A model generated the notes under the pieces. That model was not told where the DNA came from. It was given only the letters and a program-made list of their open reading frames with translations, and made no database searches. The position numbers and the translations under genes were made by a program. This document shows positions 1 to 64,000 of a stretch of 64,000 nt of DNA, in pieces (within the stretch, counting starts at the first letter, position 1; every line of letters starts with the position of its first letter). This stretch comes from a phage: sequence record PZ496581.1. One strand, written 5' to 3'.

Positions 1-1839
<1,839 letters not shown>

Positions 1840-1866
1840 AAATAAAGCAAATTAAGAGGAATTAAA

Positions 1867-3849
1867 ATGGCACTTCTCTCTCCGGGCGTTGAGCTCAAAG
1901 AAACTACCGTACAGAGTACTGTAGTTAATAACTCCACTGGTACTGCTGCCCTGGCTGGAAAATTCCAATGGGGACCTGCATTCCAGATTAAACAAATCAC
2001 TGATGAAGTTGCATTGGTTGATATGTTTGGTGCTCCTAATACGGATACAGCAGATTATTTCATGTCTGCTATGAACTTCCTTCAATATGGTAATGACCTT
2101 CGTGTTGTACGCGCAGTTGATCGTGATGCTGCTAAGAACTCATCTCCTGTAGCAGGCAATATTGAATTCACAATCTCTGCTGCTGGTAGTAACTATGCAG
2201 TTGGTGATAAAATTATCGTTAAGTATTTGACCGAAACTGTTGAAGCAGATGGTTATGTCACTTCAGTTGATGTCGATGGTAAAATTCGTAACATTTATAT
2301 CCCAACCGGTAAAATTATTGCTCGTGCAAAAGAAATTAATGAATATCCGGCATTGGGTTCTAACTGGACCGCCGAAGTTGCCAGTTCTTCTTCTGGTCTC
2401 TCTGGCGTTATTACAATTGGTTCTATCGTAACCGATTCGGGTATTCTGTTAACTGAAGTTGAAACTTCTGAAGAAGCTATTACTTCTCTAACTTTCCAAG
2501 AATCTATTAAAAAATATGGTGTCCCAGGCGTAGTTGCTCTTTATCCTGGTGAACTTGGCGACCAGCTCGAAATTGAAATCGTATCTAAAGCAGACTATGA
2601 CAAAGGTGCTTCAGCCCAGTTAAAAATTTATCCTGATGGTGGTACTCGTGCATCTACTGCTAAAGCAATCTTTGGGTATGGCCCACAAACTGATGACCAA
2701 TATGCAATTATCGTTCGTCGTAACGATGCTGTAGTTCAGAGCGTAGTTCTTTCTACTAAACGTGGTGAACGCGATATTTATGGTAGTAATATCTTTATTG
2801 ATGATTTCTTTGCTAAAGGCGCAAGCAATTATATTTTCGCTACTGCACAAGGTTGGCCAAAAGGTTTCTCTGGCGTAATCAAACTGGGCGGCGGCTTATC
2901 ATCTAATGAAACGGTTGACGCTGGTGATTTAATGGAAGCTTGGGATTTGTTTGCTGACCGCGAATCTGTTAATGCGCAGTTGTTTATTGCCGGTTCTTGT
3001 GCAGGTGAATCTTTAGAAGTTGCTTCTACAGTTCAGAAACATGTTGTAGCAATTGGTGATTCTCGCCAAGATTGTTTGGTTCTTTGCTCACCACCACGTG
3101 CAACTATAGTCGGTATTCCTGTTAATCGTGCAGTTGATAATCTGGTTGATTGGCGTACTGCGTCAGGAACTTACACTGATAATAACTTTAATGTAAGTTC
3201 TACTTATGCTGCTATTGACGGTAACTATAAATATCAATATGACAAATATAATGATGTGAATCGTTGGGTTCCATTAGCCGCTGATATCGCTGGTCTTTGT
3301 GCTCGCACAGACAATATTTCTCAGCCTTGGATGTCTCCAGCCGGTTATAACCGTGGACAAATTCTTAACGTTATTAAGCTTGCAATTGAAACTCGCCAAG
3401 CGCAGCGTGATCGTTTGTACCAGGAAGCTATTAACCCTGTTACTGGTACAGGTGGTGATGGGTATGTTCTGTACGGTGATAAAACTGCCACTTCTGTTCC
3501 TTCACCATTTGACCGTATTAACGTTCGTCGTTTGTTCAATATGGTTAAAACGAACATTGGTTCAGCATCTAAATATCGCCTGTTTGAATTGAACAACGCA
3601 TTTACCCGTTCTTCTTTCCGTACAGAGACTTCTCAATATCTACAGGGTATTAAAGCTCTTGGTGGTGTATATAACTTTAAAGTTGTTTGTGATACTACCA
3701 ATAACACCCCAGCAGTTATCGACCGTAATGAATTTGTAGCTACTTTCTACTTACAACCTGCGAGATCGATAAATTATATTACGTTGAACTTTGTAGCAAC
3801 AGCAACGGGTGCCGATTTCGACGAACTAATTGGTGCTGTAGGTGCCTAA
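1867..3849 (+). CDS. 18: Contractile tail sheath protein gp18
   Basis: 660 aa ORF, size and N-terminus (MALLSPGVELKET) match T4 gp18; position after gene 17. Confidence 0.95.
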   Translation: MALLSPGVELKETTVQSTVVNNSTGTAALAGKFQWGPAFQIKQITDEVALVDMFGAPNTDTADYFMSAMNFLQYGNDLRVVRAVDRDAAKNSSPVAGNIEFTISAAGSNYAVGDKIIVKYLTETVEADGYVTSVDVDGKIRNIYIPTGKIIARAKEINEYPALGSNWTAEVASSSSGLSGVITIGSIVTDSGILLTEVETSEEAITSLTFQESIKKYGVPGVVALYPGELGDQLEIEIVSKADYDKGASAQLKIYPDGGTRASTAKAIFGYGPQTDDQYAIIVRRNDAVVQSVVLSTKRGERDIYGSNIFIDDFFAKGASNYIFATAQGWPKGFSGVIKLGGGLSSNETVDAGDLMEAWDLFADRESVNAQLFIAGSCAGESLEVASTVQKHVVAIGDSRQDCLVLCSPPRATIVGIPVNRAVDNLVDWRTASGTYTDNNFNVSSTYAAIDGNYKYQYDKYNDVNRWVPLAADIAGLCARTDNISQPWMSPAGYNRGQILNVIKLAIETRQAQRDRLYQEAINPVTGTGGDGYVLYGDKTATSVPSPFDRINVRRLFNMVKTNIGSASKYRLFELNNAFTRSSFRTETSQYLQGIKALGGVYNFKVVCDTTNNTPAVIDRNEFVATFYLQPARSINYITLNFVATATGADFDELIGAVGA

Positions 3850-3859
3850 TAAGACGCCT

Positions 3860-3881
3860 GATGGGCTATTTCGGTAGCCCA
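3860..3881 (+). other. Intercistronic stem-loop between genes 18 and 19
   Basis: atgggcta-tttcgg-tagcccat inverted repeat (8 bp stem) immediately before the late promoter of gene 19. Confidence 0.5.
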
Positions 3882-3889
3882 TATAAATA
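3882..3889 (+). promoter_or_regulatory. Late promoter TATAAATA upstream of gene 19
   Basis: Exact TATAAATA in the 18-19 intergenic region. Confidence 0.7.
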
Positions 3890-3961
3890 TACTATATCGT
3901 TTAAAAATTAATTCTATGGGCATCCGGTTAATCCTAAGCCCATATTACTACAGAGGCTAAT

Positions 3962-4453
3962 ATGTTTGTAGATGACGTAACTCGTGCCTTCGAATCAGGT
4001 GATTTCGCTCGCCCTAACCTGTTCGAAGTAGAAATCTCTTATCTTGGGCAAAACTTTAGCTTCCAGTGTCGTGCTACGGCTCTTCCTGCTGCGATTGTTG
4101 AAAAGGTTCCTGTTTCTTATATGAACCGTAAAATTAACGTGGCCGGTGATCGTACATTCGATGATTGGACTATTACAGTAATGAACGATGATGCTCATAG
4201 CATTCGTCAGAAATTTGTTGATTGGCAAGGTATTGCAGCAGGACAAGGTAATGAAATTACCGGTGGTAAACCTGCTGAATATAAAAAGTCTGCTATCGTT
4301 CGTCAATTTGCTCGTGATGCTAAAACGGTCACTAAAGAAGTTGAAATTGTCGGCTTGTGGCCTACTAACGTTGGTGAAGTATCTCTTGATTGGGATTCGA
4401 ATAACGAGATTGAAACGTTCGAAGTAACTCTTGCTCTTGATTGGTGGGAATAA
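3962..4453 (+). CDS. 19: Tail tube protein gp19
   Basis: 163 aa ORF, size and position match T4 gp19. Confidence 0.92.
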   Translation: MFVDDVTRAFESGDFARPNLFEVEISYLGQNFSFQCRATALPAAIVEKVPVSYMNRKINVAGDRTFDDWTITVMNDDAHSIRQKFVDWQGIAAGQGNEITGGKPAEYKKSAIVRQFARDAKTVTKEVEIVGLWPTNVGEVSLDWDSNNEIETFEVTLALDWWE

Positions 4454-4501
4454 TCTGGTTGGGGAGAAATCCCCAGCTTCCCGTGATGACGGAGAAGTCC
4501 A

Positions 4502-4509
4502 TATAAATA
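4502..4509 (+). promoter_or_regulatory. Late promoter TATAAATA upstream of gene 20
   Basis: Exact TATAAATA about 28 nt upstream of the gene 20 ATG; preceded by ggggagaaatcccc hairpin at about 4471-4484. Confidence 0.7.
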
Positions 4510-4537
4510 TAACTATAATTCCCATTCGGAGAATACA

Positions 4538-6109
4538 ATGAAATTTAATATCTTAAGTTTGTTTGCTCCATGGGCAAAAATGGACGAACGTGATTACAAA
4601 GACCAAGAAAAAGAAAATTTAGAATCTATCACCGCACCAAAATTAGACGACGGCGCTAAAGAATACGAAGTATCTGAAAATGAAGCACAGCAAACATATA
4701 ATGCTATGTTTCAGAGAATGTTCGGTAGTCAAGAACCAGGGCTCAAATCAACCCGTGAATTAATCGATACGTATCGAAATTTGATGACGAACTATGAAGT
4801 GGATAATGCAGTCTCTGAAATAGTTTCCGATGCTATCGTGTATGAAGATGATACAGAAGTCGTTTCTATAAATTTAGACAACACAAAATTTAGTCCAAAT
4901 ATCAAATCAATGATGTTGGATGAATTTAACGAAGTGTTGAATCATTTATCTTTCCAACGTAAAGGTTCAGATCATTTTAGACGTTGGTATGTGGATTCTC
5001 GAATTTTCTTCCATAAAATTATTGACCCTAAACGCCCTAAAGAAGGTATTAAAGAGCTTCGTCGTTTAGACCCACGTCAAGTTCAATATGTCCGTGAAGT
5101 TATTACAACCACTGAAGCCGGTGTTAAAATAGTCAAGGGTTATAAAGAATATTTCATTTATGACACATCACACGAATCTTATGCTTGTGATGGTCGCATA
5201 TATGAAGCGGGCACAAAAATAAAAATCCCTAAAGCCGCGATTGTTTACGCCCATTCTGGTTTAGTTGATTGTTGTGGTAAAAATATCATCGGTTATTTGC
5301 ATCGGGCTATTAAGCCAGCGAACCAATTAAAACTTCTTGAAGATGCTGTCGTAATTTATCGTATTACTCGTGCTCCCGATCGTCGTGTATGGTACGTTGA
5401 TACAGGTAATATGCCTTCAAGAAAAGCAGCAGAACATATGCAACATGTTATGAATACGATGAAAAACCGTATTGCATATGATGCTACTACAGGCAAGATT
5501 AAAAACCAACAGCATATTATGTCGATGACCGAAGATTATTGGTTACAACGACGTGATGGTAAAGCAGTAACAGAAGTTGATACATTACCAGGTGCAGATA
5601 ATACCGGAAATATGGAAGATGTACGTTGGTTCCGTAATGCGCTTTATATGGCTTTACGTATTCCTATTACCCGTATTCCAAGTGACCAAGGTGGTATACA
5701 GTTTGATGCTGGTACTTCTATTACACGAGATGAATTATCATTTGGTAAATTTATTCGTGAGCTGCAACATAAATTTGAAGAGATATTCCTAGACCCGCTT
5801 AAAACTAATTTAATTCTTAAAGGAATTATTACAGAAGATGAGTGGAATGATGAAATAAATAATATTAAGACAAAATTTCATCGGGATAGTTATTTCTCGG
5901 AATTAAAGGATGCTGAGATTCTGGAGCGTCGCATTAATATGCTTCAGATGGCCGAACCATTTATTGGTAAATATATTTCTCACAGAACAGCTATGAAAGA
6001 TATTCTTCAGATGTCTGACGAGGAAATTGAACAAGAGGCTAAGCAAATTGAAGAAGAGTCGAAAGAGGCTCGTTTCCAAGACCCCGACCAAGAACAAGAG
6101 GATTTTTAA
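4538..6109 (+). CDS. 20: Portal vertex protein gp20
   Basis: 523 aa ORF; T4 gp20 is 524 aa; conserved synteny. Confidence 0.95.
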
Positions 6110-6345
6110 TGGACGATTTAATTCAAGCTATTAAATCAAACGACCTCGTTGCTACTCGAAAGTTTTTTGAAAGTGCAATGGCAGAAAAAACGGTTCGTTT
6201 GATTGAAGCACGCAAAGCAGAAATCGCTTCTCAATTTTTGATTGAAGGCGAAGAACCTGAAGAAGAAAAGAAAGCTAAAGCTTCGGAAGACGACGCTGAT
6301 GAAGGCGATGACGACGAAGACGAAGATGATGAGGACGATGAATAA
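6109..6345 (+). CDS. 67: Prohead core protein gp67 (acidic C-terminal tail)
   Basis: 78 aa ORF ending in a poly-D/E tail, start overlaps gene 20 stop; matches T4 gene 67 position and size. Confidence 0.85.
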
Positions 6346-6770
6346 TGTATCTTATCCCTGAATCTTATGAATTGGTACTCGAAAATGTCGAAGCACTTAT
6401 TCCTGAAGCACAGGGCCGAATCGATGCATTGTCTTCTGCTCTCGATATTGACGATATAAATACTATTATCGAGAACATGCTTGAAACTGAAACGGATTTA
6501 GCTGTTGCAATGGCTTCCATTATTAATGAAGAACAGTTAAATGAGTTTATCGTTAAACATGTTTCTTCTCGTGGTGAAGTTACCCGCACTAAAGACCGTA
6601 AAACTCGTGAACGTAACGCGTTCCAAACCACTGGTCTTTCTAAAGCAAAACGTAGACAAATCGCTCGTAAGGTCGTTAAAGCTAAAAAAGCTAACCCTTC
6701 AGGCCAAGTTAAAGGCTTGCGTAAGCGTAAAAAGGCTCTTAAACGTCGTAAAGCATTAGGATTAAGCTAA
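6345..6770 (+). CDS. 68: Prohead core protein gp68
   Basis: 141 aa ORF with basic C-terminus, start/stop overlap with neighbours; T4 gp68 is 141 aa. Confidence 0.85.
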
Positions 6771-7411
6771 TGAATAAACCCGAGTTACTTATTGAAACTT
6801 GGGGTCAACCCGGTGAGATTATTGATGGCGTTCCAATGTTGGAATCTCATGATGGAAAAGATTCTGGCTTAAAACCAGGGCTTTATATAGAAGGTATTTT
6901 TCTTCAGGCAGAGGTTGTTAACCGAAATAAACGTTTATATCCTAAACGCGTTTTGGAAAAAGCAGTAAGTGACTATATTAAAGAACAAGTCGCAACCAAA
7001 CAAGCCCTTGGAGAATTAAACCATCCACCTCGCGCAAATGTTGACCCTATGCAAGCCGCTATCATTATTGAAGATATGTGGTGGAAAGGAAACGATGTAT
7101 ATGGACGCGCTAGAATTATTGAAGGTGACCATGGTCCCGGCGATAAATTAGCTGCTAATATACGAGCTGGTTGGATTCCAGGTGTTTCCTCTCGTGGTCT
7201 TGGTTCTTTAACCGACTCCAATAAAGGGTACCGTATCGTGAACGAAGGATTTAAATTAACCGTCGGCGTAGATGCCGTATGGGGACCTTCTGCTCCAGAT
7301 GCTTGGGTTACTCCTAAACAAATATCAGAATCAGAAAATTCGGTGGAAATCACCAAAAACAGTGCTGACGAAGCATTTAAAGCTCTCGCAGAGAGTTTAA
7401 AAGCATTATAA
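6770..7411 (+). CDS. 21: Prohead core scaffold protease gp21
   Basis: 213 aa ORF; T4 gp21 is 212 aa; position between 68 and 22. Confidence 0.93.
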   Translation: MNKPELLIETWGQPGEIIDGVPMLESHDGKDSGLKPGLYIEGIFLQAEVVNRNKRLYPKRVLEKAVSDYIKEQVATKQALGELNHPPRANVDPMQAAIIIEDMWWKGNDVYGRARIIEGDHGPGDKLAANIRAGWIPGVSSRGLGSLTDSNKGYRIVNEGFKLTVGVDAVWGPSAPDAWVTPKQISESENSVEITKNSADEAFKALAESLKAL

Positions 7412-7414
7412 ATA
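7407..7414 (+). promoter_or_regulatory. Late promoter TATAAATA upstream of gene 22
   Basis: Exact TATAAATA overlapping the gene 21 stop region, about 30 nt upstream of the gene 22 ATG. Confidence 0.65.
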
Positions 7415-7444
7415 ATAATGTAATCTAAACCACAGGACACTAAA

Positions 7445-8257
7445 ATGATCAAAGAACAACTTTTGAAAGAAGCTCAGAACATCGAGACTTCAGTTGCTCT
7501 TAATAGTGTTTTCGAATCAGTAGAACTGTCTCCGGACGTTAAAGCTAATTTCAGCACTGTATTCGAAGCCACCGTTAAGCAGGAAGCAGTCAAACTGGCT
7601 GAATCTCATATCAAAGCTATCGCCGAAAAAGCCGAAGAAGAAGTTGAAAAGGCTAAAGAAGATGCTGAAGAGAAAGCTGATAAAAAATTGGCTGAACAAG
7701 CTTCTAAATTCCTAGACCATCTTGCAAAAGAATGGCTCGCAGAAAACCAAATCGCAGTTGATAAAGGCATTAAAGCTGATTTGTTCGAATCCATGCTTGG
7801 TGGTCTGAAAGAACTGTTTGTTGAACATAACGTTGTTGTTCCAGAAGAATCTGTAGATGTTGTAGCAGAAATGGAAGAAGAGCTGGCCGAACATAAAGAA
7901 GAAACCGCTCGATTGTTCGAAGAAGTTACCAAACGTGATGCATATATCAATTACGTTCAGCGTGAAACCGCTATTAATGAAAGCGTAAAAGACCTGACTG
8001 AATCTCAGAAAGAAAAAGTTATTGGCCTGGTTGAAGGTATGGATTATTCTGACGCATTTGGTACTAAGTTAACTGCTATTGTAGAAATGGTTAAAGGTTC
8101 TACTAAAGAAGAAGCCGCTATTACCGAAAGTATAAATACAGTTGACAATGACGCTGCCGGTCTTAATTTTGTTGCCGAAGCAGTTGACACTACCACAACT
8201 CAGGTAGAACAGAATTCTAATGTAAGTTTATATGCGAAAGTCGCATCTCGTTTCTAA
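7445..8257 (+). CDS. 22: Prohead core scaffold protein gp22
   Basis: 270 aa highly acidic, helix-rich ORF; T4 gp22 is 269 aa. Confidence 0.93.
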   Translation: MIKEQLLKEAQNIETSVALNSVFESVELSPDVKANFSTVFEATVKQEAVKLAESHIKAIAEKAEEEVEKAKEDAEEKADKKLAEQASKFLDHLAKEWLAENQIAVDKGIKADLFESMLGGLKELFVEHNVVVPEESVDVVAEMEEELAEHKEETARLFEEVTKRDAYINYVQRETAINESVKDLTESQKEKVIGLVEGMDYSDAFGTKLTAIVEMVKGSTKEEAAITESINTVDNDAAGLNFVAEAVDTTTTQVEQNSNVSLYAKVASRF

Positions 8258-8274
8258 TTTAAAGGTTAACACAA

Positions 8275-9843
8275 ATGACTACTATCAAAACTAAAGCTCA
8301 GCTCGTAGACAAATGGAAAGAACTGCTGGAAGGTGAAGGCCTGCCGGAAATCGCTAATAGCAAGCAGGCTATTATCGCTAAAATCTTCGAAAACCAGGAA
8401 AAAGATTTCGAAGTATCCCCTGAATATAAAGACGAGAAAATCGCTCAGGCATTTGGTTCTTTCTTGACCGAAGCTGAAATTGGTGGTGACCACGGTTATA
8501 ATGCTCAGAACATCGCAGCAGGTCAAACCTCTGGTGCAGTAACCCAGATTGGGCCAGCAGTTATGGGTATGGTTCGTCGTGCTATTCCTAATCTGATCGC
8601 TTTTGATATTTGTGGTGTTCAGCCTATGAACAGCCCTACCGGTCAGGTATTTGCTCTCCGTGCAGTATATGGTAAAGACCCTATCGCTGCTGGCGCTAAA
8701 GAAGCTTTCCATCCGATGTATGCTCCAGACGCGATGTTCTCTGGTCAGGGTGCTGCTAAGAAATTCCCAGCTCTGGCTGCTAGCACACAAACCACAGTAG
8801 GTGATATCTATACTCACTTCTTCCAGGAAACTGGTACTGTATATCTGCAAGCTTCTGTTCAAGTAACAATCGATGCTAGTGCGACTGATGCTGCTAAATT
8901 AGATGCCGAAGTTAAGAAACAAATGGAAGCTGGTGCACTGGTAGAAATCGCTGAAGGTATGGCTACTTCTATCGCTGAACTCCAGGAAGGTTTCAACGGT
9001 TCTACCGACAACCCGTGGAACGAAATGGGCTTCCGTATCGATAAACAAGTTATCGAAGCTAAATCTCGTCAGCTGAAAGCAGCTTACTCCATCGAATTGG
9101 CACAAGACCTCCGTGCAGTACACGGTATGGATGCTGATGCTGAACTGAGCGGTATTCTGGCTACAGAAATTATGCTAGAAATCAACCGTGAAGTTGTTGA
9201 TTGGATTAACTACTCAGCACAGGTCGGTAAATCTGGTATGACCCTGACTCCGGGTTCTAAAGCTGGTGTATTTGACTTCCAGGATCCGATTGATATCCGT
9301 GGTGCTCGTTGGGCCGGTGAAAGCTTTAAATCTCTGTTGTTCCAGATTGATAAAGAAGCAGTTGAAATTGCTCGTCAAACCGGTCGTGGTGAAGGTAACT
9401 TCATTATCGCTTCCCGTAACGTAGTTAACGTACTGGCTTCAGTTGATACTGGTATTTCTTACGCTGCACAGGGTCTGGCTTCTGGTTTTAATACCGACAC
9501 TACTAAGTCTGTATTTGCCGGTGTACTTGGTGGTAAATACCGCGTATACATCGACCAGTATGCTAAACAGGATTACTTCACCGTTGGTTACAAAGGCGCT
9601 AACGAAATGGACGCAGGTATTTACTATGCTCCTTACGTTGCACTTACCCCACTGCGTGGTTCCGATCCTAAGAACTTCCAGCCGGTAATGGGCTTTAAAA
9701 CTCGTTACGGTATCGGTGTTAACCCGTTTGCTGAAAGTTCCCTGCAGGCTCCAGGTGCTCGCATCCAGTCCGGTATGCCGTCTATCCTGAACAGCCTTGG
9801 TAAGAACGCTTACTTTAGACGCGTCTACGTTAAAGGAATTTAA
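8275..9843 (+). CDS. 23: Major capsid protein gp23
   Basis: 522 aa ORF; N-terminus and length match T4 gp23 (521 aa). Confidence 0.97.
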   Translation: MTTIKTKAQLVDKWKELLEGEGLPEIANSKQAIIAKIFENQEKDFEVSPEYKDEKIAQAFGSFLTEAEIGGDHGYNAQNIAAGQTSGAVTQIGPAVMGMVRRAIPNLIAFDICGVQPMNSPTGQVFALRAVYGKDPIAAGAKEAFHPMYAPDAMFSGQGAAKKFPALAASTQTTVGDIYTHFFQETGTVYLQASVQVTIDASATDAAKLDAEVKKQMEAGALVEIAEGMATSIAELQEGFNGSTDNPWNEMGFRIDKQVIEAKSRQLKAAYSIELAQDLRAVHGMDADAELSGILATEIMLEINREVVDWINYSAQVGKSGMTLTPGSKAGVFDFQDPIDIRGARWAGESFKSLLFQIDKEAVEIARQTGRGEGNFIIASRNVVNVLASVDTGISYAAQGLASGFNTDTTKSVFAGVLGGKYRVYIDQYAKQDYFTVGYKGANEMDAGIYYAPYVALTPLRGSDPKNFQPVMGFKTRYGIGVNPFAESSLQAPGARIQSGMPSILNSLGKNAYFRRVYVKGI

Positions 9844-9872
9844 TGCTTTAACGTTAAAATACATAACCTTAT

Positions 9873-9890
9873 GGGAGACTCCGGTCTCCC
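9873..9890 (+). terminator. Rho-independent terminator after gene 23
   Basis: gggagac-tccg-gtctccc hairpin followed by a T-rich tract, 30 nt after the gene 23 stop; convergent with the minus-strand HEG. Confidence 0.8.
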
Positions 9891-9900
9891 ATTCTTGTTT

Positions 9901-10560
9901 CTATAGCTTAAAACAATCATCGCGTTCATTAATCCAATTTCTTATAGTTTTTGCGGATACGTTAAAGAATTCGGCAGCGTAATCGTAGTGGTTAAATTCA
10001 TGACCTTTAATAGAAATATCCACAAATACAAATTTCTTACCTTTATTAGAATTCTTTCTAATTTTTGCTTTATGCTCTTCTGATAGTTTTCTACCTTTAA
10101 GATGAGAATCTCTATTTTTATAAAACTTTTTATTTGCTATAGATTTGTTTTCTCGATGTTCTTTAGATTCTTTAGAACCTAATTTCTTTTTAGATATTTT
10201 GGCCCGAACTTCTTCAGTCATACCAGCTTTTGTCTTTTCGGATAACATCTCACGATACCCAGGTTCCTGTAAAGCTACTATAACAGGATTACCCTTGCCG
10301 CCTAAGGCTGCATTATAAGTATCTGTTCTCATGACAAAAGCCTCGTCAACTAGTTCGGCTTCCTTAGCATACATCTCTTCAGATGTTTCGAAATTGAAAA
10401 GGATTTCCTTTTTAAAATTCTCTAAGCCGTATTTCTTTATGGATTTTACTATGTTAACCCCGGAACCCATATAAGAATCGTTAACATCTGTAGTGGCATG
10501 GGCTCCAACATAAATCTTGTTATTAATGAGATTGGTTATTTTGTAAATTAAATAATTCAT
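9901..10560 (-). CDS. GIY-YIG homing endonuclease, seg-type (segD-like position)
   Basis: 219 aa ORF with N-terminal GIY-YIG motifs (YLIYKITN..KIYVGAH.., NAALGGKGN) and basic C-terminal region; sits between genes 23 and 24 as segD does in T4. Confidence 0.85.
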   Translation of the reverse strand: MNYLIYKITNLINNKIYVGAHATTDVNDSYMGSGVNIVKSIKKYGLENFKKEILFNFETSEEMYAKEAELVDEAFVMRTDTYNAALGGKGNPVIVALQEPGYREMLSEKTKAGMTEEVRAKISKKKLGSKESKEHRENKSIANKKFYKNRDSHLKGRKLSEEHKAKIRKNSNKGKKFVFVDISIKGHEFNHYDYAAEFFNVSAKTIRNWINERDDCFKL

Positions 10561-10563
10561 ATT

Positions 10564-10830
10564 TTACGCTGCTTTGACACGACGGTTGATGATATCACGG
10601 AAGTCAATACGATTTTCTTGGATTTTCAGCCAGTTACCAGATTTGTCTTTGGTATGGGTAGAATATTCACCGTTCCACCAGAAGTCAGTTTCATAAGCCA
10701 GGGCTTCGTATTTCTTAACCAATGCATTAACTGCATTACCGTTAGGATTGGTACCAAATTTTTCTACCAGAGCTTTGATGTCTTTGTCAAGGTTAGAAAG
10801 TGTGGTACGGATAAAGTTTAATTTGTTCAT
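10564..10830 (-). CDS. Hypothetical small protein (88 aa), early gene
   Basis: ORF with SD GAGGAG 8 nt upstream of ATG (MNKLNF..); own early-promoter cassette upstream; its stop lies 3 nt before the HEG start. Confidence 0.6.
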   Translation of the reverse strand: MNKLNFIRTTLSNLDKDIKALVEKFGTNPNGNAVNALVKKYEALAYETDFWWNGEYSTHTKDKSGNWLKIQENRIDFRDIINRRVKAA

Positions 10831-10854
10831 TTTTAATCTCCTCATGTTTTGATA

Positions 10855-10890
10855 GGTCTATATTAACACGACGCTTTTTGTGTGTAAACC
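10855..10890 (-). promoter_or_regulatory. Early promoter cassette (GTTTAC-N17-TAATAT)
   Basis: Minus-strand GTTTAC with 17 nt spacer to TAATAT, then conserved leader ..AGACCTATCAAAACATGAGGAG. Confidence 0.65.
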
Positions 10891-10895
10891 ACTTT

Positions 10896-10903
10896 TATAA
10901 ATA
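10896..10903 (+). promoter_or_regulatory. Late promoter TATAAATA upstream of gene 24
   Basis: Exact TATAAATA about 30 nt upstream of the gene 24 ATG, followed by SD AAGGAAA. Confidence 0.7.
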
Positions 10904-10933
10904 AAATTATATTCTCAATAAGGAAAAAATGCA

Positions 10934-12214
10934 ATGAGTAAAATCCAAAAATTATTGCGTGAATCTACAACGTCTACTAGCAACTCAATTGGTCGCCCAA
11001 ATCTCGTTGCTTTGACTCGCGCTACGACTAAATTAATATATTCTGACATTGTAGCAACACAAAGAACTAATCAACCTGTTGCTGCTTTTTATGGTATCAA
11101 ATATCTTAACCCAGATAACGAATTCACATTTAAAACTGGTGCTACTTATGCTGGCGAAGTTGGATATGTAGACCGAGAAAAAATTACTGAACTCACAGAA
11201 GAATCAAAAGTCACACTAAATAAAGGCGATTTTTTCAAATATAATAATATCGTCTATAAAGTGTTAGAAGATGCACCATTTGCAGATATTCAAGAAAGTG
11301 ATCTAGAATTAGCTCTTCAGATTGCAGTCGTTCATTTAAAGGTACGGTTATTTTCAGATGCAGCAGTAACAAGCAAATTTGAAAGCTCTGGTAGCGAAAT
11401 TTCTGATGCAAGATTCCAGATTAATAAATGGCAAACTTCTGTCAAATCTCGTAAACTTAAAACTGGCCTCACAGTTGAATTAGCGCAAGATTTGGAAGCG
11501 AATGGATTTGATGCCCCTAACTTCTTAGAAGATTTGCTTGCAACTGAAATGGCAGATGAAATTAATAAAGATATTCTTCAGTCTTTAATTACTGTATCGA
11601 AACGTTATAAAGTTACTGGAATTACTGACACCGGATTTATTGACTTGAGCTATGCATCCGCTCCAGAAGCAGGTCGTTCATTATATCGAATGGTGTGTGA
11701 AATGGTATCACACATTCAAAAAGAGACAACTTATACTGCAACGTTTTGTGTAGCCTCAGCTCGTGCAGCTGCTATTCTTGCTGCTTCTGGTTGGTTAAAA
11801 CATAAGCCGGAAGATGACAAGTATCTTTCACAAAATGCTTATGGATTCTTGGCAAATGGATTACCTCTTTACTGCGATACCAACAGTCCGTTAGATTATG
11901 TTGTTGTGGGTGTTGTAGAAAATATCGGCGAAAAAGAAATTGTAGGGTCCATCTTTTATGCTCCATACACTGAAGGAGTAGATTTAGATGACCCGGAACA
12001 TGTTGGTGCATTTAAAGTTGTAGTTGATCCAGAAAGCTTGCAACCGTCTATTGGATTATTGGTTAGATATGCTTTATCAGCAAATCCTTACACAGTAGCA
12101 AAAGATGAAAAAGAAGCGAGAATAATTGATGGCGGGGACATGGATAAAATGGCAGGACGTTCAGACTTGTCTGTTTTACTCGGTGTTAAATTGCCTAAAA
12201 TTATTATAGATTAA
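10934..12214 (+). CDS. 24: Capsid vertex protein gp24
   Basis: 426 aa ORF; gp23-paralogous fold region; T4 gp24 is 427 aa. Confidence 0.93.
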   Translation: MSKIQKLLRESTTSTSNSIGRPNLVALTRATTKLIYSDIVATQRTNQPVAAFYGIKYLNPDNEFTFKTGATYAGEVGYVDREKITELTEESKVTLNKGDFFKYNNIVYKVLEDAPFADIQESDLELALQIAVVHLKVRLFSDAAVTSKFESSGSEISDARFQINKWQTSVKSRKLKTGLTVELAQDLEANGFDAPNFLEDLLATEMADEINKDILQSLITVSKRYKVTGITDTGFIDLSYASAPEAGRSLYRMVCEMVSHIQKETTYTATFCVASARAAAILAASGWLKHKPEDDKYLSQNAYGFLANGLPLYCDTNSPLDYVVVGVVENIGEKEIVGSIFYAPYTEGVDLDDPEHVGAFKVVVDPESLQPSIGLLVRYALSANPYTVAKDEKEARIIDGGDMDKMAGRSDLSVLLGVKLPKIIID

Positions 12215-12249
12215 TAAAAAAAAAAGGGACCTTACGGTCCCTTTTTTTC
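12215..12249. terminator. Bidirectional rho-independent terminator
   Basis: A-run, then gggacc-ttac-ggtccc hairpin, then T7 run; lies between convergent gene 24 (+) and rnlB (-). Confidence 0.85.
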
Positions 12250-12250
12250 G

Positions 12251-13249
12251 TTATGATACTAATTCAATCCATGCAGGACGCAGAACATCTTGCACCATTC
12301 GGACTAATTCTTTCTTAACAAGATTCGGATTATCAGATGATGTTAATACAATACCTTCACGAGAAGTTTCTTCCAGAATATCTTGAACAGTCAATCCCAT
12401 CACTTTGCCAAAATCTTTTGGCGTTACAGTCCCAATCTTAGAAATCACATTATTAACACGATTTAATGTAACATAACAAGCTAGAACATCAAGCAAGTTT
12501 TTGTCAATTTCGGTTAATGGAACCTGAGTTTTAATAGGCTTATCAGACTTTTTCTTTTCACTGAATTTAGAGTTCTTGCACTTAATAGCTACACGAGTAC
12601 CGTTTGGCAGCCATTTAGGGAAACAAGGCTTCAGAACATAACCTTCTGCCGTATTATCGCCAATAACATTAGCATCAAATACACAATTATTTGCTTCTAC
12701 AAGGTCTTCTGACGCAGTAGCATTATAAGCGGCTAAGACAGAATCAAGGTCGTTTGGAATCATGATAAGAGCATCAAATGTGCCACGTCCAAGCATTGGT
12801 GCCATTTTAAAACCGAATTCATTACAGAAATCTTGCATTTCGTAATCGGTCAAATACGTATTATCACCACTTTCTGTATTGATAAGGATATCGAACACAT
12901 AAAAATCTTTTTCACCGTAGTCAACACCTTTCTGGATTCCACCACCAGCGAATTCACCAAATACTTGATATGATACGGCTCGAGCTGTGTACATGAATTC
13001 CTGAACGGCTTTAATAGCTTTATCATACTTCTTGAGTACGATTTCATAACCATAAAAATCTTCTGCTGGAAGAATAGGGCCTGTGCGCTTGGCGCATGTG
13101 ACGTTGTCACGTTCAATTATTAACGAGAAGTTAGTCCCATGGATTTTCTCACGTGCTACCCAAACACCAGTAGTCAAACCATTAGTGTAGAGTTTTTCAA
13201 TAAACTTAGAGTTGTAGTGGTTTTCAAGACTGCTGTATTTCTTAAACAT
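12251..13249 (-). CDS. rnlB: RNA ligase 2 (Rnl2)
   Basis: 332 aa ORF, near-identical N-terminus to T4 Rnl2 ([20 protein letters not shown]), ligase motif I KIHGTN. Confidence 0.95.
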
Positions 13250-13368
13250 AAATCACCATTATAAATAATAATATCAAAATAATTAGCAGAGACTCTGTCT
13301 CTGTCCGGATGTTTAATTTGAATGGATAGAACCTAGATTCATTATACCATCAAAAAATGTAAAGCATA

Positions 13369-13620
13369 CTAGAACTTGATTTCTATCCAGTGCCCATCAC
13401 GCTGGTCGTGATTAATTTTATACTGAAAGCCATTATCACGTAACCACTGCCCGATTTGCTCGGTGATAGTTAAATCATTCTTTGACGGATAGTATGTAAA
13501 TTGTGTCTGGCCTTTGTCAGCGGCTTTCTCTGCCATCACAGAGAAGTTAGTAATAAAATCACTCAACAAATTAGCTTTAGTGGCCAGTGCCCTTTCTCTT
13601 AATTCCTGTGCAAAACTCAT
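13369..13620 (-). CDS. Hypothetical protein (24.2-like position)
   Basis: 83 aa ORF, overlaps upstream gene by 4 nt; positional equivalent of T4 24.2. Confidence 0.6.
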   Translation of the reverse strand: MSFAQELRERALATKANLLSDFITNFSVMAEKAADKGQTQFTYYPSKNDLTITEQIGQWLRDNGFQYKINHDQRDGHWIEIKF

Positions 13621-13817
13621 TTCTTCACCTTTTTGTTAATCAAACGTTTACGGTATACAACTTTTTCTTTTGCTTTAAACTTTGACCGAGCTGTCTCGGC
13701 TTTAGTCCATAGTAATCCAACTTCTTTAGGTTGTAAACCAATTTTTTGAGCAATTTCTACGAATGAAAATCCCGCCTCATGTAATGTATAAACTTCAACT
13801 TCAGCTCTCATAATCAA
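13617..13817 (-). CDS. Hypothetical small basic protein (24.3-like position)
   Basis: 66 aa ORF with basic C-terminus; positional equivalent of T4 24.3. Confidence 0.6.
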   Translation of the reverse strand: MIMRAEVEVYTLHEAGFSFVEIAQKIGLQPKEVGLLWTKAETARSKFKAKEKVVYRKRLINKKVKK

Positions 13818-13892
13818 TCCCGTATTATTTGGTTTGTGCCATTATATACATCAATCTCAAGTTGTGTTTTGTATGCTTTAAAAACGAAGAAA

Positions 13893-13906
13893 GGGGCCGA
13901 AGCCCC
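13893..13906 (-). terminator. UUCG-tetraloop terminator after hoc
   Basis: Minus strand reads GGGGC-UUCG-GCCCC followed by a U-rich tract, 7 nt after the hoc stop. Confidence 0.7.
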
Positions 13907-13912
13907 TTACGA

Positions 13913-15326
13913 TTATGGATATGTATAGATGATACCAGTTTCCAAAGCAGTTTTATGGATGATGTATCCATTACGTGATTCTTGAACATCAACTTCCGGA
14001 TAGTCTTTCATCATCTTCTGAAGAGTGTAACGATGCAGGTAGTATTTACTATCTGGATCTTCAGTTTTCCAATCTTTACCTTCTTCAGTCATTTTTTGGA
14101 TTTCATCCATAACCCACCATCCGCACCAGATGTAAGCTGAAGTACGATGTGGAAGAGGATGAACATAAGGTAGTTCACCTTCTGGTTCAATTGGAGTCCG
14201 TTCAGCAATAACAACTTCAGCGGTTGAACTAATTGTCTTTGAAGTATAATTATCTTTAGTTAATACTGCTTCAACTTTAATTGTATGAGTACCCGCTGAG
14301 GAGGTATCAATACTATAAGTATTAGTAGAATTACTTTCTGCTACGTTGTCTTTCTTCCAAGAATACACAATATTAGTATCACCAGGAGCACCAGTAACAG
14401 ATGCTGTTAAAGTTGCAGTTCCACCAACAGTAGTATTAACTGATGGCGGAGATAAAGAAATGGTGGCACTATTAAATGTCGCATTATTAGTTACTACTGT
14501 TGCTTCTGCTGAAATTTCTTTTGTAACATAATTTGTTGCAGAAACAGATGCGGTGCATTTAAGAGTTTTACTTCCGACTTCGGTCGGAGTGAATTTATAC
14601 GTAGCAGAAGTTGCATCCGGAATATTACTGTCATCCATTGACCATTGGAATGTTATAGTAGCACCTGAAGGTGCACTAGAGACATTTGCAGTTAAAGTAA
14701 TAGGAACACCAAAGACTGTAGTCGGAGACTCGGGTGTAATTTTTTAGCGTCGAAGAATTAGCCTTTTTATTTACAGTCAAAGAAACCGCTGATGATTCTA
14801 CTGTTTTATCAACGTAATCAGTTGCAGTCACTGTGACAGAGCAAGTTATAGACTTAGTTCCTTCAGTTGTTGGTGTATTCAAAGGTTGATTGCTTTTGAC
14901 CGTCAACAGCGACCCCGTCAACTTTCCATGTATAATCAATAGCAGCACCAGTAGGTTGATTGCTTACATTAGCAGTGAATGTTGTTGCTGTTCCAATTTC
15001 TACTGCCGCAGGAGAAGCCGGAGTAACAGTGATAGTGGAATTATTTTCTTTCTTATTAACAGTGATAGTTGTTGATGCTTCAGCTATTTCCGGATCTCCT
15101 GCGGAAAGTGTATTAGTTGCAACCACTTTAATTTTTTTGTTCCTGCTGGAGAAGCAAGAGTATAATCCATTGTAGCAGCCGTAGAGCCCTGTGTTATATC
15201 ATCTACAGTCCAGACGTATGTAATAGTACCGTCTGGAGTTTGACCACTGGGAGTAGCAGTAAACTGCTGAGTCTGATCTATAACTCCAGTAGGTGTTTTA
15301 GGAGTTATATCAACTGTAAAAGCCAT
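13913..15326 (-). pseudogene. hoc: hoc (outer capsid decoration protein) interrupted by three frameshifts; apparent four Ig-like domains
   Basis: Four consecutive minus-strand ORF pieces (15084-15326, 14863-15126, 14676-14948, 13913-14638) each align to T4 Hoc; C-terminal capsid-binding domain ..PEGELPYVHPLPHR..IIYTYP is near-identical to T4; frame breaks at T7 run 15132-15138, at about 14878-14886 and at T6 run 14740-14745. Confidence 0.85.
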
Positions 15327-15335
15327 AACTTATCC

Positions 15336-16004
15336 TTATTTTAATGTTACGAAAGAAGAATTACGAGTTTCACGAATTAGAACTGATCCATCGCGATTAA
15401 TATAATAAATTAAGCTAAATAATGTTTGGTGAGCAGAAGCATGCACAAAACTAGTTGGGCGAGATTTCCAATCTGGGGTTTCGGCTATCCATTGATAAAT
15501 CCACCAAGGAACAGTAACATATCCTGGGCCTTTGCCTAATTTAATGAGTGTAGGACTAAAATTTTCAGGCAGAACAAATTTTACTTCTTTATTTACCTCT
15601 GGTTCAGGCTCTTTTTCAGATTCAACAACCTGAGTAATTGCTTCTTCGAATTTATCATGGTCGAATTCTTTTTCTTGTTCGACAACTTCTAATACTTCAA
15701 CTTGTTCTGTTGGAGAATCAAACAACAGAATAGCTTCTTCTTTAACTTCTTCGTTGGTGAAATTAACACCGTCCACATCATCTGCGGCAGTAATTAAATC
15801 GGTGATAGATAATCCATCGGTTTCAGGTAATGGTTCATCAGCCAGTGCGTTAAGAGCTTCTTCGATATCAATAACAATATTATCAAATGATTTTGTTTTC
15901 TTAACACTAATGCCAAATTGTCCCGCATATTCAAACAGTTTAGCTTTGGCTTCCTTTTTATCAGAAAGAGCACGTAACTCTTCAATATAGTCTTTATCGA
16001 TCAT
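15336..16004 (-). CDS. inh: Inh, inhibitor of prohead protease gp21
   Basis: 222 aa acidic ORF immediately upstream of hoc on the same strand; T4 Inh is about 226 aa; SD GAGGA. Confidence 0.8.
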   Translation of the reverse strand: MIDKDYIEELRALSDKKEAKAKLFEYAGQFGISVKKTKSFDNIVIDIEEALNALADEPLPETDGLSITDLITAADDVDGVNFTNEEVKEEAILLFDSPTEQVEVLEVVEQEKEFDHDKFEEAITQVVESEKEPEPEVNKEVKFVLPENFSPTLIKLGKGPGYVTVPWWIYQWIAETPDWKSRPTSFVHASAHQTLFSLIYYINRDGSVLIRETRNSSFVTLK

Positions 16005-16017
16005 GGTATTTCCTCAT

Positions 16018-16025
16018 TATAAATA
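16018..16025 (+). promoter_or_regulatory. Late promoter TATAAATA upstream of the seg-type endonuclease gene and uvsW
   Basis: Exact TATAAATA about 28 nt upstream of the likely HEG start. Confidence 0.6.
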
Positions 16026-16053
16026 TAACTATATTTATTACATGGAAAAGAGT

Positions 16054-16785
16054 ATGTATCACTTTGTTTATGAGACCGTAAATTTAATCAATGGTAAAAA
16101 GTACATTGGCAAACATTCTACAGAAAATTTAAATGATTCGTATCTAGGGTCAGGTGTTGCCTTAAATCGCGCTATCAAAAAATACGGAGAAGAATCATTT
16201 AAACGTTCAATAATTAAACAATTTGAAACTTCCGCTGAAGCTTTAGAATACGAAGCTCAGTTAGTAACAGAGGATTTGGTCAAATCTAACGAGTATTATA
16301 ATATGCGCCAAGGCGGTGAAGGTGGAAGGTATAAGTACACCGAAGCTGATAAGATTAAAATGTCTAATAGTGCTAAAGAACGAATAAAGAGGCTTGGTCA
16401 TAATCTTTTAGGAAAACACAGATCGGAAGAAACAAAAAGAAAACTATCTGAAACAAATAAACGTCGATACTCTGAAGACCCAACATGCCACGGGCGGTAT
16501 GGTACAGGAAAGCCAAAGATTGATAAAATTAAAGGTCCTAAAAATCCTACAACTCTAAATAAAATTTGTGTTAACAAAGGTAAAGAAAACAGATTTATAT
16601 CAGCCGAGGACCCGATGCCTGAAGGATTTGTAAAAGGAATGGTCCAACTTAATAGAAAATCTAGAAAGGGTTGTGAAGTAAAACCTACGACCACCGGCAG
16701 AATATGGGTAAATAACGGGGCTATAAATAAATTAGTAAATCCGTTATCCATCCCAGATGGATATGTTAAAGGCCGTTTAAGGTAA
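16054..16785 (+). CDS. GIY-YIG homing endonuclease, seg-type (segE-like position)
   Basis: GIY-YIG motifs (MYHFVYETVN..KKYIGKHS.., NMRQGGEGG) plus basic NUMOD-like C-terminal region; listed ORF starts at 16003 but that lies upstream of the late promoter, so ATG 16054 (or 16042) is more likely; paralogous to the 9901-10560 gene. Confidence 0.85.
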   Translation: MYHFVYETVNLINGKKYIGKHSTENLNDSYLGSGVALNRAIKKYGEESFKRSIIKQFETSAEALEYEAQLVTEDLVKSNEYYNMRQGGEGGRYKYTEADKIKMSNSAKERIKRLGHNLLGKHRSEETKRKLSETNKRRYSEDPTCHGRYGTGKPKIDKIKGPKNPTTLNKICVNKGKENRFISAEDPMPEGFVKGMVQLNRKSRKGCEVKPTTTGRIWVNNGAINKLVNPLSIPDGYVKGRLR

Positions 16786-16790
16786 TTATT

Positions 16791-18305
16791 ATGACAGATA
16801 TTAAAGTACATTTTCATGATTTTAGCCATGTAAGAATTGAATGCGACGAAAGCGTGTTCTATGAATTACGCGACTTTTTTAGCTTTGAAGCCGATGGGTA
16901 CAAATTCAACCCGCGTTACAAATATGGGAACTGGGATGGTAGAATTCGACTTTTAGATTACAATCGTTTGTTACCATATGGACTTGTAGGACAAATAAAA
17001 AAGTTCTGTAACAATATGAGTTATTCTGTATGGATTGACCCTAAAATCTTTGAGACTGAAGACCTTACCAGAGAAGATTTTGACGCATGGCTTTCTAAAC
17101 AAGAAATTTATTCGGGCAACGCCAAAATCGAACCACATTGGTATCAAAAAGATGCAGTATATGAAGGACTAGTTAATCGTCGTCGAATTTTAAACCTTCC
17201 GACATCAGCAGGTAAATCACTAATCCAAGCACTTTTAGCTCGGTATTATCTAGAGAACTATGAAGGCAAAATTCTCATTATTGTCCCTACAACAGCATTG
17301 ACAACCCAGATGGCTAATGATTTTGTTGATTATCGCTTGTTTAGTCATTCGATGATTAAGAAAATTGGCGGTGGTGCTGATAAAGCAGACAAATCTAAAA
17401 ACGACGCTCCAATTATTGTTGGCACATGGCAAACGGTAGTTAAGCAGCCTAAAGAATGGTTCTCTCAGTTCGGTATGATGATGAACGATGAATGCCACTT
17501 AGCAACAGGCAAAAGTATTTCTTCAATCATCGCAGGATTAAATAATTGTATGTTTAAATTCGGTTTATCTGGCTCATTAAGAGACGGAAAAGCCAATGTA
17601 ATGCAGTACGTAGGTATGTTCGGCGAAATCTTCCGTCCTGTTAGCACGTCTAAATTAATGGAAGATGGACAGGTAACTGAGCTTAAGATTAATAGTATTT
17701 TCCTTCGTTATCCGGACGAATTCACTGTTAAATTAAAAGGTAAAACATACCAAGAAGAAGTTAAAATTATTACCGGACTAAAACGTCGTACAAAGTGGAT
17801 TGCTCAACTTTCAGTCAAATTGGCTAAGAAAGACGAGAACGCCTTTGTAATGTTTAAACACGTTACACACGGTAAAGAAATATTTGAAGCTATTAAAGAG
17901 CTTGGATACGAAAAAGTTTATTACGTATCAGGTGAAGTTGATACCGAAACACGTAACGCGCTTAAAGTCATGGCAGAAAATGGTAAAGGCATTATTATTG
18001 TCGCATCATATGGAGTATTCTCTACTGGTATTTCAGTCAAGAATCTTCATCATGTTATTTTTGCCCATGGTGTTAAATCAAAAATTATCGTACTTCAAAC
18101 CGTAGGTCGTGTGCTTCGTAAGCATGGTTCTAAAGCTGTTGCTACAGTTTGGGATCTCATAGATGACGCAGGTGTAAAACCTAAATCATTAAATACTAAA
18201 AAGAAGTATACTCATCTTAATTACTTGTTAAAACACGGTATTGATCGTATCCAACGTTACGCTGATGAGAAATTTAACTATGTAATGAAAACAATTAATT
18301 TATAA
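16791..18305 (+). CDS. uvsW: UvsW RNA-DNA and DNA helicase
   Basis: 504 aa ORF with SF2 helicase motifs (Walker A PTSAGKS, DECH box); T4 UvsW is about 502 aa. Confidence 0.95.
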   Translation: MTDIKVHFHDFSHVRIECDESVFYELRDFFSFEADGYKFNPRYKYGNWDGRIRLLDYNRLLPYGLVGQIKKFCNNMSYSVWIDPKIFETEDLTREDFDAWLSKQEIYSGNAKIEPHWYQKDAVYEGLVNRRRILNLPTSAGKSLIQALLARYYLENYEGKILIIVPTTALTTQMANDFVDYRLFSHSMIKKIGGGADKADKSKNDAPIIVGTWQTVVKQPKEWFSQFGMMMNDECHLATGKSISSIIAGLNNCMFKFGLSGSLRDGKANVMQYVGMFGEIFRPVSTSKLMEDGQVTELKINSIFLRYPDEFTVKLKGKTYQEEVKIITGLKRRTKWIAQLSVKLAKKDENAFVMFKHVTHGKEIFEAIKELGYEKVYYVSGEVDTETRNALKVMAENGKGIIIVASYGVFSTGISVKNLHHVIFAHGVKSKIIVLQTVGRVLRKHGSKAVATVWDLIDDAGVKPKSLNTKKKYTHLNYLLKHGIDRIQRYADEKFNYVMKTINL

Positions 18306-18330
18306 GGGCTTCGGCCCTTAGGAGATAAAA

Positions 18331-18564
18331 ATGGTACTTGAATTTAAACAATTTTTATACGAAGCATCTATTGACGAATTCATGGGTAAAATTGCTAGTT
18401 GTCATACCTTAGAAGGGCTTGAAGAATTGGAAGCTTATTATAAGAAACGTATAAAAGAAACGGAATTAAAAGATACAGATGATATTTCTGTCAGGGATGC
18501 CTTAGCAGGTAAGCGTGCCGAACTTGAAGGCGACGATGATGAGGATGAGGAAGAAGACTTCTAA
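18331..18564 (+). CDS. uvsW.1: UvsW.1 small acidic protein
   Basis: 77 aa ORF with poly-D/E tail directly after uvsW, separated by an aagggc-ttcg-gccctt hairpin with SD AGGAG. Confidence 0.8.
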   Translation: MVLEFKQFLYEASIDEFMGKIASCHTLEGLEELEAYYKKRIKETELKDTDDISVRDALAGKRAELEGDDDEDEEEDF

Positions 18565-18621
18565 TTAAAAAAAGGCCCAACCTTTTTGGAAGGGCCAAAA
18601 CCATAGGCAAAAAAGGTAACA

Positions 18622-18789
18622 CTATAGTAAAAGTTGGGTTTCGTTCAATTGCTCTTCTGAACTTTCTGAAACCGGTAATTGTTGGACATAATTATAACAA
18701 GGACCAGGATGTGCTGGACCTTTGTCTGTTTCAACAACCAATGCAGAATCGATTGGAGTTTTACAGACAACACAAATCTTATCTGACAT
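18622..18789 (-). CDS. Unlisted small ORF (55 aa) with CxxC...C; uvsY.-1-like position
   Basis: ATG at 18789 with perfect SD AGGAGG 6 nt upstream and a minus-strand late promoter 40 nt upstream; MSDKICVVCKTPID..GPCYNY; below the 60 aa cutoff of the ORF track. Confidence 0.6.
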   Translation of the reverse strand: MSDKICVVCKTPIDSALVVETDKGPAHPGPCYNYVQQLPVSESSEEQLNETQLLL

Positions 18790-18821
18790 GATTGCCTCCT
18801 AAGTTGAAATTACATATCTAT

Positions 18822-19046
18822 TTATACAACTCTCATATGCATATCAATGCCCATATCTTTAGAATAAAAATATTCATCAAGATATCCGGCAAATTTTCCT
18901 TTAATATAAAGGACGTCTTCGCCACAAGGGTGGTCTGCCAGAATACGAATATCCTGACGACGTAGACGATACTTTTCCATTAAGAATTTAATTTCAGTTT
19001 CAAATTCTTCATCATTATTAAAGGCATCTTCAATTGAATAACGCAT
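18822..19046 (-). CDS. Hypothetical protein (uvsY.-2-like position)
   Basis: 74 aa ORF, start overlaps uvsY stop. Confidence 0.6.
   Translation of the reverse strand: MRYSIEDAFNNDEEFETEIKFLMEKYRLRRQDIRILADHPCGEDVLYIKGKFAGYLDEYFYSKDMGIDMHMRVV
18829..18836 (-). promoter_or_regulatory. Late promoter (TATAAATA on minus strand) for the 55 aa ORF
   Basis: + strand tatttata is the reverse complement of TATAAATA; lies at the 3' end of the upstream uvsY.-2-like ORF. Confidence 0.6.
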
Positions 19047-19459
19047 TATTGCCCCGCTTCAAATTCTCGCATATCCTGGATATGTTTAAGTGCAAAACTA
19101 CGAGACTTAACTGCGTCAAGTGCACCACTACAGAACTCAAGTAAAATTCCCCAGTATTGTAAAGTAGTCTCTATTTTAAGCACATCTTTATCTGCAGCCA
19201 GGACAGTTTTCATTTCAGATTTCTCGTATCGGTCCATACTGAATTCATCACCGTCACCTCGTCCCGAGTAGTAGTCTAATCTCGCTTTTAGAGCAGTTTT
19301 CTTCTGAGTCTCTATACGCAACATTTCTTTACGAATAAATGAGTGCTTACGTAGCCATTTGCTGTATAACTTAACATTATTCGCCGTCTCGTATTGCAAC
19401 TTTGTCGTATCAATAGCTAAGTCTGCGTCTAACTCTTCCTGTAAATCTTCCAGCTTCAT
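19046..19459 (-). CDS. uvsY: UvsY recombination mediator
   Basis: 137 aa from ATG 19459 (MKLEDLQEELDADL..) near-identical to T4 UvsY; the listed 164 aa ORF has an N-terminal extension unlikely to be translated. Confidence 0.93.
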   Translation of the reverse strand: MKLEDLQEELDADLAIDTTKLQYETANNVKLYSKWLRKHSFIRKEMLRIETQKKTALKARLDYYSGRGDGDEFSMDRYEKSEMKTVLAADKDVLKIETTLQYWGILLEFCSGALDAVKSRSFALKHIQDMREFEAGQ

Positions 19460-19539
19460 AATATTCTCTCTTTTAACTAATAATCTCCCGGCTGTATCGG
19501 AAGGACCTAAAACCATTATACATAGGTTGCCTTGAAGCA

Positions 19540-19938
19540 TTACACTCTATTGCTTGATGCTAACTGAAGTTTGATTTGTTCGATATCATCAGGGTTATCT
19601 ACGACCGAAAATCTAATCTCTACTATAACCGTATAGTCATCATATACTGGCGTTACACTTACAGAAAGTTTGTCGATGCGCGGCTCATAGTTACGGACGG
19701 CTGCCTGGATATTACGCTCAATCGTATCGGCTGTAAGCGGTGTCATGTTCTCGAAAAGTTCATCAACCAAATCGCATCCAAATTCAGGGTCGAAGGGGCG
19801 TGAGCCTTTTCTAGTTGTCACTATGCCAAGAAGACTATTTTTAATAGAACGAAGTCCTACAGAACGAGCAACGTCCTTGTTCCAATCCATGCGCATTTCT
19901 GGGTCGATATCTGAATAAAGTTTATTGATATTAGACAT
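19540..19938 (-). CDS. 25: Baseplate wedge protein gp25
   Basis: 132 aa ORF near-identical to T4 gp25 (..NINKLYSDIDPEM..QLASSNRV). Confidence 0.95.
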   Translation of the reverse strand: MSNINKLYSDIDPEMRMDWNKDVARSVGLRSIKNSLLGIVTTRKGSRPFDPEFGCDLVDELFENMTPLTADTIERNIQAAVRNYEPRIDKLSVSVTPVYDDYTVIVEIRFSVVDNPDDIEQIKLQLASSNRV

Positions 19939-20564
19939 TATAGTAACTCAAAGAATTCTTTGAGGCCTCGTATTGTGTGAACGTGTGACGTCCCGCATTT
20001 GGGACATTTAATAGGGGTTGCCAGATAAATTGATGGCGATACCAAAAGATTTTTAATATTGATCATGTCATCTTCTGTTATAAGGCCGTAAAGGTCGTTT
20101 ATTTCTGCTTCAGTTAAATCTTCAACAGGGATGGACTCTCCATTGACAAAAACGGCCTCAATACATGAAGCAATCATTAATGCGATATTTTTATCGTCAA
20201 ATAATTTAGGTTGACGGAACTTAATTTTAATACCACTAAACGAATACCAGGGATCGGCCTGTTCATCTAATTGAGTGTGCAATAAATTCATATAGACTTG
20301 AAATGAATGCCCACAGGAACAATTCCAGGTGTGTTCTTGATTCACTTCACCTAATGAATGTGCCCACAGATTTACCAACAATAGCTCGGCTTCTTGTTTA
20401 GTCAAGTTTTTAGCGTTAGAGCAATTAGTGATAATATTGTTCACTGCTGATTCAATAGTACCGGTAGCCCGCGCACCTATGAGTCCTAAATATTCTTTTA
20501 AAGTAAAGGCTCTACAATTCACTTCTTTATCGCCTAAACGTACGGTAAACGTATATTTGTACAT
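19938..20564 (-). CDS. 26: Baseplate hub protein gp26
   Basis: 208 aa ORF; T4 gp26 is 208 aa; stop overlaps gene 25 start. Confidence 0.9.
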   Translation of the reverse strand: MYKYTFTVRLGDKEVNCRAFTLKEYLGLIGARATGTIESAVNNIITNCSNAKNLTKQEAELLLVNLWAHSLGEVNQEHTWNCSCGHSFQVYMNLLHTQLDEQADPWYSFSGIKIKFRQPKLFDDKNIALMIASCIEAVFVNGESIPVEDLTEAEINDLYGLITEDDMINIKNLLVSPSIYLATPIKCPKCGTSHVHTIRGLKEFFELL

Positions 20565-20582
20565 GTTAACTCCTTTATTGTG

Positions 20583-20594
20583 TATTTATAAATA
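20583..20594. promoter_or_regulatory. Overlapping divergent late promoters (palindrome TATTTATAAATA) for genes 26/25 (-) and 51 (+)
   Basis: tatttata (20583-20590, minus-strand TATAAATA) overlaps tataaata (20587-20594) in the 47 nt gap between divergent genes 26 and 51. Confidence 0.7.
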
Positions 20595-20611
20595 ATAGAA
20601 AAGGAGTAATT

Positions 20612-21364
20612 ATGGCTAATATAATTCGTTGTAAATTACCGGATGGTGTTCATCGTTTTAAGCCGTTCACTGTGGCGGATTATAGAGACTTTTTACTAGT
20701 TAGAAATGATATCGAACATCGTTCGCCGCAAGAACAAAAAGAAATAATTGCCGATCTGATTGATGATTATTTTGGCGAGTACCCTAAAACATGGCAACCA
20801 TTTATATTCCTGCAAGTTTTTGCAGGCTCTATAGGCAAAACAAAAGTTCCCGTTATTTTCACTTGCCCTAAATGCTCTAAAGAAAAAACTGCACCATTTG
20901 AGATATATCAAAAAGAACTAGTCGAACCTGAACTTGATGTTGCTGGTATAAAAATACGTTTTTCTTTCCCTGAAAAGTTTTATGACAACAAGGCATTAAT
21001 GATAAGTGAAAACATAAAAGAAATATACTATAATGATGAATGGTACCCATGGAATGATTTGACTGAAGAGAACCAAATCCAAGTAATAGAAGCAATAGAC
21101 ATCGACTCACTCGAGAAGGTTATTGCTTCTATGAACCCTATTAATTTGACCCTTAGATTAGGCTGTTGTGAACGTCATGTTAAAACATATACTGATATCT
21201 TAGAGGTTTTTAAATTGTTAGTTAACCCTGATGAGATTTTTACATTCTATCAGATAAACCATTCACTGGTAAAGAGTCAATACACATTGGATTCTATTAT
21301 GCAAATGATTCCTGTTGAACGTGGTATTGCTTTAACATTAGTAGAAAAGGACCATAAAAAATGA
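20612..21364 (+). CDS. 51: Baseplate hub assembly catalyst gp51
   Basis: 250 aa ORF with CxxC pairs; T4 gp51 is 249 aa; SD AAGGAG. Confidence 0.9.
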
Positions 21365-22533
21365 AAGTATTCCAACGTCCAGGATATCCTAACTTAAGCG
21401 TTAAATTATACCAAGATTATTCGGCTTGGCAAGAAAATAGATACGTTGAACTCGCGGCAACAATAACAACTTTAACCATGCGAGATTCGCTATATGGAAG
21501 AAATGAAGGGATTCTTCAATTTTATGACACTAAAAACATCCACACTAAAATGGATGGTAGACAGATAGTCCAAATCTCTGTTTCAAATTCAAACACACCT
21601 CTCCAAGTTAGAACTCGAATTTACGGATGTAGACATTATTCTGTGTCTGTGGACTCAAAAGGTGACAATATTATTGCAATTGAGCTTGGAACAATACATT
21701 CTATAGAGAACCTTAAATTTGGGAGACCATTCTTCCCGGACGCAGGCGAATCTATACGTGAAATGTTAGGTGTCATATACAAAGACCGTGCGTTAATTAC
21801 TCCACCAATAAACACTATTAATGCTTATGTTCCTGATATCCCTTGGACAAGCACATTTGATGATTATTTGGCATATGTCAGAGAATTAGGACTTGCTACA
21901 GCGAGTGATAAGTTCGTATTCGTATGGCAAGATATTTTAGGCGTAAACATGATTGACTACGATACTCTTATTGGTCAGGAAGGCATTAAGATGGTTGTAG
22001 GTGAGCCAAATACTGTAGGTCAGTATATTCAAGAGCTTGAGTATCCATTAGTATGGGATTTCACCTGGATGACTAAAGCCAACCAATTTACAAGAGACCC
22101 TATTAAAAACGCCACAATATTCGCCCATTCATTTTTAGATACATCTATTCCGGTTATTGTTACAGGCGATGGTGATAATGCTATTGTTGTGTCAAGATCC
22201 GGTGGATATTCCGAAATGACCTATCGTAATGGATTTGAAGAAGCAAGTCGTCTTCAGACAATGGCTCAATATGACGGATATGCTAAATGCACTACTACAG
22301 GTAATTTTAACATAACGCCTGCTACTAAAATTATATTTGTTGACCAAAAGAACCAATTCAAATCCGAATTTTACGTGGATGAAGTTATTCATGAGTTATC
22401 AAATAACAACTCACAAACTCATCTGTACATGTTTACCAACTCAATGGTGTTAGAACCTGTTAACCCAGTTAAGGTTAAAAATGAACTTAAATCTGATTCT
22501 ACCTCTAAAGAAAATAATTCTACCACAGTCTAA
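21361..22533 (+). CDS. 27: Baseplate hub protein gp27
   Basis: 390 aa ORF; T4 gp27 is 391 aa. Confidence 0.93.
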
Positions 22534-23014
22534 TAAAAAGGTAATGATTCCTAAATTAGGGCTCAAACATTATAATCTTTTAAAGGACGTTAAAGGTCCT
22601 GATGAAAACATGAAAATCTTAGCTGATTCTATTTGTAAAAATATGAGTCCCTCAGATTTTGATTTTGCATGTCTACACATATTGGAATTTAATAACAAAC
22701 TTAAGTCTGAAGTTGAAAAAGATGGATTCACTTATAAACTAGATGACGTCTATGTATGCCAACGAACAGAATTCCAATTTCAAGGTAATACTTTTTATTT
22801 TAGACCCCCAGGCAAATTTGAGCAATTCGCTACAATCAGTGAAATGCTATCAAATTGCTTAATAAAAGTTAATGACGAAGAGAAAGAAATTTCTTTCCTT
22901 GAGATGCCTGCTTTTGTAATCAAATGGGCAGAAGACCTTTCGACAACTATTGCTATTCCAGGCCCTAATGGCCCTATTAAGGGTATAGCAGAAATTATTG
23001 GATTGCTTGAATGA
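22481..23014 (+). CDS. 28: Baseplate hub distal protein gp28
   Basis: 177 aa ORF (T4 gp28 is 177 aa); overlaps gene 27 by 53 nt; an alternative start at ATG 22543 after the gene 27 stop is possible. Confidence 0.8.
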
Positions 23015-24783
23015 AACCTGAAGAAATGAAATCCATGCGTAGAAATAAGGTCATTGCCGATAATAAACCACAAAAAGTAGCTGCAACAGCAGCTACCGAT
23101 TCATTAGAAGCATTGAATGACATTTCATCAAAACTAGACGATGTCCAAGCCGCGTCTGAACTCACATCACAAAGTGTAGAAGATAAAGGCAATGGAATTA
23201 TTGAATCAATTGGAGACTTAAAGAATTCGACAGATAATACTGCTGAAGGCACAGAGCTTATCGCAGAAGTTATTGAAAAACAAACTGAAGTCACTAAAAG
23301 TATAAACGAAGTTTCTAGTGCAATAAGCTCTAAGTTAGACCGATTAGCTACATTATTAGAGCAAAAATTACAAACATCTACCGCTATTCAAAATACAGGA
23401 GGCACCTCTCTTGAAGTAATTGAGAACGCAATACCTGTTAAAGTGGTTGAGAATGAAACTTCTGATGAGTTGTTTAAAGCATTCCCTACACCTGAAAAGA
23501 TTGATAATAAGCCAGACGAAGATTTCTTCCCGGCTCCGGTTCAAGAAAGTGCTAATTCTACTTCCGATTCTAAAGGTGGAATTAGCTTTAAATTGAGCGA
23601 TAAAATTGCAATGCTCACCAAAACAGTTCAAACCGGGTTTAATAAATCAATATCAATTTCAGACAGAATTGCTGGAATGCTTTTCAAATACACTATAACG
23701 GCTGCTATTGAAGCAGCAAAAATGGCCGCACTTATTCTTGGTATTGTTATCGGTATTGATTTATTGATAGTCCATTTCAAATATTGGACCGACAAGTTCA
23801 CTTCTGCCTGGGATTTATTTGATGAAAACTTTACTAAATTCTCTGATGAAGCTAAAGAGTGGGGTAAATTCTTAAGTGATATATTCACTTCTATTGACTC
23901 GATAAAACAATTGTGGGAAGCTGGAGACTGGGGTGGTTTAACCGTTGCTATTGTCAAAGGCGTAGGAACAGCATTAATGAACTTAGGTGAACTAATTCAA
24001 TTAGGAATGGCTAAACTCTCCGCGTCTATATTGCGTGCTATAGGTTTTGGTGATACCGCGGACGAAATAGAAGGACGTGCTTTGGAAGGATTCCAAGAAA
24101 CTACTGGGAACAAATTAAAGAAAGAAGACCAAGAGAAAGTCGCTAAATATCAAATGAAGCGTGACGATGGGGAATTAGGAACCGTTTCTAAAGGTCTTGA
24201 TATGTTACAACGCGGCAAAACATTCGTTACTAACTGGGTTCGTGGTAATGACAATAAAGAAGAGTTTAGTACAAGCGATGAGCGTGCTGCGGAATCAGCA
24301 AAATTAAAAGAGTTACCTGAAGAGGAGCGTAAAGAGGCGTATATAAAAGCTAATGAAACTCGTGCGGCACTGGTTAGATTTGAGGATTATATCGATAAAA
24401 TCGATATGACTAATCCGGAAAATGCTAAAAACGTCGAGAAGTCTTATGCTGATTTAAGTAAACTTATTAAAGACCCTGAACTTAATAAAACTCCTGTTGT
24501 TAAAAAGGAATTAGATGCTAGATTTGAAAAGCTAAATAATAAAATGGCTGAAGCCAAAAAGGCTCAGACAACAGTTAAGCCTGAATCTTCGTCTAAATCT
24601 CCGGAAGCAAAACAAGTTCAGTCAATAGAGAAAGGACGTGCTTCTGAATCTAAACAACAGCAACCGGTAGCGGCGATTAGTAACACAAATAATGTCGTCA
24701 AAAAGAATACCGTAGTCCAGAATATGACCCCTGTAACAAGTACAACGGCTCCTGGAATTTTCCATGCCACCGGTGTTAATTAA
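23011..24783 (+). CDS. 29: Baseplate hub / tail length determinator gp29
   Basis: 590 aa ORF; T4 gp29 is 590 aa. Confidence 0.93.
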   Translation: MKPEEMKSMRRNKVIADNKPQKVAATAATDSLEALNDISSKLDDVQAASELTSQSVEDKGNGIIESIGDLKNSTDNTAEGTELIAEVIEKQTEVTKSINEVSSAISSKLDRLATLLEQKLQTSTAIQNTGGTSLEVIENAIPVKVVENETSDELFKAFPTPEKIDNKPDEDFFPAPVQESANSTSDSKGGISFKLSDKIAMLTKTVQTGFNKSISISDRIAGMLFKYTITAAIEAAKMAALILGIVIGIDLLIVHFKYWTDKFTSAWDLFDENFTKFSDEAKEWGKFLSDIFTSIDSIKQLWEAGDWGGLTVAIVKGVGTALMNLGELIQLGMAKLSASILRAIGFGDTADEIEGRALEGFQETTGNKLKKEDQEKVAKYQMKRDDGELGTVSKGLDMLQRGKTFVTNWVRGNDNKEEFSTSDERAAESAKLKELPEEERKEAYIKANETRAALVRFEDYIDKIDMTNPENAKNVEKSYADLSKLIKDPELNKTPVVKKELDARFEKLNNKMAEAKKAQTTVKPESSSKSPEAKQVQSIEKGRASESKQQQPVAAISNTNNVVKKNTVVQNMTPVTSTTAPGIFHATGVN

Positions 24784-24791
24784 GGATTATT

Positions 24792-25901
24792 ATGATTAGT
24801 GTAAAAGAAATAGTAGTAGATGCAAAGGATTTAAATAAAGCAATCCCAGTCTCAGAAAGTGCTGGGCAAAGCACTAAAACCGAAACAACTACTAAAACTT
24901 ATGTTGCTCAATTTCCTACAGGAAGAGCAGCCGGAAATGACTCCACAGGAGACTTCCAGGTAACAGACCTTTATAAGAATGGATTATTATTTACCGCGTA
25001 CAATATGTCTGCACGCGATTCAGGATCCCTCAGGAATTTACGTCCGGCATACGCCGGGACTTCATCTAATGGTATCATATCAGATTTAACTGATAATGTG
25101 AAAGATGCAGTGACTAAATTCTCTAATGGGTTGCTTCCTGCCGGAGCTAATAAATCTACTATAAATAAAACTCCTGTTGCTAATATACTTTTGCCACGTT
25201 CCAAATCTGACGTTGATACAACTTCACATCGTTTTAATGATATCGGTGATAGCCTTATTACTAAAGGTGGAGGTACTGCTACGGGTGTTTTAAGTAACAT
25301 TGCTTCTACTGCAGTTTTTGGTGCATTAGATTCTATTACTCAAGGGCTTATGGCTGATAATAACGAACAGATTTATACGACTTCTCGTAGTATGTATGGC
25401 GGTGCTGAGAACCGTACTAAAGTCTTTACATGGGATTTAACTCCACGTTCAACTGAAGACCTTATGGCTATTATAAACATTTACCAGTATTTTAACTATT
25501 TCTCATATGGTGAGACCGGTAAATCACAGTACGCCCAAGAGATTAAAAGTTATTTAGACGAATGGTACCGTTCAACGTTTATTGAGCCTATGACGCCAGA
25601 TGATGCAGTAAAAAATAAGACATTGTTTGAAAAGATTACTGCGTCATTAACAAATGTATTAGTTGTAAGCAACCCTACAATTTGGATGGTTAAAAACTTT
25701 GGTTATACGTCTAAATTTGATGGATTAACTGACGTATTTGGTCCATGCCAAATTCAAAGCGTACGTTTTGATAAAACTCCAAATGGACAATTTAATGGTC
25801 TTGCTGTTGCTCCTAACTTACCATCAACATTTACGTTAGAGATAACAATGCGAGAAATTATTACATTAAACCGTTCTTCACTTTATGCGGGGACTTTCTA
25901 A
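24792..25901 (+). CDS. 48: Baseplate tail tube cap gp48
   Basis: 369 aa ORF; position between 29 and 54. Confidence 0.9.
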   Translation: MISVKEIVVDAKDLNKAIPVSESAGQSTKTETTTKTYVAQFPTGRAAGNDSTGDFQVTDLYKNGLLFTAYNMSARDSGSLRNLRPAYAGTSSNGIISDLTDNVKDAVTKFSNGLLPAGANKSTINKTPVANILLPRSKSDVDTTSHRFNDIGDSLITKGGGTATGVLSNIASTAVFGALDSITQGLMADNNEQIYTTSRSMYGGAENRTKVFTWDLTPRSTEDLMAIINIYQYFNYFSYGETGKSQYAQEIKSYLDEWYRSTFIEPMTPDDAVKNKTLFEKITASLTNVLVVSNPTIWMVKNFGYTSKFDGLTDVFGPCQIQSVRFDKTPNGQFNGLAVAPNLPSTFTLEITMREIITLNRSSLYAGTF

Positions 25902-26863
25902 TGTACTCTTTAGAAGAATTTAATAACCAAGCTATAAATGCAGATTTCCAACGAAACAATATGTTTAGTTGTGTATTTGCTACTACACCATCAACCAAAT
26001 CGTCTTCACTAATTTCGTCAATTGGTAGTTTTGCTTATAATAACTTAGGGTTGGATTCAGATTGGCTAGGATTGTCTCAAGGTGATATCAATCAGGGCGT
26101 AACAACCCTGATTACAGCAGGAACACAGAAATTAATTCGAAAATCAGGTATAAGTAAATATCTGATTGGAGCAATGAGTCAACGTACGGTACAAAGCTTG
26201 TTAGGTGAGTTCACAGTAGGAGCTTATCTGATAGACTTCTTCAATATGGCATATAATAATACAGGTTTAATGATTTATTCTGTAAAAATGCCTGAGAACC
26301 GATTATCTTATGAAACGGATTTCAACTATAACTCACCGAACATCCGAATTACCGGCCGTGAAATGGACCCGTTAGTAATAAGCTTTAGAATGGATTCTGA
26401 AGCATCTAACTTTAGAGCAATGCAAGACTGGGTAAACTCGGTCCAAGACCCTGTAACAGGTCTTCGCGCTTTACCACAAGACGTCGAAGCAGATATTCAG
26501 GTTAATTTACACGCACGAAATGGTTTACCACATACCGCTGTCATGTTCACAGGATGTATTCCTGTTAGTGTCTCTTCTCCTGAGTTAACGTATGATGGTG
26601 ATAATCAGATAACAGTTTTTGATGTAACATTTGCTTATCGCGTTATGCAATCAGGTGCTGTAAATAGACAGGCTGCTTTAGAATGGCTGGAATCAGGACT
26701 TATTAGTAGTGTTTCAGGAATGTTTGGAAATAATCAGAATGATTCTGGACTAGGAAGTGCAGTATCAAGACTTTCTAGATTAGGTGGGACTGCTGGTGGC
26801 GTGTCTAATATAAACACATTGACAGGTGTGGTGAATTCTGCGTCAAGAGTTTTAGGACTATAA
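25901..26863 (+). CDS. 54: Baseplate tail tube initiator gp54
   Basis: 320 aa ORF; T4 gp54 is 320 aa. Confidence 0.93.
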   Translation: MYSLEEFNNQAINADFQRNNMFSCVFATTPSTKSSSLISSIGSFAYNNLGLDSDWLGLSQGDINQGVTTLITAGTQKLIRKSGISKYLIGAMSQRTVQSLLGEFTVGAYLIDFFNMAYNNTGLMIYSVKMPENRLSYETDFNYNSPNIRITGREMDPLVISFRMDSEASNFRAMQDWVNSVQDPVTGLRALPQDVEADIQVNLHARNGLPHTAVMFTGCIPVSVSSPELTYDGDNQITVFDVTFAYRVMQSGAVNRQAALEWLESGLISSVSGMFGNNQNDSGLGSAVSRLSRLGGTAGGVSNINTLTGVVNSASRVLGL

Positions 26864-26869
26864 GAAAAA

Positions 26870-26886
26870 GGGAGACAACGTCTCCC
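26870..26886 (+). terminator. Terminator hairpin after gene 54
   Basis: gggagac-aac-gtctccc followed by TTT, between convergent gene 54 and the minus-strand alt cluster. Confidence 0.7.
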
Positions 26887-26895
26887 TTTAGGGGT

Positions 26896-27189
26896 TTATT
26901 TACGGAATGAAAGGAATGCTGGTGCTCGGAATGGAGTATCATCTTTAGAGTATTTAACTAATACGACCATTGGTACCTCTGTTTCTAAATGACCTGTCAC
27001 TACACCGATAAAAATTTGATCAGTGTGCTCAGGGTCACGAAAGTTTTTAAGAGGTTCCATAGCAATATGGAATGCACCTGGGAATACTCGATTCAATTCG
27101 TCAATCACAGCTTCGTTAAAAACATCATCCGCTGGGATAGCATCTTCAACTACTAGTTCTTGACCATTAAAGCGAAGCATAGATTTCAT
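26896..27189 (-). CDS. Hypothetical protein (alt.-1-like position)
   Basis: 97 aa from ATG 27189 with SD GAGGAA; early-promoter cassette upstream. Confidence 0.6.
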   Translation of the reverse strand: MKSMLRFNGQELVVEDAIPADDVFNEAVIDELNRVFPGAFHIAMEPLKNFRDPEHTDQIFIGVVTGHLETEVPMVVLVKYSKDDTPFRAPAFLSFRK

Positions 27190-27214
27190 AACGTTTTCCT
27201 CATGTTGTTTATGG

Positions 27215-27249
27215 GATGATAGTATCACACATCCATGTGTTTGTAAACT
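27215..27249 (-). promoter_or_regulatory. Early promoter cassette (GTTTAC-N18-TACTAT)
   Basis: Minus-strand GTTTAC (27243-27248) and TACTAT (27219-27224) with conserved leader ..CATCAAACAACATGAGGAAAAC. Confidence 0.65.
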
Positions 27250-29335
27250 ATCCTTGGATAAATTTAAACGGAACTGATTCTAAATCCATTAAAGATGCTA
27301 ACAATTTCAAACCTTTAGGTGCACTAGTTTTTTCTACAAATGAGGAGAACGATACCGGCTCATCTGATTCGATTTCACCCGTCATAGCAACCACCTCGCC
27401 TGTTTCCATGAGAACATCACCATCATAAATGACAGCTTCGTCCAACTGGTCCGAGGACATGACTTCAGCTTGAATAAATTTAAGGTTGGATTCTAAACCT
27501 GCACCAGTGTCAGATGACGCATCTGTAATTTTATTTATCTGCAAGAGAATGCCTCTAGGCAAAATAATTTCTTGCTCATTAGGGTGATTACTCAACTGTC
27601 CTGGATAAATCACGTTAACTTTATGGGCGCCATCAATAGCCCATCCAACGTTAACACGGATTTGTTCTGGCGCATGCATAGCTGTTCTTACTTGACTAGG
27701 AGAAATGGTAACACCTTCGTCATTATTGTCAATGTTAAGCTCTTTGCGAACTTCTTCAGGAGCAAGTCCAAGGGCAACGTTCTCTTTAAACCCACCGAAA
27801 ATAATAGGAGCTAGTGAAGTGGAAACATAGTTTCTGAAGTAGAATACCTTATTTTTAACCATTGCTTCGTAAATAGGCATTCTGATAGACTGAGCTCTAT
27901 ATAACGTTAGTCCTTCAGGTAAACGGTCTCCATTTAAAAACGCCGAATCAAGACCATCAATAGCGCGTTTAACTTCATCTTCATCTGCAACATCGTAAAA
28001 ATCTGGTTTATAACGACCTAACAACATATTATTGATATCGGTATACGCAGAAGAGGCATATTCGCGAATAGCTCGTTTTTCAGCAACAGAGTATTGTTTA
28101 GGGTCCCGATTCATTGTTATATTAAAGGTGCCTCTAGCCGATTCTCGTGCATAAGTATACATCACATTAGACAAGAACGCTGATTTACGTTGTTTCCAAG
28201 TTTTTTCAGATACTTCAGCTAAAACATCGTCGGCCAGTTGGAAATTATCACGTCTAAAATCTTCAAACCATTCGTCTTTAATAGAGTCCGCAATTTCGTT
28301 TGCAGCTTCAACAAAAGCAGCTAATGCTTTAACAGATGTTGTTTTTTCAGTTTTAATTTTCTTAGCAAACTTTTCTAAAGTTGGCTTAATAACACTACCA
28401 TAAGAAACTTCATCAGCAAATCTAAAGGATTCATCAATACGATTATAAATCTTATTTTCGATATCAGCAACTAAAGTGCCTTTTGCTGTGGATGATGCTT
28501 GGGCTAGTACGATTTCATATGCTTCAGGAAGTAATTCGGCTGTAGCCGGGCCACTAACTTCTTTAGCAGAATTTTCGTATTTCTGGAATAACTCACCTTC
28601 TTGGCGGTCAGCTTCTAAAGATTGGCTTGCGGCAATAGCACGACGAGAAATTTTAGTACGAGCAATAACAGGCTTATCTTTACGTTTTTCTTCTACAGCA
28701 GCAATAGAACCAGCGATAGCCGTTTCTTTGGTGACTTTTTCGCCGGTCTTTTTACTCACATAAACTTCGCCAACATCAGAATCTACTTTCGTGTACAACT
28801 CTGTGTTAATGTTAGGGATGCCTTTAATATCTTCAATGTTGGCATTTTTACGAACCATCATCACATAGGTGTGTTTACCTGTGAATTGATACATTGCCGA
28901 CAATACTTTAAAACGACCACCGGTTTTAGTAGAAACTAAACGAGCAAGAAGAGTTTGAAGCTGTTGTCCACGTCCTTTCAATTTCTTGGTAGGGAATCGG
29001 AACAGAACTGCATCCATACGAAGAGCTTTAACTTGTTCATATACTGTATTGAAAATGGTGTTGATTGCATCAATAGGAGCAGGACCAAGGCCATTTTTCA
29101 ATTCAGCGAGATTACCCTTTTCAGACAGACTCATAATAACAACATGAGCGTATTTGTCGCCAAGTTTAACTTGTTTTACAGCGTCGCCTTCGGAAAGGTA
29201 AGAGAATAAACGAACTACAATATTTGTATCGATATCACCAATTTTCCAGACTTGTGGAACTTTAGCTTTAGGGTTCAAATTGACGACAGGAAGACTGCCT
29301 TCAGATTCAAACACTTCATTTAATTGTTCAGACAT
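27248..29335 (-). CDS. alt: Alt, virion-packaged ADP-ribosyltransferase
   Basis: 695 aa ORF aligning along its length to T4 Alt (..ISRRAIA.SQSLE.., ..LYRSQ..PIYEAMVKN.VFYFRNFVSTSL.., ..ITDAS.., C-terminal ..FVQG). Confidence 0.93.
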   Translation of the reverse strand: MSEQLNEVFESEGSLPVVNLNPKAKVPQVWKIGDIDTNIVVRLFSYLSEGDAVKQVKLGDKYAHVVIMSLSEKGNLAELKNGLGPAPIDAINTIFNTVYEQVKALRMDAVLFRFPTKKLKGRGQQLQTLLARLVSTKTGGRFKVLSAMYQFTGKHTYVMMVRKNANIEDIKGIPNINTELYTKVDSDVGEVYVSKKTGEKVTKETAIAGSIAAVEEKRKDKPVIARTKISRRAIAASQSLEADRQEGELFQKYENSAKEVSGPATAELLPEAYEIVLAQASSTAKGTLVADIENKIYNRIDESFRFADEVSYGSVIKPTLEKFAKKIKTEKTTSVKALAAFVEAANEIADSIKDEWFEDFRRDNFQLADDVLAEVSEKTWKQRKSAFLSNVMYTYARESARGTFNITMNRDPKQYSVAEKRAIREYASSAYTDINNMLLGRYKPDFYDVADEDEVKRAIDGLDSAFLNGDRLPEGLTLYRAQSIRMPIYEAMVKNKVFYFRNYVSTSLAPIIFGGFKENVALGLAPEEVRKELNIDNNDEGVTISPSQVRTAMHAPEQIRVNVGWAIDGAHKVNVIYPGQLSNHPNEQEIILPRGILLQINKITDASSDTGAGLESNLKFIQAEVMSSDQLDEAVIYDGDVLMETGEVVAMTGEIESDEPVSFSSFVEKTSAPKGLKLLASLMDLESVPFKFIQG

Positions 29336-29374
29336 AGTGTTTTCCTTTTAGTAATAATTTATATTTATGCCAAA

Positions 29375-29390
29375 AAGAGCCCGAAGGCTC
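29375..29390 (-). terminator. UUCG-tetraloop terminator upstream of alt
   Basis: Minus strand AGAGCC-UUCG-GGCUCU followed by UUUU. Confidence 0.65.
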
Positions 29391-29579
29391 TTAATCCACA
29401 ATCGGAAGCAAAGTACGATAAACTTCAAAATTAGAGCCTTTTTCGTACTTATCGAAATTGTCCATAAAAATATGATAGGAATCGTTATTAGGAAAATCTA
29501 ATATAATCTGAGAGCAAGAGGTGGAAACATCTCCACCATCCTTCTTAGCTACAATAACTGTTTCTAAATAAGCTTTCAT
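29391..29579 (-). CDS. Hypothetical small protein (62 aa)
   Basis: ATG overlaps the DNA ligase stop (ATGA coupling); the listed ORF extends 7 codons upstream into the ligase gene. Confidence 0.5.
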   Translation of the reverse strand: MKAYLETVIVAKKDGGDVSTSCSQIILDFPNNDSYHIFMDNFDKYEKGSNFEVYRTLLPIVD

Positions 29580-31072
29580 TATAAACCTGTCTGGGACCAC
29601 GGTCCAAATACGTCTTCAAACGAATCCGCTTCTGTTTTATCAAAACGGAACCCTTTAATAATTGGGAGGAAAATACCTACAGTGCCTTCACGTCCTTTAG
29701 AATGAACCCAACCATTGCATTCACAATCAGCAATACGTCCAATCAATTTACCTTCACGAGCTTCGGTCATTAATCGTTCACGGTCCAAATCATGTCGCTC
29801 ATCTAAAGGAATAAGAACCTTTACACCATCAACTGTTTTATGAGTTGTATCTTTAAACCCTGAACCACAATCGGTTGTAATACGACGACAACGTGATACG
29901 AGTTCGACACCACCTAATTTGTTAGGGTCTTTAGAGTGTTCATAGTATCCTACAACTTCTAAAGCGATATCAATAACTTCTTTAAATTTAATTAGGTTCT
30001 TAGAACGTTTGTTTTCCCAATATGAATCACGGTTTTTAAGGATAATACCTTCAAGACCTTGGTCAACATATTTTTTATAAACCACTTTAGCTTCGTCAAG
30101 ATTACGAACTAACTGATTTTCAATTGGCTCAATTCGTTTAAAGCCTTCAGCCATATTTTCAAGAGCAGCAAAACGAACATCGTATTTCTGACCTTTAATT
30201 TTGCCATCAGAATAGACTTCATCTAAAGGAACATAGTCCCAGGCTTGAAGAACCATACCTTCAGCTTCTTTAGGAGAAATAGTCCCTTGAAGAGATTTAT
30301 TTGCTAAACCGTTTGAAGTGCTACGGTCCGCAACTTGTACTTCTTCGGATTCTTCATTATCACCAAATAAGAACGACAGGTCATTTCCTGAGCTCACAGC
30401 CTTTTTAATATCAAATGAATGGTAAACTAATTCACCGTCGATTAAAACCCCATTAGGGTGTCTTTCACGAGCTTCTTTAGTCATTTCCATTAGTTCATCC
30501 GCTAATAGAGTAAGACCATGATATTCGTTGCCGGCACGAGAAAAGAATTGAACACCATCATCGCGAACTTCAGCGAAACAACGAGCACCATCTGCTTTTA
30601 ATTGGGCAAATGCGGGCCATTTAATATTTTTAGTAATCAATTTCTCATCATATGCAGATGCTAACATCTGTGGTTGCAATTGAATAAGTCCAGGCCACAC
30701 CTTATTCGCGATAGACACTGAAGCACCTACTTCAAGGTCGCGCATCATTACACGACGAAGGACTTCTACATCATCAGGTTTACCGTCAGCGATATAACCC
30801 ATGAGCTCTTTAATTGCAGCATTACCAGTGAGTTTACGAGTGGCTAATGTGAACTCAATAAAATCCAACATGTCATCTAATTCAAGAAGACCATACGCTT
30901 GAGACCTTTCACCTGGTCCTGGCCATTTCTTAATATAATACTGGATACCACGTGCATATGTTAAACGATACACACGTTCAAGTAATTTGTTGTCCTTATT
31001 TTTCTTAAGGATTTCCTGTTTTGTTTTAGTAGAACCGATCGCAGCTATTTGGTTTAAAATATCTAAAATCAT
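29579..31072 (-). CDS. 30: ATP-dependent DNA ligase gp30
   Basis: 497 aa ORF near-identical to T4 DNA ligase (MIL.ILN.IA.IGSTK.KQ.IL.KNKDN.., adenylation motif KADGAR). Confidence 0.96.
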   Translation of the reverse strand: MILDILNQIAAIGSTKTKQEILKKNKDNKLLERVYRLTYARGIQYYIKKWPGPGERSQAYGLLELDDMLDFIEFTLATRKLTGNAAIKELMGYIADGKPDDVEVLRRVMMRDLEVGASVSIANKVWPGLIQLQPQMLASAYDEKLITKNIKWPAFAQLKADGARCFAEVRDDGVQFFSRAGNEYHGLTLLADELMEMTKEARERHPNGVLIDGELVYHSFDIKKAVSSGNDLSFLFGDNEESEEVQVADRSTSNGLANKSLQGTISPKEAEGMVLQAWDYVPLDEVYSDGKIKGQKYDVRFAALENMAEGFKRIEPIENQLVRNLDEAKVVYKKYVDQGLEGIILKNRDSYWENKRSKNLIKFKEVIDIALEVVGYYEHSKDPNKLGGVELVSRCRRITTDCGSGFKDTTHKTVDGVKVLIPLDERHDLDRERLMTEAREGKLIGRIADCECNGWVHSKGREGTVGIFLPIIKGFRFDKTEADSFEDVFGPWSQTGL

Positions 31073-31338
31073 TTGATGTCCTCGATTTTGGTTACGGTTC
31101 TATTATAAGCCACTTCATCTAGAAGCGATTTCAGCGTTTTCTGATAAGTTGTAATCCATTTACCGAGTCCTTCAACATAGTATTCTGAAATGTAGATGAA
31201 CCCTTGTTCAACACACTCTTTAAATATTTCTGCGTCTTTTACTGAACGAAACAATGGCCAGTCTCGAAAGAACATGTTAACGTGACCGTAGTCACGTGTG
31301 GTATTTTTGCCATCTGTAATATCATGAACTACAAACAT
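31069..31338 (-). CDS. Hypothetical protein (30.1-like position)
   Basis: 89 aa ORF, 4 nt overlap with the ligase start. Confidence 0.6.
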   Translation of the reverse strand: MFVVHDITDGKNTTRDYGHVNMFFRDWPLFRSVKDAEIFKECVEQGFIYISEYYVEGLGKWITTYQKTLKSLLDEVAYNRTVTKIEDIK

Positions 31339-31347
31339 AATTAACCC

Positions 31348-32172
31348 TTAACAATTTATAGACCAAGTCCATTTAGACGAATCTAAAGGAAAGTTTTGAA
31401 TCGTCCACCACGGCTGCATATCAGTTGGTCCTGGGGTTCGCCAGGTATATGGAGTACGTGTTGTCGAGGGGCCACCAATTTGATTAGGCCATGCACCTGG
31501 ACTTGTTGCACCAGATTCTTTAAGCAAATCCGCCAATCGTTTTAAAAGGTCTTCACGATCTGAATCTGAATTATTCTTAGGCAGAACCAAACGAGATTCA
31601 ATATCATCCCACGTGTGTACACGTTGTGCAGTACGAGGAATGGCATCACGTTCACCACGAGCCAACCAATAAATCGGTACATTAAGAATTTCTGCCGCAT
31701 GGTCACAATGATGAGCTAAATCGTCAACGTAACAAATTACGTTATATTTTGTTTTAGCTAGTTCGAATAATTGTTCCTTTGAAGAATCATGACCACACAT
31801 CATTACTTCAGAGAAAGCGCCTGGGAACAAAGCATTCAAATTAAATTGTCTATTCAATCGAGCATCAATTGAATCACCTAGCGCCGTCACGGCTACAAAA
31901 TTATAGTCTTCTTTTAGTTTATTGATAACTCGAAGAGCATCAGAATAAGGCGCTAAGTAACGAATAAAATCAGAGCTATTATATTTTTCTATTAATTGTT
32001 TACCAAGGTTATCGTCGGTATTGAACAGTTTACCAGGAGAAATAAATTTTTCGTCCTGAATCATTTTTAAAATATGTTCTAATGGAAGGTTATATTTTTG
32101 GGCAAAATAAGGAAGTCCAGATTGCCAGCTTAAACATACACCATCAATATCAGTCAAAATAGTAGGCTTCAT
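31348..32172 (-). CDS. HAD-superfamily hydrolase-like protein (30.2-like position)
   Basis: 274 aa ORF with N-terminal HAD motif I (ILTDIDGVCL) and a conserved Asp-rich region (CYVDDL); Trp/Pro-rich C-terminal tail. Confidence 0.65.
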   Translation of the reverse strand: MKPTILTDIDGVCLSWQSGLPYFAQKYNLPLEHILKMIQDEKFISPGKLFNTDDNLGKQLIEKYNSSDFIRYLAPYSDALRVINKLKEDYNFVAVTALGDSIDARLNRQFNLNALFPGAFSEVMMCGHDSSKEQLFELAKTKYNVICYVDDLAHHCDHAAEILNVPIYWLARGERDAIPRTAQRVHTWDDIESRLVLPKNNSDSDREDLLKRLADLLKESGATSPGAWPNQIGGPSTTRTPYTWRTPGPTDMQPWWTIQNFPLDSSKWTWSINC

Positions 32173-32636
32173 AAAGAGTCTCTTAATAGGTTTAACACGT
32201 CAATAAATTCATCTTCAGTTAGTATTGTATCATCTTTTGTTAGGTGGCTGGCCATGCTGTGCTTCAAAATTTTTCCTTTAGAGGCTTGTAAGGCATCACG
32301 AAACCCCTTGTTTTGGATCGCGGCTTCAAAATATGCATTTGTGTATAATTCTTTCCACGCTTCGGAGTATCTTGAAAATGGAACTCCTAACCAGAAGAGA
32401 GTCCCACTGTCCTGAGCTCTTGCGTAAGACCTTCCAGCTTGCTGTGCAGCCAATCCAGACAACCCAAATATACGTCTTTGTTGTTCAACATTTTTCACCT
32501 TACATCCTTGGAGAAATCCTTCAAGACCTCCGAATTGAATACCATCCATAACAAAAGGCCATTGAGCAAAGTTACTTAATGCACATGACGGCCATTTGAA
32601 ATTACTTCTTATTTCTAATTCAGACATCTTTAACAC
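32169..32636 (-). CDS. NADAR / YbiA-like (DUF1768) family protein (30.3-like position)
   Basis: 155 aa ORF with the family signature ..ALSNFAQWPFVMDG..GLEGFLQGCK.. resembling E. coli YbiA; ATGA overlap with the HAD-like gene. Confidence 0.7.
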   Translation of the reverse strand: MLKMSELEIRSNFKWPSCALSNFAQWPFVMDGIQFGGLEGFLQGCKVKNVEQQRRIFGLSGLAAQQAGRSYARAQDSGTLFWLGVPFSRYSEAWKELYTNAYFEAAIQNKGFRDALQASKGKILKHSMASHLTKDDTILTEDEFIDVLNLLRDSL

Positions 32637-32838
32637 TTATAATTTCAACATCAGCCCAATGTCCGTATCCAGGTATACGGTCTTCGATAGATAAATTTCT
32701 GTCATTTTTAGGCATTTTAATTGACGTAACGTATGGTTCTAAACGGTTTTCCGCGTAATATGGAAAAACGTCGGTTACACGATAAGTAACTTCAATCATT
32801 TCCGTACCAAACAATTTCTGGATTAATTTATTCAACAT
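32620..32838 (-). CDS. Hypothetical protein
   Basis: 72 aa ORF in the operon-like 30.x array, overlapping its neighbours. Confidence 0.5.
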   Translation of the reverse strand: MLNKLIQKLFGTEMIEVTYRVTDVFPYYAENRLEPYVTSIKMPKNDRNLSIEDRIPGYGHWADVEIISVKDV

Positions 32839-33025
32839 GTTTCAACCCTTTAATAGGAGATAACTCTTTACCCATACGTATGTCAGAAGTCCCATCAACC
32901 CATTGAACAGCATACGCTTCATTGATAATTCCAGCGGCAGTTTTAAATTCGTTGAGAACTTTAAAAATCATCCCAGGAATTCCAACACCTTTTAATTGGA
33001 CTGTTTGTGCTATTAAAAATTTCAT
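32828..33025 (-). CDS. Hypothetical protein
   Basis: 65 aa ORF in the 30.x array; possible sigma70-like -10 TATAAT upstream (33040-33060). Confidence 0.5.
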   Translation of the reverse strand: MKFLIAQTVQLKGVGIPGMIFKVLNEFKTAAGIINEAYAVQWVDGTSDIRMGKELSPIKGLKHVE

Positions 33026-33079
33026 ATTTTTCCACTTACTAAAGAAATCATTATACTCTAATCCGTCCTTGGATGTACA

Positions 33080-33694
33080 CTACTTAATGAAATTAATTTC
33101 TACCGGATGAACAACAGGTTGAGCAGTGATATATTGAGTAATTGCTTTCATGACTAGAGCTTCAGAACCAGGATTTTTCTCAACGAATTCACGTGCTAGG
33201 TTATGAGCTTCGAGTTCACTCAATAAACCGGAACGCTGGCATCCACGGTCTTGAGTACCCTGTTCAGATAAAAGGACTACTACATATTTTTCATCGTCGT
33301 AGGGCTTAGCCAGTTGAGCAAATGTTCCTTTACTTCCAAAAGGAGAGTTATGTCGCCACATCACGCCGTGAGGAGTTTCAACCTTCGTATATTCGTGCGG
33401 TCCATTTTTCTTAGTTTCTTGATGTGGAACTTCATAGACCTTAGGGTTAGGACATTCAATAAAATGCTCATCTAAATCGGTCGAGAATATTAAAGTAAAA
33501 CAATTACTGAATTTACCAACACCGGCCTGATAAATTTTACCTTCAGAAGTTCTAATTTCACAAACTGAGCCGGCATCAGTAACTTCTAAAACTTCAAAAG
33601 GCTCAATAAGGTCATATGAGAACATGTTTTTAAGGCGTGGAGTAATATCCCCATTTTTAAAATTCATTTTATAAAAAGTATTAACTTTAAACAT
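33080..33694 (-). CDS. Hypothetical protein (204 aa)
   Basis: ATG 33694 with SD GAGGAA; a hairpin (tgggagc-cgaa-gctccca, 33703-33720) lies just upstream. Confidence 0.6.
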   Translation of the reverse strand: MFKVNTFYKMNFKNGDITPRLKNMFSYDLIEPFEVLEVTDAGSVCEIRTSEGKIYQAGVGKFSNCFTLIFSTDLDEHFIECPNPKVYEVPHQETKKNGPHEYTKVETPHGVMWRHNSPFGSKGTFAQLAKPYDDEKYVVVLLSEQGTQDRGCQRSGLLSELEAHNLAREFVEKNPGSEALVMKAITQYITAQPVVHPVEINFIK

Positions 33695-33729
33695 AATTTC
33701 CTCAGTGGGAGCCGAAGCTCCCAATTAAT

Positions 33730-34095
33730 TTAGATATCAAATTCGTTAAGAACTACATCAAAGATTGCTTCGAGATGTTCAGGTTTAGCTCGGTTACTCA
33801 GGATATGACGAATCCAAGTTTTAACCAGAAGTTTACGATTAACACCATTCCAGCAAGGATGAGTACCTAAATCACGCTGACGGAAATCATCATCTAATGC
33901 AATTTTAAAATTTGAACCTTCCATCGTGATTGAAACCGTGATACCATTTTCAAATCGCATATAAACGTAATTAGGAGTCATGCACTGTTCGATTTCACAA
34001 ACTGTACCGTTTTCGTGTTTCCATAAGCAAATAACTTCAGAAGAACCAGCAATACCGTTAGAAACATATTTACGTTCGAAGTTGGTGTAGTTCAT
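33730..34095 (-). CDS. Hypothetical protein (121 aa)
   Basis: ORF with its own early-promoter cassette and SD. Confidence 0.6.
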   Translation of the reverse strand: MNYTNFERKYVSNGIAGSSEVICLWKHENGTVCEIEQCMTPNYVYMRFENGITVSITMEGSNFKIALDDDFRQRDLGTHPCWNGVNRKLLVKTWIRHILSNRAKPEHLEAIFDVVLNEFDI

Positions 34096-34134
34096 TTTAT
34101 TCTCCAGATGTTTAAGTTGTTTGTTGGTACAGGT

Positions 34135-34166
34135 CTATAATAACATAACCTGTACCAAAGTAAACT
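34135..34166 (-). promoter_or_regulatory. Early promoter cassette (GTTTAC-N17-TATTAT)
   Basis: Minus-strand GTTTAC (34160-34165) and TATTAT (34137-34142). Confidence 0.65.
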
Positions 34167-34169
34167 GTT

Positions 34170-34538
34170 TTATGCAACTTTAATCCAATTGTCTAAATTT
34201 AAAACACCTTTGGCTTTCATTTTTTCTATCAGGTTATCTGCTGTAATGCGTCCATTTTGATACCATGTAACATCTTCAGAGTAACCAGTTTCTTCGTCAA
34301 CATATGTTTCTGAACGAATTTTACCGGTAATAATAGTTTTTAATTCGTATGTGTCACCTGTGAAAAAGTTTGCTAACACAATTTTCCAAGAGAAATCATC
34401 AGAAGGACCTTCAGGGGTCATACAACCTACGAACTCAAATTGCTCTTTGTATAACATCCACTGGAATTCTTTAATTTCGATAGCTTTATAACCATCGTGG
34501 TCTTTACATTTGATGTATGAGTTCAGATTGATTTTCAT
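34170..34538 (-). CDS. Hypothetical protein (122 aa)
   Basis: ORF with its own early-promoter cassette; SD GGAGAA. Confidence 0.6.
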   Translation of the reverse strand: MKINLNSYIKCKDHDGYKAIEIKEFQWMLYKEQFEFVGCMTPEGPSDDFSWKIVLANFFTGDTYELKTIITGKIRSETYVDEETGYSEDVTWYQNGRITADNLIEKMKAKGVLNLDNWIKVA

Positions 34539-34579
34539 TTTGTTCTCCAGGTTGTTTTATTGATTAGATGGTACAAGTC

Positions 34580-34611
34580 TATAGTAACACATCCTACAGG
34601 AGAGTAAACAT
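34580..34611 (-). promoter_or_regulatory. Early promoter cassette (GTTTAC-N17-TACTAT)
   Basis: Minus-strand GTTTAC (34605-34610) and TACTAT (34582-34587). Confidence 0.65.
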
Positions 34612-34645
34612 CTTTTTAAACTTTTTCTGCCCTAAACGCACAAAA

Positions 34646-34663
34646 GGGAGACCGAAGTCTCCC
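34646..34663 (-). terminator. UUCG-tetraloop terminator (GGGAGAC-UUCG-GUCUCCC)
   Basis: Minus strand hairpin followed by UUUUG, 6 nt after the stop of the 59 aa ORF; identical 18-mer recurs at 50673-50690 and 59033-59050. Confidence 0.8.
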
Positions 34664-34668
34664 TAAAA

Positions 34669-34848
34669 TTATGCAACAACCTTTCCAAAACGAGAAGCAT
34701 CATCTCGAAGAACTGCACGTGCTCTGCGCATGATCTTCTCAACTGTTTGATTAATACGAGAGTTCGACCCACGCTTGTATCCAGCGCGTTTAGAGGTACC
34801 ATCAACTTTCTTTTCAACTGCTTTCTTTGCTTTAGCTTGTTTTGCCAT
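34669..34848 (-). CDS. Unlisted small basic protein (59 aa; 30.9-like position)
   Basis: MAKQAKAKKAVEKK..RAGYKRG.. Lys/Arg-rich ORF just under the 60 aa cutoff; followed directly by a strong terminator; overlaps a listed ORF in another frame (34632-34817) that has no such support. Confidence 0.55.
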   Translation of the reverse strand: MAKQAKAKKAVEKKVDGTSKRAGYKRGSNSRINQTVEKIMRRARAVLRDDASRFGKVVA

Positions 34849-35143
34849 TATAAATTCTCTTTAAATGAAAATGCAGGACTTATTGACATTGCCTGCGCAA
34901 GCCCTCAAGGGGAACATAGGTTTTGGATATTTAACGACAGGATAACCATAAACCCGTCATCATACCAACCACGACTTAGACAGATAACCTTTTTCTGACG
35001 CGTGATAGTACAAAATACATTCAAGAGGTACACCGTAAAACTGCCGGGGCCTTAAAACTATAATGATTCGCAAATCATTAATCAGACAGTTCGACGGCTC
35101 CTCGATTTTCTAGCCGCACTTAAGGTAGCGAATCACCTAAAAC

Positions 35144-35392
35144 TTATTTAAGGGTAATAACAAAATGACGTACTGCTTTACGAGCTGCAGAAGCCAAAGG
35201 CTTAGCATATTTCAGTTCATCTTTTGCTTCCAGTTCAGAGGCCAAAGCTGCCTGTACCGGGTTCAGATGTTTGAAATAATGCAGGATTTCCAGTGCTTCG
35301 GCTTCAACATCAATCGACGCGCCGTAGTTTTCGTGACCGTTATTCCATGCGTTTCGTTGCAGTTCAAGAGCGTGTTGTAATTGTTTAATCAT
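35144..35392 (-). CDS. rIII: rIII lysis inhibition accessory protein
   Basis: 82 aa ORF; T4 RIII is 82 aa; position immediately downstream of gene 31. Confidence 0.85.
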   Translation of the reverse strand: MIKQLQHALELQRNAWNNGHENYGASIDVEAEALEILHYFKHLNPVQAALASELEAKDELKYAKPLASAARKAVRHFVITLK

Positions 35393-35508
35393 TTTAAATT
35401 CTCAATTCGAGATAATATTTAGTAGCCACGTTCGTCTGAATTTCACCTTCTTTCGACAAGTCTCTCAGTTGTAGGCTACCGCTTAGAAGAGTGTTCTCTT
35501 CATATAGT

Positions 35509-35516
35509 TATTTATA
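35509..35516 (-). promoter_or_regulatory. Late promoter (minus-strand TATAAATA) upstream of rIII
   Basis: + strand tatttata between gene 31 stop and rIII start. Confidence 0.6.
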
Positions 35517-35849
35517 TCACTTATAAAGACACGGAATAGCTTTATAGTGGCATGTTACGAATTTCTGTTTAATTTCTTTAGGTTGTTTAAGTCCCAAAGC
35601 CACAAATGGATGTGGAACATTTCGAATTTGTCCAACTGGTAGTGGAGTCAAATCACCGACTTCAACAAAACCTTCAGGAACATCAGGACCTACAGAATGA
35701 ACTACACATAGTTCAGGAACTTCACCTTGAACACGTTTACCAATCACAAGTCCTGATTCGGTAACTTCTTCATCACCTGCTTGAGCGGGTTCAGAAACCA
35801 GAATGACATATTCACCAACAGCACGAATTGGGAGTTGTACTTCAGACAT
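35517..35849 (-). CDS. 31: Co-chaperonin gp31 (GroES analogue)
   Basis: 110 aa ORF near-identical to T4 gp31 ([60 protein letters not shown]..). Confidence 0.96.
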
Positions 35850-35877
35850 CTTATTTCCTTGTTGTTTGACGATAGAT

Positions 35878-35906
35878 TAATAATACCATACTATTCGTAA
35901 AGCATA
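35878..35906 (-). promoter_or_regulatory. MotA-dependent middle promoter upstream of gene 31
   Basis: Minus-strand MotA box ATGCTTTA (35898-35905) with 12 nt spacer to -10 TATTAT (35880-35885). Confidence 0.6.
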
Positions 35907-36215
35907 TTACATAAGAAGCAAACGTTCTACCGGAGTACCATCAACCGAAATTACTTTATCAAGGCGGAAAGAACGCCACTGACCTAACTTGGTATCGAAT
36001 GCTCGAACTGATTCACGAGGTTCAGAACGAACTTCTGTTGCCGGATTGTTATTTTCATATTTGACTTCAAGTTCATCACGAGAAGCAAACATCGTACGAA
36101 CATCACCGTTAGCCTTTTCAAACACAACACAATGAACGCCTACAGACAGAATAGTTTTAATACGTTCACGAAGAACCATAGTTTCTTGTTCAGTTAAAAT
36201 CATATTATTCACCAC
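35907..36215 (-). CDS. Hypothetical protein (31.1-like position)
   Basis: 102 aa ORF overlapping the cd stop by 11 nt. Confidence 0.6.
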   Translation of the reverse strand: MVNNMILTEQETMVLRERIKTILSVGVHCVVFEKANGDVRTMFASRDELEVKYENNNPATEVRSEPRESVRAFDTKLGQWRSFRLDKVISVDGTPVERLLLM

Positions 36216-36786
36216 AAAAGTTTCGAATTTGTTCCCAATTCAGAGAACGAAGATTATTACGAGAGTACTGAATTACTTCAATACCGGCTTGTTTTAGAAT
36301 GTCTGCCCAATTTTCAGGAGATCGGTCATATAATTCTGCATATACAACCTTTTTAATACCTGACTGTGTAATAGCTTTAGTGCAATCAGGGCACGGAGAA
36401 AGCGTAGTATATAACGTAGCACCTTCAATAGAATTACCTTTACGAGCTGCAAACAAAATTGCATTCAATTCAGCATGGATTTCGTTATTAGCAGACCATG
36501 CACTATGAGCGGCCCGATGTTCTTTAGCCAAAACAAAATTATCCACCCGTCCAAATGCTGTAGTGCCTTCTTTATGCCCAGCAACGATGTCCGGGCTTGG
36601 TTTATTCTTCAACCAACCGTTTTCGGATGCATGTTCGCAACAGTTTGTACCACCGGCCGGGCTACCGTTATACCCAGTAGAAATAATGCGCCCATCTTTT
36701 TCAATGACGGCACCAACTTTCCATGAACAACATTTTGATTCTTGAGAAATCAGATATGCAATCTGAAGGTATGTGCTAGCTTTCAT
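36205..36786 (-). CDS. cd: dCMP deaminase
   Basis: 193 aa ORF with zinc-binding deaminase motifs HAELNAI and SPCPDC; T4 Cd is 193 aa. Confidence 0.95.
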   Translation of the reverse strand: MKASTYLQIAYLISQESKCCSWKVGAVIEKDGRIISTGYNGSPAGGTNCCEHASENGWLKNKPSPDIVAGHKEGTTAFGRVDNFVLAKEHRAAHSAWSANNEIHAELNAILFAARKGNSIEGATLYTTLSPCPDCTKAITQSGIKKVVYAELYDRSPENWADILKQAGIEVIQYSRNNLRSLNWEQIRNFCGE

Positions 36787-37778
36787 TATTGAACCTTATT
36801 AATATGAGTTAACAGCTCTTTAGTTTGTTCCCAACTGATGCACGCATCGGTAACGGAAACGCCATAGGACATATTATCAGAAATTTTTTGATTTCCTTCA
36901 TGTAGGAATGATTCTATCATAATTCCTTTGACCAAATCATTAGCTGCTAAATTTTTACCAATACCAATTTGATTGCTATAATGCCCATCAGCGTTTGCAT
37001 GGCTACAGTCAACCATTACATAATGATTCAGACCTACTGCCCTTGCTTTGTTAGAAGCTTCTTGAATATCAGAAGAATGATAGTTCGGGCCGTTGGTCCC
37101 GCCACGCAATACGATATGCGTATTCTGATTACCTTCAGCTTCAACAATGCCTACAGTACCATCGACGTCCATACCCATATACCGATGAGGCCAGGCGGCA
37201 CTATACATCGCGTCTGTAGCTACTTTAATAGAACCATTGGTTGCGTTCTTGAAGCCTACGCACATCGGTAGACCTGAAGCAATTTCACGATGTGTCTGAC
37301 TTTCAGTCGTACGGGCGCCAATAGCAACCCATGAGAAAATACCAGAAAGATACTTAATCGTGAATGGGTCTAATACTTCAGTTGCTAATGGAAGTCCCAT
37401 ACGTAGAAGTTTACGACACAATGTTCGTGCAACTATAAGACCGTGGTTCATATCAAAACTTCCGTCAAGATATGGATCATTTACAAGACCTTTCCAACCT
37501 ACGGTAGTTCGAGGCTTTTCAAAATAAACGCGCATCACTAACAGAACATTAGGAAGACGAGTTTGAAGTTCAGCCAAACGTTTGCCGTATTCAACAGCAG
37601 CAATAGGGTCATGAATTGAACAAGGACCTACAACAATAAGTTTGCGTGGGTCTTCACCGTTCATAATCGAATTAACTTGTTCGCGATGAGAAGCCACTTG
37701 TGATGCGTAAGCTTCCGACAAAGGAATAATCTCAGCCAGTTCTTTTGGAGAAATAAGTTTTCCGACGACAGGTAACAT
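36786..37778 (-). CDS. 3-deoxy-7-phosphoheptulonate (DAHP) synthase, class I (AroG/AroF-like)
   Basis: 330 aa ORF alignable along its length to E. coli AroG: ..VVGPCSIHDP.., ..MRVYFEKPRTTVGWKGL.NDP.., ..AIGARTTESQTHRE.ASGL.., ..ILRGG.., ..IESFLHEGNQ..; SD AAGGA; stop overlaps the cd start (ATGA). Confidence 0.9.
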   Translation of the reverse strand: MLPVVGKLISPKELAEIIPLSEAYASQVASHREQVNSIMNGEDPRKLIVVGPCSIHDPIAAVEYGKRLAELQTRLPNVLLVMRVYFEKPRTTVGWKGLVNDPYLDGSFDMNHGLIVARTLCRKLLRMGLPLATEVLDPFTIKYLSGIFSWVAIGARTTESQTHREIASGLPMCVGFKNATNGSIKVATDAMYSAAWPHRYMGMDVDGTVGIVEAEGNQNTHIVLRGGTNGPNYHSSDIQEASNKARAVGLNHYVMVDCSHANADGHYSNQIGIGKNLAANDLVKGIMIESFLHEGNQKISDNMSYGVSVTDACISWEQTKELLTHINKVQ

Positions 37779-37898
37779 AACAATCCTTAGGAGATATAAA
37801 CAGATTCTGATTCAACAATACCTTTAACCGGATTAGACAGGCTAAGTTGGTAGTGCTCAGATTTATGACCATTCTCGATAGTAATTAGATAGCTCTCA

Positions 37899-38135
37899 TT
37901 ATAGTGTTCCATATACTCGAGTTGCTTCAACTAAACCGTCACTGCCTAATTTAAGGCTAGTAATCTGGTCACCATCTTTAGGATTAACGATTATGAGAAA
38001 AGAACGTGGAGATTCTTGAATAACTCGTAATGTTGCATCCTGGAAACGTTCAGACACTTTATTGATGAGTGCTTGAGCAAATTCTTTTACTTTAATCTGA
38101 AATTCGTGTACTGTAATTGGGTTTTCACTTAGCAT
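37899..38135 (-). CDS. Hypothetical protein (cd.x-like)
   Basis: 78 aa ORF with early-promoter cassette and SD GAGGAAAT. Confidence 0.55.
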   Translation of the reverse strand: MLSENPITVHEFQIKVKEFAQALINKVSERFQDATLRVIQESPRSFLIIVNPKDGDQITSLKLGSDGLVEATRVYGTL

Positions 38136-38162
38136 TTCGATTTCCTCATTGTGTTGGTAGAG

Positions 38163-38195
38163 TCATAGTATCACAACTCTACCATGTTGTAAACC
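38163..38195 (-). promoter_or_regulatory. Early promoter cassette (GTTTAC-N18-TACTAT)
   Basis: Minus-strand GTTTAC (38189-38194) and TACTAT (38165-38170). Confidence 0.65.
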
Positions 38196-38196
38196 A

Positions 38197-38472
38197 TTAA
38201 ATTGCTTTGCATTCAATTTTTTGTGTACCGAAATTGATATCACATTGGATAACTAAATCGCCGTCAAGATCAAATACCACGATGACGTGTGCAGACCCAG
38301 GGAGAAGAGTAATAGCAATAGAATCTACTTGGTCTGGGAGCAAAGCATTGAGTACATGAGTTACTTGAGCATGAACTCTGAGTTCGGCTGCATTATCAAG
38401 CACTTCAAACATATTATTAGCAATAATCTGACTGAAGACTACCTTTACAATTTCAGAATAAGTTGGGAACAT
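38197..38472 (-). CDS. Hypothetical protein (91 aa)
   Basis: ATG 38472 with SD GAGG; the listed ORF start at 38532 overlaps the upstream gene. Confidence 0.55.
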   Translation of the reverse strand: MFPTYSEIVKVVFSQIIANNMFEVLDNAAELRVHAQVTHVLNALLPDQVDSIAITLLPGSAHVIVVFDLDGDLVIQCDINFGTQKIECKAI

Positions 38473-38479
38473 AATTACC

Positions 38480-38704
38480 TCAGTGTACAGTGTGCACTTT
38501 AACTCGAACAACAAATCGCTCGGTTGGTTCACCTACAGGAACAAACTCTACATGATATTCACCTTTGTAACGAGTATTCAGATCATTACGAATTCCTGCG
38601 AGTTTGTTGATTAATGTAGGACTCATATTAAGTCCCACTAGTTTACGAAGCATTTTGTATGCTTCATCTTCGATTTCATGATGTTTATCATACATAGTTT
38701 TCAT
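38480..38704 (-). CDS. Hypothetical protein (74 aa)
   Basis: ORF in a tight array of overlapping small early genes. Confidence 0.5.
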   Translation of the reverse strand: MKTMYDKHHEIEDEAYKMLRKLVGLNMSPTLINKLAGIRNDLNTRYKGEYHVEFVPVGEPTERFVVRVKVHTVH

Positions 38705-38875
38705 TTAACCATTCAATTGCTTGGTCAACACTATCGAAAATAGCACCATCCAAACGTTCTTCATGCTCATAGTCCAGCACATCAATACCGAACTGTCCAT
38801 TTACTAAAGGCCAGGCTACAAACAAATATTCTTTATGCTGTTCGATGGCCTCAATCACTTCATATAATCGTTTCA

Positions 38876-38876
<1 letters not shown>
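38688..38876 (-). CDS. Hypothetical protein (62 aa)
   Basis: ORF whose start overlaps the pseT stop. Confidence 0.5.
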
Positions 38877-39962
<1,086 letters not shown>

Positions 39963-39963
<1 letters not shown>

Positions 39964-40262
39964 TATTTTATTCCTAAGAAAGTTTCAAGAATACGAATGT
40001 TATGCTCGCGCCGGTCTTTATTAATTTCAGCAACGTTTTTATTAATTGACGTACTTCTAACGTTTGAAGAAATAAATTTAATCATATGACTTTTGAGTTG
40101 TTGCAAATCCAACCCTTTTTCTTTAGCAGCTTTACGAAGAGCTTTACCTGCTTCATCTAGTGCCTTTGCTGCATCTTTGTCATAATCTACAAGTGTCATT
40201 CCACGGCAGATATCAATATACTCATCAGACCGTTTGATGTAATTCTCTAGTAATGTTTTCAT
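39963..40262 (-). CDS. Hypothetical protein (99 aa)
   Basis: Lys-rich helical ORF. Confidence 0.55.
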
Positions 40263-40319
40263 TTAGATTTCCTCAATTATCCATAGGAGCATTATACTCT
40301 GCTCCCGAGAGTTTGTAAA

Positions 40320-40544
40320 CTATTTTACTAAAGATTCAATATACTCATGAAGAGCTTTAGTCGCTACTGCCCACTTATTCTGATATTCATTTTTCAGATT
40401 AGCACGAGACTGAACTAACAAGCGGTCATTAGTCGGAGGCAAAGATTCTAATCGTTGAATCTGGCGTCCATAAATCATAGCCGCCATTTCAGATTCATAG
40501 ATAAGCCCTTTAATGTATTCATGCTGTTCTTTAGTCATTGGCAT
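40320..40544 (-). CDS. Hypothetical protein (74 aa)
   Basis: ORF overlapping the o-spanin stop. Confidence 0.55.
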   Translation of the reverse strand: MPMTKEQHEYIKGLIYESEMAAMIYGRQIQRLESLPPTNDRLLVQSRANLKNEYQNKWAVATKALHEYIESLVK

Positions 40545-40825
40545 TTTTCCTCTTTTAAACCACTACGATAATAACATAACATAGTCTTCTGGTCATGTAT
40601 ATATCTTTTTACGTCGTTTAACCAGATACGAAATTCTTGAGAGTCTTCAAATGGCATTCCAACCCACGGATTACCATCAATAACCTTTACTTGCCATTTC
40701 TGGTTATATTCAACAATAGATTCTGGCCATGGCGGATGTAAAGTTTCTTTAGGGCTTAAGGGCACATCCTGGGCACATCCAGCCAAAATACCAATAGATA
40801 ATACAACTGCGGTTAATTTAATCAT
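40535..40825 (-). CDS. Outer-membrane spanin (o-spanin lipoprotein)
   Basis: 96 aa ORF with lipoprotein signal peptide and lipobox (..LSIGILAGC..), further Cys residues; 4 nt overlap with the upstream i-spanin; matches the T4 pseT.3/pseT.2 spanin arrangement. Confidence 0.75.
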   Translation of the reverse strand: MIKLTAVVLSIGILAGCAQDVPLSPKETLHPPWPESIVEYNQKWQVKVIDGNPWVGMPFEDSQEFRIWLNDVKRYIHDQKTMLCYYRSGLKEEKCQ

Positions 40826-41178
40826 TCTGAGAGCTTCCTGAGGTCTTCTGCAAAGGAATCGAAGGACCTGTTGATTTGTTTTTCGACCAATCCTGGCTTA
40901 CTTGCCACCACGTTCTTCTTCTTCGAATCCTGACGGAGCTTTTCATTTTCGGCCTTAAGTTGGTCAACTAAAACACGGTTCTTATAAGTCATTTCTTCGA
41001 TTGACTGATATTGAACCTTGAAGTCGTCTAATACTTTAGCATTGTTTTTAGCGGCCTCTTTGACAGAAGCTAATTCAGTATTCAACGAATCAACTTTGTT
41101 GTTTAAGACAACTATTGTTACCGTAGAAACTAGAGCAAAAGCTGCTACTATAGCATAAATCGGATTTACTTTAAGCAT
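40822..41178 (-). CDS. Inner-membrane spanin (i-spanin)
   Basis: 118 aa ORF with N-terminal transmembrane helix (IYAIVAAFALVSTVTIVVL) followed by coiled-coil periplasmic region. Confidence 0.75.
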   Translation of the reverse strand: MLKVNPIYAIVAAFALVSTVTIVVLNNKVDSLNTELASVKEAAKNNAKVLDDFKVQYQSIEEMTYKNRVLVDQLKAENEKLRQDSKKKNVVASKPGLVEKQINRSFDSFAEDLRKLSE

Positions 41179-41666
41179 GTTTTAATAATCTCAATGATTT
41201 CATCTCGGGATAATCCATTGATAAGAACGGTTTTCAAACCATCACACTGGATTTTGTACGATTCAAACAATACACACAACTCTTCTGCTGTATGATACGG
41301 ACTTGAAATTCCGAGGCGGTTGAATTTGTCGGTAAGAGGGTCGCAAATAATGTAGAATTTTATACCTGCGATATGTACGTTTGGTTGACTAATATTAATG
41401 AACACATTAGCGTCATATTTAGTCAAATTGTTTTGAAGAAATTCTACCATGGCATTAACTGCTTCCGGCATCGCTTCGCGTTTCTCTTCAGCGTATCGGG
41501 TGGAATACTCTTTTTGTTTTACTTTCTTTTTAAGATTTTTGGCCAGTGTAACACGTAGGTCAGTAAGATAACCAACTGGACGTCCCTTCTTAAAGACCCG
41601 GATTCCGTCAGTTGTGTCTCCAAAAGCGGTTACGACCATATCGTTAGTAATCAATTGCATATTCAT
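41166..41666 (-). CDS. alc: Alc-like protein (inhibitor of host transcription on cytosine DNA)
   Basis: 166 aa from ATG 41666 (SD GAGGAG); size and position between the pseT cluster and rnlA match T4 alc; no sequence recall to confirm. Confidence 0.6.
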   Translation of the reverse strand: MNMQLITNDMVVTAFGDTTDGIRVFKKGRPVGYLTDLRVTLAKNLKKKVKQKEYSTRYAEEKREAMPEAVNAMVEFLQNNLTKYDANVFINISQPNVHIAGIKFYIICDPLTDKFNRLGISSPYHTAEELCVLFESYKIQCDGLKTVLINGLSRDEIIEIIKTCLK

Positions 41667-41694
41667 AATTTTCTCCTCGTGTTGTTGATAAAAG

Positions 41695-41727
41695 CCATAG
41701 TAACACCATCCTTGGTGTTTGTAAACC
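41695..41727 (-). promoter_or_regulatory. Early promoter cassette (GTTTAC-N18-TACTAT)
   Basis: Minus-strand GTTTAC (41721-41726) and TACTAT (41697-41702) with conserved leader ..TATCAACAACACGAGGAGAA. Confidence 0.65.
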
Positions 41728-41728
41728 A

Positions 41729-42862
<1,134 letters not shown>

Positions 42863-42876
42863 TCAGTTAGTTTTTT

Positions 42877-42907
42877 AAATTGTACCACAATCCTTGTGGT
42901 GTGTAAA
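42877..42907 (-). promoter_or_regulatory. Early promoter (GTTTAC-N16-TACAAT) upstream of rnlA
   Basis: Minus-strand GTTTAC (42901-42906) and TACAAT (42879-42884). Confidence 0.55.
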
Positions 42908-43318
42908 CTACTTTTTCTTATGTTGGATATTCCAAGGCGGGTTGAACTTTTTGATAAAAAGCGGTTCTTCAAGGTCCATTGTTGCGATGGTCATTGAACC
43001 AAGTTCGTTGGTGACTGAAAGGTCAAAACATTGGCGGGCCCAGAATTCAACCTTTTTGCCTTGCATTAAGGCATCCAAAATCATAAGTGATTTTCTTGAA
43101 TCTGAAGTCTGGTCTTTTCGATTTATGGCTGTTCGATAATAGTTAATGCGTTTCTTTAAATTCTTGGTTTTACCAATATACACAAGTTCGTCATCTATAG
43201 CAATAGCGTATATGACATTTTTCTTATTAGGGACATCAACTGTTTTAATTGTTGCATCTTCTAATAGCTCCAATTCTGTATATTTAATAAAGGAATATTC
43301 GGCGGCAATATCTTTCAT
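42908..43318 (-). CDS. denA: Endonuclease II (DenA)
   Basis: 136 aa ORF with GIY-YIG-like core (VIYAIAIDDELVYIGKTKNLKKRI.YY); T4 DenA is 136 aa; preceded by gggac-cgaa-gtccc hairpin at 43327-43340. Confidence 0.9.
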   Translation of the reverse strand: MKDIAAEYSFIKYTELELLEDATIKTVDVPNKKNVIYAIAIDDELVYIGKTKNLKKRINYYRTAINRKDQTSDSRKSLMILDALMQGKKVEFWARQCFDLSVTNELGSMTIATMDLEEPLFIKKFNPPWNIQHKKK

Positions 43319-43344
43319 AATAAAGTGGGACCGAAGTCCCGTCC

Positions 43345-44523
43345 TTAGAAATATTTTTTGTATGAATTGATTACATTTTGGTCTACATCATTATCAATTT
43401 GTGCGACAAGATAAGAACTGATTTCAACTTCCTGAGGAGCTGCTTGAACTAAATCAGAGTTCAGATATTCACGAATCCAAGGATACGGATGCTTGGTCGG
43501 AGCATCAGTGATTGGGCATGGCAAACCACACTGTTTCATACGAGACACAGTCAAGTAATCAACAAAAGCACACATACTCTGTGTATTGATACCTGGGCAT
43601 GTACCGTCTTTAAAGAGGTGTGCAGCCCATTCCTTCTCTTGACTATTTACTTCCATAAAAATGTCAACTGCTTCTTGTTCACATTCTTTAGCAATTTGAA
43701 CCCACTCATCGCCATCAGTACCAGATTGAAGTTGACGGATGATGTACTGAGTACCCTTGAGGTGGAGTTGTTCGTCACGAGCAATGAACTTCATAATCTT
43801 TGCATTACCTTCCATAATTTCCATATTTTTATGGAAGTTGAAAGTACATGCAAATGATACGTAAAAACGAATAGCTTCTAAGGCGTTGATAACATGCAAA
43901 CAGAGGTAAAGAGATTTCATTAGCTCACGCTTCCAATATGTCTCATGCTCAATAGCATCTTCAATAACGTCTTCGTCTGCATTAATTTCTTTTTGGTATT
44001 CGATATCAGCTTTAGCATTTTCCCAATAACGAGTTTTAACCAAGACATCATCGTAATAGCGACCAATAGATTCAGCGCGTTTCATGATTGCTTCGTCTAA
44101 TACAATCTCATCAAATACCTTAGATGGGTCCGTATAAAGATTTCGCATAATATGAGTATACGAACGAGAGTGAATAGTTTCACTGAATGTCCATGTTGCA
44201 ACCCACGTATCTAATGAAGGGTCAGAAATCAGTGCCATAAGTACCGCAGATGGGGCCCTGCCTTGGATAGAATCTAATAATGATTGATACTTAAGATTGT
44301 TTGTAAAGATGTCCTGTTGGAACTGAGGAAGCTTATTGAACTGCGCAGAGTCCAACATCAAGTTTACCTCTTCGGGACGCCAGAAAAATGACAAGGATTT
44401 TTCTATAAGTTCTTCAAAAACTTTATGACGCTGAATATCATACCGTGCGAGGCCAAGACAAGAACCAAAGAACATCGGTTCATTCAAAACATCGACTTGT
44501 TGTGTGTTAAAAACTGTACTCAT
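43345..44523 (-). CDS. nrdB: Ribonucleotide reductase small subunit NrdB (intronless)
   Basis: 392 aa contiguous ORF with the diiron/tyrosyl-radical family fold; no intron interruption. Confidence 0.93.
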   Translation of the reverse strand: MSTVFNTQQVDVLNEPMFFGSCLGLARYDIQRHKVFEELIEKSLSFFWRPEEVNLMLDSAQFNKLPQFQQDIFTNNLKYQSLLDSIQGRAPSAVLMALISDPSLDTWVATWTFSETIHSRSYTHIMRNLYTDPSKVFDEIVLDEAIMKRAESIGRYYDDVLVKTRYWENAKADIEYQKEINADEDVIEDAIEHETYWKRELMKSLYLCLHVINALEAIRFYVSFACTFNFHKNMEIMEGNAKIMKFIARDEQLHLKGTQYIIRQLQSGTDGDEWVQIAKECEQEAVDIFMEVNSQEKEWAAHLFKDGTCPGINTQSMCAFVDYLTVSRMKQCGLPCPITDAPTKHPYPWIREYLNSDLVQAAPQEVEISSYLVAQIDNDVDQNVINSYKKYF

Positions 44524-44578
44524 TATATTTTCTCACTTAGTTATTAACTCATCCATGAGTAAATTATAATCAAAAGTC

Positions 44579-46834
44579 TTAAAGCTTACAAGCAGAACAA
44601 TCTTCAGCTTTAGGTGTTTCTAATTCATAGTCATCTGTACCTGACCCATCACGAGTGTTATGATAGTAGAGATTTTTTCCGCCAAAGTACCAGAAGTAAA
44701 GCAGATCGTCAAGCATTACTGACATTGGCACTTTACCTTTCTCAAACACTGCAGGGTCATAGTAAGTATTAGCAGAAGCAGATTGGCACACCCATTTCAA
44801 CATGATAGCAACTTGGGTCAAATAAGGTTTATTACCTTTCTTAGCAAGTTTCCACGCATAGTCGTAAAGACTCATGTTATGTTCTATATTAGGAACAACC
44901 TGACGGAAGTTGCCTTCTTTAGATTCTTTAATACTCACTGGACCACGCGGCGGTTCAATCCCGTTTGTAGAGTTTGATACTTGACTGCTTGACTCACAAG
45001 GCATGAGTGCAGACAACGTTGAGTTACGAATTCCATGTTCTTTGAGTTCAGCTCGAAGTTCTTCCCAATCACATACGTAGTTCGGGGCTGCGATTTGGTC
45101 AATCTTTTTATTGTACCAGTCGATAGGTAATTCGCCTCTAGACCATTTAGTGTCTGAATAATACTCGCAACATCCTTTTTCTTTGGCGAGTTTGATTGAT
45201 GCTTTGATAAGGCCATATTGCAATCTCTCAAACAATTCATGAGTCAAATCGTTAGCGTCTTCATATGAAGCAAAGTTAGAAGCTAACCATGCAGCATAGT
45301 TCGTAACACCAACACCAAGATTACGACGCTTTTTAGCTTTTAAAGCTTCTGGAACCGGATAATCTTGATAGTCTAACAGGTTATCAAGTGCACGTACTTG
45401 TACTTCAGCAAGTTCATTAATTTTATCTTGGTCTTGCCAATCAAATTTATCCAATACAAAAGCAGATAATGTGCATAAACCAATTTCAGCATCAGGACCA
45501 TTCACATCATTAGTTGGAATAGCGATTTCACAACATAAGTTACTCTGACGAATTGGAGCTTTTTCACGAATAAATGGAGTGTAGTTATTCGTGTTATCAA
45601 CAAACTGTGGATAAATTCGAGCGGTGCCAGAACGTTCAGTCATGAACAATTCAAAGAGTTCTAGTGCTTTGATTCTTTTCTTTCTGATTGTCGGGTCTTT
45701 TTCAGCTTTCTCATAAAGCTCACGGAATTTATCTTGATCTTCAAAGAACGAGTAGTATAGTTCGCCTGACATTTCATGAGGGCTAAATAAAGTAATATAA
45801 TCATTTTTACCAAGACGTTCCATCATAAGGTCATTAATCTGAATTCCGTAGTCCATATGTCGAATACGGTTTTCATCCACGCCTTTGTTATTTTTCAGAA
45901 CTAATAGGTTCTCTACTTCTAAGTGCCACATCGGATAATACGCTGTAGCAGCACCACCACGAATACCACCTTGAGAACAAGATTTTACTGCAGTTTGGAA
46001 ATGTTTCCAGAATGGAATAACACCCGTATGTCGAACTTCACCCATACCGATCTTAGAACCTTCTGCACGAAGCATACCAACGTTGATACCGATACCAGCT
46101 CGTTTAGAAATATATTCAATAATTGATGCTGAAGTTTTGTTAATAGATTTTAACGAATCACCGGCTTCAATAACTACACAACTAGAGAACTGGCGAGTCG
46201 GAGTACGAGCACCTGCCATAATTGGAGTAGGCAATGAAACTTGATGAGTAGAAACGGCGTCATAAAAACGAATAATATGTTTCAAACGGTCATGAGTTTC
46301 GTCTTGGTGTAAGGCCATGCCAATAGCCATGATAGCAAACTGTGGAGTTTCATAAATCTTCCCAGTTGTTTTATCTTTAACTAGATATTTTTCTTTAAGC
46401 TGCATAGCACCAGCATAAGTCAGGTCAAAGTCTCGTTCATGTTTAATCTGTGAATCGAGATAAATGATTTCTTCTGCTGAATATTGAGACAACAGCTCAG
46501 GGTCATATTTGCCTTCATTAACACAGTAAGAAATATGGTCGATAAAAGCAGGCGGTTCAAACTGCCCATATACATCTTTACGAAGTGCAAACATTAGCCC
46601 TTTGGCGGCGACATACTGATAATCAGGTTCTTCGACAGAAATCGAGTTAGCTGCAACTTTAATACAAATCTTCTGAATATCTTTGGTGCTCATACCATCG
46701 ACAAGATGGGTCTTAATTTCTTCGTACAATTCATATGGGTCAATTTGTGTTCCTTCACATTGCCAAGTTAAGACTTGAATAATTTTCTGTGCATCAAAAT
46801 TTTGGGATACACCACTGCTCTTAGTTACTTGCAT
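44579..46834 (-). CDS. nrdA: Ribonucleotide reductase large subunit NrdA
   Basis: 751 aa ORF with class Ia RNR active-site region (..NLCCEI..) and C-terminal Cys pair; T4 NrdA is 754 aa. Confidence 0.95.
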   Translation of the reverse strand: MQVTKSSGVSQNFDAQKIIQVLTWQCEGTQIDPYELYEEIKTHLVDGMSTKDIQKICIKVAANSISVEEPDYQYVAAKGLMFALRKDVYGQFEPPAFIDHISYCVNEGKYDPELLSQYSAEEIIYLDSQIKHERDFDLTYAGAMQLKEKYLVKDKTTGKIYETPQFAIMAIGMALHQDETHDRLKHIIRFYDAVSTHQVSLPTPIMAGARTPTRQFSSCVVIEAGDSLKSINKTSASIIEYISKRAGIGINVGMLRAEGSKIGMGEVRHTGVIPFWKHFQTAVKSCSQGGIRGGAATAYYPMWHLEVENLLVLKNNKGVDENRIRHMDYGIQINDLMMERLGKNDYITLFSPHEMSGELYYSFFEDQDKFRELYEKAEKDPTIRKKRIKALELFELFMTERSGTARIYPQFVDNTNNYTPFIREKAPIRQSNLCCEIAIPTNDVNGPDAEIGLCTLSAFVLDKFDWQDQDKINELAEVQVRALDNLLDYQDYPVPEALKAKKRRNLGVGVTNYAAWLASNFASYEDANDLTHELFERLQYGLIKASIKLAKEKGCCEYYSDTKWSRGELPIDWYNKKIDQIAAPNYVCDWEELRAELKEHGIRNSTLSALMPCESSSQVSNSTNGIEPPRGPVSIKESKEGNFRQVVPNIEHNMSLYDYAWKLAKKGNKPYLTQVAIMLKWVCQSASANTYYDPAVFEKGKVPMSVMLDDLLYFWYFGGKNLYYHNTRDGSGTDDYELETPKAEDCSACKL

Positions 46835-46921
46835 ATATTCCTCAGTATAGGTTGATAGACATTACTCCAAACGGGATAGTATTTATCCCGTTAATTTATT
46901 ATACACTTTTAAACTGAAGCG

Positions 46922-47176
46922 TTAATTATCCTCAGCAATAATTTCTTCGTATTCTTTAGGTGTCAAGACTGTGATATCGAAATAAACCAATGGTTCTTTT
47001 TCCATACCGTAACCACCACAAAATTCACGATATTCATAAATTCGTTCATGTGAATAACAAATGAATCGTTCACCTTTAACTGTGATTTCACTATTCGGTG
47101 AAGGGATATCTAGTTCGGTAGGATTTTTCATTTCAAAAATTGTGGTGCCATATGAATTAATAAAACGTAAAATCAT
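46922..47176 (-). CDS. Hypothetical protein (84 aa) between td and nrdA
   Basis: ORF whose ATG directly abuts the td stop; followed by acgggata-aatac-tatcccgt hairpin (46878-46900). Confidence 0.6.
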   Translation of the reverse strand: MILRFINSYGTTIFEMKNPTELDIPSPNSEITVKGERFICYSHERIYEYREFCGGYGMEKEPLVYFDITVLTPKEYEEIIAEDN

Positions 47177-47488
47177 TTATACCGCCATTTTAGCTTTGAT
47201 AGTTGGATGAGATTCGTAATTTTTAAGAACGAAATCAGAATGTGTCATCGTTCCAGTAACCCAGTCCATTTGGATTTTTGTAGGCCAATTCTCAAAATTA
47301 CTAGGCCAATTAATTTCAAGAGAACATAATTCTTTAGGTTCACGACGAAGAACTTCTTTGCATTGTTCTACATGATTGCTGTAGATATGCGTGTTGCCGC
47401 CTGAGAACACTAAATCACCTGGGATAAGGTTACACATCTTCGCTACAATATGCGTCAAGGCAGCGTACGAGGCAATGTTGAACGGCAG
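47177..47488 (-). CDS. td: Thymidylate synthase, exon 2
   Basis: Encodes LPFNIASYAALTHIVAKMCNLIPGDL.FSGGNTHIY..; 312 nt as in T4 td exon 2; begins immediately after the intron terminal G. Confidence 0.9.
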   Translation of the reverse strand: MPFNIASYAALTHIVAKMCNLIPGDLVFSGGNTHIYSNHVEQCKEVLRREPKELCSLEINWPSNFENWPTKIQMDWVTGTMTHSDFVLKNYESHPTIKAKMAV

Positions 47489-48504
47489 CATTATGTTCAG
47501 ATAAGGTCGTTAATCTTATCCCGGAATTATATCCAGCTGCATGTCACCATGCAGAGCAGACTATATCTCCAACTTGTTAAAGCAAGTTGTCTATCGTTTC
47601 GAGTCACTTGACCCTACTCCCTAAAGGGATAGTCGTTAGGCATTTATGTAGAACCAATTCCACTTATCAGATTTTACACGGTAAGTAACTAATCCTGATG
47701 AAATTTCAAAATGTCTAGCCGCATCGGCTGCACATTCAAAAATAATCCCATCGCATGAAATCTTTTTGATGTTAGCTGGCTTTTTGCCTTTCATCTTTTC
47801 AGATAGTTTAGTTTTAGTTTTTTCTGAATGTTTGTGATTAAAGAACGGGTTATTTTCACCTGAACGTTTTCGGCACTTTCCACAAGTATCGGCCGAAGAT
47901 GGTATGCGAACACCGCATTTACAAAACTTGTGGTTTTCTGGATTCCATCGGCCATTTTTACTTCCGTGTTTACCATAAAGAGCTTTCCGACCATCAGGAC
48001 CAAGCTTAAGCATCTTAGCTTTAACAGTTTCAGCTCGTTTCTTAGCAATTTCTTCTTTTAATGGATGATTTGAAAGCACATCGCCAAAAGACGCATCAGC
48101 AATATTATATCCATTAATTTTAGAATTTAGCTCTTTAATCCAAAAATTTTCTCGTTCAATAATCAAATCTTTCTCATATGGAATTTCTTCCAGTACAGAG
48201 CATTCAAAAACATTACCATGTTTATTAAAAGACCTTTGAAATTTTATAGAAGAGTGAACACCGTTTTCAAGGTCTTTAAAATGTCTCTTCCATCTTTTCT
48301 CAAAATCTTTAGCACTTCCAACATACACTTTACCGTTTAAAGTGTTTTTAATCTGATAAATTCCGCTTTTCATAAACACCTCTTTTTATATAGAAGTATT
48401 TATTAAAGGGTAGTCCTACAATTTAGCACGGGATTGTCTACTAGAGAGGTCCCCCGTTTAGATAGATTACAAGTATAAGTCACCTTATACCTAGGCCTAA
48501 ATTA
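47489..48504 (-). mobile_element. Group I self-splicing intron in td, carrying the I-TevI homing endonuclease gene
   Basis: 1016 nt between td exons; 5' end (minus strand) TAATTTAGGCCTAGGTATAAGGTGACTTATACTTGTAATCTATCTAAACGGGGGACCTCTCTAGTAGACAATCCCGTGCTAAAT closely matches the remembered T4 td intron; exon 1 ends ..CTTAGGT and intron ends ..ATG as in T4. Confidence 0.92.
47636..48373 (-). CDS. I-TevI GIY-YIG intron homing endonuclease
   Basis: 245 aa from ATG 48373 (MKSGIYQIKNTLN.KVYVGSAKDFEKRWKRHFKDLE..) near-identical to T4 I-TevI including zinc finger and C-terminal DNA-binding domain; the listed ORF start at 48379 is a GTG. Confidence 0.95.
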   Translation of the reverse strand: MKSGIYQIKNTLNGKVYVGSAKDFEKRWKRHFKDLENGVHSSIKFQRSFNKHGNVFECSVLEEIPYEKDLIIERENFWIKELNSKINGYNIADASFGDVLSNHPLKEEIAKKRAETVKAKMLKLGPDGRKALYGKHGSKNGRWNPENHKFCKCGVRIPSSADTCGKCRKRSGENNPFFNHKHSEKTKTKLSEKMKGKKPANIKKISCDGIIFECAADAARHFEISSGLVTYRVKSDKWNWFYINA

Positions 48505-49878
<1,374 letters not shown>

Positions 49879-49880
49879 AA

Positions 49881-50144
49881 TTATTTCCTCAGATTTTTCT
49901 TAACAACTTTCCAATCAGCTTTAAACGATTCAACATCAGAGTGGTGAATCCAGAATCCTGCACTTTCACCATCTTCGTAGAGTGGACATCCATCACATTC
50001 TTCGTTCCAACCCATTTCACGTAAAGCTTCTTCAGCTTGTTCAAGGAGTTCAGCATCTTTACCAACGATGTTGAAGTACCATTTACCTCTAACTTCAGAA
50101 TCTTTGATGCTCTGGCGTTGCAATCTCATTTTATTCTCCTTCAC
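49881..50144 (-). CDS. Hypothetical protein (87 aa)
   Basis: ORF with Cys pair (CDGC) and its own early promoter. Confidence 0.55.
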   Translation of the reverse strand: MKENKMRLQRQSIKDSEVRGKWYFNIVGKDAELLEQAEEALREMGWNEECDGCPLYEDGESAGFWIHHSDVESFKADWKVVKKNLRK

Positions 50145-50159
50145 TTTTATTTGATAGGG

Positions 50160-50192
50160 CTACTATAACATAGCCCTATCTTGTTATAAACT
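50160..50192 (-). promoter_or_regulatory. Early promoter (GTTTAT-N18-TATAGT)
   Basis: Minus-strand GTTTAT (50186-50191) and TATAGT (50162-50167). Confidence 0.5.
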
Positions 50193-50583
50193 ACTTTTTA
50201 AAAGTTTTTTGCAAAAGTTTGATGATTTCGTCGACGTTGGTTTCATCTACGATACAATGTATTTTTGTTACACCTAAAGTTATACCTTCGTTAGTAGGTT
50301 GAGGCTTTACTAAATCTACCTCAGTAAAGTATTTGAACTCGTCAGGATAAATCTCAAAATAAGTTTCAATTTCACCACCGGCAGAACATACAGTACCATC
50401 TTCCATAGTTACACTTACTACGTTTGATGTATCGCTATCATAATCAGGTTCCATTCCGTTTACAACAAAACTGGGCCCATGGAGTTCAATCAATTTTAAC
50501 ATCTTAGCGTTATTGTGTGGTGCTTCTTGAACAAAGTCATCTTTAAATAAAGGGTTAATGATATAAGATTTTCCGATTTCCAT
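50191..50583 (-). CDS. Hypothetical protein (130 aa)
   Basis: ORF with early-promoter cassette and SD GAGGAAAT. Confidence 0.6.
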   Translation of the reverse strand: MEIGKSYIINPLFKDDFVQEAPHNNAKMLKLIELHGPSFVVNGMEPDYDSDTSNVVSVTMEDGTVCSAGGEIETYFEIYPDEFKYFTEVDLVKPQPTNEGITLGVTKIHCIVDETNVDEIIKLLQKTFKK

Positions 50584-50610
50584 TTTGATTTCCTCATGTT
50601 GTTGATAGGT

Positions 50611-50642
50611 CTATACTAACACATCCAGGGAAGAAGTAAACA
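50611..50642 (-). promoter_or_regulatory. Early promoter cassette (GTTTAC-N17-TAGTAT)
   Basis: Minus-strand GTTTAC (50636-50641) and TAGTAT (50613-50618) with conserved leader ..AGACCTATCAACAACATGAGGAAATC. Confidence 0.65.
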
Positions 50643-50672
50643 ACTTTTTCGGTAATTTACAGATACTCAAAA

Positions 50673-50690
50673 GGGAGACCGAAGTCTCCC
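50673..50690 (-). terminator. UUCG-tetraloop terminator after gene 32
   Basis: Minus strand GGGAGAC-UUCG-GUCUCCC followed by UUUUG, 7 nt after the gene 32 stop. Confidence 0.8.
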
Positions 50691-50696
50691 AATTTA

Positions 50697-51614
50697 TTAT
50701 AGACCAGCTAACAGGTCATCGAGGTCGCCATCATCAGAGGATGAGGTAGAGCTCATGAAGTCATCTTCAGTTTTTGCAGAACTAAAGGCTTCCATGTCTT
50801 TATCAAAATCGTCAAGGTCAGAAGCAACTTTATCTGCAACAGAAGCTGCTGCGGCTGCTGCACCACCAAGAGCGGCAGTACCAAGAGCGGCAGTACCAAG
50901 AACCTTAGCGAAAGATTCATTTAATTTTTCAAAGGATTTGAACTGGTCTTTAGCCGTCAAAGTAGTAAGGTCTACCATCTGGTCATATAGTTCTTTCTGG
51001 AATGCTTCGTCATTAATACGAGGAATTTCAGATTGACCCAAGAATTTAGATTCGTCATAGTTGCTAAAACCTGAAACCTGCTTAGCTTTCAGAACGAAGT
51101 TAGCACCTTCAAACGGACAAGTAACATCAACTGGAGTTTCACCCATTTCGGTATCAACAGCAATCATTGCATTGATTTTGTCCCAAATCTTTTTACCGAA
51201 ACGATATTTAAATACTTTACCTTCGTTATCTGGAGCTTGAGGGTCTTTAACAACCAGAATATTAGCCCAATAAGAAGTTTTACGTTTCAGTTGAGAATAT
51301 TCATTTTTGTTGGTATTGTACAGGTCATTTTTACTAATGTACTGACATACAGGACAAGAGTCATAATCACCATGTGTAGAAGAGCAATTTTCAATATACC
51401 ATTTACCATTTTTCTTGAAACCGTGGTTAACAAGAATTGCAAATGGTAGTGCATCATCAGTTTTTGCTGGCAAGAAACGAATTACCGCTTGACCATTACC
51501 GGATGCATCTAGCTTCAGCTTCCATTCGCCTTTATCTTCTGAAGAGAAACCTTTGTTACCATTCAGTTTAGCCATTTGAGCAGCGAGGTCAGCAGTAGAT
51601 TTACGTTTAAACAT
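50697..51614 (-). CDS. 32: Single-stranded DNA-binding protein gp32
   Basis: 305 aa ORF near-identical to T4 gp32 ([35 protein letters not shown]..; zinc site C..H..C..C); acidic C-terminus. Confidence 0.96.
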
Positions 51615-51652
51615 GGATTATTACCTTTTATTTAGATTATTTAATTTATTTA
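51615..51652 (-). promoter_or_regulatory. Gene 32 mRNA leader, AU-rich translational operator region
   Basis: Minus-strand leader UAAAUAAAUUAAAUAAUCUAAAUAAAAGGUAAUAAUCC-AUG with repeated UAAA/UUAAA elements, as in the known gp32 autoregulatory site. Confidence 0.6.
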
Positions 51653-51690
51653 CAGTTGGTTGCTACGACACTAGTTGGTTGCTACGACAC
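51653..51690 (-). repeat. 19 bp tandem direct repeat in the gene 32 leader
   Basis: cagttggttgctacgacac / tagttggttgctacgacac, two adjacent copies immediately 5' of the AU-rich operator. Confidence 0.8.
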
Positions 51691-51714
51691 TTATACCTCG
51701 TAGCTGGTATGATT

Positions 51715-51722
51715 TATTTATA
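51715..51722 (-). promoter_or_regulatory. Late promoter (minus-strand TATAAATA) upstream of gene 32
   Basis: + strand tatttata; a possible MotA-box-like element (AAGCTTTA, one mismatch) with -10 TAAAAT lies further upstream at about 51724-51750. Confidence 0.55.
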
Positions 51723-51751
51723 AAGTAATTTTAACACACAAGAAATAAAGC

Positions 51752-52405
51752 TTAATACTTACATGATTTGATTGTTTCTATGAACAATTTCTTAGCAGCA
51801 TTTCCATCGATTTGAAGTATTTTTCGATATGCCTTTAATTTGGTAGAATAATTTTGCCAGACTAAATTATCGGTGAGTTCGTCGTGCTTATCTATAATAT
51901 TCAAAAACGAGTCCAACAATAAGAAAGTTTCAAATGAAATTATATTGCTTTGTAGCAATTTAAATATGTAGCTCGACTGAACGTTGTTATTATAATCAAA
52001 TATCTCTTGAAGCGCACTAACTTCAACTTTCTTACTGAAATAGTAGATGTTACGTACGTCTTCAGCAAACGTCTCTTTAGCTTGTTTTAGTCGTCCAATA
52101 TATTCCCTATAGAAAACTAATGCATCAGCGTCTGATATCTCACCAATCCATGCGTCTTGGTTAGCAACTAAGTTGCTTATGAATATCAAGGTGAGTTCCT
52201 TCAATTTATATTTCTCTGATAGTTTTTCAAAGAAATATTTATCTCGGCGTTTTTGATACGCATTATCCGAAACACGCATGCACCAGTTATATTTGATTAC
52301 GTCATACCGACCACCAAAGTGGTTTTTGCACATCAAGTATAGTTTATATACTGATTTACCGTTAATATAACGTTCTCCGTCAGGAGGCATACGTATTTTA
52401 ATCAT
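51752..52405 (-). CDS. 59: Helicase loader gp59
   Basis: 217 aa ORF near-identical to T4 gp59 (MIK.RMP..GERYI.GKSVYKLYLM.K.H..G.YDVIKYNWCMRVSD.AYQKRRDKYFF.KLSEKYKLKEL..). Confidence 0.95.
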   Translation of the reverse strand: MIKIRMPPDGERYINGKSVYKLYLMCKNHFGGRYDVIKYNWCMRVSDNAYQKRRDKYFFEKLSEKYKLKELTLIFISNLVANQDAWIGEISDADALVFYREYIGRLKQAKETFAEDVRNIYYFSKKVEVSALQEIFDYNNNVQSSYIFKLLQSNIISFETFLLLDSFLNIIDKHDELTDNLVWQNYSTKLKAYRKILQIDGNAAKKLFIETIKSCKY

Positions 52406-52740
52406 AATAAGAAATCTAACGTATTAGTTTTTTCACCACGAGCAACTGATGGGCGAAGCATGTTTTCGTCAATTGCTTCGCTTGTAATTTTTTCAACAAT
52501 TCCTGTAGGAATAAATTTAGCAAATTGTGTTTCTGGAATAGAATTTTCTTCCAAGAAAGCAGTTGTTGCTTCTAAATAAGACATACCAAATTGTTCAACC
52601 ATGGATTCGATAATGAATCCGTTTTCTTGTCGGTCAAGCAATTTAGCGATATCATCTTTATCGTGTTTTACTGCTAATTCTTGTTCAGATAAACCGGCCT
52701 CATCAACCGGTTTAATATCACTTAGTGAAAACTGTGTCAT
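52402..52740 (-). CDS. 33: Late transcription accessory protein gp33
   Basis: 112 aa ORF near-identical to T4 gp33 (..FSLSDI....GLSE.ELAV.HDKDDI.KLLD.QENGFIIE.MVE.FGMSYLEATTAFLEENSIPETQFAKFIP..). Confidence 0.95.
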   Translation of the reverse strand: MTQFSLSDIKPVDEAGLSEQELAVKHDKDDIAKLLDRQENGFIIESMVEQFGMSYLEATTAFLEENSIPETQFAKFIPTGIVEKITSEAIDENMLRPSVARGEKTNTLDFLL

Positions 52741-52987
52741 AAAGCTCGACTACCTCTTCGTTTTCAGCTTCAAATTGGTCACGAGCGTCTTTATGATAAA
52801 GAGCTAACAAACGATTAAACATTTTTCCATCGACACCAAGCTCTTCTTTAACACGAGTACGAATGTCTTTAATCAGTTCATTATAACCAGAAATTTTAAG
52901 TTTGTTATCGGAAGCTTCCTTGACTAGTTTAGCCAGTTCTTCACCATGCACATCTTGATTAAATTCAACTGCTTCTTTCTTAGCCAT
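52718..52987 (-). CDS. dsbA: Double-stranded DNA-binding protein DsbA
   Basis: 89 aa from ATG 52987 with SD GAGG; T4 DsbA is 89 aa; the listed ORF extends 6 codons upstream into rnh. Confidence 0.75.
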   Translation of the reverse strand: MAKKEAVEFNQDVHGEELAKLVKEASDNKLKISGYNELIKDIRTRVKEELGVDGKMFNRLLALYHKDARDQFEAENEEVVELYDTVFTK

Positions 52988-52994
52988 GTTTACC

Positions 52995-53912
52995 TCAGAA
53001 TTCATTAATTACACTTGTTAATTTAGAAAGACCGGATTTTACAAAATATGAATAAATCTTGCCTTTAGGTTGTTGTTTATATGAGTTATAATACTCTATA
53101 ATGGTTGAAGCAATATTATCAGGGATATAATCAAAATCAATGAGAACCAAATTTTCTTGATACCGTTTATATTCTTCTGCACTTAATAATACTTCAGCTT
53201 GAGAACGGTCATTGGCAATTGCTTCAATAATCGTTGTTTTCATGCTCGGAGTTCGTTCACCATCAACTCTGGTAAACCAGAAGTCGCCACGAACTCGAAC
53301 AGATGCAACACCATCCTTACGGTCACCTTTAAGAATTTTAGTCATGCAATCAATTTCAGCAGAACCGTTCTTAATTTTAACCCATTTTTTCTGTGGTGGT
53401 GACCACTGTTTAACGTTAGGATATTTGTGTAATTGTGTAAAGTCACCATCTGATGCAACAATACATACTTTATGTCCGGCTAATGACAAATATTTAGTTA
53501 ATACACCAATATGGTCATCCGCTTCATACTTGTCAATATCCATTACAACGTATGGCATGTATTTCTTAATCTCATCAACAACTTGATGGAGTGCAGTAAA
53601 ATATCCTTCCCAATCCCACTTTGAAGCTTCACGATCGGTTTTACGATTTTTCTTGTAATAGTAAGCAAAGTCCCGACGCCAATAACCTGAAGTAGCATTA
53701 TCCATACACAATACAAATTTTGTATAGCCTTGCTTACGGAACATCACTACGTTTTTACGAATTGAATTCAAGATTACATGGCGAACCATCGGAACAGTAA
53801 TTTTATCACCATCTTCAAAGTTGTTTAATGCGGCTGCCAATGCAATGTTACTAAAGTCGGCAAGTGCAATACCTTCTTTGTAATCTTCATCCAACATCAT
53901 TTCTAAATCCAT
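52995..53912 (-). CDS. rnh: RNase H (5'-3' exonuclease / flap endonuclease)
   Basis: 305 aa ORF near-identical to T4 RNase H (MDLEMMLDEDYKEG....DFS.IAL..AL.NF..). Confidence 0.95.
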   Translation of the reverse strand: MDLEMMLDEDYKEGIALADFSNIALAAALNNFEDGDKITVPMVRHVILNSIRKNVVMFRKQGYTKFVLCMDNATSGYWRRDFAYYYKKNRKTDREASKWDWEGYFTALHQVVDEIKKYMPYVVMDIDKYEADDHIGVLTKYLSLAGHKVCIVASDGDFTQLHKYPNVKQWSPPQKKWVKIKNGSAEIDCMTKILKGDRKDGVASVRVRGDFWFTRVDGERTPSMKTTIIEAIANDRSQAEVLLSAEEYKRYQENLVLIDFDYIPDNIASTIIEYYNSYKQQPKGKIYSYFVKSGLSKLTSVINEF

Positions 53913-53944
53913 ATGAACCTCTTGTTCAGTTAGTCAACTTGACT

Positions 53945-53974
53945 ATAGTAACACACTCATTTGAAAGCGTAAAC
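53945..53974 (-). promoter_or_regulatory. Early promoter (GTTTAC-N18-TACTAT) upstream of rnh
   Basis: Minus-strand GTTTAC (53969-53974) and TACTAT (53945-53950). Confidence 0.6.
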
Positions 53975-53977
53975 TGG

Positions 53978-53985
53978 TATAAATA
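53978..53985 (+). promoter_or_regulatory. Late promoter TATAAATA upstream of gene 34
   Basis: Exact TATAAATA about 30 nt upstream of the gene 34 ATG, SD AAGGAAA. Confidence 0.7.
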
Positions 53986-54015
53986 AGTATTATTGAAACA
54001 ATAAAGGAAAAACGA

Positions 54016-57000
54016 ATGGCCGACATCAAACGTAAGTTCAGAGCCGAAGACGGTCTGGACGCCGGTGGCGACAAGATTGTTAACGTAGCATTAGCCGACC
54101 GTACAGTAGGTACTGATGGCGTAAACGTTGACTTCCTGGTACAAGAAAACACCGTTCAAGTATATGATTCTACGCGTGGATATAACAAAGGATTTGTTGT
54201 TCTTTATGACAACCGTTTATATCAAGCAATAAATGATATCGTGTCTCCTTCCGGGGCATTTAACCTTTTACAATGGCGTGCAGTTCGTACCGATGCACAA
54301 TGGATAACTGTCGCTTCTGGGACTTATCAACTTTCTTCAGGTGAATCGATTTCGGTTAACACTGGTGCCGGCAATGATATGGTTTTCACATTGCCAAATA
54401 CTCCGGTTGATGGTGATACTGTTGTTTTGGCTGATATTGGTGGAAGAACCGGGACAGTTAAAGTACAGATTAACGCGTCTGTGCAGAGTATTTTAAACTT
54501 TAGAGGTGAACAAGTTCGTACAGTTTTAATGACGCGCCCACGTTCACAACTATTGTTTGTGTTTAGTAATCGTTTGTGGCAGATGTATATTACCGATTAT
54601 GGTAAAGAATCAATCACTGTTACACCTGCGACACCATATCAAGCACAAGCAAATGATTTTATCGTTCGTCGTTTTACTAGTGCAGCACCAATCAACATTA
54701 CACTTCCACGTAATGCTAATAATGGTGATATAATCCACCTAGTTGATTTAGATAAATTAAACCCACTGTATCATACAATTGTTAAAACATTTGATGATAC
54801 AACGTCTATTGGTGAAGTCGGGACTCATATTGCCGAAGGCAGAAATGACTCTGACGCGTTTTTTGTTTTTGATGCTGCAAATAGTTTATGGCGTATATGG
54901 GAAGGCGACCAGAAATCGCGTCTTCGTATTATCCGTGCGGATTCAAATATTCGTCCAAATGAAGAAGTTCTTATTTTTGGCACAAATAACGCTACAACCG
55001 GAACTATTAATCTTACGCTGCCTTCCGGAATTTTGAGTGGTGACAGTGTTAAAATTTCAATGAACTACATGCGTAAAGGCCAAACAGTAAAAATTAAAGC
55101 TGCCAAAGGTGATACAATTGCTTCTTCTGTTGCATTGCTTCAGTTCCCTAAACGTTCTGAATATCCACCTGATGCTCAATGGGTCTCTGTTACTGAACTA
55201 GAATTCAATGGCACTACTTCATATGTTCCTGTATTAGAATTAGCGTATATCGAAGACACCGTTGCTGGTACACGTTATTGGGTTGTGCAACAGAATGTCC
55301 CTACGGTAGAACGTGTTGATGCTGGAACTGATGCTACACGAGCTCGTTTAGGTGTTATTGCTCTTGCTACTCAAGCGCAAGCAAATGTTGATTTAGAGAA
55401 TACTCCAGCTAAAGAAGTGGCTATTACTCCTGAAACGTTGGCAAATCGTACAGCAACTGAAGCTCGACGTGGTATCGCTAAAATTGCTACAACAGCACAA
55501 GTTAACCAGAATTCCACAGCAGCATTTGTGGACGATACTATTGTTACGCCTAAAAAACTAAATGAGCGTACAGCAACTGAAACTCGTCGCGGTCTTGCTG
55601 AAATTGCTACTCAGACTGAAACCGATGCTGGTCTTGATGACACAACGATTATTACACCTAAGAAATTGCAGGCACGTCAGGGTTCTGAAACACTATCTGG
55701 TATAGTTAAATATGTATCAACTACTTCTGCTACTCCTGCTGAAACTCGTGGGGCTGCAGGCACTAACGTTTATAATAAAACCGTAAATAATTTAACTATT
55801 TCTCCTAAAGCCCTTGACCAATATAAAGCAACTTATGCTCAACAAGGTGCAGTAATTTTAGCTGTTGATAGTGAAGTAATTGCTGGACAATCTCAAGCAG
55901 GTTATTCTCATGCTGTAGTAACTCCTGAAACACTACATAAGAAAACTTCTACTGATGGACGTATTGGTTTAATTGAAATTGCTACGCAAGCAGAAACTAA
56001 TGCTGGGACTGATTATACACGTGCAGTAACGCCTAAGACGTTAAATGATAGGAAAGCTACGGAAGGATTATCCGGCATAGCCGAACTTGCTACGCAAGTT
56101 GAATTTGATACTGGAACTGATGATACTCGTATCTCGACTCCACTGAAAATTAAAACTCATTTTGATTCTTCTGACCGTACCAGTGTTAATTCTGATTCCG
56201 GACTTATTGAAGAAGGAACCTTGTGGAACCATTATACTCTTGATATTTCTAAAGCAAATGAAACACAACGTGGTACACTTCGCGTAGCGACCCAGGCAGA
56301 ATCTAATGCAGGAACTTTAGATGATGTTCTTATTACTCCTAAAAAGCTTTTAGGGACTAAGTCCACTGAAACGTCTGAAGGCGTAATTAAGGTTGCTACT
56401 CAGGCTGAAACTGTAACAGGAACTTCTGCTAATACTGCTGTATCTCCTAAGAATTTAAAATGGATTGTCCAGTCTGAACCAACATGGGCTGCTACTACAG
56501 CAATTCGTGGATTTGTTAAAACTTCATCTGGTTCAATTACATTCGTTGGTAATGATACAGTCGGTTCTACCCAAGATTTAGAACTGTACGAGAAAAATAG
56601 CTATGCGGTATCACCATATGAATTAAATCGCGTATTAGCAAATTATTTGCCATTGAAAGCTAAAGCCGTAGATAGTAATTTATTAGATGGACTAGATTCA
56701 TCTCAGTTCATTCGTAGGGACATTGCACAGACGGTTAATGGTTCACTAACCTTAACCCAACAAACGAATCTGAGTGCCCCTCTTGTATCATCTAGTACTG
56801 CTACGTTTGGTGGTTCAGTTTCGGCAAATAGTACATTAACTATTTCTAACTCTGGAACAGCAACTCGTCTGATTTTTGAAAAGGGACCTCAAACTGGAAC
56901 TAACCCAGCGCAGACGATGACTATCAGAGTTTGGGGAAATCAGTTTGGCGGCGGATCAGATACAACACGTTCTACTGTATTTGAAGTTGGAGATGAAACA

Positions 57001-57891
57001 TCTAATCACTTTTATTCTCAACGTAATAAAGCTGGGAATATAACGTTTAGCGTTAACGGTACTGTGATGCCGATAAATGTTAACGCTTCAGGTTCTTTAA
57101 ATGCGAATGGCGTTGCAACATTTGGTAGTTCAGTTACAGCCAATGGTGAATTCATTAGCAAGTCTGCAAATGCTTTCAGAGCAATTAGTGGTGATTACGG
57201 ATTCCTTATTCGCAATGATGGCACTAATACCTATTTTTTGCTAACCCATCCAGGAGGCCAGACTAGTGGATTTAGTGGATTACGTCCTTTAGCTATTAAT
57301 AATGCATCTGGCCAAGTAACGATTGGTGAAGGCTTAATCATTGCCAAAGGTGCTACTATAAATTCAGATGGTTTAACTGTTAACTCGAGAATTCGTTCTC
57401 AGGGCACTAAAACATCTGATTTATACACCCGCGCACCAACATCTGATACTGTAGGATTCTGGTCAATTGATATTAACGATTCAGCCACTTATAACCAGTT
57501 CCCAGGTTATTTTAAAATGGTTGAAAAAACTAATGAAGTGACTGGGCTTCCATACTTAGAACGTGGCGAAGAAGTTAAATCTCCTGGTACATTGACTCAG
57601 TTTGGTAACACACTTGATTCGCTTTACCAAGATTGGATTACTTATCCAACAACTCTAGAAGCACGTACAACCCGTTGGACACGTACATGGCAGAAAACTA
57701 AAAATTCTTGGTCAAGTTTTGTTCAGGTATTTGATGGCGGAAACCCTCCTCAACCTTCTGATATTGGTGCTTTACCTTCTGATAATGCAACAATCGGAAA
57801 CTTGACAATAAGGGATTTCTTAAGGATTGGTAATGTCCGCATTATTCCAGACCCTGTGAATAAATCTGTTAAATTCGAGTGGATTGAATAA
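54016..57891 (+). CDS. 34: Long tail fibre proximal subunit gp34
   Basis: 1291 aa ORF (T4 gp34 is 1289 aa) with repeated fibre motifs (..TATE.RRGIA.IAT...). Confidence 0.95.
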   Translation: MADIKRKFRAEDGLDAGGDKIVNVALADRTVGTDGVNVDFLVQENTVQVYDSTRGYNKGFVVLYDNRLYQAINDIVSPSGAFNLLQWRAVRTDAQWITVASGTYQLSSGESISVNTGAGNDMVFTLPNTPVDGDTVVLADIGGRTGTVKVQINASVQSILNFRGEQVRTVLMTRPRSQLLFVFSNRLWQMYITDYGKESITVTPATPYQAQANDFIVRRFTSAAPINITLPRNANNGDIIHLVDLDKLNPLYHTIVKTFDDTTSIGEVGTHIAEGRNDSDAFFVFDAANSLWRIWEGDQKSRLRIIRADSNIRPNEEVLIFGTNNATTGTINLTLPSGILSGDSVKISMNYMRKGQTVKIKAAKGDTIASSVALLQFPKRSEYPPDAQWVSVTELEFNGTTSYVPVLELAYIEDTVAGTRYWVVQQNVPTVERVDAGTDATRARLGVIALATQAQANVDLENTPAKEVAITPETLANRTATEARRGIAKIATTAQVNQNSTAAFVDDTIVTPKKLNERTATETRRGLAEIATQTETDAGLDDTTIITPKKLQARQGSETLSGIVKYVSTTSATPAETRGAAGTNVYNKTVNNLTISPKALDQYKATYAQQGAVILAVDSEVIAGQSQAGYSHAVVTPETLHKKTSTDGRIGLIEIATQAETNAGTDYTRAVTPKTLNDRKATEGLSGIAELATQVEFDTGTDDTRISTPLKIKTHFDSSDRTSVNSDSGLIEEGTLWNHYTLDISKANETQRGTLRVATQAESNAGTLDDVLITPKKLLGTKSTETSEGVIKVATQAETVTGTSANTAVSPKNLKWIVQSEPTWAATTAIRGFVKTSSGSITFVGNDTVGSTQDLELYEKNSYAVSPYELNRVLANYLPLKAKAVDSNLLDGLDSSQFIRRDIAQTVNGSLTLTQQTNLSAPLVSSSTATFGGSVSANSTLTISNSGTATRLIFEKGPQTGTNPAQTMTIRVWGNQFGGGSDTTRSTVFEVGDETSNHFYSQRNKAGNITFSVNGTVMPINVNASGSLNANGVATFGSSVTANGEFISKSANAFRAISGDYGFLIRNDGTNTYFLLTHPGGQTSGFSGLRPLAINNASGQVTIGEGLIIAKGATINSDGLTVNSRIRSQGTKTSDLYTRAPTSDTVGFWSIDINDSATYNQFPGYFKMVEKTNEVTGLPYLERGEEVKSPGTLTQFGNTLDSLYQDWITYPTTLEARTTRWTRTWQKTKNSWSSFVQVFDGGNPPQPSDIGALPSDNATIGNLTIRDFLRIGNVRIIPDPVNKSVKFEWIE

Positions 57892-57899
57892 GAGGTATT

Positions 57900-59027
57900 A
57901 TGGAAAAATTTATGGCTAAGTTTGGACAAGGATACGTCCAAACGCCATTTTTATCGGAAAGCAATTCAGTACGATTTAAATTAAGCATAGCGGGCTCTTG
58001 CCCGCTATCAACATCTCCTACTTATATTAAGTTCCAGGATAATCCACTCGGGTCCCAGGTTTTTTCCGTTGGATTAAACGTTCGTGTAATAAATCCTACA
58101 ACAGGTGCAGTAGTTGAATCTAAGTCATATAATTTCTCTACTGAAAATGACGCCACGTCAAGTGCATTTGTTACTTTCATGGACACATATGCTTCAAATT
58201 TTATATTTGCTCTTGTTACTAACGCTAAAACAAACTTTCCACCTGAAGTTCTTGCATGGTTTACTAAAGCTGGGAGTTCTGCTATTCCATTAGCTCAACA
58301 AGTTTTAAATATAGTGGACATTTCTTATTCTGCATTTTATATTTCTGGTAAGAATGCTATAGCACTAGAACATATTAAGTATAGTAATAAGAAAACTTCA
58401 ACCGACTATAGTACACCACTTGATGTTGTGTACGACACGATCGATGATATTGGTGCTACCGGCTTCCCTAGTCGTACGTACGAATCGACAGACACATTTT
58501 TATCTGCTGTTGGAGGTACTAATAATGAAATTAAAAGGATGCCTACAACATCCCTTATTACACCTCTCGCTGGGTATAAATTGAAGCCTGGAGATTTCCT
58601 TTATATGAAATTCCAACTAATGGCCGATGCTGATTTGTTAGCACAAGGGACGACACGACTTTCTATTCGTTTCTTTAAATCTTCTTCCACTTCACCTATT
58701 TCATTTAAGGATACAAACTTTGATGGGGTTGCAGGTGAATGGAAGATATATGAAGACTACATAGAAATTCCTGCTGGTGCTGACGGGTTCACGATTTATT
58801 GTTATCGTACAGCTCCAGTCGGGCAAGGTGGATTAAGAAACGTTATATTCACTGAAGTATCATGTAATGGAAGCGTTTCAAAACCTGCTGAGTTTGGTAT
58901 AAATGGTATTCGTGTAAATTATGTTTCAGAGTCTTTAAGTGCCCCAGACATAATGACATTACCTACTCAATCTTCAACTGATACTGGTAAGGTATTTGGA
59001 CAAGAATTTAAAGAAGCATCAGAATAA
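57900..59027 (+). CDS. 35: Long tail fibre hinge connector gp35
   Basis: 375 aa ORF; position between 34 and 36. Confidence 0.9.
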   Translation: MEKFMAKFGQGYVQTPFLSESNSVRFKLSIAGSCPLSTSPTYIKFQDNPLGSQVFSVGLNVRVINPTTGAVVESKSYNFSTENDATSSAFVTFMDTYASNFIFALVTNAKTNFPPEVLAWFTKAGSSAIPLAQQVLNIVDISYSAFYISGKNAIALEHIKYSNKKTSTDYSTPLDVVYDTIDDIGATGFPSRTYESTDTFLSAVGGTNNEIKRMPTTSLITPLAGYKLKPGDFLYMKFQLMADADLLAQGTTRLSIRFFKSSSTSPISFKDTNFDGVAGEWKIYEDYIEIPAGADGFTIYCYRTAPVGQGGLRNVIFTEVSCNGSVSKPAEFGINGIRVNYVSESLSAPDIMTLPTQSSTDTGKVFGQEFKEASE

Positions 59028-59032
59028 ATTTA

Positions 59033-59056
59033 GGGAGACTTCGGTCTCCCATTTTT
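59033..59056 (+). terminator. UUCG-tetraloop terminator after gene 35
   Basis: gggagac-ttcg-gtctccc followed by ATTTTTG. Confidence 0.8.
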
Positions 59057-59057
59057 G

Positions 59058-59065
59058 TATAAATA
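59058..59065 (+). promoter_or_regulatory. Late promoter TATAAATA upstream of gene 36
   Basis: Exact TATAAATA 24 nt upstream of the gene 36 ATG; SD AAGGAG. Confidence 0.7.
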
Positions 59066-59089
59066 TGGTATACATATAAGGAGACAACT

Positions 59090-59752
59090 ATGGCCGATTT
59101 AAAAGCTGGTAGTACAACTGGCGGTGCTGTTATATGGCATCAAGGTAATTTCCCTTTAATGCCAGCAGGTGATGACGTCCTGTATAAAACGTTTAAACTC
59201 TATTCAGAATATAATAAGCCACAAGCTGCTGATAACGATTTCGTTTCTAAAGCAAATGGTGGTACTTACGCTGCAACTGTTCGATTTAATGGAGGAGTAC
59301 ATGTTCCTACTGTAGGTAGTAGTCAACAGTGTGGTGTTTATCCAGGTAACGGTGATGCAGCTACTTTTGATATGGCAAATATTGACATCGTTTCGTGGAA
59401 TGGTATTGGTTTTAAGTCATCACAAGGTTCAGCAGACCGAACTGTTGTAATTAATGCACGCAATGGTGATATTAGTACAAAAGGCGTTGTGACAGCAGTA
59501 GGTCAAATAAGAAGTAATGCAGTTGCTCCAGTTGCAGCGAATGACCTTACTAGAAAAGATTATGTTGATGGACGAATAAATATTGTTACGGATAACGCAA
59601 ATTCCCGTGTATTGCGTTCTGGCGACACCATGACTGGTACTTTAACAGCACCAAACTTTTTCTCACAGAATCCGGCGTCTGAGGCTAATCATGTTCCTCG
59701 TTTCGACCAGATTGTAATTAAAGATTCTGTTCAAGATTTCGGCTATTATTAA
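59090..59752 (+). CDS. 36: Long tail fibre distal subunit, small (gp36)
   Basis: 220 aa ORF; T4 gp36 is 221 aa. Confidence 0.9.
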
Positions 59753-59760
59753 GAGGACTT

Positions 59761-62700
59761 ATGGCTACATTAAAACAGATACAATTTAAAAGAAGCAAAG
59801 TGGCAGGAGTTAATCCTACTGCAGCACAATTAGCCGAAGGCGAATTAGCGATAAACTTAAAAGATCGAACTCTTTTTACTAAAGATGACCTCGGTAATAT
59901 TATTAGCCTAGGCTTTGCTAAGGGCGGGGATATTAACGGTAATGTAACTCAAAATGGTGATTATTTACAAAACGGCACATATAATCTTAATGGAAATCAG
60001 TTTGTTTATGCAGGAAAATATATTGAATTTTTACCTAAAATAGCTGGTAATGGCGCTTGGGCAAATCAACACCTAAATAAAGCTCCTATCTTTACAGATT
60101 TAAGTTCAACTACTTCTGTTTCAGAATACCATCCGCTGATTAAACAACGCTATAAAGATGGAACTTTTTCTGCTGGTACATTAGTAAACGAAGGTAGTTT
60201 TAAATTCCATTATATTGATGAAACCGGGACTTCAAAATACTGGACTTTTAATAGAAATGGTAATTTCATCGTAGATTCTGGCAATATTGAAGTTCGTGCC
60301 GGTAATATTTCTGCTTCAGGCAATATAAATTCAGCTACTGGGCGAGTTTCGGCTCCTCGTGTCATTACAAAAAATATTAATTTAAGTACAAAGACTTTTA
60401 TTCCTAATAACGACGCCGGGTATGATTTAGTTTCTTTGCCTACTTGGATTTATAATCCGCCGGCAGATGGTTCTGACCGTAATACAAATGGTCTTAACTA
60501 CATTCGTAAGATGAGAGCTTCAAATACTTCTAGTATTTTCCATGAAATAGTTGATTGCCGTTCAGGAAAGCCACAAGAAATTTCTTGGTGGACAGGTGTA
60601 GGCCCGGAATCTTTCCAATGGGCGTTTGATACCTCCGGTCGTATTACTGCAGGTAAATCGATTTCGGTAGGTCTTCCTGATAATGGTACAAATGGACGTT
60701 ATCCTTTAGATTCTGCGATTTCTATAGGTATTGCAATTGGTGATAACGACACCGGTATTAAATGGGTCCGCGACGGTGTTATTGATTTCATGGCTAACGG
60801 TATTTCATCCGCTACCATTTTGAATAACGGTATTAACAGCACTAAGAAATTGATGGTCGGTTATAGCCGCGATTCTGGTACTACTTGGGATTACCCAAAT
60901 AACAACCAAGCAATGTTTACTGCGCGTACCGATGTTGATGGTAATAATAACGGCGATGGGCAAACTCATATCGGTTATAGCAGCAATGCCAAGATGTATC
61001 ACTATTTCCGTGGTACAGGTCGTATGTCCGTTAGTATGGACGATGGACTTCTTGTTGAGCCTGGCATTTTAGATATTAAAACCGGTTCTAATAGCGTTGC
61101 TATTAGAGCAGACGGAACAATTAACTCCACCCAACGTATTTCAATGCGTACGGGCTTGTTTTTAAATGGTGATGATAATACCAATGCTTTGTCATTTAAA
61201 GCGCCTACAGGTGTTGACGGGACAAAAACCATTAACTGGGATGCAGGTACTCGTAATGGTCAGAATAAAAATACTGTAACCATTAAAGCATGGGGTAACT
61301 CATTTAACGCTGAAAAGGGTAATAGAGAAACTGTATTTGAAGTATCAGATTCACAAGGTTATTATTTTTATGCTCAACGTACCAACCCGGCTTCTGGTGA
61401 AACAGTAGGTCCGGTTAACTTTAAATTTAACGGAACTGTCGAAACAGGCCGTATCATAGGCCTTGGTAATATAAGTGCCTCCGGTACAGGTTCTTTTGGT
61501 GGCAATGTTACTATGTCTAACGGTTTGTTTGTCCAAGGTGGTTCTTCTATTACTGGACAAGTTAAAATTGGTGGAACAGCTGATGCATTAAGAATTTGGA
61601 ATGCTGAATACGGGGCTATTTTCCGTAGTTCTGAAGATAAGCTTTATATTATTCCAACTCCACAGAATGCTGGTGAATCAGGTGGTATTTCTAATTTACG
61701 TCCGTTCTATATTACATTAAGTACCGGTAAAGTTTCTATGGATCATGATGTAGATATCGGCGGCGGTAGATTTAAAGTAGAAGCGGCTGGAACTACGGCT
61801 GGTCAACGCATAACAGTAAATATGGCATCAGATGCTATTAGAATAAATGCTCCAACACAAGAGTCTTCTAACTTCATTCAAGGACGTAAAGCAGATGTTC
61901 CGAAATGGTATTTAGGTATTGGCGATGGCGGCAACGTCGTTCGTATGCACAGCTACACATATTCACATGGTATTGCATTAAACTCTGATTCTGTCGATAT
62001 TACTAAACCATTAAAAGTTGGTAATGCTCAATTCGGTACTGATGGTAATATTACTGGCGGTTCTGGTAATTTTGCTAACTTGAATACCACAATAAATAAC
62101 CTTAAGACGGATATTGTCTCGAGTTACCCAATTGGTGCTCCGATTCCTTGGCCTACTGATACACCTCCTGAAGGTTATGCCATAATGGAAGGTCAAACAT
62201 TTGATGTTGGCTTGTATCCTAAGTTAGCTGCGGTGTATCCTTCCGGCGCTCTGCCTGATATGCGTGGTCAAACTATCAAGGGTAAACCATCTGGGCGTGC
62301 TGTATTAAGTACAGAAGCAGATGGTGTTAAGTCACATAGCCATAGTGCAAGTGCATCAAGCACAGATTTGGGTACTAAAAACACATCAAGTTTTGATTAT
62401 GGTACTAAAACATCTTCAAGCTTTGATTATGGTACTAAGACCAGTAATACCACTGGTGACCATAACCATACAGTAAGCGGTACCACTGACGCAGCAGGTG
62501 ACCACCAGCACTCACAGACCGGTCCAAGGGGTCCTAATAATCAACCAACAGGAATATATCCTAATGGATCTACTCAAATTAGCGGAACCCTGGTTGTTGG
62601 TTTTGGCCTAAGCAACGGTGTTGTGCCTGGTACAAGCCAATATATTGCAAAGTCATCGACAGAAGGTAACCATACACACTCTTGGTCTGGTACTACTAGC

Positions 62701-62883
62701 TCTACGGGTAACCATGCCCATACCGTTGGTATTGGTGCCCATACACATACTGTAGGTATTGGTGCCCACTCTCATTCGGTAGCGATTGGTTCTCATGGTC
62801 ATACAATAACTGTAAATGCCACAGGAAATACAGAAAACACAGTTAAAAACGTTGCTTTTAACTATATCGTTCGTTTAGCATAA
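59761..62883 (+). CDS. 37: Long tail fibre distal subunit gp37 (receptor-binding tip with His boxes)
   Basis: 1040 aa ORF; C-terminal region with GxHxH repeats ([44 protein letters not shown]) and conserved C-terminus ..[15 protein letters not shown] as in T4 gp37. Confidence 0.95.
62371..62440 (+). repeat. 30 bp tandem repeat (about 2.3 copies) within the gp37 tip region
   Basis: ggtactaaaaacacatcaagttttgattat / ggtactaaaacatcttcaagctttgattat / ggtactaaga.., encoding [24 protein letters not shown]. Confidence 0.8.
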
Positions 62884-62889
62884 GGAGAA

Positions 62890-62908
62890 GGGACTTCGGT
62901 CCCTTTTT
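62890..62908 (+). terminator. UUCG-tetraloop hairpin and T-run after gene 37
   Basis: gggac-ttcg-gtccc followed by TTTTT, 7 nt after the gene 37 stop. Confidence 0.7.
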
Positions 62909-62913
62909 ATAAT

Positions 62914-63465
62914 ATGAAACTCTATCATTATTATTTTGACACTAAAGAATTTTACAAAGAAGAAAATTATAAACCATTAAAAGGCGTAGGATTTCCGGCT
63001 CATTCGACACCAAAAAAACCTTTAGACCCTAAAGAAGGCTATGCTGTTGTATTTGATGAACGTGAACAAGAATGGGTATATGTTGAAGACCATCGTGGAA
63101 AAACAGTATGGACTTATGATAAGCAAAAAATTGTTATTGACACTCCAGGTGCTCTTCAAAATGTTACTACAGAAGAACCTGGCGAATTTGACATTTGGAC
63201 CGACGACGGGTGGAAGGAAGATGAAGCATATAAACGCGTAGTTCAACGTGATAAGAAAATTCATGAACTCTATAAATTATTCAGTGTTTTAAGTTCTCTT
63301 ATTGACGCAGAGGTTGCTAATAGAGAAGAAAAACGAAAATTTAAAGAGCTCAAAAAATTCTTTGCCCTTTTAGAAAAACATGAACATCTTGGCGGCGAAT
63401 TCCCTAAATTCCCTGACCTTGAAAACAAATCTATTGTCAAAGCGATTATAAATATCTTTAAGTAA
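62914..63465 (+). CDS. 38: Tail fibre assembly chaperone gp38 (T4-type)
   Basis: 183 aa ORF near-identical at both ends to T4 gp38 (MK.YHYYFDTKEFYKEENYKP.., ..FALLEKHEHLGGEFP..). Confidence 0.93.
   Translation: MKLYHYYFDTKEFYKEENYKPLKGVGFPAHSTPKKPLDPKEGYAVVFDEREQEWVYVEDHRGKTVWTYDKQKIVIDTPGALQNVTTEEPGEFDIWTDDGWKEDEAYKRVVQRDKKIHELYKLFSVLSSLIDAEVANREEKRKFKELKKFFALLEKHEHLGGEFPKFPDLENKSIVKAIINIFK
63447..63454 (+). promoter_or_regulatory. Late promoter TATAAATA upstream of holin gene t
   Basis: Exact TATAAATA inside the 3' end of gene 38, about 23 nt upstream of the t ATG; SD AAGGAGG. Confidence 0.65.
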
Positions 63466-63476
63466 GGAGGTATATT

Positions 63477-64000
63477 ATGGCAACACCAAAAGTGTCATTT
63501 TCGCCTAGTGATATTCTATTTGGGTTGCTAGATCGTATTTTCAAAGATAACGCTACTGGAAAGGTTTTAATGTCCCGAGTAGCGGTAATTATTCTTTTGT
63601 TCCTAATGGCACTAATATGGTACAAAGGAAGTATTTTGCTGGATTATTATGTAAGAGCTAAGTATGATACTTATACTGAAATAATCCAAAAAGAACGAGC
63701 TTTACGTTTTGAATCTGCGGCTCTAGAACAACTGCAAATAGTTCATATCTCATCTGGTGCAGATTTTAGTGCTGTGTATTCTTTCAGACCTAAAAACTTA
63801 AATTATTTTGTCGACCTTATAGCTTATGAAGGCAAACTACCTAGCACAATTTCTGAAAAGTCCCTTGGTGGATTCCCGGTGGATAAAACGGCCAATGAAT
63901 ATATAATTCATTTAAGTGGCCGTCATTTCTCATCTAAATCAGAATTTGCATTTTTGCCTACAAAATCTAAGACTGCCGAACTTTCTTATATGTATAGTTG
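63477..64000 (+). CDS. t: Holin T (3' end truncated by the window)
   Basis: ATG 63477 with SD AAGGAGG; MATPKVSFSPSDILFG.LDR.FKDNATGKVL.SRVAV..LLF.MA..WY.. matches T4 holin; transmembrane segment; ORF runs off the window. Confidence 0.9.
   Translation, partial: MATPKVSFSPSDILFGLLDRIFKDNATGKVLMSRVAVIILLFLMALIWYKGSILLDYYVRAKYDTYTEIIQKERALRFESAALEQLQIVHISSGADFSAVYSFRPKNLNYFVDLIAYEGKLPSTISEKSLGGFPVDKTANEYIIHLSGRHFSSKSEFAFLPTKSKTAELSYMYS

Follow-up and report, generated by a model that had tools for sequence, protein, structure and literature searches.

The window analysed here, a 64,000-nucleotide stretch of the phage record PZ496581.1, comes from an RB69-like T-even-type phage of the genus Mosigvirus and keeps the T4 gene order cd, 31.1, 31, rIII, gap, gp30.9 on its minus strand. 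Gene rIII (35144-35392, minus strand) encodes the lysis inhibition accessory protein and is the upstream gene of the transcription unit; gp30.9 (34669-34848, minus strand), a basic protein of 59 aa, is the last gene before the terminator. Between the rIII stop and the gp30.9 ATG lies a gap of 295 nt (34849-35143), on the same strand as both flanking genes and within one transcription unit. A first-pass annotation of this DNA had reported a gap of about 290 nt in a tightly packed gene array, and both the gap and the tight packing of the surrounding genes proved real. The unit closes with an intrinsic terminator hairpin, GGGAGAC-UUCG-GUCUCCC (34646-34663, minus strand), which is annotated as a terminator in phages ATK47 and G53, and the early promoter for 30.8 comes after this hairpin. 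A promoter and terminator scan of 34400-35600 called no promoter-like or terminator-like site inside the gap; from strand and scan together we infer that the gap is co-transcribed with rIII and 30.9. The gp30.9 product falls into PHROG 1427, a PHROG of unknown function, and has no Pfam family and no relative or solved structure in the PDB. The 851 bases around the gap are 100% identical to those of Escherichia phages vB_EcoM_G53, WFK and MM02. A tRNA and tmRNA search returned no such gene in the window or in the related gaps, and the modules described below have no second copies elsewhere in the 64-kb window.

The gap was found in 776 phage records, T4, T2 and T6 among them, at lengths of 194, 244 (T4), 263 (RB69), 295 (the window) and about 395 nt. 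Alignment of the transcribed strand revealed conserved 5' and 3' blocks with a variable centre, and in 38 further T4-like loci from IMG/VR the region consists of small modules in differing orders and combinations, which are labelled A to G in this analysis. Relative to T4 and T6, identity is 98-99% for B, 98-100% for E, 100% for F and 98% for G, compared with 85% for rIII (about 65% at third codon positions) and 90% for 30.9. The first-pass annotation had offered, among other readings, the degraded remnant of an excised element; the conservation of B, E and F above that of the rIII synonymous sites is the reverse of a decaying remnant, and their identity of 98-100% between genera contradicts that reading. 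Its other suggestion, a structured non-coding RNA, is supported by covariation in A, B and E and by conservation far above that of the flanking synonymous sites. The comparison with related phages, which it had proposed as a check, shows B, E and F to be strongly conserved, apparently folded RNAs under a constraint stronger than that on the flanking proteins. Judged from these alignments, the gap is a conserved, modular region of predicted non-coding RNA, neither junk nor a decayed gene.

Two further proposed checks gave more qualified answers. Folding combined with covariation analysis supported individual modules but not the gap as a whole, which folds no better than shuffled sequences (z -0.55 and -0.98, not significant on either strand); fold stability above that of shuffles belongs to individual modules only. 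Rfam scans at permissive E-values, covering the region, a 131-nt slice and 14 related loci, yielded nothing relevant and no family match for any module. Searches of plasmids and E. coli genomes found no bacterial counterpart of B, D, E, F or G; module A is the only part of the gap with a match in E. coli DNA.

The statement that the gap holds no ORF longer than 18 codons is correct for ATG starts, but not for GTG and TTG starts: the transcribed strand carries two longer frames, one of 42 aa that starts with GTG (34905-35033) and one of 37 aa that starts with TTG (34960-35073). The presence of both on the transcribed strand would suit an unannotated micro-protein encoded in the gap, as would the existing annotations in related phages (the 37-aa ORF in G53, other small ORFs in PM105 and pEC-M719). 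We nevertheless reject the small ORFs and regard a coding gap as scarcely credible, because the frames are not conserved: parts of both ORFs are deleted in T4, and 1-nt indels (GACGGG vs GACGAGG, CCTGTC vs CCTGGTC) break the frame in close relatives. No PHROG matches the 37-aa ORF, and it is base pairs, not codons, that the substitutions preserve.

What the first-pass annotation missed is that the 5' 40 nt of the gap correspond to a ToxI antitoxin unit. [quoted passage not shown] Module A (35104-35142, minus strand; UUUU-AGGUGAUUCGCUACCUUAAGUGCGGCUAGAAAA-UC), recognised by BLAST, alignment and covariation, is a single ToxI-like RNA antitoxin unit, or pseudo-ToxI. It agrees at 32 of 36 positions with the repeat of pECA1039, where ToxIN was originally defined (AGGTGATTCGCTACC-TTAAGTGCGGCTAGAAAATC in the window, AGGTGATTTGCTACCTTTAAGTGCAGCTAGAAATTC in the plasmid), and its first 25 nt are identical to the units of plasmids pPA21A and pU90-1. 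The window unit departs from the pECA1039 ToxI by U9C together with A25G, by a shortening of UUU to UU and by an extra 3' A, and changes of these types (groups 2, 3 and 5) leave the antitoxic activity of a single repeat unaffected (PMC3475682). C27 and U28, the ToxN-contact bases at which C27G or U28A abolishes ToxI activity (PMC3475682), are intact in the window unit, where GCUAG reads as in pECA1039 and E. coli pTA113-2.

The plasmid sites that resemble module A have the organisation of ToxIN loci. BLAST of the 42-nt module matched 74 plasmids, at several places per record, and these sites are tandem arrays of 36-37-nt units followed by a terminator and then by a gene annotated as a ToxN/AbiQ family toxin. 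Plasmid pPA21A of Pectobacterium atrosepticum carries 13 tandem units of 37 nt before a gene for a type III ToxN/AbiQ family toxin, and E. coli pU90-1 carries four before a ToxN/AbiQ family toxin gene; pECA1039 has 5.5 repeat copies before toxN, and its toxin matches the PADLOC AbiQ model at 6e-50. Plasmids of E. coli cattle strains of the pTA113-2 type have about five units identical in kind to those of pECA1039, laid out as in the other arrays. Among 5426 complete E. coli genomes, 54 have a match to module A, almost always on a plasmid. By these matches, the hosts of phages with module A are shown to carry apparently cognate toxIN plasmids.

The pseudoknot itself is also preserved. Both ToxI stems (2-15, 3-14 and 4-13; 9-25, 10-24 and 11-23) can form in the window unit with all six pairs; pair 9-25 is named in PMC3475682, and the other five pairs were derived here from covariation. 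Across 17 phage and plasmid units, 96% of the cells are paired, with compensatory changes at three of the six pairs, and the covariation score of 0.324 compares with 0.199 for shuffles (0 of 500 reach the observed value) and at most 0.125 for slid controls. It is almost certain, on this sequence evidence, that module A is a homologue of ToxI.

In its setting, however, module A differs from the plasmid loci. It is present as one copy in the 64-kb window with no tandem array, as against 2 to 13 tandem units on the plasmids; the range given for the ToxI family is 1.9-5.6 repeats per array. It lies in the mRNA of a lytic phage between rIII and a hairpin, and what follows is module B, further modules and gp30.9, with no toxN gene or terminator directly downstream. 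Its 3' flank, GAAAAUC, matches the plasmid arrays, and the GAAAAU boundary is shared with the arrays of pPA21A and pU90-1. The 5' tail reads UUUU in place of AUUC, and the AAAU motif ahead of it is shifted: the nearest copy, formed by the end codons AAA-UAA of rIII, is 9 nt upstream of the unit, compared with 4 nt in the arrays.

Solitary units of this kind occur well beyond the window. A three-unit ToxI query against phage records retrieved single ToxI-like units from 252 of them, one unit each, about 30-70 nt long and mostly unannotated. Klebsiella phages account for 162 of the records, those among the matches listed being about 165-170 kb, the size of T4-like genomes; the remainder are 53 Escherichia phages together with Salmonella, Vibrio, Erwinia and Pectobacterium phages. 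An exact ToxI unit is present in Salmonella phage SE131, flanked by GAAAU on either side and then by a terminator. Some of the single ToxI units of phages are built into tRNA arrays. In the Erwinia T4-like phage IT22 the unit starts right after the CCA of tRNA-Ser (AUUC-AGGUGA...) and occupies the whole 42-nt spacer up to tRNA-Glu.

These distributions bear on the possibility that recombination of a T4-like phage with a toxIN plasmid left module A behind as a neutral scar, the gap being a recombination hotspot that gathers functionless passenger fragments. Such an origin would account for the patchy occurrence of A, which is missing from RB69 and several Dhakaviruses, and for its identities, 100% to a Gaprivervirus and 97% to a Dhakavirus yet 61% to T4 and T6, a pattern that points to horizontal exchange; indels cluster in the middle of the gap, and capture of ToxI through recombination is documented for phage PhiTE (PMC3475682). 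We consider a neutral scar improbable all the same. The phage units preserve both ToxI stems by compensatory changes, complete single units have been kept by independent phage lineages in differing contexts, and the neighbouring modules are conserved above coding sequence, the opposite of neutral passenger DNA.

Downstream of module A lies module B (35018-35106, minus strand), a long conserved hairpin whose paired part spans 35025-35103. The consensus fold of 18 variants contains 24 pairs, five of them with compensatory changes, and the minimum free energy of -25.4 kcal/mol (z -2.79) was equalled by none of 200 shuffles; the basal stem is kept in natural deletion variants. The apical hairpin, UAAUGAUU-UGCG-AAUCAUUA (35061-35080, minus strand), is the main palindrome of the first-pass annotation (taatgatt-cgca-aatcatta), which exists and forms a conserved hairpin tip, although not at the position given. 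In relatives, UAAUGAUU/AAUCAUUA is replaced in a compensatory manner by UAUCGAUU/AAUCGGUA, and Dhakavirus ABTNLsp5 (loci L010 and L029) has two pairs altered on both sides. The other three of the four sequence features in that annotation are not conserved or lack covariation in relatives. Its cggct..agccg pairing (35095-35099 with 35112-35116) would span two modules, linking the base of hairpin B with one half of the ToxI-like unit, and is without support in the consensus fold; ccggggcc (35044-35051) is replaced by GACCCCGG in nearly all relatives; and the long-range complementarity of gattcgc with gcgaatc does not covary, since in T4 the first strand reads GATTCAC and its partner GCGAATC is unaltered.

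In the middle of the gap lies module D (34966-35017, minus strand), recognised in the alignments as a variable spacer with a weak hairpin (z -0.44) and an identity to relatives of 0-100%. Its site is an indel hotspot at which relatives have nothing, the 50-nt piece that forms D, or a module C of 135 nt. The search with module C did not return T4 among the matches listed. An assignment of module C to the T4 species-1 RNA (rnaC) was considered and is unsupported; module C is unannotated and present in one copy per genome at this locus.

Module E (34915-34964, minus strand) is an H-type pseudoknot predicted from covariation. Its stem P1 pairs 34953-34958 with 34936-34941 (GACGGG/CCUGUC), the loop at 34944-34949 pairs with 34917-34922 (UA(U)GGUU with AACCUA), and an A-rich linker, GUUAAAUAUCCAAA, connects the two. 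Over 31 distinct sequences the covariation score is 0.345, compared with 0.158 for shuffles (0 of 500 reach the observed value) and at most 0.184 for slid controls, and 53 cells are changed on both sides where 21.5 are expected. Two P1 pairs, 12-34 (UA 18, AU 12, GC 1) and 13-33 (CG 21, GC 7, UA 3), are never broken. When partner strands are exchanged among the sequences, complementarity drops (p about 6e-4 for P1 and about 2e-4 for the pseudoknot stem), values that are not strict probabilities, the sequences being related. A 10-codon mini-ORF, AUGAUG...UAA, lies in module E of the window; it is frame-shifted in VR5, locus L030 and T4, and a leader peptide was therefore rejected.

A module-E profile scan found the module in 52 of 53 T4-like loci, and it also occurs outside this context: in an unrelated 55-kb phage contig (L068), E makes up the entire 58-nt spacer between tRNA-Asp and tRNA-Pro. 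This tRNA spacer mirrors the ToxI unit in IT22, which argues that E, like A, is a stand-alone RNA. The E pattern gave 41 hits in GTDB genomes, about the chance number that we estimated from the information content of the pattern, and none had matching stems by eye; in metagenomes it was found only in copies from T4-like phages and a few uncertain ones.

The layout of E invites comparison with two kinds of known pseudoknot. TenpI antitoxins combine a stem 1, an A stretch for A-minor contacts and a covarying stem 2 in repeats of 39-57 nt (PMC12283969, PMC3401426), and E shows this arrangement within about 50 nt: next to its stem 1 it has an A-rich stretch that is conserved and placed to contact that stem, and its stem 2 covaries. 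TenpI and CptI lie upstream of a TenpN or CptN toxin, usually as two or more repeats. E is unrepeated, has no toxin beside it and matches nothing in sequence among the bacterial loci searched, and the likeness is architectural only; the Klebsiella plasmid cited for TenpI contains no recognisable TenpN or repeat, and E and TenpI were compared by description. By this analogy E could be another antitoxin mimic, a suggestion we put forward tentatively. The second comparison is with the pistol ribozyme, and would make E a small self-cleaving ribozyme, or a permuted relative of one, that processes the transcript. The 5' half of E has the pistol layout, a P1 hairpin whose loop pairs downstream, the 7 nt that follow P1, UUAAAUA, form a linker identical to the J1-2 of the pistol ribozyme env25 (PMC6101554), and module F, found either before or after E, resembles the product of a circular permutation. 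Yet the Rfam Pistol covariance model gave no match at E-values up to 10 on 2 kb or on the 131-nt slice, and by eye, on the criteria of PMC4604425, no P2, no P3 in place and no 2-nt GU junction could be drawn for the window or L030, nor could a complement to the 3 nt after the linker be seen in either. A-rich linkers like that of E have also been described for TenpI-type antitoxin pseudoknots. A pistol identity is accordingly rejected, and any ribozyme of this kind at E appears very unlikely.

The 3' part of the gap, next to gp30.9, is made up of two small hairpins and the ribosome-binding region. Module F (34898-34915, minus strand; GUUCCCC-UUGA-GGG-CUUG) is a mini hairpin in single copy that is 100% identical to T4 and T6 and is found in nearly all relatives, ahead of or behind E. 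Module G (34863-34896, minus strand) was read from sequence and fold as a weak hairpin, GCAGG and CCUGC around a 14-nt loop, followed by AUUUUCAUUU. It lies directly upstream of the gp30.9 ribosome-binding region, in which direct reading places AAAGAGAAUUUAUA ahead of the ATG (34849-34862, minus strand). Relatives have different hairpins with a U-rich tail at the site of G. The terminator scan did not call G, whose stem has 5 bp and whose loop has 14 nt, as against the 3-8 nt of terminator loops. Comparisons of F with a type I-E and of the diverged A unit of T4 with a type I-F CRISPR repeat were dropped, as hairpin or handle parts do not match.

These elements raise the question of whether the gap serves chiefly as a leader acting in cis on gene 30.9, as the first-pass annotation had also suggested. 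The modules and the G hairpin with its U-tract would then set 30.9 transcription or translation, whether by attenuation, by protection from RNase or as an operator bound by a protein, and the resemblance to ToxI would be incidental. Immediately ahead of the ribosome-binding site of 30.9, every relative has some hairpin and U-rich tail, of differing sequence; conservation of F and G relative to T4 and T6 is 98-100%; and the order of folded RNA, hairpin and small ORF is constant across T4-like genera. Against such a role for the whole gap, module order changes, and A, B, C or D may be present or missing while 30.9 is retained. Units of the A and E types occur elsewhere with no 30.9 downstream, in tRNA spacers or ahead of a sigma-factor gene. 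G was not called as a terminator, and no covarying alternative pairing was found. We regard a gap that is mainly a leader as rather unlikely; it is not exclusive with the decoy reading set out below, and the candidate part for a regulatory leader is the last 85 nt or so, comprising F, G and the ribosome-binding region.

Taken together, the gap is probably a functional non-coding stretch of independent RNA modules in which A is a ToxI mimic that decoys ToxN. We propose that when the phage shuts off host transcription, the unstable host ToxI would decay and ToxN would be freed, and that the phage transcript would then provide a ToxI-like unit of its own. Trimming of this unit would occur at the conserved GAAAAU that borders it on the 3' side, and perhaps also, on the 5' side, at the AAAU of the rIII stop; the unit would then occupy ToxN like the real antitoxin, so that phage mRNAs survive. 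The remaining conserved modules B, E and F would most likely serve as further protein-binding decoys or as stabilizing or processing elements.

Several observations weigh on the decoy role. Module A is a single unit, not an array, its 5' tail is altered and its upstream AAAU lies farther off than in the arrays, and in PhiTE the wild-type locus of 1.5 repeats is inactive, escape having needed its expansion (PMC3475682). Phages T2, T4 and T6 are strongly blocked by plasmid-borne toxIN (PMC9391042) and have a diverged A unit (61% identical to that of the window in the T4 and T6 comparison); being blocked in spite of it, they indicate that the T4-type unit is not protective on its own. RB69 is less sensitive to toxIN (PMC9391042); it has no A, and an explanation of its low sensitivity by module A was rejected. 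T-even phages also already possess TifA, a protein inhibitor of ToxN (PMC9391042). Because T-even phages are blocked, RB69 is without A and TifA is present, module A may act against particular ToxN variants or expression levels, or may add to TifA. With these points considered, the features of the unit still incline us to the view that module A acts as an anti-ToxN decoy.

A close precedent is the pseudo-ToxI of Pectobacterium phage PhiTE, whose expanded form was shown experimentally to inhibit ToxN (Blower et al. 2012, PMC3475682). Both elements are phage-borne, share the U9C/A25G pair, the change of UUU to UU and the extra 3' A, and are proposed, by analogy in our case, to act through sequestration of ToxN. 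They differ in that wild-type PhiTE has 1.5 repeats, out of phase and with G27/A28, and needs expansion or ToxI capture, whereas the window has one in-phase unit with C27/U28. The window unit, moreover, resides in a T-even-type phage amid conserved RNA modules, and single units are widespread (252 phage records). A conceptual parallel is offered by the RNA-based anti-CRISPRs, which Camara-Wilpert et al. in 2023 reportedly described as solitary CRISPR repeat units in phages: in both cases a single host-repeat RNA unit in a phage would titrate the partner protein of a defence system. The defence system and the RNA are different ones, and the parallel is an analogy only. Seven papers on ToxIN escape and T-even phages (PMC3475682, PMC5449768, PMC9391042, PMC10853763, PMC13096335, PMC9409239, PMC9697503) make no mention of a ToxI-like RNA in T-even phages and describe no feature in the rIII-30.9 spacer; this coverage of the literature is incomplete, and an earlier description is possible. 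On the sequence comparisons given above, module A appears to be a new natural example and an architectural variant of phage RNA antitoxin mimicry.

A wider and more speculative proposal, which we hold to be possible but doubtful, is that the spacer between rIII and 30.9 in T4-like phages serves as an RNA anti-defence island, in which solitary, heterologous RNA decoys form an array of cassettes that is reshuffled. Module A would mimic ToxI, E would mimic a TenpI/CptI-like antitoxin or another RNase-binding RNA, and B and the 135-nt module C of relatives would target further host RNA-binding defence proteins; nucleases of the host or of toxins would release each decoy from its carrier, the mRNA here and tRNA arrays in other phages.

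T4 and its relatives are a standard model of phage-host conflict, and ToxIN is the model of type III toxin-antitoxin defence; studies of how T-even phages deal with it have centred on the protein TifA. If the unit in module A is active, phages would carry RNA antitoxin mimicry as a permanent feature of their genomes, beyond laboratory escape of the PhiTE type, and there would be a concrete reason why T4-type genomes have one of their rare long 'empty' gaps. Modules B and E, and C in relatives, which are ultra-conserved and match no Rfam family, would then be candidates for new RNA-protein interactions in infection.

Natural ToxI arrays, the RNA antitoxins of ToxIN, fall into two classes that split at positions 26-30, which contact the toxin ToxN: the first carries GCUAG and is represented by pECA1039 and E. 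coli pTA113-2, and the second carries GGACG and is represented by pPA21A (13 units) and E. coli pU90-1. The comparison set the array of pPA21A (L082:1197-1672) against those of pECA1039 (L084:869-1060) and L129:596-790. Module A, the ToxI-like unit of the rIII-30.9 gap in the window, belongs to the first class, with GCUAG; the pseudo-ToxI of Pectobacterium phage PhiTE has G27 and A28, which are shared with the GGACG class (PMC3475682). The unit is missing from RB69, the type Mosigvirus, whose gap (L130:12344-12606) begins with GUAAAUCGAGG, much as would result from its removal between the two AAAU motifs.

Relatives carry a further element in the rIII-30.9 gap, module C, an insert of about 135 nt found in 404 phage records, most of which lack an annotation for it. 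It lies at L020:1875-2030 in phage VR5 and at the same position in L006, L009, L024, L026, L030, L032, L034-L036, L038-L041, L043-L047, L049 and L070; the window lacks it, the equivalent site there being at about 34966-35017. Module C is an RNA of multiple helices, including a hairpin capped by a GNRA loop, with an invariant 3' block (AAGCUAACGGUGUGCAACAGAUAAGAG) and a consensus fold of 38 pairs, 16 of which show compensatory changes. A search of Rfam matched it to no family, and a search of E. coli genomes with module C returned no match.

Several other features of the window were recorded. A 330-aa ORF (36786-37778, minus strand) adjoins cd and is annotated in close relatives as an AroG-type 3-deoxy-7-phosphoheptulonate (DAHP) synthase, an aromatic amino-acid pathway gene carried by a lytic T4-like phage. 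Direct-repeat families at 27176-27251, 38122-38207, 41659-41739 and 50570-50623, and also at 34106-34135 and 34550-34579, resemble minus-strand early promoter regions of the T4 type, with GTTTAC ... TGTTACTAT and then a ribosome-binding site. Imperfect direct repeats of 44-48 nt in several families (D1, D2 and D10; 55294-56411) lie inside an apparent long coding region, which looks like that of a repetitive structural protein.

On a G+C-rich viral contig, directly 3' of an ORF, a 36-nt unit (CGGCCGTTAAACACTGACGGTGGTTAATGGACGATC) occurs in 3.3 tandem copies (L080:3877-3993; also in L177). It loosely resembles module E, the H-type pseudoknot of the rIII-30.9 gap, and may be a chance match to the pattern; no ToxN-like gene was found in its neighbourhood.

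Module E and the ToxI-like unit also occur within phage tRNA arrays. The ToxI-like unit of the Erwinia T4-like phage IT22 (L127:401-443) and the module-E pseudoknot of an unrelated 55-kb phage contig (L068:6797-6854) each constitute the entire spacer between two tRNA genes, so that maturation of the tRNAs would set both free as small RNAs.

Follow-up and report, generated by a model that had tools for sequence, protein, structure and literature searches.

Why would a T4-like phage carry a gene for DAHP synthase, the enzyme that converts PEP and erythrose 4-phosphate (E4P) to DAHP and Pi and that opens the aromatic amino acid pathway? The question is raised by an ORF of 330 codons with an ATG start, lying next to cd (Table 1) in the stretch of DNA, from an RB69-like phage, analysed here (record PZ496581.1, 64,000 nucleotides; hereafter, the window). 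The gene lies on the minus strand, a detail that the initial annotation of this DNA left out.

Table 1. Features of the DAHP synthase locus, in window coordinates
Feature	Position	Strand	Basis
cd, dCMP deaminase, 193 aa	36205..36786	-	ORF; annotation of relatives
Right repeat copy, ATAATGAAAGCTA, across the stop codon of the DAHP synthase gene (TAA, 36788..36786) and the start codon of cd (ATG, 36786..36784)	36777..36789	-	
DAHP synthase gene	36786..37778	-	ORF; Pfam, NCBIfam and PHROG matches; alignment to E. coli AroG, AroF and AroH; model
Cassette leader, 120 bp, degraded 3' half of a foreign cd.2	37779..37898	-	PHROG 1504; BLASTP; DNA alignment
Imperfect direct repeat of 13 nt, left copy, ATAATGAGAGCTA, at the stop codon of the resident cd.2	37890..37902	-	Repeat comparison
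Resident cd.2 homologue, 78 aa, directly upstream of the cassette	37899..38135	-	PHROG 1504 (128 bits); annotation of Shf125875 and RB69
Early-promoter-like site (TTTACA, 17-nt spacer, TACTAT, upstream TG)	38165..38193	-	Consensus scan

By sequence and by fold, the gene belongs to the class I-alpha family of DAHP synthases. Its translation holds all five hallmark motifs (GPCSIHDP, KPRTTVGWKGL, GARTTESQTHRE, LRGG and ESFLHEGNQ), and scores well above the cutoffs of PF00793 (252.3 bits versus 25.5, E=5e-75), of the aroFGH equivalog TIGR00034 (428.7 versus 173.2) and of NF009395 (455.9 versus 343), while the isoenzyme-specific NCBIfam models for AroH (386.5 versus 463) and AroG (363.9 versus 568) stay below theirs. 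The AF2 model (pLDDT 93.1, pTM 0.92) is a (beta/alpha)8 barrel with the I-alpha decorations, the N-terminal helices and the beta6a/6b hairpin, shorter at the extreme N-terminus, and Foldseek aligns it to the N. meningitidis and E. coli type I-alpha structures with TM scores of 0.94-0.96 and an rmsd of 1.4-1.8 A. Profiles, alignment and predicted fold thus bear out the class I assignment of the initial annotation, which had rested on the motifs. Its description of the protein as AroG-like does not hold, the identity to E. coli AroF (51% over 320 residues) being higher than to AroG (47%) or AroH (44%), and 'full-length' has to be qualified, the protein being about 20 aa shorter than the bacterial enzymes. 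When compared with AroF (PDB 6AGM/6AGL), the phage enzyme shares the fold, the metal ligands, the PEP and E4P sites and a Gly at the specificity position, but lacks some 8-9 N-terminal residues and two C-terminal loops of 5 and 3-4 residues, has I, K and P in place of P151, Q152 and S181 (P150, Q151 and S180 of AroG), and is encoded at a phage-like GC content.

The roles of the active-site residues in AroG are established by crystal structures. All 13 of the AroG catalytic and substrate-binding positions compared (C61, H268, E302, D326, R92, K97, R99, T100, G163, A164, R165, K186 and R234) are identical in the phage protein and in all 27 clusters of the phage clade. The metal ligands are C53, H260, E289 and D311 in phage numbering (AroG Cys61, His268, Glu302 and Asp326), invariant in the 27 clusters; the KPRT motif supplies K88, R90 and T91, also identical across the clade; and the PEP site consists of R83, G154-A155-R156, K177 and R225. 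As initially annotated, the expected metal ligands are all retained in the alignment to AroG, AroF and AroH, together with every substrate ligand. The phage protein is therefore predicted to be catalytically competent.

The allosteric pocket, by comparison, has been rebuilt. An unbiased scan of 328 alignment columns for positions with one residue in at least 90% of the phage sequences and another in at least 90% of the bacterial ones returned only six fixed differences, which in AroG numbering are P150I, Q151K, D155G, S180P, F209Y and T223A (I141, K142, G146, P171, Y200 and A214 of the phage protein). At five of the six, the phage residue occurs in none of the 98 bacterial sequences. All six map within or beside the allosteric pocket, T223 being assigned to it provisionally. 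Moreover, only 8-12 residues precede the equivalent of AroG P19 in the phage proteins, versus 16-25 in the tabulated bacterial ones, which means that the segment carrying AroG D6/D7 is absent. In the AroG-Phe structure, this segment is the lid that closes the inhibitor pocket. An intact pocket, comprising P150, Q151, S180 and F209 and the N-terminal lid of the partner subunit, is found nowhere in the phage clade; the alignment that the initial annotation had proposed as a check for loss of the feedback-inhibitor site thus finds its residues replaced and its lid missing.

Four of the six fixed positions coincide with the ten AroG feedback-resistance positions given in PMC9529685 (hypergeometric p=6.5e-6), and D155 is described there as a salt-bridge partner that stabilises the inhibitor site. 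Single substitutions in AroG at P150, S180 and F209 abolish inhibition, and yeast ARO4 Q166K is a feedback-resistant allele identical in kind to the phage Q151K, the two positions being equated by coordinate arithmetic. This is the one exact precedent; the natural residues in P150I, S180P and F209Y differ from those of the laboratory alleles P150L, S180F and F209A/S. The resistant alleles, among them further Q151 variants of AroG, are single laboratory mutations, whereas the phage changes at the same positions occur in nature, are fixed, and come five or six at a time together with an N-terminal truncation, and the insensitivity of the phage enzyme is a prediction. The rebuilt pocket is expected to abolish inhibition by Phe, Tyr and Trp, and with it feedback control.

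It is quite unlikely that the phage enzyme is instead an ordinary regulated isoenzyme, a 'Tyr-sensitive AroF' that adds DAHP synthase capacity and is still inhibited by tyrosine. AroF is indeed the best bacterial match, the phage protein has the AroF-like Gly at the position that discriminates Tyr- from Phe-type enzymes (AroG S211), and several records annotate the gene as 'Tyr-sensitive'. However, Q151 and S180, which contact the main chain of the inhibitor, have given way to K and P in all of the phage sequences, P150 and the salt-bridge residue D155 have become I and G, the lid is gone, and changes such as ARO4 Q166K and those at P150, S180 and F209 of AroG are the ones that abolish inhibition. 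The 'Tyr-sensitive' label is a homology transfer, and its presence on many records amounts, judging from the sequence, to a systematic annotation error.

A second possibility is that the enzyme is active but that its pocket has been retargeted, and now responds to another small molecule, for instance a metabolite that reflects the state of the infected cell. The new residues are fixed across a clade of 57-77% identity, and 11 of the 16 pocket-lining positions are invariant (14 of the 16 are at least 90% conserved), as opposed to 34% of all columns, which exceeds what would be expected of a disused site. On the other hand, the same residues belong to the dimer interface and the beta6a/6b region, so that their conservation could have purely structural causes, the phage proteins lack the N-terminal segment by which the AroG pocket is completed, and the sequence names no candidate ligand. 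Retargeting is unlikely on balance, even if the conservation of the rebuilt pocket, taken by itself, is as compatible with a ligand site that was kept and retargeted as with a dead one.

For the expression of the gene, the context is suggestive of early transcription. The phage-style Shine-Dalgarno sequence reported in the initial annotation is AAGGA (37788..37784), 5 nucleotides upstream of the ATG codon (37778..37776), and the overlap that it described between the stop codon and the start of cd also exists, although as TAATG with one shared base (36786) and not as ATGA. The early-promoter-like site lies between the cd.3 and cd.2 homologues, its sequence is conserved in RB69, and in a T4 record an early promoter is annotated at the corresponding place between cd.2 and cd.3. 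No terminator-like site was found on the DAHP synthase strand. The promoter call is a consensus match of a kind that alone is not evidence of function; the site is the likely source of a transcript that runs from cd.2 through the DAHP synthase gene into cd.

The surroundings had been described as a nucleotide-metabolism operon, which is too strong for a gene that has cd, pseT and small ORFs with no assigned function as its neighbours. This position, among early host-takeover and nucleotide-related genes and not aromatic-pathway genes, might point to a role outside the shikimate pathway, such as the formation of mixed oligomers that perturb the host DAHP synthases, a drain on PEP or E4P that diverts central carbon flow, or the supply of a sugar acid for another purpose, and no further shikimate gene was noticed within the region examined. 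Such a role is very unlikely, given that every catalytic and substrate-binding residue, including the KPRT motif, is invariant in the clade at a dN/dS of about 0.15, that the protein scores above the aroFGH equivalog cutoff, and that the sequence gives no hint of another substrate or partner.

The reading that we favour, with a probability of roughly 60%, is that the gene encodes an early-expressed, constitutively deregulated DAHP synthase, in which the active site is intact and the feedback site has been rebuilt. In this mechanism, the gene would be transcribed early, jointly with cd and probably from the promoter upstream of cd.2. The phage enzyme would then sustain carbon flow into the shikimate pathway whatever the aromatic pools or the state of host gene expression, which T4-like phages shut off and of which an enzyme made by the phage would be independent. 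The added flux could lead to aromatic amino acids or to other chorismate-derived products, from which the phage presumably benefits.

Is the gene a settled component of phage genomes? As the initial annotation believed, similar genes are annotated in T4 relatives: DAHP synthase homologues are found in 213 phage records, and identical or near-identical genes in about 140 Mosigvirus genomes. The window protein is 100% identical in JN02, GADS24, SCS57 and NHEP10/36 and 99.7% identical in Shf125875, and matches PHROG 5045, classed as an auxiliary metabolic gene, at 605 bits. The members of this family, named 'phospho-2-dehydro-3-deoxyheptonate aldolase' (Shf125875 gp195, PhAPEC2_205, PEi20 ORF-233, KLB31), are the same gene, of which the window copy is typical. 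With so many named copies on deposit, the gene has little novelty, despite the lack of an orthologue in T4, which has only the small ORFs cd.1-cd.5 here, as the initial annotation stated; RB69 has nothing at this position.

The copies in T4-like phages form one clade, monophyletic in 37 of 40 bootstraps, and as far as sampled the lineage is confined to these phages. The arrangement pseT, cd.2, DAHP synthase, (cd.1), cd is common to at least five genera (Mosigvirus, Kanagawavirus, Marfavirus, Winklervirus and Bragavirus) and is also seen in one uncultured T4-like contig. The gene is under purifying selection, with dN/dS values of 0.11-0.26 between genera (for instance, dN 0.10 and dS 0.71 for Entb_45 versus PEi20); values inside Mosigvirus are uninformative, as the copies differ at only 3-10 positions in 990 nt. 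Residence in bona fide phage genomes, a conserved context and selection place the gene among phage auxiliary metabolic genes. A specific bacterial donor was not found in the NJ tree, where the phage clade is sister to a wide assortment of I-alpha enzymes.

A bacterial origin of the DNA itself, through host contamination or very recent capture from the host, was rejected and has a negligible probability. One cluster representative carries the NCBI label '[Escherichia coli]', but it comes from a phage-sized contig of 170,875 bp. The window gene has a GC content of 41% and a GC3 of 30%, resembling the adjacent phage genes, where E. coli aroF and aroG have 52% and 50-57%, and its product is only 44-51% identical to AroF, AroG and AroH; the same slot is occupied in five phage genera by members of a phage-only clade. 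The composition, the location between cd.2 and cd and the early-promoter-like site upstream all agree with the initial annotation in making this a phage gene.

A Cd.1 homologue, which matches T4 Cd.1 by BLASTP at E=2e-10, is encoded downstream of the DAHP synthase gene and ahead of cd in Serratia phage X20 and Proteus phage PM2. This puts the slot between cd.2 and cd.1, and the idea that the DAHP synthase gene replaced the cd.1 of T4 was rejected. A link to the arabinosyl-hmC modification of RB69-type DNA was also considered, and was dropped because RB69 itself has no DAHP synthase gene.

In Mosigvirus, the gene is carried by a 1113-bp cassette (36786..37898) that is absent from RB69. When these 1113 bp are deleted from the window and the remainder is aligned pairwise, the RB69 cd.2|cd junction is restored, with flanks that are 94% identical over 588 bp. 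The ends of the cassette are marked by the two repeat copies, which agree at 12 of 13 bases and lie 1113 bp apart. The leader is a remnant of a cd.2 of the Kanagawavirus/Marfavirus type, read by a 47-aa ORF (37787..37930, minus strand) that matches the Cd.2 family PHROG 1504 (E=1.5e-5, profile positions 41-76) and, by BLASTP, the Cd.2 proteins of Entb_45 (E=1e-7) and PWKp18 (E=5e-6), with no BLASTP match to the resident Cd.2. The TAA stop codon of this ORF (37789..37787) is embedded in the Shine-Dalgarno sequence of the DAHP synthase gene. This anatomy suggests that the Mosigvirus gene came on the cassette from another T4-like phage, inserted at the cd.2|cd junction, and may then have spread through Mosigvirus genomes nearly unchanged. 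RB69 and about six other Mosigvirus phages have no cassette and phage G53 has a frameshifted copy, and the gene is therefore dispensable in at least some conditions.

Phage auxiliary metabolic genes such as talC and psbA of cyanophages and those for NAD salvage in KVP40 are host-derived, kept by lytic phages and expressed during infection, and their roles are experimentally supported. The DAHP synthase gene resembles them in encoding a metabolic enzyme whose presence varies among close relatives, and differs in that its role is deduced from sequence. The one paper found that treats a phage DAHP synthase, listing it as an auxiliary metabolic gene, offers a hypothesis only (PMC11845039), in keeping with the statement of the initial annotation that it was aware of no demonstrated function in infection. 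Within the searchable literature, we found no functional study of a phage DAHP synthase (assay, inhibition, transcript or mutant phenotype), no transcriptome or metabolome data for infection, and no shikimate-pathway gene with a demonstrated role in coliphage infection; the T4-like phage genome papers examined for the gene make no mention of it.

More broadly, we see about even odds that T4-like phages maintain, as a mobile cassette, a naturally feedback-insensitive or re-targeted I-alpha DAHP synthase that overrides the shikimate control point of the host during infection, and that would have arisen through the same few changes for which metabolic engineers select. Mosigvirus genomes with and without the cassette are near-isogenic, and the fitness value of an auxiliary gene is therefore measurable in this genus. 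To our knowledge, the characterised type I-alpha DAHP synthases are all feedback-regulated, and for this reason metabolic engineers could make good use of a natural family that lacks such regulation. If the favoured reading is correct, a virus would have stripped the allosteric feedback from a captured host enzyme while keeping its catalysis, and this would represent a specific mechanism by which metabolism is taken over at the point that chiefly controls aromatic biosynthesis.

The open reading frame lying against cd, the dCMP deaminase gene, comprises 330 codons, starts with ATG and encodes a DAHP synthase (DAHPS). The five motifs listed in the initial annotation are all found in its translation, and the class I family assignment is borne out by matches to Pfam DAHP_synth_1 (252 bits, E=5e-75), the NCBIfam aroFGH equivalog TIGR00034 (429 bits against a cutoff of 173) and the NCBIfam subfamily NF009395 (456 bits against 343). 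Among solved structures the top match is E. coli AroF (6AGM, E=3e-105), and direct alignment gives identities of 51% to AroF, 47% to AroG and 44% to AroH. An AlphaFold2 model with 50 homologues as input (mean pLDDT 93.1, pTM 0.92) fits type I-alpha DAH7PS structures, with TM scores of 0.94-0.96 and an rmsd of ~1.6 A. The sole low-confidence segment of the model, residues 91-94 (pLDDT <50), corresponds to TTVG in the KPRTTVGW substrate loop, which is mobile across solved DAH7PS structures.

The phage-style Shine-Dalgarno sequence claimed previously is present upstream of the start codon. The overlap of the stop with the cd start also exists, but in the form TAATG rather than ATGA, as the TAA and ATG codons have one base in common; such small details excepted, the initial observation and its interpretation were correct. 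A T4-type early-promoter-like site lies between the cd.3 and cd.2 homologues, is kept in RB69, and has its counterpart in an early promoter that a T4 record places between cd.2 and cd.3. Because this site lies upstream and no terminator-like site was seen on the minus strand from 39900 to 35800, cd.2, the DAHPS gene and cd are likely to be co-transcribed early.

Coordinates of features in the window and, where named, in comparison phage DNA
Feature	Coordinates	Strand	Sequence or remark
DAHPS gene	37778..36786	-	330 codons
Shine-Dalgarno of DAHPS gene	37788..37784		AAGGA
DAHPS stop codon	36788..36786		TAA
cd start codon	36786..36784		ATG
Low-confidence model segment	~37497..37508		residues 91-94
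Cassette with DAHPS gene	36786..37898		1113 bp
Left repeat copy	37902..37890	-	ATAATGAGAGCTA
Right repeat copy	36789..36777	-	ATAATGAAAGCTA
T4-type early-promoter-like site	38193..38165	-	TTTACA, 17-nt spacer, TACTAT, with TG
Patch diverging from Shf125875	32979..33778		53-70% identity
Patch diverging from Shf125875	34979..35378		78-86% identity
DAHPS gene of G53 (L013)	601..1648		55-bp tandem duplication
cd of RB69 (L012)	5743..6252		510 nt
DAHP synthase gene of HJ05 (L010)	2899..4062		387 aa as annotated

When residues are mapped to AroG numbering, with roles that we take from the established structural literature on AroG, 13 of 13 catalytic and substrate-binding positions are unchanged both in the window protein and across all clusters of the phage clade. 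These comprise the metal ligands C61, H268, E302 and D326, whose retention had been claimed from the sequence, and the PEP/E4P residues R92, K97, R99, T100, G163, A164, R165, K186 and R234. The alignment to AroG, AroF and AroH thus reveals no loss of catalytic residues, and a non-canonical or non-enzymatic role for the protein is improbable.

The allosteric pocket, the aromatic amino acid feedback-inhibitor site of the AroF, AroG and AroH enzymes, is a different matter. The phage proteins start ~8 residues later than AroG, AroF and AroH do, and the segment that is absent (D6/D7 in AroG) is presumably the part of the partner subunit that completes the inhibitor site in the AroG-Phe complex. A column scan blind to function compared 27 phage clusters with 98 bacterial sequences and took a position as fixed differently when each group had its own residue at a frequency of ≥90%. 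Just 6 of 328 columns emerged: P150 of bacteria is I in phages (I141 of the window protein), Q151 is K (K142), D155 is G (G146), S180 is P (P171), F209 is Y (Y200) and T223 is A (A214). Four of the six fall on the ten resistance positions described for AroG (hypergeometric p=6.5e-6), where P150L confers complete Phe resistance and S180F, F209A/S, L175D, L179A and V221A are also resistant (PMC9529685). Furthermore, the inhibitor main chain is contacted by Q151 and S180 in AroG and by Q152 and S181 in AroF, and the D155 salt bridge stabilises the inhibitor site (PMC9529685). By coordinate arithmetic on the 1HFB match rather than direct alignment, the Q-to-K replacement is equivalent to ARO4 Q166K, an allele that makes the yeast enzyme feedback-resistant and is used for strain engineering.

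These features suggest that catalysis was kept and regulation rebuilt in the phage clade, and the reading favoured here, with a probability of roughly 0.6, is an active, early-expressed DAHP synthase with a disabled feedback site. Conservation of the new pocket residues is strong: 11 of the 16 positions that line the pocket are invariant in the phage clade as compared with 34% of all columns, a pattern compatible equally with an allosteric site retargeted to a different ligand and with a dead site under structural constraint; retargeting is nonetheless rather unlikely. Somewhat less likely still is an ordinary isoenzyme inhibited by Tyr, as the 'Tyr-sensitive' label on many records is not supported by the sequence, the window protein scoring under the cutoff of both the AroG-specific and the AroH-specific NCBIfam models. 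Labels for the gene also include 'hypothetical protein', 'putative aldolase' and 'phosphate synthase I alpha' in GenBank, the neighbouring dCMP deaminase is also named tadA/tRNA-specific adenosine deaminase or 'riboflavin biosynthesis protein RibD', and Cd.2 of HX01 is an 'olfactory receptor-like protein'.

In Mosigvirus (RB69-like) phages, to which the window region is 96-99% identical, the gene resides on a cassette flanked by the two copies of an imperfect 13-nt direct repeat, which agree at 12 of 13 bases, and removal of its 1113 bp leaves a sequence collinear with RB69 over the cd.2/cd junction (94% identity, 588 bp). The 120 bp from the resident cd.2 to the DAHPS start encode the C-terminal half of a Cd.2 of the Kanagawavirus/Marfavirus type (PHROG 1504, E=1.5e-5; BLASTP to Cd.2 of Entb_45, E=1e-7, and of PWKp18, E=5e-6), and their product has no BLASTP match to the resident Cd.2. 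The stop codon of this remnant sits inside the DAHPS Shine-Dalgarno sequence, the same arrangement as in Entb_45/PWKp18-type phages. The simplest reading is that the 3' half of cd.2 and the DAHPS gene were imported together from another T4-like lineage into a cd.2/cd junction of the RB69 type, joined on the left perhaps via AGCTA microhomology and on the right at the cd start. Cassette identity of the window to Shf125875, HX01, JK45 and phi25-307 is 99.0-99.7%, whereas it is 95.6-96.1% in the adjoining 180 bp of cd.2 and 85-95% over the first 200-300 bp of cd (88.6-94.6% over 297 bp), the break falling at or close to the cassette boundaries, which suggests that the cassette was spread recently by recombination. 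It is present in ~140 records, and the RB69-type empty junction in ~11 closely related ones (RB69, ECO111 5-P, JK36, JK42, moha, mar005P1). In Escherichia phage vB_EcoM_G53 (MK327943.1), the duplication within the DAHPS gene repeats the codons for NYHSSDIQEASNKA.AVG and shifts the frame; the result is a natural pseudogene, or else the assembly is in error, and the record lists a misc_feature, not a CDS. Elsewhere, two local patches of mosaicism or replacement (near rIII and further downstream) stand out against a background of 95-100% identity to Shf125875. The cd gene of RB69 is annotated as 169 aa, shorter than the 193 aa (582 nt) of its window and T4 counterparts; as their N-termini agree, they differ internally or at the C-terminus.

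A search of 5.8 billion proteins gave a graded series of matches, from T4-like phages of Edwardsiella, Enterobacter, Erwinia, Klebsiella, Serratia, Proteus, Providencia and Shigella (57-98% identity, 319-343 aa) to bacterial enzymes (at most 55%, 341-388 aa). A neighbour-joining tree groups the 27 phage-type clusters as one clade in 37 of 40 bootstrap replicates and gives that clade no specific bacterial sister; the closest sequence outside the clade adjoins metH in a bacterium. Two divergent members are metagenome-only, on T4-like contigs, one with the order frd-td-rnlA-alc-spanin-pseT-x-DAHPS-cd. The slot between pseT/cd.2 and cd is common to five genera (Mosigvirus, Kanagawavirus, Marfavirus, Winklervirus and Bragavirus). 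Replacement of cd.1 is ruled out by X20 and PM2, where a homologue of the T4 Cd.1 lies between the DAHPS gene and cd. Between genera dN/dS is 0.11-0.26, with 0.145 for the least saturated pair, Entb_45 and PEi20 (dN 0.10, dS 0.71). Composition (GC 41.3%, GC3 29.6%) is similar to that of cd and pseT, as compared with GC 52% and GC3 50-57% for E. coli aroF/aroG, and contamination is exceedingly improbable. A distant class I enzyme (38% identity) with a longer N-terminus is encoded among hypothetical proteins in the unrelated 79-kb genome of Aeromonas phage HJ05 and looks like an independent acquisition, and human faecal 'Bacteriophage sp.' contigs carry further DAHP synthases at 35% identity.

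As the initial annotation had supposed, such genes are annotated in T4 relatives: 213 phage records contain a homologue that spans 80% or more of the protein, ~140 of them with an identity of 95% or higher, and the names given include AroG, aroF, DAHP synthetase and phospho-2-dehydro-3-deoxyheptonate aldolase. Deposited copies in JN02, GADS24, SCS57 and NHEP10/36 are 100% identical to the window protein, which shares 99.7% identity with Shf125875 gp195 and matches PHROG 5045 (605 bits; 'moron, auxiliary metabolic gene and host takeover'). A 98%-identical cluster representative, P0001, is labelled '3-deoxy-7-phosphoheptulonate synthase [Escherichia coli]' by NCBI, but its 170,875-bp contig matches a Mosigvirus genome in size and thus probably represents a phage genome that was assigned to a bacterial assembly. 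In the literature searched, only PMC11845039 discusses a phage DAHP synthase, that of Klebsiella Kanagawavirus KLB31, which it counts among auxiliary metabolic genes while offering no more than a hypothesis, and no functional data were found. Since phage annotations already record this gene as an auxiliary metabolic gene, its novelty is low; what the present analysis adds, from sequence comparison, is that the clade-fixed substitutions all appear to cluster in the allosteric site and that the gene probably lies on a cassette with a remnant of a foreign cd.2.

Some relatives can dispense with the gene: T4 has cd.1 to cd.5 at this locus and no DAHP synthase, in agreement with the initial annotation, which gave T4 small cd.x ORFs only, and RB69 has cd.2 directly against cd. 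Under the favoured reading, carbon would go on entering the shikimate pathway whatever the aromatic amino acid pools and the state of host transcription, and this may provide aromatic amino acids from which phage proteins are made, or folate, quinones or siderophores derived from chorismate.

Follow-up and report, generated by a model that had tools for sequence, protein, structure and literature searches.

A private 19-nt tandem duplication within the gene 32 operator pseudoknot of the Mosigvirus genome PZ496581.1

The DNA analysed here, referred to as the window, is the whole 64,000-nt stretch of the phage sequence record PZ496581.1. By nucleotide similarity the phage is a Mosigvirus (RB69 group), with approximately 97 % identity over 12 kb to 348Ecol098PP, G2469 and others. 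The locus of interest is the intergenic leader of 137 nt between gene 59 and gene 32. The gene 32 operator is a classic case of a protein that senses its own free concentration on its mRNA, where a pseudoknot adjoins a lattice for cooperative binding. The 305-aa gp32 open reading frame lies directly downstream of the leader, and in related contigs the homologue of this gene has the Pfam domain PF08804 (gp32).

Along the mRNA the leader of PZ496581.1 reads AUACC-A-GCUACGA-GGUAU-AAGUG-UCGUAGC-AACCAACU, then a second AGUG-UCGUAGC-AACCAACU, and then the AU-rich tract, the Shine-Dalgarno (SD) sequence and the AUG (Table 1). The first-pass annotation, made from the letters alone, had described an AU-rich leader with UAAA/UUAAA elements and two tandem 19 bp copies 5' of that tract. 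The elements were found as described and the two copies were confirmed by TRF and by exact matching; the repeat itself stood, with its position corrected by one base from 51653-51690 to 51654-51691. The upper bound given in that annotation, 51722, is the 5' end of the TATAAATA motif.

Table 1 Features of the gene 59-gene 32 region of PZ496581.1, listed in the order of the mRNA (positions in the window)
Feature	Position	Strand	Basis or remark
Gene 59	51752-52405		ORF list; upstream of gene 32
Late-promoter motif TATAAATA, T4-type (putative)	51715-51722	-	exact match; 4 nt upstream of the pseudoknot
Pseudoknot stem 1, 5' strand AUACC	51706-51710	-	pairs with GGUAU; two compensatory pairs vs T2/T4
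Pseudoknot loop 1, single A	51705	-	invariant A in the T4, T2 and RB69 classes
Pseudoknot stem 2, 5' strand GCUACGA	51698-51704	-	complements UCGUAGC; one compensatory U-A to C-G change vs T4/T2
Pseudoknot stem 1, 3' strand GGUAU	51693-51697	-	contains the equivalent of RB69 G(-61)
Pseudoknot loop 2, AAGUG	51688-51692	-	last 4 nt fall in duplication copy 1
Duplication copy 1, mRNA-proximal: AGUG + UCGUAGC + AACCAACU	51673-51691	-	TRF, exact match
Stem 2, 3' strand UCGUAGC, copy 1	51681-51687	-	within duplication copy 1
AACCAACU linker, copy 1	51673-51680	-	8 nt
Duplication copy 2, extra 19 nt: AGUG + UCGUAGC + AACCAACU	51654-51672	-	missing in all relatives compared
Spare stem-2 arm UCGUAGC, copy 2	51662-51668	-	within duplication copy 2
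AU-rich operator tract GUAAAUAAAUUAAAUAAUCUAAAUAAA with UAAA/UUAAA elements	51627-51653	-	sequence
Shine-Dalgarno AGGU	51623-51626	-	8-nt spacer to AUG
Gene 32 start AUG	51612-51614	-	ORF
Gene 32 (gp32, single-stranded-DNA-binding protein, 305 aa)	50697-51614	-	ORF
Second exact tandem repeat, 15-nt unit x2.5 (relatives x1.5), in frame	50865-50901	-	TRF

The TATAAATA motif upstream of the transcript, which from the T4 late-promoter consensus we take to be a late promoter, is kept at the same place in every Mosigvirus leader compared and is enriched in the window (20 matches observed against 7.6 expected). A sigma-70-like site with an extended -10 (ACGACA-18-TGgTATGAT) was also noticed on the + strand at 51684-51713, antisense to the gene 32 leader. 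It was considered as a possible product of the duplication and rejected, since its -35 sits in the copy that is also present in single-copy relatives.

TRF reported the 19-nt unit AGTTGGTTGCTACGACACT at 51654-51691 (+ strand coordinates) with a period of 19, 2.0 copies and 100 % match. The repeat is exactly 38 nt long, head-to-tail and without a partial third copy. With up to 3 mismatches permitted, AGTTGGTTGCTACGACACT was found at only these two adjoining sites in 64 kb, the chance expectation estimated from 100 dinucleotide shuffles being 0.01. The segment that is doubled starts 4 nt before the end of loop 2, runs through the complete 3' strand of stem 2 (UCGUAGC) and ends with the 8-nt linker. 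An ACTAGT palindrome (SpeI site) arises at the junction of the two copies (51670-51675), probably by coincidence.

The 19-nt duplication sits inside the known T4-type translational operator of gene 32. The pseudoknot is of the H-type, its two stems having 4-5 bp and 7 bp and its loop 1 a single nucleotide, and between it and the ribosome-binding site lies an unstructured AU-rich tract (MFE of 0 kcal/mol for the 39 nt of 51615-51653). In folding of the single-copy leader the pair probability of stem 2 was 0.99-1.0. When 12 pairs were scored across the T4, T2-type PP01 and RB69-type leaders, 35 of the 36 cells (97 %) were standard pairs. Both partners differ between the classes at three pairs, of which two belong to stem 1 and the third, U-A to C-G, to stem 2, and the pairing fell to 22-53 % once the 3' partners were slid by 1-3 columns. 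The alignment scored was made without loop 2; MAFFT, run on the full pseudoknot, had placed gaps wrongly in stem 1 (3' strand). The homology of the pseudoknot and the covariation of its pairs are thereby demonstrated at the sequence level. An Rfam scan of 51400-51900 at E <= 10 returned no relevant family, its sole match being a chance miRNA. In the T4-type operator each pseudoknot strand is expected once, approximately 8 nt from the AU-rich tract; here there are two copies of the linker and of the 3' strand of stem 2, so the leader is a variant of that operator. The pseudoknot which the first-pass annotation mentioned at this position in T4 does exist there, and it is a part of it, the 3' strand of stem 2, that the duplication copies.

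The gene 32 operator of RB69 was studied by Borjac-Natour, Petrov & Karam 2004 (PMC535899). Probing of the RB69 leader with DMS, DEPC and RNase V1 revealed an unstructured region from A(-1) to A(-45) and a structured segment upstream of it, and the RB69 mRNA is repressed by RB69 gp32 (PMC535899). The footprint of RB69 gp32 on this RNA extends from U(-14) to G(-61), whereas T4 gp32 gave strong protection only from C(-42) to G(-61) (PMC535899). Counted as in RB69, A(-45) immediately follows UCGUAGC and G(-61) falls within GGUAU, so the pairing scheme of Table 1 agrees exactly with the boundaries found by experiment. The 19 nt that are duplicated match positions -56 to -38 of RB69, which include 15 of the 20 nt in the core footprint of T4 gp32, C(-42) to G(-61). 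The pseudoknot of RB69 (CAUACCAGCUACGAGGUAUAAGUGUCGUAGC) is identical to that of PZ496581.1, as are its AACCAACU linker, the beginning of its AU-rich tract and its gene order, 59 then 32. RB69 differs in having one copy of AGUGUCGUAGCAACCAACU instead of two, in the sequence adjoining the SD (AAAAGGUAAUAAUCC in RB69 against AAAGGUAAAUAUA in PZ496581.1) and in its gp32, which has 299 aa and a single LGTAA in comparison to 305 aa. By analogy with the RB69 RNA, which has the same pseudoknot sequence, the operator of PZ496581.1 would be expected to be bound and repressed by gp32.

The autoregulatory site of T4 gene 32 is the subject of McPheeters, Stormo & Gold 1988 and Shamoo et al. 1993 (both as summarised in the review PMC3014915), and according to that review gp32 nucleates at the pseudoknot of the T4 operator and then spreads cooperatively over the unstructured lattice. 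The gene 32 pseudoknot has two coaxially stacked stems separated by two loops (PMC3014915). T4 has the same architecture as PZ496581.1, an H-type pseudoknot followed by an AU-rich lattice (UUAAA/UAAA repeats) that extends over the ribosome-binding site, but its stem 2 is GCUAUGA/UCAUAGC, its stem 1 is UGCC/GGUA with a G-U pair, each is present in a single copy, and the 5' part of the pseudoknot overlaps segG, located between genes 59 and 32. For the T2/T6 gene 32 mRNA pseudoknot an NMR structure exists (Holland et al. 1999, PDB 2TPK, as cited in PMC3014915). The T2-type sequence of PP01 implies a single nucleotide in loop 1 and 7 bp in stem 2, and it aligns pair for pair with that of PZ496581.1. 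The NMR structure of T2 reportedly also has a 1-nt loop 1, in agreement with the loop found here. Loop 2 differs, with 7 nt (UACAUCG) in T2 and 5 nt in PZ496581.1, or 24 nt if the distal arm is used (see below). The Shigella phage sb1 (PQ666539.1) has a T2-type pseudoknot with a mismatch in stem 2 (UCAUAUC), and its gene 32 is interrupted in frame by a stop at about codon 9, the annotated CDS beginning at an ATG further downstream; either sequencing error or a damaged gene 32 accounts for the two.

The first-pass annotation had allowed that T4 itself might carry both copies, in which case they would be nothing other than the conserved pseudoknot sequence. This idea can be dismissed with near certainty. 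T4, the T2-type phage PP01, RB69 and all Mosigvirus relatives compared are single-copy, T4, T2-type and RB69 leaders have one UCAUAGC or UCGUAGC arm, and the pseudoknot requires just one arm. In full, a single copy was found in T4, PP01, PhAPEC2, HX01, LNA2, JK45, mogra, SHSML-52-1, p000y, NHEP10, G2469, FL31 and RB69, and in four further T4/T2-type or unclassified phages with the gene 32 pseudoknot. The leader of JK45 is that of PZ496581.1 minus 19 nt and otherwise identical. The leader of the Dhakavirus JS10 has no such pseudoknot.

The search for another carrier was extended to large collections. With a 241-nt BLAST query against 50,697 phage records, the best 60 of 215 full-length matches spanned 219-236 nt. 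With an 86-nt query centred on the repeat, the best 25 full-coverage matches in the same 50,697 records spanned 67-68 nt and came in two pieces, which indicates a single copy aligned twice, since a second carrier would come out on top with one uninterrupted 86-nt match. The 21-mer GCAACCAACTAGTGTCGTAGC, which spans the junction between the copies, was not found in IMG/VR, in JGI metagenome contigs or in 185,579 GTDB genomes. A looser pattern for duplication of the stem-2 arm gave nothing in IMG/VR and two unrelated chance matches across the metagenome and GTDB sets. All ten Logan and ENA contigs with a gp59 identical to that of PZ496581.1 had one arm each. No tandem repeat of at least 11 nt was present in 80 other IMG/VR gene 32 leaders, which had only AU-rich repeats of 8-10 nt, and the phrase "tandem duplication" occurs in none of the 15 papers compared, out of 31 matched in a literature search on gene 32, the pseudoknot and tandem duplication. 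The duplication is thus real in the PZ496581.1 sequence and private to it. At the gene 32 locus PZ496581.1 differs from its nearest relative by 21 substitutions in 1.8 kb, which speaks for a natural, diverged lineage and not for one derived from a sequenced stock.

Smaller tandem units do vary in these leaders. The AU-rich tract of Mosigvirus leaders varies by whole 9-nt units, with one to three copies of UAAAUAAUC and one or two of AAAUUAAAU, and the sequence adjoining the SD varies too; the pseudoknot is identical in all of the leaders compared (L001-L012 and L104-L113). The variation in 9-nt units and the 19-nt event affect the same leader and are of the same type, a small exact tandem expansion, but the 9-nt changes recur in several genomes and fall in the unstructured lattice, whereas the 19-nt event is unique and touches the pseudoknot. 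In five T4-like genomes from IMG/VR belonging to other genera (L029, L032, L035, L036 and L037) the gene 32 leader carries an exact 10-nt tandem repeat, two copies of AAAAACUGUA, at about -41 to -46 from the gene 32 AUG; this may be the version of the operator repeats in those genera.

Four other tandem repeats were noted in the window: 6289-6341 (21 nt x2.5), 40760-40780 (11 nt x1.9), 62371-62438 (30 nt x2.3) and 62712-62790 (27 nt x2.7). The last three are common to 348Ecol098PP without an alignment indel, and the first lies outside the aligned region.

A second duplication was found in the gp32 coding sequence itself (Table 1). It adds an extra LGTAA within residues 239-250, part of the linker that joins the DNA-binding core of gp32 to its acidic C-terminal tail, and the PZ496581.1 protein is that of 348Ecol098PP with five inserted residues and otherwise identical. 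The best of 396 matching phage records spanned 196 of 211 nt and were otherwise identical, which corresponds to 1.5 copies without the 15 nt; the 15-nt duplication is private among these 396 records and the 10 contigs with identical gp59. An exact look-up of the 305-aa gp32 sequence found it not on record. A protein word-index search with an 83-aa C-terminal fragment of gp32 gave 4 candidates, none of them scored, in a collection where clustering at 90 % would mask a 5-residue insertion. The 15-nt duplication has 7-8 nt of microhomology. The 19-nt and 15-nt events are the only tandem-duplication indels in the 35-48 kb aligned to two relatives, and both fall within the gene 32 locus of approximately 1.05 kb, about 770 nt apart, with a post hoc chance of approximately 2 %.

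The 5' strand of stem 2, GCUACGA, has two identical partners in the duplicated leader, so two registers of the pseudoknot would be possible. The expected major form uses the proximal arm, which would be transcribed first and close a 5-nt loop 2 to give the native RB69-type H-type pseudoknot. The extra 19 nt would then remain single-stranded, and the run from the pseudoknot to the AUG lengthens from 47 nt in the single-copy leader to 66 nt. In the expected minor form the distal arm would be paired and the native spacing to the AU-rich tract kept, at the cost of a loop 2 of 24 nt. In either register gp32 would nucleate at the junction of the pseudoknot and the single strand and spread cooperatively over the ribosome-binding site, so that autoregulation would be kept and the set-point would shift modestly at most.

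Folding was performed with ViennaRNA, for which pseudoknots are outside the model. The first-pass annotation had supposed that the duplication could alter the pseudoknot, and it proposed a comparison of the single-copy and duplicated leaders. In the nested ensemble of the duplicated leader alone, stem 2 formed the native pairing with the proximal arm in 85 % and the alternative pairing with the distal arm in 15 %, a difference of 1.1 kcal/mol. Lengthening of loop 2 from 5 to 24 nt carries a penalty of approximately 1.7 kcal/mol by a Jacobson-Stockmayer loop-entropy estimate. From these two values the native pseudoknot with the proximal arm is predicted to be favoured approximately 6-15 to 1, and since this arm is transcribed first the proximal register would be favoured kinetically as well as thermodynamically. 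Copy 2 of the duplication alone was unstructured (MFE of 0). Folding with 35 nt of coding sequence was tried and set aside in favour of the leader alone, because long-range pairs with the coding region differed between the constructs and were judged to be prediction noise. Nested folding paired UACC (51706-51709) of the stem 1 5' strand with GGUA of the SD (51622-51625), whether the leader had one copy or two; in this model the pairing would be a possible SD-occluding alternative to stem 1.

The effect on the set-point, which the first-pass annotation had suggested might change, was estimated with a finite-lattice model of cooperative binding. For gp32 a site size of 7 and a cooperativity of 1000 were used, and a nucleation bonus of 1-1000 was allowed next to the pseudoknot. 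In this toy model, which assumes uniform affinity and ignores sequence preference, the free gp32 required for half-occupancy of the SD changes in the duplicated leader by a factor of 0.86-1.17. The change in the repression set-point is probably small, below 20 % as modelled.

We consider it reasonably probable that the 19-nt repeat is a recent private tandem duplication within the operator pseudoknot, produced probably by replication slippage or unequal exchange, with autoregulation retained and most likely near-neutral in effect. The small change predicted for the set-point is the reason for judging it a recent, near-neutral slippage allele. As expected of such an allele, the copies are exact, head-to-tail and missing in close relatives, and the 9-nt units of the leaders compared show that the gene 32 leader is prone to small tandem indels. 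A short direct repeat at the segment ends, also expected, is missing: no microhomology is present at the ends of the 19-nt duplication, and the flanking bases in the mRNA differ (A before, G after). Simple slippage usually makes use of flanking microhomology, which counts against it for the 19-nt event. The full conservation of the pseudoknot in the other Mosigvirus leaders compared implies a strong constraint, which might count against near-neutrality, and the second private duplication 770 nt away gives a hint of selection or of a common cause instead of a chance neutral event. If the operator and LGTAA linker duplications were an adaptive, co-selected pair, one change would offset the other by adjusting autoregulation or RNA binding, or the two would act in the same direction on the supply or activity of gp32. 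The privacy of both duplications to PZ496581.1, the reading frame kept by the coding one and the clustering of the only two such indels in one locus fit this idea, and it would agree with the co-divergence of the gp32 C-terminal domain and the mRNA target between T4 and RB69 that was raised as a possibility in PMC535899. The sample is nevertheless one genome and the statistic post hoc, a small deletion in the C-terminal segment of T4 gp32 leaves autogenous control unchanged (PMC535899), the lattice model gives a negligible operator effect, and the 15-nt event, with an 8-nt microhomology, could be an independent slippage. On balance we regard co-selection as unlikely.

Two unusual exact tandem duplications in one gene, a gp32 whose exact sequence is not on record and an operator duplication known from a single sequence only are what a sequencing or assembly artefact could leave, or a minority variant fixed in the consensus and missing from the phage population. 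Against this, the coding duplication keeps the reading frame, the neighbouring genes are intact, the other tandem repeats in the aligned region are common to relatives and scattered anomalous indels are absent. Moreover, assemblers tend to collapse exact tandem copies rather than create them, and we give an artefact a low probability. A functional bistable pseudoknot, in which the register would switch, for example with temperature or the load of gp32, so that the response is graded or two-state, appears very doubtful to us. With a gap of only 1.1-1.7 kcal/mol between the registers, some occupancy of each is to be expected, and the duplicated unit covers most of the T4 gp32 core footprint on RB69 RNA; but a switch of this kind finds no conservation, since no relative compared carries the duplication and none of the 80 other gene 32 leaders has a tandem repeat of 11 nt or longer, no sign of selection for switching was seen, and the proximal register would be the favoured one on both counts given above.

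A recent and near-neutral duplication would mean that 19 additional nucleotides can be accommodated by the operator at the junction where gp32 nucleates, despite a pseudoknot sequence that is invariant across the genus. Were the pair co-selected, nature would have provided a case in which an autoregulatory RNA target changed together with the modulatory domain of its repressor. The duplicated allele offers a natural test of how the geometry of pseudoknot and lattice sets the gp32 threshold: the arm that is paired decides between the native pseudoknot and the native spacing of pseudoknot to lattice, and the test comes with a matched change in the gp32 linker. The finding is a modest one and concerns one isolate. 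What is new is a private duplication within the well-known gene 32 operator, and not a new system; the pseudoknot and the operator were already known.

A further difference from the nearest relative was seen on the other side of gene 59. In 348Ecol098PP a group I intron-type homing endonuclease gene (24379-25062) lies between genes 59 and 33; PZ496581.1 lacks it, the corresponding site being at about 52391-52406.
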